Below, piece after piece: positions 1-20,000 of a stretch of 20,000 nt of DNA; within the stretch, counting starts at the first letter, position 1, and each line of letters opens with the position of its first letter. This DNA is from Catajapyx aquilonaris. Its lineage: Eukaryota. The notes under the pieces were generated by a model, which was not told the origin of the DNA, made no database searches, and saw only the letters and a program-made list of their open reading frames with translations. Location: positions 59,584 to 79,583 of the forward strand of contig JYFJ02001452.1 in assembly GCA_000934665.2 (NCBI GenBank), read 5' to 3'. The translations under genes were made by a program, and so were the position numbers.

Positions 1-438
1 CCTGATCCGGCGAGATTATCCTTTTCCATTTGTATCAGTTGAGACACTGAAGCAACTTGTCCAACACTATAATTATAACCTTCCTCTATATGTAGGTCTG
101 CGTGTAATTTTCTCCTTGCAAAAACATGTCAGACGCGCAATTTCCTTAAGCACACAAAACTCGCACACTGCCGTTGTCGCAGTTTAAAGGGGCAAAGAAA
201 CCGTCAACTCAAGCGTTGCTTCAATGTTCGTTCAAGTCTGACACGTCGACAAAGTGAAGGCCCAAAAGCAAACATTTTCCGCGCCCCCAAACGTCGAACT
301 TCTGTTATATACTGTATATAAAAATATATAGATATATATTCCTGTTGGTTTTCTCTCTCTCGGTTTTTTTTTTGTGATACACACTAACACTACTCTACCA
401 GTAAGAAATTACATGTTCTACCTCGAAAGTGCTTATAC

Positions 439-619
439 CTGGAAGCCATCATAAGTCCAGCTACCAAACTTCATGTCACAGCGCTGATCGTCAAAGGGGA
501 ACCACGTAATGTCTATCTTGCATGTGCTCTTGAAGATGCCCGGCGGAACGTACAAGCAGCTACCGTTATTTCTGACCACAACATTTGTGGGATAGGTCCC
601 GTCGAAACCCTCATCGGCA
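439..619 (-). CDS. nAChRalpha7: nAChR alpha7-like subunit, exon 5 ([61 protein letters not shown]; loop E, Cys-loop, loop B)
   Basis: Contains the Cys-loop [15 protein letters not shown] and loop B SWTYDG. Acceptor ctttcctgcaag|T completes the AG/T Ser codon from exon 4, and the donor is CAG|gtataa. It is 181 nt, phase 2 to 0. Confidence 0.97.
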
Positions 620-3251
620 CTTGCAGGAAAGGTGGGAAACAAGGGGTAAGTATAACGGTTTACTTTTTTTTTCTTTTTTGCACGGTTAGTAAACAGAACA
701 ACACAGACTGCCCTATAAATGCAGGGGTGGAATATTAGGTGAGAAAAGAAACAATTTACGTTCCACTATAAGAGAATAAGTGCACTACTCAACCGGAGGG
801 GGGATAAAGATTAAAAATGTCGACTTTTTTTAAAAGAACAGGACAGAAGAAAAAAAATGGCCAGTTTTATGTCAAGAAAAATCAACCCAGCCCCAGAAAA
901 ACTCAAAAGGTTGCACACCGAAGAAGAAAAATAGAAGAAAAAACGAGAGAGAACAGCTATCAAAAAATATAGAGATTTAAAAAAAATAGAGTTCAGAGGA
1001 AAATTGTGGACAAGAAAAAAAAAAACACCGAAGCAGCCAAAACCACGTATTGGGCTACACGATACGCAGTTCATGGGACTATCACCAGGCGACCATCACC
1101 CCACATGGAAACACAGGATTTGGTGAGTCCGCTGGGGAGTCACCTCCTGCGCCTCAACCGCTGTGTTTCCAGCAAGAGCGATTCTAACTTGGAAACATGG
1201 TGGCCCAACAACAACGGCATCTGGCCATCGTACATTGTCACCGGGCAGGTCACAAAAAGATCAGAGCCAAAAGTGAGTTTCCCCTTTACGCATGATATGA
1301 TATTGTATAAGATATGTGTACTGAACGAACTGCTGCACCAGACAGCTCGAGCTTCAGTTTTACCCCCGACTAGTTGGTTTGTTCGCCATGGGAGTTCGCT
1401 ATTTCCAACCCCATGACTCGCAAACCCTTCAGCTAATATTAGATATCACCTACTAAGGACAATAGTTTTAAAAGCAATATTTCTGCAAAATTATGTCTAA
1501 AAGTCTTGGGATAGGAAGAGAGTGTGAGCATTTCCTTTTTCTTTCTTTCTCTATGATTTATGGTGCCGCTCACAACGTCTGACTGGACAGTACTTGTACT
1601 GGGTGTCACTCCAGCTCTGTCCCAGCACAAATCAAACCACTTCCTCCACCTAACACTACTTACATTTGTCCTGACCAGTCCAGTAATTAATTGGTTCGGC
1701 GACATCAGACGTTACCTTTCTTTCGACCATCGGTTGCATATCCTTTCGTAACACAACTTCAGTTGCATCGGTCTCGAAATGAAACTGCAGGTGTGGAAAA
1801 CGATACAAACGAAACAAAAAAGGCGCAGTCGTTCACTCCAGCAAATGTGACACACTCAAAAAGGGTTTACTTTTACTCGCATTAAGCGGAGTAACAAATA
1901 CTCTACAAAGCAATCAGGAAACATTCGCTTGTAATTTGTACAGTGGGCGTCCCCAGTTAAATTCGAGTGTCTTTTGCACATGTGTCTGGACAATTAACAA
2001 ATCTTTGTACTCGCATATGTGGCAAAAAAAAACCTACTTGCGATACACCCTGTACTACTGGGCGCCAAACATGCATATCTTGTTTTGGTATCAGAAAAAA
2101 ATCCTATTCACCCTCCGCCAGTTCTCTCACACACTTTTTTTTCGCAGGGACGTCCAGAATTTGACGGTATCTGTACTTCGAGCGGAGATAAAACCCGGGT
2201 TCTCTGGCGCCCACAAACAAAAGGAGTCCGAAGGCCATTGTGTGGATTCACCGTTTGAATTAATCGCCATTGAACTGACACACACATAAAAGTAGTCTGG
2301 CGTTTTGACTTGGCCGTCGCATGTCTGTAAACTTTTTCCGAAAAACAATGGGGTTGTCCAGCGAGTGCATAATATGCGCCTGGGAAATAGAATAATCAAC
2401 AAAATAGTTTATAGGAAGACTACAACAAGTTGGTCGAAAGGAAAGAAACAGCACATCGGCCAGAGACATGTTCACACGTTCTCACCCATCGCACCTCCTC
2501 GCGTCCTCTTTCGCATACCATCTAAAACAAAGCATTACAACTAGACTAAGAGTAGGGAGGCTTACCTTTCCCATCACATATAACAAGACAGTTATATACC
2601 GAAGGCCATCAATATGTGGCCGAAATAGGAGGTGGCACACACGCAAGACAGGAGCGGCCAGGGGCAAAACTGAAGTCTGCCGAGTTGGAAGCCATAAGGC
2701 TACATACCAACAGTCCTTTGGCTACAACTTTTGGGCTCCCAATAAGCCTCGTCCCCTTCCACGGTGTCCCTTGTTGCTGGCTTGCCAACTGAACAACTGG
2801 CCACACTAAACTTTTCTTTTTTTTTGTAAGTAACTACACAGCAGGGGAAGGAAAATCATTGCTGAAACACAAAGTGTAACTGTTTTCTCTCGAATATTTA
2901 AAAAAATGGTATCTGTATAAAAAAAAAGAAATTGAGACGAACATAGTCGTAAAATTTATAGGGCAGAGTACAGGCTAAATAAATTTTAAGTATACTTTTC
3001 AAATCAAGTGAGCTACAATTTTGTCAGTTGAATTACGTTCAATGCATATTTATCAGGGGAGAGAAATGGTGCGGGTTAATTGTTGGACACTCCGCACTAT
3101 ATCTCCATCCTGTATTTACGTGTAACTGCGATGTCATTAGGCAGCCGTTCACAAAAATTCTGTTACGTCTTGCAGCTTCCTATTGTCATCGCGGATGCAA
3201 CTAAGATCACGTGATGAGAGACAACGGCACACGCATGCTTTTTGGCCATAC
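620..3251 (-). other. Intron 4 (about 2.6 kb), rich in inverted repeats
   Basis: gtatgg..aag borders, with multiple complementary segments (see findings). Confidence 0.88.
1073..1354 (-). promoter_or_regulatory. Putative editing-complementary sequence (ECS): degenerate inverted copy of exon 5
   Basis: Plus-strand 1193-1247 AAACATGGTGGCCCAACAACAACGGCATCTGGCCATCGTACATTGTCACCGGGCA aligns with exon 5 sense AAATGTTGTGGTCAGAAATAACGGTAGCTGCTTGTACGTTCCGCCGGGCA (586-537). Most differences are T>C or G>A, which are G-U wobbles in the pre-mRNA. Further colinear blocks flank this core. Confidence 0.75.
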
Positions 3252-3361
3252 CTGTTGTACATGAGCACATCGGGTTTCCAGATGCGATGCGGCGGTATCC
3301 TAAGATCCTTCACCCCACCATATTCAGACACGTTCCACCGGAGATTCACGTCGTTCCATTC
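3252..3361 (-). CDS. nAChRalpha7: nAChR alpha7-like subunit, exon 4 ([37 protein letters not shown], loop A)
   Basis: Contains the WKPDVLMYN loop A motif, and IPPHRIW is alpha7/alpha5-like. Acceptor accag|GAA, donor AACAG|gtatgg. It is 110 nt, phase 0 to 2, with branch-point-like AACTAAC at 3381-3387. Confidence 0.96.
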
Positions 3362-6300
3362 CTGGTCATAGATTCAGACAGTTAGTTAACAAATTCTGAT
3401 ACCCCGAGCACTCCTAGGACGCAATTGCCTCACTTCATCTTTCCATTTTTCAAAAAAATTATTAGCTCAAAGTTTGCTCCGTATTTATATTATTCCAGAG
3501 GCAAAGATTCCTGGAGCGCTGAACAACAACGACTACGAAAAGACATCCAGGATGCAAGAGTAATTATAAAATAACCGAGTGATAGATGTAACAAGTTAAT
3601 TGTAAAAACCGCGGCCAGACAGAAACGCACAAGGCGACAGAAAATAGCGACATCCATTTTCTCTGTGATTTGTGTGTTTGCAACCGCTTTTTGGTTATTA
3701 TATCTCCCCCGAAGATTGATGTGCAGTATACTTCAGTGCAACTGATACGATCCGTACCTTTCCGCATCTATAATGGAAACACACAACCCACAGAGGGCAA
3801 AAAACATAATAATCCCACAGACTGTAAAACAAAAAGGCCAGAAAAAAATATAGTAGCAAAATTTTTTCCATATACCGATCATTTTTTATATCACAAAAGT
3901 CACCCAGTTATAAAAACTAAATCTATCTAAAACACGTCAGGTCTACAGCTACACAAATCGTTTAGATGTGTTTTCAGTTTGTGAAATGTTTAAAAAGCAC
4001 ATGTATACAATGCAGTCTATATGCTAGTTAACATTTACCTCAGGCAATTGCTTTCAGCAATTGCTTGAATTACCCATTTACAAACAAAAACATCTTAAAA
4101 CAATCAACTCCGTTTGTAAAAGGTAATTTTGCTAGATGCCTACACAAAACCCCAAAATGCTTTTTGGTTGAAAAAACTCAAAAGTTAATGCAGTACTGCT
4201 TCCCTCACATTGTACCGCAAAACCAAAAAACAACAACGCGATAACTCAAAAATTTAAAAATAAACGAATGACCGGTTTTCGTCAGGCCCAAAAACTGATG
4301 AAAGCCACGGTAGAGAAAGAAAGCAAACTGCAACAGTCGCCTCCTCAGAACTGATCAGAAACCTAAATCAGAAACCGATACAGGCCTGTTTATGTAACAA
4401 TGCAATCCCTGACATTTTGCAGCCCGTTTTTTTTTTACTTGCCATCTGGAGAGTTGTAGTGCACTTTCCTCCTCTTCCAATGAGGATCAGTCTGTGGGCC
4501 GCCAAGTCTGTCTGCAAAAATTTCTTTTACTTCTAGAGCCACCAAAAAATTTGCAGAGCTCAAAGCCCACGTCCTTTTCTTTCTTTTTTTATTCTCCGGG
4601 AGTTTAAGTAATTGCTTTCTTTTGCAGGAAAAATGAATAAAAGAAACGGCGAGTATCAATATTGCCTCGGCTGTTCTTACTGTCAAATTCCCGAGAGATA
4701 CCGGGCAAATATCCTAGTTCCTTAGGTTCCTTTTAGTGGCTCCGCGTTCTGCACACTCCTTTACTCTCAAGGTACGAGTTTGTTCAATAATTTTAGAAGC
4801 AAGGAGCAACTTAGACTTGGTTTGCAGAATTTTGAAAAATGCGGATTGGAATGTGATTGTGCAGTCATCTAACATGATCTTACACTTACAACTACTACAC
4901 ATTGATACATTTAAAAACACAATTTTTTTAAACATTAGGTGTGGCGTACACAAAACTGTAAAAATGTTCATGTCTTTGTGAATCTGTCTAAAACCATGAT
5001 TTCATTTTTCCTTTTTTTGTCAAAATTCGGCAATATTCCTTCATTGGCTCTGGACAGCTTGGGTTGTGTGCATCGTTTTTTCTGTCTCTTTGTTTAATAT
5101 AGTCAGCACAACTCAATGTCTTTGGTTGTCGTTTATATGTATCGGGCAGTTAATCCCCATCGTCGTCGTTACAATAGCGACAAAAAAGGTAGCGTGAATA
5201 AAACGGGACTCTAAACTGCGCGTCAAATTGCAAATCGCGGTCGTCCTCGGCATATTTCCACAATTGCAACAATTTGCGATTCAAATAAGAGCCGTTTCAC
5301 CCACGACGGTCTCGGATTTAAAACTTCCCTTTCACTCGAGTAACTACCCCATTTTATAGATCAATTGCCCACTGAGAGCTAAAGGTGCATCGACGCCACT
5401 CTCAATGTCAATTAAATTCAGCTTTGGAGATCAGCCTTTTGCAATTTTCCCATTGATTACCGCCATTTTGAGTGTTATTACTTAAAAGGAGCTCGCTGCA
5501 TGCGGTTAGTCAACCTCCCTCTTTTTTTTTTATTCGCATAAAATCTACTGGATGTGCTTTAGTTTCCGTCCTGGTCGGTTAATCGAACACAAAAATAAAC
5601 ACTACGCTGGATGTCTTATCGAATTTTAGAGCTGTCAAGTCATATGGACCTTTTTTTAAAACTTTGAAATGATCCCGACAGCTACCTTCATGCTGTCGTG
5701 TCTTTTAAGGGACATTGCGTAGTTTAAGAATCAAGAGAATTTTCCAGTAGTTCGGGAGCCAGCCAACAGGCGGCTCGCGATAGACGCCAATAGCAGTCGC
5801 TTCACGTGGCCGTTAGTCGAACTACGCAGTGTCCCCCATTTTGGTTCCGTATTTTAAAATATCATCACTCCTTCTCCGTCCCGAGGAATGGAGTGAACAT
5901 TTTTTGGGGGAGGGTTTAAAAAATTTAAATAAACAAATAAATCCATGCAGCATTCGCTATATGATTCGCTTCCTTGTTTCGTGAGGAGGCTGAACCTATT
6001 TGTGTGTCGCCAAAATCTGTTGTTTTTTTTGCACAAGGGTCGAAATGTAGCATGCATATAACAAAACTGCTGACCCTTCTTTTCTCAGATTGAAATGCCA
6101 CAGGTTTATTGTTTATTATTCCAGCTCATTATTTTTTTTTTCCACGCTTGCCTGCCTACATGCACACTGGTTGCTTTTATTTTCTATGTGTAGATGCGTG
6201 TGTCGTCTGTCCCCGTGCAATAAATAGTACCAAGCCAATCCATACTATGGACCGAACAAAATTACTTCTAAGGTTGCCTCAGTTTTTAGAGGCTGAAAAA

Positions 6301-6683
6301 AATACAGTCTATACGATTGGTTGCAGGATGGGCTGGGTGGAAACTATCCCACCTGATGCCACCATGCAAATCACGATCGATTTGTTATTAGGCAGATGGA
6401 ACAGCGAAGAAACACAATGGGACAGTCCGTCCAGAACTTTAAATGAAGCTCTCTTCCTAACCTAATCGACAAAAATGAATGATCCAACTTTCTTTTTCAA
6501 AAAAATGCGCTGACAATTTGGAAACGCATGTGTGGTCCATGCGGCACTTCCATCGATCCCATTTAAAAAAATATTATGCGGTGTCGGTTTCACTGCGTCA
6601 AGACTGGTGTTTTGTGCATGTGCACAAGCCAAAAAGAGAGCTACGGTGCACTCGCTCTAAACCATCTTATGATGTGCAAGAGC

Positions 6684-6812
6684 AGATAGAGAAGAGAAGA
6701 GAAATAGAGAAAAAAGAGAGAGAATTGGCATCCCGCATTTCATTTTGGAGAGAACTGGGGGAAGGTTGGCCCCCCCAGAGCAAAAGGGAAGGAAGGAAGG
6801 AAGGAAGGGAAA
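6684..6812. repeat. Purine-rich low-complexity tract including a short (GGAA)n microsatellite
   Basis: GA-rich run at 6684-6723 and gggaaggaaggaaggaaggaagggaa at about 6786-6811. Confidence 0.6.
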
Positions 6813-8002
6813 TGGCACAAAGCAAACAAATGAGAAAGGCCTGGCCGCCTGCCAAATGAAAAGGTGGGGAGGGCAAGGGAAAAGGAGAGGGTTTCCTAGC
6901 TATAGCAAAAGCTATGAACGGAGCTATTCCTTGCCAAACCCTCGCGCAAAAATTCGATTCCCAAAACTACGGGGGCCTCCCACTAGAAAAATAAATAACG
7001 GAGAAAATTCTCACTGTGCCTTGTTTGTTGGAGAATCGTATAAATCAAGCGGCTGACGGGTGTGGTCTCGCATCAAAAATTGTGTAAGGATAGAAAGGTT
7101 AAGAAGTTTGGCAAACGAAATGTTCGCTGGAAATGTAAGTGAGAGTTGTACAAAACATGAGCGGAAAAAAATGAAAAAGATCCCCATTTTAACATGAAAG
7201 AAGCAGTAATTAATCCCACTTTGAAGTGCGGAATCATGCTTAATATAATTCCTTGGTTATTCGCAATCACGTCTTGCTATGTGGCTCCCCAGATAAGTTT
7301 TGGAAACACTTTTCTGTGGGGCCAACAAATACGCTGAGACAAGCTATTTCATTCGTTCCACGTGGGAAAGAACTTGGGGGAATTTATAATGCAAAGACTG
7401 TCACGTCCTGTGATTTATACGGACTGAGTTTCATACTTTGCATCGATAGGCTCCTGCACGAATTTTGCTATTCCGCAGGGATGCGACGGAAACAAGAAAA
7501 TGTCACACCGTATTAGGCTACAATGTAGCGAGAGAAATGACGATTCTATAACACAGCCACACTTTTTGTGGGATTAAATACTGAGGTGTTTTATTTCCAG
7601 CCCTTGTTTAGTCACAGATTATATGTGATACCCCCCCCCCCCCGCCCGCCAAAAATACCCAAAAACTTACGAATTGATGGCTAAATATATTTGAGACAAA
7701 TAAAGAAAGGCAATGGTGAGCTGTCGTCATGCAGATCCAATTCTCGAAATGACTAAATCTGCGTGAAGCTTTGTCAAACTCTGTATTCGGTTTGATTGTA
7801 AGTATAGTTTCAAGCTAGAGGATAAACAAAGTTGTGGAATGGTTTTCCGAAGCTAATCCCATGGACTTGCCATTCCGTGGAGGCTAGAGAGAACCATTCG
7901 GATGCAACGTGAGAAGCCTATGTTATCAAGCAGAACGTCCAGAGCTGAAGGAGAGAGTCAGTCCACAGACTATGCAGGATGGCTGGTACAGTATGTCGCG
8001 AG

Positions 8003-8055
8003 GCATGCTGGGGAATTGAGAATCAGAGATGCAAACATATTTGTTGGAGACCGAC
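8003..8055 (-). promoter_or_regulatory. Putative intronic element base-pairing with exon 3b and its splice sites
   Basis: Plus-strand GCATG...GAGAATCAG...GCAAACATATTTGTTGGAGACCGAC resembles exon 3b sense gcatg...AGAATCAG...ACAAACATGTGGTTAAGACTGgt, with wobble-type substitutions. Confidence 0.6.
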
Positions 8056-8158
8056 ACTGCCAAACAGCGAAGGCAACTCGATATATAGATATATATCTTT
8101 TTTTGGATATAAAATTCCTCTGATGTATATGAACTTTCTTGCTAGTGTGCTGACTTAC

Positions 8159-8203
8159 CAGTCTTAACCACATGTTTGTAATGAGAAGCTGATTCTTCTC
8201 ATC
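8159..8203 (-). CDS. nAChRalpha7: nAChR alpha7-like subunit, alternative exon 3b (DEKNQLLITNMWLRL, loop D)
   Basis: Minus strand reads ttttcattgcatgggatag|GAT GAG AAG AAT CAG CTT CTC ATT ACA AAC ATG TGG TTA AGA CTG|gtaagt. It is 45 nt, phase 0/0, with a branch-point-like AACTAAC at about 8237-8243. Confidence 0.93.
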
Positions 8204-8863
8204 CTATCCCATGCAATGAAAAGAAAATTTGGTGGTGTTAGTTTCTGCCTACGACACCCTGCTCAGGGTGCGTTTTTCTTGCGAACCTGAATTCTGGAGG
8301 AACACTCATAAAAACATAGACACACAGAACTAACTAATCAACACGGGTCCAGTCGTGAGCAAACCGACGGGTGAGCCAACTTTTATTGTTTTCCCCAGCG
8401 CCCTGTTATTACAGTGCTGACCGCAGGCTGCAGGATTGTTAGAGAGAGGGATCATATGATTAGCTTTAAAGTATGTAACCGACCGCTGGCCCACCGTCGG
8501 GGTGTTCACGTAATAGACGCCAACTCCAGAATTCAGTGTCGACCTCAAATGACGCTGCTGGACTGCCCGAGCCTGGCCCCCCAAAACGCCCGGTTGGTTG
8601 ACAAACAAAAGGATTTTCTCTCAACCCTTTATGGCCGAGCCCAACTCGTGTCAAAATGCCAGGCCTCACTCTCTATCAAATACAAGAGAGAAGAGATCCA
8701 GGGCTCCAGCCTCGTCATTTCGGAACCGGACTTTGCTTCCTCTGCTTGCTCTTTTTTAAAAGGCAAATCCTGCTCTGCCACCGGACAAAGTCAAAGTCGG
8801 AAGGTTCCCTTGCTGGAAAGGAAAGAGTTCACAGTTACAATGCACACTGTATACACAACTTAC
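8204..8863 (-). other. Intron between alternative exons 3a and 3b (660 nt), containing a long internal stem
   Basis: GT..AG borders, with nested inverted repeats 8287-8299/8524-8536 and 8364-8380/8485-8500. Confidence 0.85.
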
Positions 8864-8908
8864 CAAATTTAACCAGATGTTCGTGATAATGATTTGGTTC
8901 TTTTCATC
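8864..8908 (-). CDS. nAChRalpha7: nAChR alpha7-like subunit, alternative exon 3a (DEKNQIIITNIWLNL, loop D)
   Basis: Minus strand reads ctttttctctcctag|GAT GAA AAG AAC CAA ATC ATT ATC ACG AAC ATC TGG TTA AAT TTG|gtaagt. It is 45 nt, phase 0/0, and is not in the ORF track. Confidence 0.93.
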
Positions 8909-11900
8909 CTAGGAGAGAAAAAGATGGGCTGGCTTACACACATGATAGGTTATTCGATCATCACAAACTACTGGGAGGCGTTCACTTTCTAAAAGGAGTT
9001 CGTAAAAAAGTGGAGAAAAAGGTGAAAAAAAACCAAAAACATGTGCATCTCACAGTTTGAAAACTTGCAAAATCTCTGTCAACCAACTAAAAAGCCAAAA
9101 AACGTTGCCATTTCCTTCGCCAAAAAGTTGCAATTCTAAGTGTTGGTGCTTCCTCTTTCACGTTACTTGCAAAACACTCTACAAAACCAAAAAATTAAAA
9201 TAATATACAAAATAGGGGGGCCTACTAGTGCCTGATTCGCCGACAAAACACAAAAAATAAAAGGTTTGAAGCCAAATCAATAATCCGTTCAAGACTTACG
9301 TTACTGTACATACAGCTGTCACAACAAATGGTTGCGTGATGAAAGAGTCATATTTCAGTTGGGGAAAAAGGCTGCTGTAACATGGCGCCTGCAATTCACT
9401 CCTATTTCATGACCAATGCATTACACCCACCAATCGCGCGTTTAAACGCGACAGGAGATGTGGAGAGCTATCGCAAATGGAACAAAATGCCCTCCTGAAA
9501 AACGATACTGGAATACTACATCCCCCAAGTCGCCAGGGACTCTGCCCGTTGCCAACGTGTGAGAGAACACCCCTCAAAAAATATACAAAACGGCTGTCAC
9601 ACACAGACCAAATTAAAACCCATTCCTCATCTTCAGCTGCTTGTCAACCGTGAAACTTGATTGACATCGGCGACACAATTTACATAGATCTGACCTCTGA
9701 CAGAGCCGGAACGCAGGAAAACGCCAACGCTAATGCGTCGATTTAACTGCATATTAACCGAGCCTAGGGGCGGAATATTTTGTACCTCCCTTTTCTCTTT
9801 GCCCAAAAAAATACACGTCAGGTGCAAATGATCTTAATCTGCATACGTTTTTTGGGGGAATTCGAATCGATCCACACAAAATTTCTTGGTCCATTTTCAG
9901 ATTGTAGAAAGGGTGAAAGGCACCCTCTGCTCTCCAATCTAATAGGGTTGCACAATGCTGGAGATAAGGCAGGAACGCTAGTCGTCAAAAAATGTGCAAA
10001 CGGAAAGTTAAGCGCATAAATACTTCTGGAAAAGATATCCCCACTCCCCCTCCTCCCTCTTTTTTTTCCAGGCTAGATCTATGCCGGATTTTTCTTTTAG
10101 TTTTCCGCACTATCAGCCATCTTTCCTCATAAGAAGCGGCCTTACTCCGTCGGCGGGAAATTATAATCTTGATTTATGGTCGCGTACGATCCAACTTTCT
10201 GAAAATGTTTCTGCAATTTCTGGCCTAGCGCACTGCTAATATTCCCCTCCTCCATAGCATAGACCATAGAGCGTATAAAAATCCAGACCTTTTTACGGAT
10301 GTTGCCAGAAATAGACCACTGCTTGGCAACTCCATTCGGGAAGGGCACAAAAATGGTATTGATATGCATTGAAGTAATTAAGAGCGGTGTTTATGGAGAA
10401 AAGGGTGCAGCGATATATGGGCCTTTGGCAAATCCCTTTCGCCATAACTTTGTTGCCTTGATCTCGGCATGCAAAACCCTGAGCGATAGCTTTGGCTGCC
10501 TATCCTATCAATGCCGATGATGCTGCATAAACATTCCCTGCTTGAGCGAAATTGCCGTCATATCTGCTCAGTCACGGCGTCCTTTGCCAAAAAAAAAAGG
10601 AAAAAAGGAAGCAAGCCCACCCACAAAAGAGCCCTCGGTATGAAAGGGGGTGGAGCGACACTTTGATCGATTTCCATCAGCACTTGGAATATTGTGCAGT
10701 TATGCACGCATTTAGGCCATCATCCCTGAAAGACGCTGGAAAATTGGGCTGGCATAATGTATTTTTTCTGCATCTTAAGAGCACTGCAGTTTGGTCTATA
10801 ACATAGGTGAAAGTTTGCACAAGCTTTTATTCTAATTGAGACGATGTCTTTTCATGCGGCCGCTTTCAACTTCACGACCTATCAACAGAATATTATAGTG
10901 CAGCATCCAATATTCCGCGCAATTACACGTGTCACGAAGAAATGTATAATATACTGACAACGCGGCAACGTATCAGTCTCGGGAGGGTTGCATAACGGCC
11001 AGGATGAGTGCTCATTTTTGGCTAATTTTTTTTCCTTCAAAATCTCCATGCCAGTTAGCTAATTGGTCCATTCAGCCTGTTTCCTGCACATTTATCCGCT
11101 CCCATAGTTTTTCCCCAAAAAAGGCTCACATTTGTACTTTGGCCACCTTTTACACCCGATCTCCCGGGTAGTCCAAGCGAACAATGGGACAGCCCCCTGC
11201 CCCCCACCAATTACGAAACTACCGCTTTCAAAATCTGAGTACAAGCTGGTGCCAACGAACCGTATTCTCCACGTGGCCCTCCCCAGTCTGGATGTGTATA
11301 TACCTCGGGCTTAATTTGAGTGGTGGTTCTCCTCTGGGGAGCCCAATGGGAGGAAAACCTGGGGATGCTGCTGCCTGAATTAAGTCCCAAAAACGACAAC
11401 ATCGTCCCAGTGCATAGGGAGGGATCCATTCTGACCCCGGGGACTCTATATTAACTAGCCAAATGAACTCGGTGGGTGAGTTAAGCCGACTGGGTTGCGG
11501 GGACTGGAATAATCCGGGGACACCGCAGGCCCCCCCTAGTTTCCATCTACCGTTATATGCTCCAACCTAGGCATCTTTAGATCCGGAATTCGGGCCACGC
11601 CACTGATCCGGATAACAGGTCGCAAAACAAATCTGCGAGCGCCAATTTATGGCGGTTGTTTCGACGGAATTGAAACCGGATTTTCCATGTGATGTGGGCG
11701 GCTTGTAGTTTATCGCCTACTTGGGTGGGTGGGACTGGCTTGTTCCACTTGATAGTGGGATATGGCCGTTGCTGGCAACTAAACTACCATTCGCGGTCGC
11801 TCGTTAGACAAGGTGATCGGTTGGTAAACGGTCGGGAGCTACAGGAAATTCTGGAGCCCGTGTGTTTATCGCAGCGACGAGAAACGCGGTTTTGTGGAAA

Positions 11901-14900
11901 AGCGGGTTTGGGTACACAAAAGACGGAAGGTTCATCCATAGGGTTTTATCCCAAAGTAAACACTGTCGCGCTTGCAAGACGGTTATTTACAGCGACAAGA
12001 TTAAACGTGAAGGTGACTTGGGCTGGGAAAAAGGAATCAAGCCACTGCGACTTTTTGAGCTCTTGGAAGATTCGAGGATTACACTGTCAAAATACGGATG
12101 GGGTTGGCTCGACACCGCAACAAAGATTTAGAGCTCTGGAATCAATGCCTCCAGCACACTTGCTACGACCCTGTACTGTACAAAGATGGCAGCATGTTGT
12201 CAATAAAAATTGAAAAATTGAACATCAGAATTTATGCGCACCGCGAATTCTGCAGCCCTTAACATCAACTGCAGAATTATTATCACTTAGTTAACTGCCG
12301 ATCTGCACTCCTAACTGCCAGCTTGGCCAAGTACTTAGTATGTAAGAAGCCTTCCACGCGGGCAGCTTCCGGTTTGCAACGTCGGACATGTGAGTAAATC
12401 CAGGCTGAGGCGTAAATCTGTGCAATATTCCGGGCAGCCAGCACACTTAGGTCCTACTTTCCGCCGTCCTAACGCGATCTACACGCCCAGAATTTTGATG
12501 ACCCCCCCATGTATTTTTATATTTTTTTATACTTTGAAAGGCAACATTCCGCATACAAACCTGATGCGGATTATCAATAGGCGCAAAAACCTGAGTGCGG
12601 ACTGGTCGCGATGACAAAAGAATTATTTCCATTCCGAGCTGCCCAGTATCTTGCACAATTCCATGGCTCGTATAATAAGCCCCTTTTGCCTTATAAAGCC
12701 CCTCCAGGATGGGCATACGTCGCAGGGATAAGGGAGGGGACGGGGGGAGATAATCGCAACCTTATTTCCATTTTATCCGATTCGGCCGCGATACTGCATC
12801 TCAATGGCATCTTGCAAGCGACGGGAAGGTAGGACGTGAGTCGCTTGCAACTAGTTCTCATTTGGCTGCCATGGAGCCGGAGACTTTTTTTTTCAGCCGT
12901 TTCTCTTCTGGTCGCTTCCGCTGCTCTCCCGACAGAATAGCTCCAAAATGCCTCTGCTGCCAGCTTTCCTTTCAACTGGACCGGCATGAATGGCAATGGA
13001 GCTGCAGCTTCACGTTTTTTTAACACTACGCCATTCCAGGAAAACCTTCAGGCAAATGGGATTAGGCCGCAGTCTAACTTCCGCAGTCAATCCAAATGTG
13101 GTGTCAAAACTATGTAGTGACACAGAGCAAACCCAACTGATCGCATCAAGTCACATGTGGAATGTAGAACAAGCTTGAGCACGGGTTAAACGTGAACTAT
13201 ACAAAAATGATGATGTGCTTTTTCCAATATTCGATAGTGTTCAGTCAAGGGAGAAGCTGATAATTTAAAACGTGGTCATGTTGAAGAGACAGAGTGATAG
13301 AAGCCTGGATACTCCGTACTGCGGTAGTGAGTTACTGCAATATCTTTGCTGATTACAGGCTGCAACGCGGCACAGCCTTTTTTAATTACCAGACTTCACA
13401 CAGCATATTTTGGACGATAATGTAGCTTCATTAAGGTAAGCCATATCCAGTCATCTACTGTCCCCGGGCACTTGGCTACGGAATTTTTCATTGGCATATA
13501 GTGTACTTATATGCTAAAAATTAGCTTCGCAGTATAATTAATTGCCCAAGTCCACTCCCCAAGATTGAGGAAAAAGAAGATTACCCACTGCTTACTCCAG
13601 CAACTATTTTTCTTGAGACCGTGCAATAACTTTAATGCACAAAGGTAATCCAACTTTCCAGAACGCCCGTAATATAACCGAGACCAGGATTTTGAAACTG
13701 GGTGGGATAATTCTCAATGTGGGTCACATGCAGGGGGGGGGCTCCTATCCAAAAATTCCGAAGAGAAGTCATTGCCAGAGTTGTGCAGCGCAGTTTGAAT
13801 TTCATCAGGTCGCTGTCGGCAAAACCCTTCCCTCTGATTCTGGCCGATTGTCTGCTTCATCTCACTTCCATCCCGCAAATTGGAACAAATTCGCACTCCT
13901 CTGTATACCCGGAGAGGAACGTCGGCAAATAAAGTGAATGAGACAAGCTGTACGGCAGACCTCTGCAACCATCCACATTGGCATTCCGCACACCACATTT
14001 CAAACCTTCATTTTTTTTTTCTTCGCCCGAATTTCCTGCCCTAATTTCGGTCAAGACGCAATTAAGGCACTGGCGTGGCTTGAATTTAACGCTTTAAACC
14101 TCCCTAGCCATAATTATATACTAAGTTTTGTTGATCCAAATTTTCCGAGGATGTTTGCTCAGGAGTCTATGTAATTACCGAACCGCATCAGTATTCTTGC
14201 CCGACTTATTGGGTTTTCTTCGCTCATCCTTACAACAACCTTCCGCTATCTCCTCACTTCCGTTTTTAATTTCTTGCTCACACTTTTCTACGTTTTTTTT
14301 TCTTGGTATTTTGATCGTGGGAGGGGGAGGGTGCCATTACCACCGGAACAGCTTTCTCCATTAGACGCCTCATTTATAACTTCATCCCATTATAAACGAG
14401 AGCAGATAAGCGTTACATCCAAGCAATTTGGGAACCCGATCTTGCCAAAATTAATACACTAAGCTCGAATCTACCCCTGGCATATAGAACCGGGGGAATT
14501 TTTCTTCCTCCTTGCGAAAGTCGAAGACGTGACTAGAATGCAGTTCTGTAAATAATTAGTTGGCACGACAAGAGAACTATGTCCGCTTTGCCGTCTTGAA
14601 ACCTTAATAACGCCCTCTCAATATTGCATTCCAAGTCAGGCCGAGAGGGTATATTAAAACGCCACGGACCTTTTTTTCTCATACTCTTTTTCTTTCTCTC
14701 CAGCTGAAAACTGGACAGGAATTCGGGGAAAATGCCAGGCCCCCCTGTCCAGCAGTGTGTATAACCTAGATATGCCCCACACTATGAGAGATATTGCCCT
14801 TAAGGGTGGTCTTGTACTGACAAGACTGCGTAAATTGGGCCCAAAAGATGGAAGCACATGTCGCCTTCGCTCACTCCGCCATCTTCCACCCAGGCAGCTA

Positions 14901-17900
14901 ACTGATGCAATTTTGGACACTCCCAAGTGATGTCCGTGTTTTCTTTGGTGATTACAAGCCTGTAAACTACTGTAGGAAATGGCTAGCTGGCAGAGAGGTA
15001 TAACAATCTAGATTGGATGCCTGGGCAAACACATGACAAAAAGGTTGGGCTGCCAGGCAACGCTCACTCGTCCCCCTTTCCGATACCCGGATCATTACAC
15101 GGATACGGTTTAAAGCCCGTGCGGATTATTTATTCGCCGCTACATTGTGAAATGGAGCGTGAGAACGCACTGCTTGCCCACATGTTTAGATATCGCGAAT
15201 GATGGAGAGTTCATAAATCGAGGTAATAATGAGGTCTGCCGGAAGACTAAAGAGCAGGTGGGCGCGTTCATACACAGCCTCCTGTCACCGCAATGTTTCA
15301 TGCGGCACGATTGGTGATCTCAGCAAATTGAAAATAGCGCAATGTTTTTTCTCCGTCCTTAATAGATTCGCTGCTAGCTACCGTTTGAAATACGTTCCCA
15401 TCTAGAGCTTGCAAATATCCGGCTCTCAGATAATACGAATAATTAAACTGTAAGTGGATTACTCTCCCTGATCCAGTGAGTCAAAAAGTAAGACTCTTTG
15501 CATGTCAGCAAAATCTCTGACTTTTGAACGTGACCATTTTAATCTCTTGAAATGCAAGGAGATGGATACTATCACGTTCGACGGTGTCTCTTCCGCTCTG
15601 GGACCGTCAGAAGAAAATCAGAAATATCTCTGGAGGAAATGGCGGAAAAAAAGAGGAAATCTCCTCTCGACCTCTTCAAGCCCTTCTCCTTACCCTTTTT
15701 TTCCCCTCCCTCCTCAACCCTGGTCCCTTCCATCTCCGCCCATTTCCTATTCACAAGGGAGTCCATCCCTATGGCGAACCAATTGCGATTTTTGCTAGCG
15801 GAAGAGATACGCAGCGGTCTGATAGCATCCTTGATGAACCTGCATGATCCCATCGGAAATGTAAGGTCAGTCCTCTCCTTTTTTTATCCTAATGCACCGG
15901 ATTGTACCAAACAACGAGCAGTCCTCAGAACAACAACGAACCAAATACAATTAGAGCCAAAGAGCCCACTAACAAGTTGCAAATAGGTTTCCTCCTCTGC
16001 CTGTGAATCCATTCGTAACGGTTAGCAACCGGTAAAGTGTATCCAAATATTCCTCCTGTTTACCCACCTTAATCATCCCAATCAGCTGGAGGGAGAAACT
16101 TTCAGCCCAAGTTTCTCATCTAATAACACATTTTTGGGGGTGAAATCTAAGCGAAAGTCGCTAGTGAATAAGCAGTGGATTCCAACTCTGTAATTACGCG
16201 CCCAAATTAATTTCGCAGCAGGATCTCCCGAAATTAGGTCCAATCAATTGCCTGCTGATGCCAGTTGATTCTACACAATGGTTTTCCCCAGAAGCACTTG
16301 CATGATATGATTGTGAATTATTTTGAGCTGGTTTTCACTACATAAGATAATTAACGCAATAATTACTCCATCAATATGAAAACAATTGAATCAAATGAAA
16401 GAGTAGCAAATAACTCAAAAAGTATTTTGGAAAGCAAGTTTTATGCAAACGGTGTCACTGGTATATTACAGTAATTTTAGGGGCAAATTTCCAGCAGAAG
16501 GCAAACAGACAGCAGCTCTTCGCAACTTTTTGTTGACACTCCGCCATCGCCCTCCTCGGAACGTCTCGCGTGTTGACATGCCCTGGCAAAAAGGCTTCCT
16601 ACCTGTTGATTTTTTTTTCCTTGCCATTTTTCTCTCCGGAAGTTCCCATATTGCCTGCATTTTCCGTCTCCCCCCCCCAAAAAAAAGGAGGGTATTCCCA
16701 TTTGCATGACAGGAAGGGTTCCCTCCGAGTGCCACCTCCCCTCGGCCACCAAAGTGTCATTGTGCTGATGGCTCGTAAATTCCGACTCTGACTGTTAACT
16801 TTACGACCTCTTAGAAAGATCCCCCCCTTGGGCCATGAATCTTTCAATCTCCAGTTGGAAAAGGATTTGGGCGCCAGGGGTTAGGACCAGAGGACGAATT
16901 ATCATTGTCAGACTTGCGCAAACTCCATTTGGATTTTTTTTCATGGCCGATCCTAACCTAATGCGGGTTAACGAACCCTCTTAAATTATTGTAGGGTCCA
17001 GCTTTAAATCGTGTGCCGTGTTCTTTGCTCCAATTTCTCGCCCGGCTTGCTTCAAGAACAGCTCAAGTGCCGGCAGTTGTCAAGTCCTCCGCCTAATCAA
17101 ACTCTGGGGGATGTTCTTAAGCTGAGCACTTTCATGCCGCTCTGACTCTGTCACTTTGTTTTAGGCGACTCGTGACGAAAATGGGGGCCGACGGATGCCG
17201 GCGCATACGGATGTGAGGCACATATCGAGCGTTATCTGACACTGCAGCTGTTTCTCTCGAGGACACTCAATTTTCACGGGCGCAGTAATCACGCTCACTC
17301 AAAATAATAAAAATAAAAAATACAACAGCCTTGTTTTCCCCAACCATTCTTCTGAACATTACCACATAACAGACACCAAAAAACACCTCTCCTAATCCAA
17401 CAAACTACTAGGGGGGGGCGAATAAAATTGCTCATTATTACATTGCCGTCCCCATGCATGTCATGGCCGTGTCATATTTTCCATTTCGACTGTTGATCAG
17501 GTAATTTGCCCAAACTAACACTATTTGTAGCTTTAGACATTTACGTAGCGGTCAATTAAATTGTGGTTTTGGGTTCTGGCAAACGAACCAGCTGTGCATC
17601 GACGTGATTGTTTTGCCACGACTGTCACCGGAGTTAACAAATGGGGTTTAAGCAATTTTATTCAAACAATTTCAAACGGTATTCGATATATGCCGAGTTC
17701 CTCCTGCTTGCTTTTGTGACCGAAATAAGTGCTTGTTTCAGGATGGTATTTATTTATTTCTAGAGGTTAATTATTATTGGTTTCATTGTTGAACCGCTCC
17801 TGAAGCGCTCACTCGATTCGAGTCACAACATTTTTGTCTACTGCTACTCGTGCACTTGGAGGAACCCTTGTTGGTAAATGGAAAGTGCTTGCAGCAATAA

Positions 17901-17975
17901 TAAAAGACTGTTTTAGTAGGACAAAAATGGGGGGCCAAAAGCTGAGGGGGTTCGGGCCAGGAGGGAACTACTTAC
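8909..17975 (-). other. Intron 2 (about 9.1 kb, exon 2 to exon 3a)
   Basis: GT..AG borders are defined by the flanking exons. No recognisable coding or transposon homology was seen inside. Confidence 0.85.
8957..8974 (-). promoter_or_regulatory. Putative intronic element base-pairing with exon 3a
   Basis: Plus-strand ATCATCACAAACTACTGG vs exon 3a sense ATTATCACGAACATCTGG gives 14 Watson-Crick pairs, 2 G-U pairs and a 2x2 internal loop. Confidence 0.55.
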
Positions 17976-18115
17976 AACATCAATGATCTGCATGAGGGTG
18001 AGGCCGAAGCTGAGCTGAAGAGGGTCTGATTCGTTGGCAACTGGTCGTTCCAGAACGTTATATCTGTCCAGGAGTGTGTGAAGCAGCCGTTTCTCGTGCG
18101 GACCTTGAAGGGACC
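17976..18115 (-). CDS. nAChRalpha7: nAChR alpha7-like subunit, exon 2 (xG-SLQGPHEKRLLHTLLDRYNVLERPVANESDPLQLSFGLTLMQIIDV)
   Basis: Translation matches the N-terminal helix of insect alpha5/6/7 subunits, and DPLQLSFGLTLMQIIDV is the alpha5/alpha7 type. Acceptor tatttccag|GG, donor GTT|gtaagt. It is 140 nt, phase 1 to 0, the same length as CHRNA7 exon 2. Confidence 0.96.
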
Positions 18116-20000
18116 CTGGAAATAGAGAAGAAATATCTCTTAGAAACAACACGCGCAAGAGCTCTGCTTATATTGGTATATAGCCTTCTGTGGCGGAGTC
18201 CTGTTCCAGACTTACCACGAGCCTCCAGGGGAATTAGGTTCACCGATACTAACACCGGAGGCTTGTAACAAAGTGAATCCCCGGAACTCTCAGACACTTA
18301 ATTATACTTGAGATTTTCTACTCTCCCCAGGAACGGAATCTGTTTCTCCCTGGTTTTTTGATAAACGGACAAAGGCGAGTGTAGTATATAGCAACCTGTG
18401 AAGCAAACAAGAAAAGCCCTTAGAACTATTTTCGAAACGTATAGAACAGACGGAATGAACTGTTGTATAGAAGTTGAGTAAAAAATTGTTGGCGGCGTTT
18501 TATCTGCGGTTGCAAGTTACTGCGACCCGGGTTTTATAGTTTTCCTTCATTAATGGCACACTCGCGCTCGGGAATAGGAACATAAACCTGTCTGGTGTTT
18601 GGATATGACTTTGAAGGATTTCCATGGTACCATTAACTGCTCCATTGGAGTAGGTGCAAGTCACTGCAAGTAGCGTCTCCAAGAGGACTAGAGCAAGAAT
18701 GGTCTTGGCATCTCCTCCTCCAAAAGTTTTCCAAAAGATTAATTACGGCAGCACCGAGTGGATTGCATTGTATTTTCTCACTCTCAAGGCCCCACGCTCC
18801 GACTGCAGGCACCAATGTTTACTAACTTGAACTTTACAGTAGTCGAGCGATATATTTTAATAACCCTACCTATTCTCTGAGATAATCAAGTGCCGTGCCG
18901 TGCAGTTACCTGCTTATTAACAACCGCAAGGCAAGGCACAAAGCTCTCGAAAAACTTTACAACCCTGGGCGTATAGTTTTTATAATGACGTGCCTGGCTA
19001 ATTATTATGCATAGCAAACTGAAGTAACCGCGTTACAAAAAAAAAACATGTGATACAAGTTGAACGTACTGGGCGTACAGTAACAGCAGGCAATCAAGAT
19101 TCTGGAACATTTAGTGATGCTTTTCATTTCGAAGGGGTGAACATTTTATCGCCAACTACCGTGGCTCAGATGGAGTCACAAAACTAGAACCCGAGAGAGA
19201 GAGAGGCAAGCCCCACGTGGAGAAGGTAATCGAGTTTGACGAAGGAAAAGCGACCAGACTCACGCAACTGTCGAAAGTTCTCTTCGGGAGGGTGGAGGAA
19301 ACGAGGGAAAAACTCGGCGAAACTTGTAGCAATCTGAGTTTTAATGGAGTCATTTGAGTCTATTGGTTTCGGGCTACATCACGAGGGCAACACCTTCCCT
19401 AAAGGTTCGAGGCAGGAAGAAGAGGGGGAAAGAAACGTTCTTCACACACCCTTTGCCCTCGTGGGAGTAGTTTCTAGGATAGTCAGCCACGCGCGAGAAA
19501 ACTGCGGTAACACTGATTGAACTGGACCACTCCGGATTAAATTGGCTACAGGGTGATCCATCAATGCAATACGCGCCTATAGCCATTACTACGATGTTTG
19601 TTCACTACTAGAGCAAAGGAGATCAAAACTGTAGTCTACAACCTCTCAGAGACTCCGAATGTAATCAAGCGATGCCAAACTCGCCCATCTCTTCCGTTCT
19701 TTGTGGGCCACCTTAGAGGACCAAAAAAGGGGCGCCCACTGTCAACTTTCCTGATCAATTCGGGAAACTTCACGTTTCAAGTGGTGACTTCGAGGTTAAC
19801 TCACTTCTTTTTACACACACAAGGACGAGTAGGATTTTCTCTTTGCAAGAGGGAGCTTATGGTGTGGACACACTCTGCTAGCCCAATTCTTGTGGTTTAA
19901 GGGATCCCTCCTTGGAATTGGGCGAAGGCAACTGGGCCAGCTAACAGTTGAATCGGATTCCGACCGTGGTCTACTTTGCAACCGCGGTCTGAGGCCGTGC

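What the first reader, a model, noticed from the sequence alone, without database searches (positions are those of the whole stretch)
439..1354. Inverted, wobble-drifted copy of nearly all of exon 5 in intron 4: candidate ADAR editing duplex
Seen: colinear plus-strand blocks mirror the exon 5 sense strand. These are GGGACTATCACCA (about 1075-1087, vs GGGACCTATCCCA), the 55-nt core 1193-1247 (vs exon 586-537), CACAAAAAGATCAGA (1251-1265, vs CACATGCAAGATAGA), GTGAGTTTCCCCTTTACG (1273-1290, vs GTGGTTCCCCTTTGACG), CATGATATGA (1291-1300, vs TGTGACATGA) and GACAGCTCGAGCTT (1341-1354, vs GGTAGCTGGACTT). The spurious + ORF 1006-1416 even retains NNG..Y..G..FPF. In the core, substitutions are mostly T>C or G>A, which keep pairing as G-U only on the transcribed (minus) strand. 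Known: insect nAChR alpha6 transcripts are A-to-I edited in exactly this exon (the TNxVV, xNGS glycosylation and CKIDI to CKMDI region). Inference: this is an ECS, possibly born by inverted exon duplication, directing recoding of loop E in an alpha7-type subunit. An example target is AAC at 567-565, whose editing would remove the N-G-S sequon.
Basis: partly seen in the sequence, partly recalled or inferred. Interest (0 to 1): 0.85.

Follow-up and report, generated by a model that had tools for sequence, protein, structure and literature searches.

The report
Intronic editing guide for receptor exon
An intron of an insect nicotinic receptor gene carries a conserved stretch that can pair with the next exon and most likely guides the RNA-editing enzyme ADAR to recode two asparagines there, a well-known kind of element found here for a new gene.

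Summary
The gene on the minus strand is an insect alpha7-type (gfA-like) nicotinic receptor: exon 4 is 3252-3361, intron 4 is 620-3251, exon 5 is 439-619. Judged by plain identity, the "inverted copy" is no better than chance. Judged as an RNA complement that allows G-U pairs, it stands out.

The decisive evidence is conservation. Against 80 loci from other animals, the only non-exonic match to the window is the core of this element, 1200-1267. It matches L001 and L002/L003, whose introns are otherwise unalignable with the window's.

A consensus fold gives six exon:intron helices, 1075-1291 with 490-600, interrupted by a stable side hairpin.

RNA contigs carrying this exon differ from the genome at only two places, 570 and 566. 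Both are A>G on the sense strand, giving N>D and N>S and destroying the N-G-S sequon. Both lie in the longest helix, and DNA contigs have A. Caveat: no RNA and DNA come from the same animal.

Verdict: a genuine ADAR editing-site complementary sequence, a new member of a known kind. An origin by inverted exon duplication is not shown. The outer block 1341-1354 and the predicted sites 584-586 and 514 are not supported for this gene.

The parts
439..619 (-). Exon 5 of an alpha7-type nAChR gene. It encodes the loop E / Cys-loop region and is the edited target.
   Evidence: Translation. Splice sites read. RNA joint 619->3252. 93-98% identity to insect alpha7-named proteins.
570..570 (-). Adenosine read as G in RNA contigs: AAT>GAT, Asn>Asp.
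   Evidence: in X5, 148.8 of 148.8 depth on one contig carries the change; in DNA runs X1 and X4, 0 of 35.2 and 0 of 56. Codon effect. Paired with 1210 at probability 0.94.
566..566 (-). Adenosine read as G in RNA contigs: AAC>AGC, Asn>Ser, which removes the N-G-S sequon.
   Evidence: same contig and depths as for 570. Codon effect. Paired with 1214 at probability 1.0.
1278..1291 (-). ECS helix 1 arm, pairing with exon 490-502 (the ...GTTCCCCTTTGAC stretch).
   Evidence: Consensus fold. 9 of 13 pairs are invariant. One compensatory change: 1291/490 is G-C in the window and A-U in L001 and L002.
1260..1267 (-). ECS helix 2 arm, pairing with exon 526-534 in the consensus fold. In the window's own fold it pairs with 511-519 instead.
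   Evidence: 7 of 8 pairs are invariant.
1195..1247 (-). ECS core, helices 3-5: 1239-1247 with 537-545, 1210-1233 with 550-570, and 1195-1205 with 574-584. It contains the partners of both edited adenosines.
   Evidence: blastn matches window 1200-1248 to L001 at 92% over 49 nt, and 1200-1267 to L002/L003 at 84.5% over 71 nt. 36 of 39 pairs are invariant and 3 show one-sided compatible changes. Pair probabilities are mostly 0.9-1.0.
1084..1194 (-). Insert between helices 5 and 6 that folds on itself into a side hairpin, making a three-way junction. It includes a window-specific insertion of about 34 nt (about 1086-1120).
   Evidence: -46.8 kcal/mol, z -3.3. The 71-nt inserts of L001 and L002 differ in sequence but also fold (z -4.4 and -3.4). 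The alignment shows the insertion.
1075..1083 (-). ECS helix 6 arm, pairing with exon 591-600 (GGGACCTATC).
   Evidence: 9 of 9 pairs are invariant. The surrounding block GTGATAGTCCCA is identical in the window, L001 and L002.
620..3251 (-). Intron 4 (GT..AG), which hosts the ECS 456-672 nt upstream of exon 5.
   Evidence: and the joint 619->3252. Flat single-copy depth in DNA runs.
3252..3361 (-). Exon 4 (110 nt, [36 protein letters not shown]).
   Evidence: tblastn and the sequence.

Best explanation
Window 1075-1291 (minus strand), inside intron 4 of an alpha7-type nicotinic receptor gene, is an editing-site complementary sequence (ECS).

It is transcribed about 460-670 nt ahead of exon 5. 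Once exon 5 emerges, six colinear stretches of the element pair with exon bases 490-600. Together they form an imperfect duplex of about 70-95 bp, interrupted by a self-folding side hairpin (1084-1194).

Before intron 4 is spliced out, ADAR binds this duplex and deaminates A570 and A566, which sit in the longest helix (1210-1233 with 550-570). Inosine is read as G, so R-N-N-G-S becomes R-D-S-G-S and the N-glycosylation sequon in the ligand-binding domain is lost.

Shown here: the complementarity; its conservation in a second lineage within an otherwise unalignable intron; its presence in thermodynamic folds; and A>G at exactly these two bases in RNA contigs against A in DNA contigs.

Inferred: that ADAR is the enzyme, that this duplex rather than another is its substrate, and what the recoding does to the protein.
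For: (1) Conservation. blastn of the whole window against 80 loci gave exon hits plus a single non-exonic block: 1200-1267 against L001, L002 and L003. L002 and L003 are identical. L001 is 95% identical to them. The window shares 176 of 186 exon bases with L001. In alignment A1, 63 of 69 ECS-paired intron columns are identical between the window and L001, against 223 of 478 other aligned intron columns (Fisher p 2e-13). For L002 the figures are 63 of 69 against 210 of 475.

(2) Pairing. RNAalifold on the three distinct sequences gives six exon:ECS helices. 98.1% of 207 cells are paired, against 37-49% when the partner is slid by 1-3 columns. The window's own minimum-energy fold contains 95 exon:ECS pairs (83 Watson-Crick, 12 G-U) in 9 of 10 sequence contexts from 0.9 to 2.4 kb. 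L001 and L002, folded alone, give 78 and 57 such pairs in 4 of 4 contexts each, with the homologous adenosines paired.

(3) Specificity. A core-only complement scan over 32 loci and the window picks out only the window (z 5.6), L001 (z 4.3), L002/L003 (z 5.1 and 6.0) and the palindromic contig L016.

(4) Editing. RNA contig 20 of run X5 covers 515-621 and has exactly two differences, T>C at 566 and 570 on the plus strand. That is 148.8 of 148.8 depth. DNA runs X1 and X4 show 0 of 35.2 and 0 of 56. In X6, labelled as the same organism as the DNA runs, a paralogue's exon carries the same two changes relative to that paralogue's DNA contigs.

(5) Published context. Editing at the sequon is known for the alpha6 paralogue, where sites 4 and 5 remove the N-glycosylation site (PMC2064938, passages read). 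Drosophila nAChRalpha7 is edited in its ligand-binding domain (PMC6369821, passages read).
Against: Statistics within the window alone are modest. Duplex energy gives z of -2.3 to -2.6, with some shuffles lower. 5 of 300 shuffles reach the G-U-aware alignment score, and plain identity is not significant.

In the longest context folded (430-3400, and also 1-3400) the minimum-energy structure has no exon:ECS pairs. The exon pairs with itself and with 2833-2882 instead.

Covariation is almost uninformative: 61 of 69 pairs never vary, only one is compensatory, and 162 of 500 shuffles do as well.

The RNA evidence comes from assembled contigs of other samples. X5 is a mixed invertebrate library whose only exon-4 contig differs from the window at 7 places, the six listed all spaced by multiples of three. 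Other X5 contigs match the window's intron flanks with 0 and 2 differences. A close relative may therefore be present, and a genomic G in that relative cannot be excluded. No RNA contig covers the ECS.

No such complement was found in 28 other loci, including an alpha7-type locus with a short intron 4 (L005). The paralogue is edited at the same sites, and its own complement is unknown.
Confidence: 0.8

Rival explanations
1. The conserved exon:intron duplex is real, but its main role is in splicing: it masks or presents exon 5 or its splice sites, or slows removal of intron 4. Editing at 570 and 566 would then be directed by another complement, for example in intron 5 beyond the window, or would be a by-product.
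For: X5 holds contigs that run from exon 5 into both flanking introns at about a quarter of the exon's depth: contig 22 (594-672, depth 38.8) and contig 17 (378-468, depth 37.1), against about 140 for the exon. A paralogue is edited at the same sites, and nothing is known of its complement. Only 438 nt downstream of exon 5 lie in the window.
Against: Both changed adenosines sit inside the longest and best conserved helix of this duplex. The duplex does not cover either splice site: it spans exon 490-600 of 439-619. No other conserved intronic block was found, including in the 3.3 kb downstream of the exon in L001. The two roles are not exclusive.
Confidence: 0.08
2. The two A>G differences are genomic variants of a related strain or species in the RNA samples, not editing. 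The intronic element would then be a conserved structure of unknown use.
For: X5 is a mixed invertebrate metatranscriptome. Its exon-4 contig differs from the window at 7 places, and its intron-3 flank diverges. Hard-wired versions of the edited state exist: locus L008 encodes R-D-S-G-K in DNA. Jin et al. report edited sites that are genomic G in other species (PMC1919356, passages read).
Against: The exon contigs show no other difference in 183 bases: contig 19 has 0 and contig 20 has only these two. Both are A>G on the sense strand. Both are non-synonymous at the sequon that is edited in the alpha6 paralogue in the literature. Every alpha7-type genomic locus examined that encodes R-N-N-G-S (window, L001, L002/L003, L004, L005) has A at both positions. 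In X6, labelled as the same organism as the DNA runs, the paralogue matches its DNA contigs at all six diagnostic positions yet carries the same two changes.
Confidence: 0.1
3. The element is a decaying relic of an inverted duplication of exon 5, or a chance complement, with no present function.
For: Plain-identity similarity is at chance level. Energy statistics within the window are weak. In the window, helix 6's arm has a partial tandem copy in a lineage-specific insertion, which shows local duplication activity.
Against: A neutral relic would not stay 91% identical (63 of 69 paired columns) while the rest of the intron sits at chance-level alignment (47%), nor keep pairing in both lineages. 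G-U pairs outnumber A.C mismatches 12 to 2. The plus-strand ORF is not preserved: indels of +6, +2 and -1 nt separate the conserved blocks in L001 and L002.
Confidence: 0.02

Closest known systems
A-to-I editing of exon 5 of insect nAChR alpha6 (sites 4-6). Sources: Jin et al. 2007, PMC1919356, passages read; Jones and Sattelle 2007, PMC2064938, passages read; Grauso et al. 2002, not held, recalled only.
   Same: The homologous exon of a sister subunit is affected. Editing removes the same N-glycosylation sequon. It is conserved across insect orders. The exon is unusually conserved at the nucleotide level.
   Different: This gene is the alpha7-type paralogue by best-hit names. The passages I read do not map an ECS: Jin et al. 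say only that the flanking introns are divergent, and they assume downstream intronic sequence is needed. Here the complement lies upstream, in intron 4, and is conserved. The I>M site (514) is changed only in the paralogue's contig.
Editing of Drosophila nAChRalpha7 in the ligand-binding domain (Sapiro et al. 2019, PMC6369821, passages read).
   Same: Same subunit type and same protein domain.
   Different: The passages I read give neither the residue nor the ECS. Whether it is the same site is not known to me.
Classical exon-intron editing duplexes: the GluA2 (Gria2) Q/R-site intronic ECS (named in the abstract of PMC7045468 in a search listing; otherwise recalled), and the conserved exon plus conserved intronic ECS signature used by Hoopengardner et al. 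2003 (cited in PMC2064938; paper not seen, recalled).
   Same: An intronic complement in the same pre-mRNA. An imperfect duplex that contains the edited adenosine. An island of conservation in a diverged intron.
   Different: Here the ECS is upstream of the exon. It is split into six colinear helices covering about 110 exon bases, and it carries a self-folding insert that would form a three-way junction.

Membership tests
ADAR editing-site complementary sequence (exon-intron editing duplex) | An intronic stretch on the transcribed strand that is complementary to the edited exon. | tested here: met
   95 pairs in the window's fold. 69 consensus pairs, 98.1% of cells paired. Core-only scan z 5.6. 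Wrong-strand control scores 49 against 80.
ADAR editing-site complementary sequence (exon-intron editing duplex) | The edited adenosines lie inside the duplex. | tested here: met
   570 pairs with 1210 and 566 with 1214, in helix 4 (20 invariant pairs). The homologous adenosines are also paired in L001 and L002.
ADAR editing-site complementary sequence (exon-intron editing duplex) | A in genomic DNA and G (inosine) in RNA of the same organism. | tested here: inconclusive
   RNA contigs have G at 566 and 570, and DNA contigs have A. The samples differ, the data are contigs rather than reads, and X5 may contain a close relative.
ADAR editing-site complementary sequence (exon-intron editing duplex) | The complement is conserved between species within a diverged intron. 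| tested here: met
   It is the only non-exonic blastn block against 80 loci. Identity is 63 of 69 in paired columns against 223 of 478 elsewhere, p 2e-13. This rests on only two lineages (three distinct sequences).
ADAR editing-site complementary sequence (exon-intron editing duplex) | Compensatory base changes that keep the pairs. | tested here: inconclusive
   Of 69 pairs, 1 is compensatory, 3 show one-sided compatible changes and 61 are invariant. 162 of 500 shuffles do as well.
ADAR editing-site complementary sequence (exon-intron editing duplex) | Editing depends on the complement and on ADAR. | not testable with these tools
   This needs a minigene or genome deletion and an Adar knock-down.
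Insect nAChR alpha7 (gfA) orthologue | Closest to proteins named alpha7 or gfA rather than alpha6. | tested here: met
   The window's exon 5 best matches 'nicotinic Acetylcholine Receptor alpha7 [Arctopsyche grandis]' and 'giant fiber A [Anopheles darlingi]'. The R-H-N-G-S / G-N-Q exon type of L007 instead matches 'alpha6 [Arctopsyche grandis]' and 'alpha-6 [Drosophila arizonae]'. This rests on names only; no tree was built. The two tandem exon-3 copies are described in the papers I read only for alpha6.
ECS born by inverted duplication of the exon | Similarity beyond what pairing requires (plain identity, co-duplicated flanks). | tested here: not met
   The plain-identity alignment is not above shuffles (26 against 24.4; 73 of 300 reach it). 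No flanking intron similarity was seen. Colinearity and spacing are equally required by a continuous helix.

The most novel reading that the evidence does not exclude
The complement is not just a guide strand but a structured module. It has six colinear arms and a self-folding insert whose sequence differs between lineages while its hairpin is kept, giving a three-way junction that confines ADAR to two adenosines. It may have arisen in this lineage by an inverted copy of exon 5 into intron 4. Paralogues that are edited at the same two asparagine codons would then use independently evolved complements, making this receptor family a natural experiment in how editing sites outlive their guide sequences.
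Probability: 0.2. Interest if true: 0.65.

Novelty: new member of a known kind. Interest (0 to 1): 0.5.

Why it matters
Editing of this exon in the alpha5-7 group of insect nicotinic receptors has been known for two decades. Jin et al. called it the most conserved invertebrate editing event reported at that time. It changes the ligand-binding domain of subunits that matter for insect neurobiology and insecticide action. In six literature searches I found no paper that maps the RNA partner directing it; two key older papers were not available.

A concrete, conserved partner with coordinates makes the mechanism directly testable. It also gives a handle for abolishing editing without touching the protein code. 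With more genomes, one could then ask how such partners arise and turn over. It remains an ordinary example of a textbook mechanism.

Tried and rejected
- Whole-genome access: none is held, so the paralogue's locus and the gene's downstream introns could not be examined.
- Earlier findings of this scan: nothing.
- Rfam: 0 matches at E<=1 in 1-3400.
- Peptide-motif search of the paper library: 0 papers.
- My recollection that Tian et al. 2011 (NAR) dealt with alpha6 was wrong; it is about Gabra3 (abstract read).
- Grauso et al. 2002 is not held.
- Whole-exon complement scan of 19 loci: apart from the palindromic L016, nothing stood out clearly. The element in L001-L003 was only marginal there (63 against 51-58 +/- 5), so that scan is insensitive. 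The core-only scan replaced it.
- I first read the DNA joint 622->3249 as a paralogue without intron 4. I rejected this: the table says 'between: not known', and both sides include three intronic letters (GTA.. and ..AAG), so an intron is likely there.
- I first took the two exon-3 copies as proof that the gene is alpha6. I rejected this.
- The 3.4-kb fold's alternative partner for the exon (2833-2882) has no counterpart in any locus.
- RNA contigs covered none of the intron between 685 and 3192, so nothing can be said about editing of the ECS itself.
Full report
WHAT IS THERE

The minus strand of the window carries the 5' half of an insect nicotinic acetylcholine receptor gene of the alpha5-7 group.
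- Exon 2 is about 17976-18113.
- Two tandem versions of exon 3 lie at about 8864-8908 and 8159-8203.
- Exon 4 is 3252-3361 and exon 5 is 439-619.
- Intron 4 (620-3251) has GT..AG ends, and an RNA contig joins 619 to 3252.

Exon 5 is 97-98% identical in protein to sequences that sources name alpha7, or 'giant fiber A', in many insect orders. The sister exon type (R-H-N-G-S ... G-N-Q, locus L007) instead hits proteins named alpha6. This rests on names, not on a tree.

THE OBSERVATION

As a 'copy' in the sense of sequence identity it is not distinguishable from chance. The best plain-identity alignment of the exon to the rest of the window scores 26, against 24.4 +/- 2.1 for shuffled exons, and it lies elsewhere.

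As an RNA complement it does stand out.
- With G-U pairs counted, it is the best hit in 19.4 kb on both strands: 80 against 62.6 +/- 5.8, with 5 of 300 shuffles as good.
- With the 66-nt core alone, it scores 49 against 33.0 +/- 2.8, and the best of 60 shuffles is 43.
- Duplex energy by itself is weak evidence: z -2.3 to -2.6, with some shuffles lower. The element was the best of 764 tiles, but only narrowly.

The window's own fold pairs 1082-1300 with 471-605, giving 95 pairs (83 Watson-Crick and 12 G-U), many with probability near 1. This structure is the minimum-energy fold in 9 of 10 contexts between 0.9 and 2.4 kb. It disappears when 2800-3400 is included; the exon then pairs with itself and with 2833-2882. 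Within the window alone, then, the case is suggestive but not compelling.

CONSERVATION

A scan of metagenome contigs returned 80 loci that encode relatives of exon 5. blastn of the whole window against all of them gave exon matches and exactly one non-exonic block. Window 1200-1267 matches L002 and L003 (84.5% over 71 nt), and 1200-1248 matches L001 (92% over 49 nt), in each case about 390-470 nt upstream of their exon 5.

L002 and L003 are identical, and L001 is 95% identical to them. The window shares 176 of 186 exon bases with L001, but the introns are otherwise unalignable.

In a three-sequence alignment (A1) four further short islands line up on either side of the core. RNAalifold pairs all of them, colinearly, with the exon. 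In window coordinates the helices are:
- 1278-1291 with 490-502
- 1260-1267 with 526-534
- 1239-1247 with 537-545
- 1210-1233 with 550-570
- 1195-1205 with 574-584
- 1075-1083 with 591-600

Of 207 cells, 98.1% are paired, against 37-49% when the partner is slid by 1-3 columns. Paired intron columns are identical between the window and L001 in 63 of 69 cases, against 223 of 478 for the other aligned intron columns (p 2e-13).

L001 and L002, folded on their own, give 78 and 57 exon:element pairs in all four contexts tried.

Covariation adds little. 61 of 69 pairs never vary, three change on one side compatibly, and one is compensatory (1291/490: G-C against A-U). Shuffles do as well in 162 of 500 trials.

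The stretch between helices 5 and 6 differs in sequence and length between the lineages, yet it folds into a stable hairpin in all three (z -3.3, -4.4, -3.4). The duplex would therefore carry a three-way junction.

Indels of +6, +2 and -1 nt separate the conserved blocks in L001 and L002.

A core-only complement scan of 32 loci and the window found the element only in the window and L001-L003, apart from L016. L016 is a palindromic contig throughout.

RNA EVIDENCE

One search found four DNA runs of 'organism A', one mixed invertebrate RNA library (X5) and one small run with the organism A label (X6). X6 behaves as RNA: it shows spliced junctions. All are kept as contigs.

For this gene's exon, laid on 1-3400:
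- X5 contig 19 (439-544) has no difference from the window.
- X5 contig 20 (515-621) has exactly two, plus-strand T>C at 566 and 570. It is the only contig there, at depth 148.8.
- DNA runs X1 and X4 have T: 0 of 35.2 and 0 of 56.

On the sense strand these are AAT>GAT (Asn>Asp) and AAC>AGC (Asn>Ser), turning R-N-N-G-S into R-D-S-G-S. Both adenosines lie in helix 4.

The DNA runs also reveal a paralogue with ten listed differences in this exon, implying P12H, V15I, L24V, V26I and D50A.
- In X6 its contig matches the paralogue's DNA at all six diagnostic positions of the 5' half and carries the same two A>G changes.
- In X5 its 3' half carries T>C at 514 (Ile>Met).

Caveats:
- Contigs hide minor variants.
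- No RNA and DNA come from one animal.
- X5's only exon-4 contig differs from the window at 7 places (the six listed are spaced by multiples of three), and its intron-3 flank diverges. Yet its contigs across the intron-5 and intron-4 flanks match the window with 0 and 2 differences. X5 may therefore hold a close relative as well as organism A.
- Against a genomic G: all alpha7-type genomic loci encoding R-N-N-G-S that I examined (window, L001, L002/L003, L004, L005) have A at both places.
- For a genomic G: one alpha6-type locus (L008) encodes R-D-S-G-K in DNA, so hard-wiring does occur.

MECHANISM

The best reading is the classical one. The element is transcribed 456-672 nt ahead of exon 5. 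It pairs with the exon before intron 4 is removed and offers ADAR an imperfect duplex of about 70-95 bp. ADAR deaminates A570 and A566.

Shown: complementarity, conservation, fold predictions, and A>G at these two bases.

Inferred: the enzyme, the causal link between this duplex and the two changes, and the consequence for the protein. Loss of the sequon is as described for alpha6 sites 4 and 5 in PMC2064938.

Rivals are a splicing role for the duplex, genomic variants mistaken for editing, and a functionless relic. They are weighed in their own sections. None explains the combination of conservation, pairing and site position as well.

COMPARISON AND NOVELTY

Editing of this exon in alpha6 is long known and conserved across four insect orders (PMC1919356 and PMC2064938, passages read). 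Drosophila alpha7 is edited in its ligand-binding domain (PMC6369821, passages read).

In the papers I could read, the partner sequence is not mapped. Jin et al. note only that the flanking introns are divergent, and they assume a downstream partner. My searches found no paper that maps it. Grauso et al. 2002 and Hoopengardner et al. 2003 were not available and might bear on this. Supplements were not consulted.

This is therefore a new, well-supported member of a known kind, not a new kind. The proposal that it arose by inverted duplication of the exon remains open. Nothing beyond the complementarity that function requires was found.

Noticed in passing
window 8864-8908 and 8159-8203 (minus strand): There are two tandem 15-codon versions of exon 3 (DEKNQIIITNIWLNL and DEKNQLLITNMWLRL), which look like mutually exclusive exons. 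Both also have blastn matches in several loci (L009, L013/L014, L047). The papers I read describe exon 3a/3b only for alpha6, whereas this gene is alpha7-type by best-hit names.
   Followed up: partly
runs X1, X4, X5, X6 laid on window 436-622: The same genome holds a paralogue of exon 5 with ten listed base differences, implying P12H, V15I, L24V, V26I and D50A. Its RNA contigs carry A>G at the places homologous to 570 and 566 (X6) and at 514, giving Ile>Met (X5). Its own complementary sequence is unknown.
   Followed up: partly
run X5 on window 3252-3372: The only exon-4 contig in this RNA library differs from the window at 7 places; the six listed are spaced by multiples of three. Its intron-3 flank diverges. 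Exon 5 in the same depth class differs only at the two edited bases. Either a close relative is in the pool, or exon 5 is far more constrained at silent sites than exon 4.
   Followed up: no
run X5 on window 378-468 and 594-672: Contigs run from exon 5 into intron 5 (61 nt) and into the end of intron 4 (53 nt) at about a quarter of the exon's depth. This could be retained intron, pre-mRNA or alternative splice sites. Contig 17 then jumps to 41-61 with non-canonical ends.
   Followed up: no
window about 1086-1120: A window-specific insertion of about 34 nt, absent from L001 and L002, contains a near-repeat (GGTGATGGTC) of the conserved helix-6 arm (GGTGATAGTC). In the window's own fold this copy, not the conserved arm, pairs with exon 586-605.
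   Followed up: partly
L016:1-4102: The whole contig is an imperfect palindrome, with arms 77-100% complementary around about 2040. It carries the exon, with an in-frame stop, at 152-334 and its inverted copy at 3751-3926. It is either a real head-to-head duplication of this gene segment or an assembly artefact.
   Followed up: partly
L008:4951-5133: This alpha6-type exon encodes R-D-S-G-K in DNA, which is the hard-wired equivalent of the doubly edited state.
   Followed up: no
window 2833-2882 and 458-510: In the 3.4-kb fold the 3' part of exon 5 pairs with this distant intronic stretch (38 pairs). It has no counterpart in any of the 80 loci.
   Followed up: partly

Follow-up and report, generated by a model that had tools for sequence, protein, structure and literature searches.

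A probable inherited tandem pair of alternative exons 3 in an alpha7-type nAChR gene

The window, i.e., the whole 20,000-nucleotide (20-kb) stretch of Catajapyx aquilonaris DNA analysed here, very probably contains the 5' part of an alpha7-type nAChR gene with inherited tandem alternative exons 3, of which the transcript takes either 3a or 3b. In the mechanism we propose, one or the other exon would be placed between exons 2 and 4 to give two subunit isoforms, which would be the same outside 15 residues of the beta2 strand, in loop D, the complementary face of the agonist pocket. The a/b pair would have arisen once, before the alpha6 and alpha7 genes separated, and would have been kept in alpha6 and in many hemimetabolous alpha7 genes. 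The pair is already known from public alpha7 gene models; new here is one further species with the pair, real and expressed. The flanking exons 2, 4 and 5 are also present in the window, on the minus strand, and the gene is laid out as follows.

17976-18115, minus strand: exon 2, 140 nt, ending GPHEKRLLHTLLDRYNVLERPVANESDPLQLSFGLTLMQIIDV in phase 0, followed by GTAAGT; RNA joints from 8202 and 8905 to 17975; PF02931 positions 1-40
8909-17975, minus strand: intron between exon 2 and exon 3a, 9067 nt, spliced out in an X5 RNA contig (joint 8905->17975)
8864-8908, minus strand: alternative exon 3a, 45 nt, DEKNQIIITNIWLNL; AG acceptor with a strong polypyrimidine tract, GTAAGT donor
8204-8863, minus strand: intron between 3a and 3b, 660 nt, U2-type GT..AG; nested inverted repeats at 8282-8299/8524-8541 and 8354-8370/8494-8510
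8159-8203, minus strand: alternative exon 3b, 45 nt, DEKNQLLITNMWLRL; AG acceptor with a weaker tract, GTAAGT donor
3362-8158, minus strand: intron between exon 3b and exon 4, 4797 nt; joint 3360->8158, CT..AC ends on the plus strand
3252-3361, minus strand: exon 4, 110 nt; joint 619->3252; PF02931 positions 56-91
439-619, minus strand: exon 5, 181 nt; PF02931 positions 94-151

Exons 2, 4 and 5 match the Pfam profile of the Cys-loop ligand-binding domain (PF02931) with 30.4, 44 and 74.5 bits, respectively, all above its curated cut-off of 26 bits. The profile is covered from 1 to 40, from 56 to 91 and from 94 to 151, and the 15-position gap between the matches to exons 2 and 4 has the length of one exon 3, so that the domain expects exactly one copy. 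The Rfam search gave no match, and Tandem Repeats Finder returned one irrelevant row.

The sequence-only reading had placed here two intact 45-nt, phase-0 exons 3 with strong splice sites, 660 nt apart, and its coordinates proved exact, with the gene on the minus strand. Both exons have an intact reading frame and are preceded by AG and followed by GTAAGT, the polypyrimidine tract of 3a being the stronger of the two. They are the sole exon-3-like copies detected by a six-frame motif scan of all 20 kb, and they share their strand with exons 2, 4 and 5. The two copies agree at 32 of 45 nucleotides and 11 of 15 residues. By codon (n = 15), 5 are identical, 6 differ synonymously, and 4 change the residue, at exon positions 6, 7, 11 and 14.

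A search for sequencing runs returned four DNA runs of possible source origin, an RNA metatranscriptome (X5) and a small run of the same organism label (X6). We compared three runs with all 20 kb: X5, X6 and X1 (DNA). X5 depth is confined to 11 of 30 window bins, and all exons lie inside those bins. The joints recovered in X5 are the following, each with GT..AG on the minus strand.

619->3252: exon 5 to exon 4, X5 depth 142.1
3360->8158: exon 4 to exon 3b, X5 depth 55.8
3360->8863: exon 4 to exon 3a, X5 depth 61
8202->17975: exon 3b to exon 2, X5 depth 58.2
8905->17975: exon 3a to exon 2, X5 depth 83.3

The four joints involving exon 3 are all absent from the DNA run X1; being found in X5 RNA and not in DNA, they show that both single-inclusion forms exist as RNA. 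Thus, 3a and 3b are each singly spliced between exons 2 and 4, and both exons that had been read from sequence are joined to their neighbours in X5 contigs. Neither a 3a-3b joint nor an exon 2-exon 4 joint occurs among the X5 contigs, an uninformative result since assembled contigs lose rare forms; as assembled contigs, they carry no isoform ratios and are compatible with transcripts that hold both exons or neither. Relative to the window, X5 shows six synonymous differences in exon 4, two synonymous differences and one R>K change in exon 2, and one synonymous difference in 3a. Given these several, mostly synonymous mismatches, the splicing evidence may come from a close relative rather than from the same strain. 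Elsewhere in the window, a 1164-nt X5 RNA contig matches intronic positions 4115-5070 piecewise, the pieces being separated by five non-canonical skips (113-187 nt); the contig probably represents a repeat or comes from another organism and is not a transcript of the locus.

These RNA data bear on an alternative that we regard as improbable, namely that one copy, most likely 3a, is decaying or merely tolerated without a distinct function, its inclusion being splicing noise. Three residues of 3a are non-canonical in an exon otherwise invariant between Orthoptera and dipteran alpha6, and excerpts of PMC13578988 report that a tick alpha6 form containing 3a and 3b together is non-functional in oocytes. 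However, the frame of 3a is intact, its donor is consensus, and its polypyrimidine tract is the better one; RNA contigs follow both the 3a and the 3b path, and the sole difference of 3a in the RNA run is synonymous. The three replacements themselves (Thr>Ile, Ala>Ile and Leu>Ile) leave the strand hydrophobic.

The two exon types are widespread among related genes. Of 67 alpha7-type rows, 54 have b alone, 8 have a alone, 4 have a followed by b, and the last one, from a springtail, is a b-like variant. The b exon reads LLITNIWLKL in 47 of the 54 (the remainder being two close variants), and the a exon of the eight rows reads I[LV]TTN[AS]WLNL and relatives. The 116 alpha6-type rows divide into 51 of a type (DEKNQILTTNAWLNL in 50), 61 of b type (LLITN[IL]WLSL and variants) and 4 with both. 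Set against these rows, the window's 3a (core peptide IIITNIWLNL) does end in WLNL like alpha6 3a, and its 3b (LLITNMWLRL) does resemble the usual alpha7 exon 3, as the earlier reading had it. That reading had also held such a pair to be untypical of alpha7, a view contradicted by a-type exons found in an alpha7 context, as models or fragments, in 11 species (Schistocerca, Cryptotermes, Rhodnius, Macrosteles, Homalodisca, Lycorma, Halyomorpha, Cacopsylla, Cyamophila, Neocloeon and Timema), and by a tandem pair at metagenome locus L021, where exon 4 is alpha7-type. We take the 11 species to represent five orders, all hemimetabolous; 6 of the 11 have the a/b pair as separate or combined forms. 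The dipteran alpha7-type rows that cover exon 3, which are predicted proteins, are of b type only. L021 is among 9 loci with a spliceable tandem exon-3 pair in a set of 80 metagenome loci retrieved with exon 5. Throughout the tandem pairs and double-inclusion models (18 of 18, window included), residue 6 is Ile in the upstream and Leu in the downstream copy, and residue 14 of the upstream copy is Asn. At the metagenome loci L030-L032, L035, L038, L053, L067 and L068, which are invertebrate alpha6/alpha7-like genes, the tandem exon-3 pairs follow the same Ile/Leu rule at residue 6, and Asn14 is found in both copies.

Judged by these rows and loci, the pair is not special to the Catajapyx lineage, but inherited and common in alpha7 of non-holometabolous insects. 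The sequence-only reading had offered either an origin before the alpha6/alpha7 split with retention in this lineage, or convergence; the former origin gains from the presence of a and b types in both genes, and the notion of a retention peculiar to this lineage does not hold. As a and b types are common to alpha6 and many alpha7 genes, a single duplication most likely predates the alpha6/alpha7 split and would have been followed by later losses.

The opposing explanation, which we consider slightly less probable again than the decay of one copy, is that the pair originated within the lineage, or was re-formed there through gene conversion, its likeness to alpha6 being convergence under the same functional constraint. 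It can appeal to the intermediate character of 3a, which is equally distant (3 residues) from canonical a and canonical b and carries Ile at positions 7, 8 and 11, Ile8 and Ile11 being b-like. It can also appeal to the excess of change in the exon copies, which differ from the canonical a and b exons (as in Cryptotermes) at 5 of 30 residues, against 3 changes among the 143 constitutive residues (Fisher p = 0.0044, a comparison chosen post hoc). Recent copying between 3a and 3b is, however, contradicted by their codons: among the 10 same-residue codons with synonymous alternatives, 6 differ, codons 8 and 9 among them. The likeness fades a few bases past the exons (a 54-nt direct repeat of 76% identity), and this ending of similarity near the splice sites indicates that the duplication is old. 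Moreover, the a-then-b order, Ile6/Leu6 and Asn14 agree with 17 of 17 other pairs, and the nearest relatives, Cryptotermes and Schistocerca, already have both types in alpha7. With 3a this far from both canonical types, its assignment to the a type depends on position, Ile6 and Asn14; common descent of the pair remains the reading we prefer.

As to which gene carries the pair, NCBI automatic names label alpha6 and alpha7 orthologs alike 'alpha-7' and cannot by themselves separate the genes; we therefore added alpha6-type representatives and author-named alpha6 sequences (Drosophila, Musca, Lucilia, Bactrocera, Stomoxys and Tribolium) for comparison. Searches with exons 5 and 2 returned insect proteins of up to 98% identity, including cloned Periplaneta alpha7 and Locusta "alpha7 variant B". 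Identity was measured over the constitutive exons 2, 4 and 5 (143 residues), leaving exon 3 out, with the following results for the window.

Zootermopsis and Cryptotermes alpha7-like: 140/143
Schistocerca and Anabrus: 139/143
cloned Periplaneta alpha7: 137/143
dipteran alpha7-type: 128-130/143
alpha6 rows: 117-121/143

In a 49-row tree (143 columns), the window groups inside an alpha7-type clade of 29 rows (support 88/91, not starred), separate from the two alpha6 groups; alpha6 is not recovered as a single clade in the unconstrained tree. Exons 2, 4 (IPPHRIW) and 5 (DDQRC, DGFQ) of the window carry motifs of the alpha7 type, and the 116 alpha6-type rows have ITPNKL/ITPSKL. In addition, the DNA run X1 contains a second exon 5 copy with alpha6-like P>H and V>I changes, from which a separate alpha6-type gene appears to be present in the genome. 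By these comparisons the gene is alpha7-type and not alpha6, in line with the alpha7-like character that had been assigned to its flanking exons. By identity it would stand nearest to genes of termites, cockroaches and Orthoptera, and its host was called a hemimetabolous-grade insect. That the gene is instead an alpha6 ortholog, with the pair as a routine alpha6 feature, strikes us as very unlikely: a tree uniting the window and the alpha6 rows was not rejected by the AU test (p = 0.113 on a short alignment of 143 columns) and automatic 'alpha-7' names cover both orthologs, but the window is closer to alpha7-type sequences (137-140/143, cloned Periplaneta alpha7 included) than to author-named alpha6 (117-121/143), its motifs in exons 2, 4 and 5 are alpha7-type, and the same DNA run holds a distinct alpha6-like exon 5. 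The exons for the adjacent loop-C cysteines and the transmembrane helices, as well as any neighbouring genes, fall beyond the 20 kb; excerpts of PMC12309072 describe linkage of the alpha7 and beta1 genes.

The source cited for exons 3a and 3b of insect alpha6 is reportedly Grauso et al. 2002. The alpha6 exons, described as mutually exclusive in the available parts of PMC1919356 and PMC2064938, share with the window the arrangement of two tandem 45-nt, phase-0 exons with the same exon 2 and exon 4 borders, a upstream and b downstream. In both cases double inclusion is in frame, and in alpha6 it is seen occasionally. In Schistocerca and Cryptotermes, the a exon of alpha7 has exactly the sequence of alpha6 3a. 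In contrast to alpha6, the host gene of the window is the alpha7 paralog, its 3a has Ile at 7, 8 and 11, and position 14 of the alpha7 b exon is basic (K; R in the window) where alpha6 b has S. The predicted alpha7-like isoforms of hemimetabolous insects, a comparison set of automatic models or fragments, belong to the gene type found here and share its a/b alternation at exon 3, and their constitutive exons are 91-98% identical to the window; their exons 3 are canonical, whereas those of the window are IIITNIWLNL and LLITNMWLRL. Outside insects, alpha6 of Ixodes ricinus, according to excerpts of PMC13578988, has two exon-3 versions in a gene of the alpha6/alpha7 group, which points to a great age of the pair, but it occurs as the combined 3a+3b form or with 3b alone, with no clean either/or. 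Tandem alternative exons that alter residues near loop D are also described for RDL (3a/3b/3c) and GluCl exon 3 in the portions of PMC2064938 and PMC12309072 seen, though these are anion channel families with other exon lengths and independent duplications. An excerpt of PMC4647701 notes alternative splicing in alpha7 of some insects and states no more detail. Our literature searches, including searches for the exon-3 peptides in text, found no paper describing the alpha7 3a/3b pair, which may nevertheless be in print.

Several mechanisms by which 3a and 3b could be kept exclusive can be set aside. Steric hindrance is ruled out by the 660-nt intron between the exons, and U12/U2 incompatibility by the GT-AG borders and GTAAGT donors of both. 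NMD is likewise ruled out, as had been pointed out from the sequence, since with 45-nt exons both double inclusion and double skipping stay in frame. Searches for docking-site/selector pairing gave nothing above shuffles. The inverted repeats around the exons are either short, AU-rich ones or ones located within the middle intron. Folding of this 660-nt intron has a marginal advantage over shuffled sequence (z = -2.21, 20 shuffles), and duplex energies between the exon 2/exon 4 flanks and the four exon-3 flanks are no better than those of shuffles (z from -1.5 to +2.1, a crude measure obtained by folding whole segments of 300-500 nt). None of the 80 retrieved loci is a close relative with the exon-3 region. 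Protein factors that regulate the choice of splice site, a mechanism discussed for alpha6, probably account for exclusivity. Double inclusion does occur elsewhere: excerpts of PMC1919356 report it for Bombyx alpha6, and a+b double-inclusion models exist in alpha7 of Rhodnius, Lycorma and Halyomorpha. The nested inverted repeats at 8282-8541 (one of 18 nt with 89% complementarity, the other of 17 nt with 82%) would allow a long hairpin in the middle of the intron and could be a small inverted-repeat element.

Through loop D, the choice between the exons would reach the ligand pocket. Aligned to the solved structure of human alpha7, exon-3 residue 12 corresponds to W77 and residue 14 to Q79 (precursor numbering), and the residue at the Q79-aligned position is Asn in 3a and Arg in 3b. 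Neonicotinoid action is known to be favoured by a basic side chain here, so isoform choice is predicted to tune both agonist and insecticide pharmacology. The parts of PMC10906874 available to us place loop D in exon 3 of beta1, describe resistance to neonicotinoids caused by mutations of the beta1 loop-D arginine, and report that the imidacloprid sensitivity of chicken alpha7 is raised by Q79R and nearly abolished by Q79E.

Exon 5 shows further transcript variation. At positions 570 and 566 (minus strand), the transcript carries A>G changes, N>D and N>S, which turn RNNGSC into RDSGSC with loss of the NGS sequon. At these positions G accounts for 148.8/148.8 in X5 and 3.19/3.19 in X6 (RNA), and for 0/53.7 in the DNA run X1, where the base is A; the X6 contig at these positions is the alpha6-like paralog copy, and X5 may be another strain. 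The two positions are candidate A-to-I editing sites. The cloned alpha7 cDNA of Periplaneta (P0137) reads RDSGSC, and the genome-predicted Periplaneta isoform (P0056) and 134 other rows read RNNGSC. Editing at the exon 5 NGS sequon is described for alpha6 in the excerpts of PMC2064938; our literature search found no description of it at this sequon in alpha7, and near exon 5 we found no editing-complementary hairpin or pairing partner.

Other copies of these exons are present in the sequencing runs. An alpha6-like paralog copy of exon 5 (window 436-621), with 8 differences in 88 nt and 6 in 110 nt, occurs on separate full-depth X1 DNA contigs and also in RNA. A 5785-nt X1 DNA contig has exon-3b-, exon-4- and exon-5-like pieces joined without introns (436-621, 3249-3268 and 8153-8205; joints 622->3249 and 3268->8153), which suggests a paralog that lost these introns or a retrocopy. 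Farther along the gene, the alpha7-type model of Timema (P0026) strings together four different TM2 pore-helix segments and two versions of the preceding exon. From these multiple TM2 segments, hemimetabolous alpha7-type genes may also possess an alternative cluster like the exon 8 cluster known from alpha6.

Taken jointly, these features admit a broader reading that, in our estimate, could equally well prove right or wrong. The exon 3a/3b pair, the TM2 exon cluster and the A-to-I editing that removes the NGS sequon would be ancestral to the alpha6/alpha7 clade and persist in hemimetabolous alpha7, flies having been secondarily simplified. The loop-D exons of the present lineage would have evolved about 8 times faster than the rest of the domain, giving an Asn/Arg switch at a neonicotinoid-contacting residue.

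The subunits alpha6 and alpha7 are of interest both as targets of insecticides and as models of neuronal receptors, and the alternative exon 3 of alpha6 matters for spinosad resistance. For the window itself, the practical value lies in the annotation, which is correct with two isoforms and not with one exon and a missed one. If it is true that most non-holometabolous alpha7 genes switch loop D between a neutral and a basic form, cloned "alpha7" cDNAs would stand for a single pharmacological form among several, both exons should be genotyped in surveys of the target site, and the history of alpha6 and alpha7 would be one of loss in flies, not of gain in alpha6.

Follow-up and report, generated by a model that had tools for sequence, protein, structure and literature searches.

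Two tandem copies of exon 3 in an alpha7-type nicotinic receptor gene of Catajapyx aquilonaris encode Asn or Arg at loop D Trp+2

Among the closest described systems to the one that we report here is the alpha6 nicotinic acetylcholine receptor gene of insects, in which exons 3a and 3b are mutually exclusive (Grauso et al. 2002, as cited; Jin et al. 2007, PMC1919356; Jones & Sattelle 2007, PMC2064938). This alpha6 pair is textbook knowledge, and a pair of N-type and K-type exons, i.e., with Asn or Lys at the second residue after the loop D Trp (Trp+2), already stands in computed database isoforms of alpha7. Our literature search returned only the work on alpha6 exons 3a/3b, with no alpha7 pair and no link to beta1 R81 or vertebrate alpha7 Q79, an earlier description in print being possible. 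Loop D Trp+2 is the best-validated determinant of neonicotinoid action on the minus face of the binding site, from beta1 R81T and from mutants of alpha7 Q79. For example, R81T in beta1 gives neonicotinoid resistance in the field (Bass et al. 2011, PMC3121619), and in chicken alpha7 the sensitivity to imidacloprid goes up with Q79R and is nearly gone with Q79E (PMC10906874, citing Shimomura 2002); the initial annotation of the DNA under study had named both this resistance and the sensitizing effect of basic residues at Q79, and both are in print in these two sources. In human alpha7, Q79 lies beside W77 and lines a hydrophilic pocket into which the tail of EVP-6124 fits, with Q79T and Q79K reducing the affinity for this ligand, and Q57G (mature numbering, equivalent to Q79) alters the efficacy of morantel and leaves that of ACh unaltered.

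Our analysis covered a window of 20,000 nucleotides of C. aquilonaris DNA (assembly GCA_000934665.2, contig JYFJ02001452.1, positions 59,584 to 79,583). On the minus strand of this window there is part of a nicotinic receptor gene with long introns, namely its exons 2-5, with exon 3 present twice (Table 1). We put at about 0.8 the probability that exon 3 of this alpha7 gene exists as two tandem copies, that these are alternatively spliced between exons 2 and 4, and that they place Asn or Arg at Trp+2 and so tune the agonist site. The exons were located by stop-to-stop reading, motif scans, and direct reading of the junctions, and all five are flanked by AG and GT. The Pfam family Neur_chan_LBD was matched by exon 2 (30.4 bits, E 3.4e-07), exon 4 (44 bits, E 2.2e-11) and exon 5 (74.5 bits, E 1.1e-20), against a cut-off of 26, and the translation of exon 5 has the two Cys of the Cys loop, 13 residues apart. 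The part coding for loop C falls outside the window, downstream of exon 5, and the orthologues P0096 and P0270 have the vicinal Cys-Cys there (...YYNCCPEPY...). A search of the whole window against Rfam gave 0 matches, and a search of its six longest intronic open reading frames against Pfam gave 0 families. The span of 8159-8872 originally assigned to the exon pair covers the full 3b and, of 3a, just the three final codons (L-N-L).

Table 1. Exons and related features on the window, in the order of transcription (a slash marks a splice junction, with intron letters in lower case)
Feature	Coordinates	Strand	Length	Details
Exon 2	17976..18115	(-)	140 nt	codon phase 2 at start; tttccag/GG...GATGTT/gtaagt; peptide ...GPHEKRLLHTLLDRYNVLERPVANESDPLQLSFGLTLMQIIDV
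Exon 3a	8864..8908	(-)	45 nt	DEKNQIIITNIWLNL; upstream alternative, N-type; ctcctag/GATGAA...AATTTG/gtaagt
Codon AAT, Asn at loop D Trp+2 of 3a	8867..8869	(-)		
3a-3b intron	8204..8863	(-)	660 nt	
Exon 3b	8159..8203	(-)	45 nt	DEKNQLLITNMWLRL; downstream alternative, basic type; gggatag/GATGAG...AGACTG/gtaagt
Codon AGA, Arg at loop D Trp+2 of 3b	8162..8164	(-)		
Exon 4	3252..3361	(-)	110 nt	gaccag/GAA...ACAG/gtatgg; ends with AG of a split Ser codon
Exon 5	439..619	(-)	181 nt	Cys-loop region; ctgcaag/T GCC...CAG/gtataa

Comparison of the two exon 3 copies showed that they are equal in length, lie in tandem in phase 0, and each have their own splice sites, both with the consensus donor GTAAGT. 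They differ at 13 of 45 bases (32/45 identical), and at the level of codons there are six differences that are synonymous only and four that change the residue (I/L, I/L, I/M and N/R). The N/R swap at Trp+2 is the single non-conservative change between 3a and 3b, the other three being conservative, and the translations match exactly the peptides first read from this DNA (TNIWL-N-L for 3a and TNMWL-R-L for 3b). When all six frames of the window were scanned with BLOSUM62, 3a and 3b score 79 each and the next 15-mer scores 27, so the match to exon 3 is not due to chance. Since six of the codon differences are synonymous only, both copies appear to be under purifying selection, and judged from its sequence the pair is an old duplication under constraint. 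The polypyrimidine tract of 3a is clean and strong (ctttttctctcctag), and that of 3b is richer in purines (ttttcattgcatgggatag).

We identified transcripts that use each of these copies. The RNA data come from one run of one study, a mixed invertebrate metatranscriptome (run X1; word share 0.07) represented by Logan contigs, which were placed on the whole window. These contigs join exon 5 to exon 4 (619/3252), exon 4 to 3b (3360/8158, cut +1), exon 4 to 3a (3360/8863, cut +1), 3b to exon 2 (8202/17975, cut +1), and 3a to exon 2 (8905/17975; two letters differ, amounting to a synonymous GAT>GAC); several contigs are 2-9 letters off the window, and the RNA may in part come from a relative. All five joints except 3a/exon 2 show CT..AC on the plus strand, i.e., GT..AG on the strand of the gene, and the exception arises because the two mismatched letters shift the cut. 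Exon 2 and exon 4 are both joined to each copy, and therefore 3a and 3b both serve as exon 3 in RNA, with one copy spliced in between the common exons 2 and 4. No joint of 3a to 3b and no skip from exon 2 to exon 4 is listed among the X1 contigs, which carry no isoform ratios or tissue and drop rare forms, so that transcripts including both copies or skipping both could escape. In other species there are gene models with both exons (P0058, P0065, P0067, P0069, P0099, P0228) and with neither (P0117, P0092), and for this reason the mutual exclusion of 3a and 3b may be less than strict.

The length of the 3a-3b intron, 660 nt, would rule out simple steric exclusion as the enforcer of the choice, and since a transcript with both copies or with neither keeps the reading frame, nonsense-mediated decay should not be able to police it. 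A search of the window sequence alone for RNA pairing that might enforce this choice gave 10 inverted pairs in 7400-9600, and we propose no docking or selector model from them; the best of these (8282-8299 / 8524-8541, 18 nt, 89% complementary) lies within the 3a-3b intron. A search for editing-complementary sequence near exon 5 gave 25 inverted pairs in 1-1700, all of low complexity and 0 touching 550-590.

The register of the toggled residue was determined by alignment. Exon 2 aligns ungapped with the human alpha7 precursor at residues 20-65, and no gaps occur either between human alpha7 and the locust orthologue P0089 through ...DVDEKNQVLTTNIWLQMSW..., or between P0089 and the window. The Trp of exon 3 is therefore W77, and Trp+2 is Q79, in the numbering of the human alpha7 precursor. 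Loop D of Myzus beta1 reads N77-V78-W79-L80-R81 (Bass et al. 2011, Table 4, PMC3121619), which puts R81 at Trp+2 as well. The product of exon 3 is the beta2 strand with loop D, on the complementary (minus) face of the agonist site. Where vertebrate alpha7 has Q79 and insect beta1 has R81, the choice of exon sets Asn (with 3a) or Arg (with 3b), as the initial annotation had predicted; a different register had been named there as a reason to discard its proposal.

The alpha6 gene, target of spinosad, was the first candidate for the identity of the window gene, because of three versions of the TM2 exon in its Schistocerca orthologue; the pair in the window would then be the textbook alpha6 exons 3a/3b. 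The alpha6 gene is indeed known with exon 3 in two versions and exon 8 in three, and database names are of little help, since NCBI gives the label 'alpha-7-like' to insect orthologues of alpha6 and alpha7 alike: a protein search with exon 5 returned 1725 proteins, of which the best 120 are all fragments or subunits of insect nicotinic receptors, 95-98% identical and mostly called 'alpha-7'. We therefore ruled this candidate out with a tree and with named anchors. Over the 158 residues of exons 2-5, the window is 94-97% identical to the 'gene 1' proteins of hemimetabolous insects (termites, locust, katydid, thrips and bugs), 94.9% to a Periplaneta protein named 'alpha 7 subunit' by its authors (P0270), and 90-91% to Culex alpha-7, vs 77-84% to five alpha6-type anchors compared over all 158 residues (Dalpha6 P0146, Asbolus P0159, Halictus P0151, Ptiloglossa P0216 and Myzus alpha7-2 P0166) and 81.4% to the author-named Periplaneta 'alpha6 subunit isoform XIV' (P0252). 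A quick IQ-TREE tree (LG+C20, chelicerate root) was built from 40 rows, one per gene, picked from 227 proteins. The window falls within a 16-row alpha7 clade (SH-aLRT 99) that includes Culex alpha-7, Anopheles 'giant fiber A' and Arctopsyche 'alpha7', its position inside this clade being not settled, as it occupies 32% of the tree columns and its neighbor, Coptotermes P0064, is long-branched. Dalpha6 and the other named alpha6 rows stand apart in a separate clade of 17 rows (SH-aLRT 99). The flanks of exon 3 in the window are also alpha7-type (LMQIIDV / EWNDVN) vs the alpha6-type (LQQIIDV / EW.DYN), and a distinct alpha6-type gene is present besides the alpha7 gene in each of Cryptotermes, Hetaerina, Halyomorpha, Timema and Periplaneta. 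We thus consider an alpha6 identity extremely improbable; by clade, identity and flanks the window gene is an insect alpha7 (Dalpha7/gfA-type) nicotinic acetylcholine receptor orthologue, in agreement with the first assignment made from the letters of the window.

With Asn/Arg at Trp+2 of an alpha7 subunit, the choice of exon would alter the charge of the ligand-facing pocket wherever the subunit gives the minus face, in homomers or in heteromers. This change in charge could tune the affinity, efficacy and selectivity of agonists, and possibly also the response to ligands with an electronegative tip, e.g., neonicotinoids, and a pharmacological switch through the choice of 3a or 3b is in our view plausible. 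A basic residue at Trp+2 is not sufficient for neonicotinoid agonism: the 518-aa Pame-alpha7 homomer of the cockroach is not activated by imidacloprid and gives small currents with thiacloprid (Cartereau et al. 2020, 2021; PMC7221154, PMC8471617), and P0270, which has the same length of 518 aa and carries the basic K-type exon, is by its name, species and length presumably the clone used in these recordings. In chicken beta2, T77R enhanced the action of imidacloprid only together with E79V (PMC3121619), and the first codon of exon 4 in the window gene encodes Glu at Trp+4, which resembles the E79 that masked the effect of T77R. An effect of the alpha7 toggle on spinosad, for which comparative recordings had been suggested, is unlikely because spinosyns are allosteric and alpha6-specific, and Drosophila alpha7 knockouts are described as lacking spinosyn resistance (PMC12979025).

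Exon choice could instead serve mainly the assembly of the receptor, the choice of partner subunits, or gating kinetics (desensitization), leaving insecticide pharmacology unaffected. Several observations are in keeping with this: the beta2 strand is also part of the interface between subunits; imidacloprid does not act as an agonist on the K-type cockroach homomer; the choice of exon 3 in Tribolium alpha6 correlates with RNA-editing levels; Ixodes alpha6 with both 3a and 3b gave no current, and the form with only 3b did; and alpha7 genes of hemimetabolous insects also have alternative exons for loop C/TM1 and for TM2, which suggests combinatorial channel variants. Nevertheless, the lone non-conservative difference between 3a and 3b sits on a residue that contacts the ligand according to published mutagenesis and structure, and the vertebrate mutations at Trp+2 left responses to ACh unchanged, which argues for a tuning of selectivity; we therefore regard a role mainly in assembly, partner choice or gating as unlikely, and favor tuning of the agonist site. 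It could further be argued that 3a, with its IIITNIW core, is a decaying or seldom-used duplicate with no function, since its peptide departs at three positions from the I[LV]TTN[AS]WLNL form of the other alpha7 N-type exons. A decaying exon is a highly improbable source for what we observe, given that the frame of 3a is open, its polypyrimidine tract is strong, its donor is the consensus and its synonymous differences from 3b indicate constraint, and we retain 3a as a functional alternative in the proposed tuning of the agonist site.

A census of 310 fetched proteins provided 83 with an exon 3 motif between alpha7-type flanks (…MQIIDV / EWND[VM]N…). The K-type alone (mostly DEKNQLLITNIWLKL) is found in 69 of these 83, the N-type alone (DEKNQI[LV]TTN[AS]WLNL, DEKNQMLTSNAWLNL) in seven, both in tandem with the N-type first, as in the window, in six, and an a-like exon with K in one. 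The alpha7 N-type forms come from eight species (Schistocerca, Cryptotermes, Rhodnius, Halyomorpha, Lycorma, Homalodisca, Macrosteles and Neocloeon), which belong to the Orthoptera, Blattodea, Hemiptera and Ephemeroptera. The fetched sample holds no N-type exon in a holometabolous alpha7, an absence that is weak because these are database models. The exon 3 of the window also has features of its own: 3b has Arg at Trp+2, where all 75 other b-type exons in an alpha7 context have Lys, and Met at Trp-1, shared with the Melanaphis protein P0172, and 3a has Ile at two positions where other alpha7 N-type exons have Thr and Ala/Ser. The T/I and A/I differences between the copies of other species are thus lost here and the difference of N vs a basic residue is retained, which points to Trp+2 as the selected difference.

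In an alpha6 context, the pair consists of an N-type exon (DEKNQILTTNAWLNL; K in Hymenoptera) and an S-type exon (DEKNQLLITNIWLSL). Judged from database proteins, the pair in the window is the orthologue of the N-type/K-type pair in alpha7 of other hemimetabolous insects, and the N-type/S-type pair 3a/3b of alpha6 is its paralogue; the duplication of exon 3 is most likely older than the split of alpha6 and alpha7. An N-type copy followed in tandem by a T-, K- or R-type copy is also present in gene models from ticks, spiders, a prawn and the annelid Capitella, the Asn at Trp+2 being constant in their a-copy and the b-copy varying. A pair of an N-type and a variable-type exon 3 might then be a switch of the complementary agonist face that works through splicing and is of ancient origin, older than the alpha6/alpha7 duplication and perhaps than the arthropods, a proposal that we make tentatively and consider doubtful at this stage.

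If splicing of alpha7 alone offers Asn or Arg at this position, pharmacology could vary by neuron, stage or strain with no change in the DNA, and any cloned 'alpha7' used in insecticide work would stand for just one of the two variants of the binding site, which in the cockroach clone is the K-type. Should the more ancient switch also prove true, one gene could supply minus faces that are 'vertebrate-like' and 'insect-beta1-like', and the ratio of isoforms could set a sensitivity to neonicotinoids and other ligands with an electronegative tip that is specific to a tissue or strain, i.e., a target-site variable invisible to resistance monitoring focused on beta1 R81. Alpha7 is not known as a primary target of neonicotinoids or spinosyns, and the practical value of the exon pair is modest until the isoforms are recorded; the pair is also tied to the alpha6 3a/3b pair, through a duplication that most likely came before the two genes split.

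Compared with known systems, a close likeness is to the predicted alpha7 isoforms of hemimetabolous insects in public databases. Those of Schistocerca (P0087/P0089), Cryptotermes (P0096/P0102), Rhodnius (P0061/P0060), Halyomorpha, Lycorma, Homalodisca, Macrosteles and Neocloeon belong to orthologues that are 93-97% identical over exons 2-5, and they have the pair of an N-type and a basic-type exon in an equal order; all of these are computed models, whereas the copies in the window are backed by RNA joints. Cockroach Pame-alpha7, represented by P0270, is likewise an orthologue with a basic b-type exon, but is a single isoform in the published studies (PMC7221154, PMC8471617), and searches for the terms 'exon', 'splice' and 'isoform' gave no hits in these two papers or in a chimera paper. 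In vertebrate alpha7, which among vertebrate subunits is the closest relative, the homologous residue is Q79 (Q57 in mature numbering), and mutants at this residue have altered responses to imidacloprid, morantel and EVP-6124, with ACh little affected; unlike in the window gene, exon 3 of vertebrate alpha7 is single and constitutive, with Gln at this position, and in our alignment vertebrate alpha7 has Ser at Trp+4.

Insect beta1 R81 shares with exon 3b the Trp+2 position, the Arg, and even the codon AGA, within a motif N-x-W-L-R-L. However, beta1 has Val at Trp+4, where the window gene has Glu, and it is a non-alpha subunit that gives the minus face in heteromers, in which the change comes by mutation and not by splicing. 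The alpha6 3a/3b system has the same architecture, i.e., two tandem 45-nt copies of a loop D exon 3 with the N-type first, an a-type peptide that is nearly identical (ILTTNAWLNL in alpha6 and in several alpha7), and a long upstream, a short middle and a downstream intron of ~4.7 kb (>10 kb, 899 bp and 4675 bp reported for Tuta alpha6, vs 9067 nt from exon 2 to 3a, 660 nt from 3a to 3b, and 4797 nt from 3b to exon 4 in the window). It belongs to a different paralogue, which is the target of spinosyns, unlike alpha7, and the window lies in the alpha7 clade. The b-type exon of alpha6 has Ser at Trp+2, whereas that of alpha7 has Lys, or Arg in the window, and the toggle between a neutral and a basic residue is seen only in alpha7.

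Analysis of exon 5 using run X1, a single public RNA run from a mixed invertebrate metatranscriptome, identified two candidate RNA editing sites. The X1 contig spanning the 5′ part of this exon matches the window apart from two positions, both of which read A>G in the transcript. These changes are located in the stretch VVVRNNGSC and both alter the encoded protein, i.e., AAT>GAT replaces Asn with Asp and AAC>AGC replaces Asn with Ser, with the second of these abolishing the N-G-S glycosylation sequon. Published descriptions of the paralogue alpha6 include ADAR editing at sites whose change removes a glycosylation site, and Dalpha7 is named in a list of edited subunits. The two differences are candidates for A-to-I editing, or for divergence from the genome of a relative. 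A search of window positions 1-1700 found no sequence complementary to the exon 5 candidate sites.

Features of the window covered by X1 contigs or containing inverted repeats
Position	Location	Feature
439-544	exon 5	covered by two X1 contigs
515-621		X1 contig with two mismatches
566 and 570	exon 5, minus strand	plus-strand T>C
4115-5070	intron between 3b and exon 4	piecewise alignment of an X1 contig
8282-8299 / 8524-8541	intron between 3a and 3b	inverted repeat

At positions 439-544 of the window, in exon 5, two unlike X1 contigs cover the same stretch, one matching the window exactly and the other containing 9 differences, which suggests that this metatranscriptome includes another organism, allele or paralogue. 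In addition, a 1164-nt X1 contig aligns to the intron between 3b and exon 4 with loose ends at both sides and with five gaps of 113-187 nt, none of which has splice-site ends (GT..TT, AG..GA, GC..AG, CG..GT and TA..AT); this contig probably represents a repeat that has diverged, or else the intron of a relative, with deletions. In the 660-nt intron that separates 3a from 3b, there is an 18-nt inverted repeat that is 89% complementary.

We also compared exon 3 across database proteins. In 19 Hymenoptera proteins (e.g., P0151, P0153 and P0157), the a-type exon in an alpha6 context reads DEKNQILTTNAWLKL, with Lys in place of Asn at the second residue after the loop D Trp. Jin et al. (2007, PMC1919356) report that the second exon 3 is absent from Apis alpha6, and the single exon may have gained a basic residue at this position where the pair is lost. 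Unverified gene models from tick, spider, prawn and annelid (P0194, P0212, P0129 and P0131) each contain two tandem exon-3-like 15-mers, the N-type first, followed by a T-, K- or R-type, which hints that the pair is far older than insects.

Variation in alpha7 extends beyond exon 3 in the Schistocerca isoform models that we compared (P0119, P0117, P0105, P0092, P0087 and P0089), which vary at a loop-C/TM1 exon and contain three versions of the TM2 exon, with some forms having no exon 3 or no TM2. The loop-C/TM1 and TM2 exons fall beyond the window. Based on this variation, hemimetabolous alpha7 seems to contain clusters of alternative exons like those described for alpha6.
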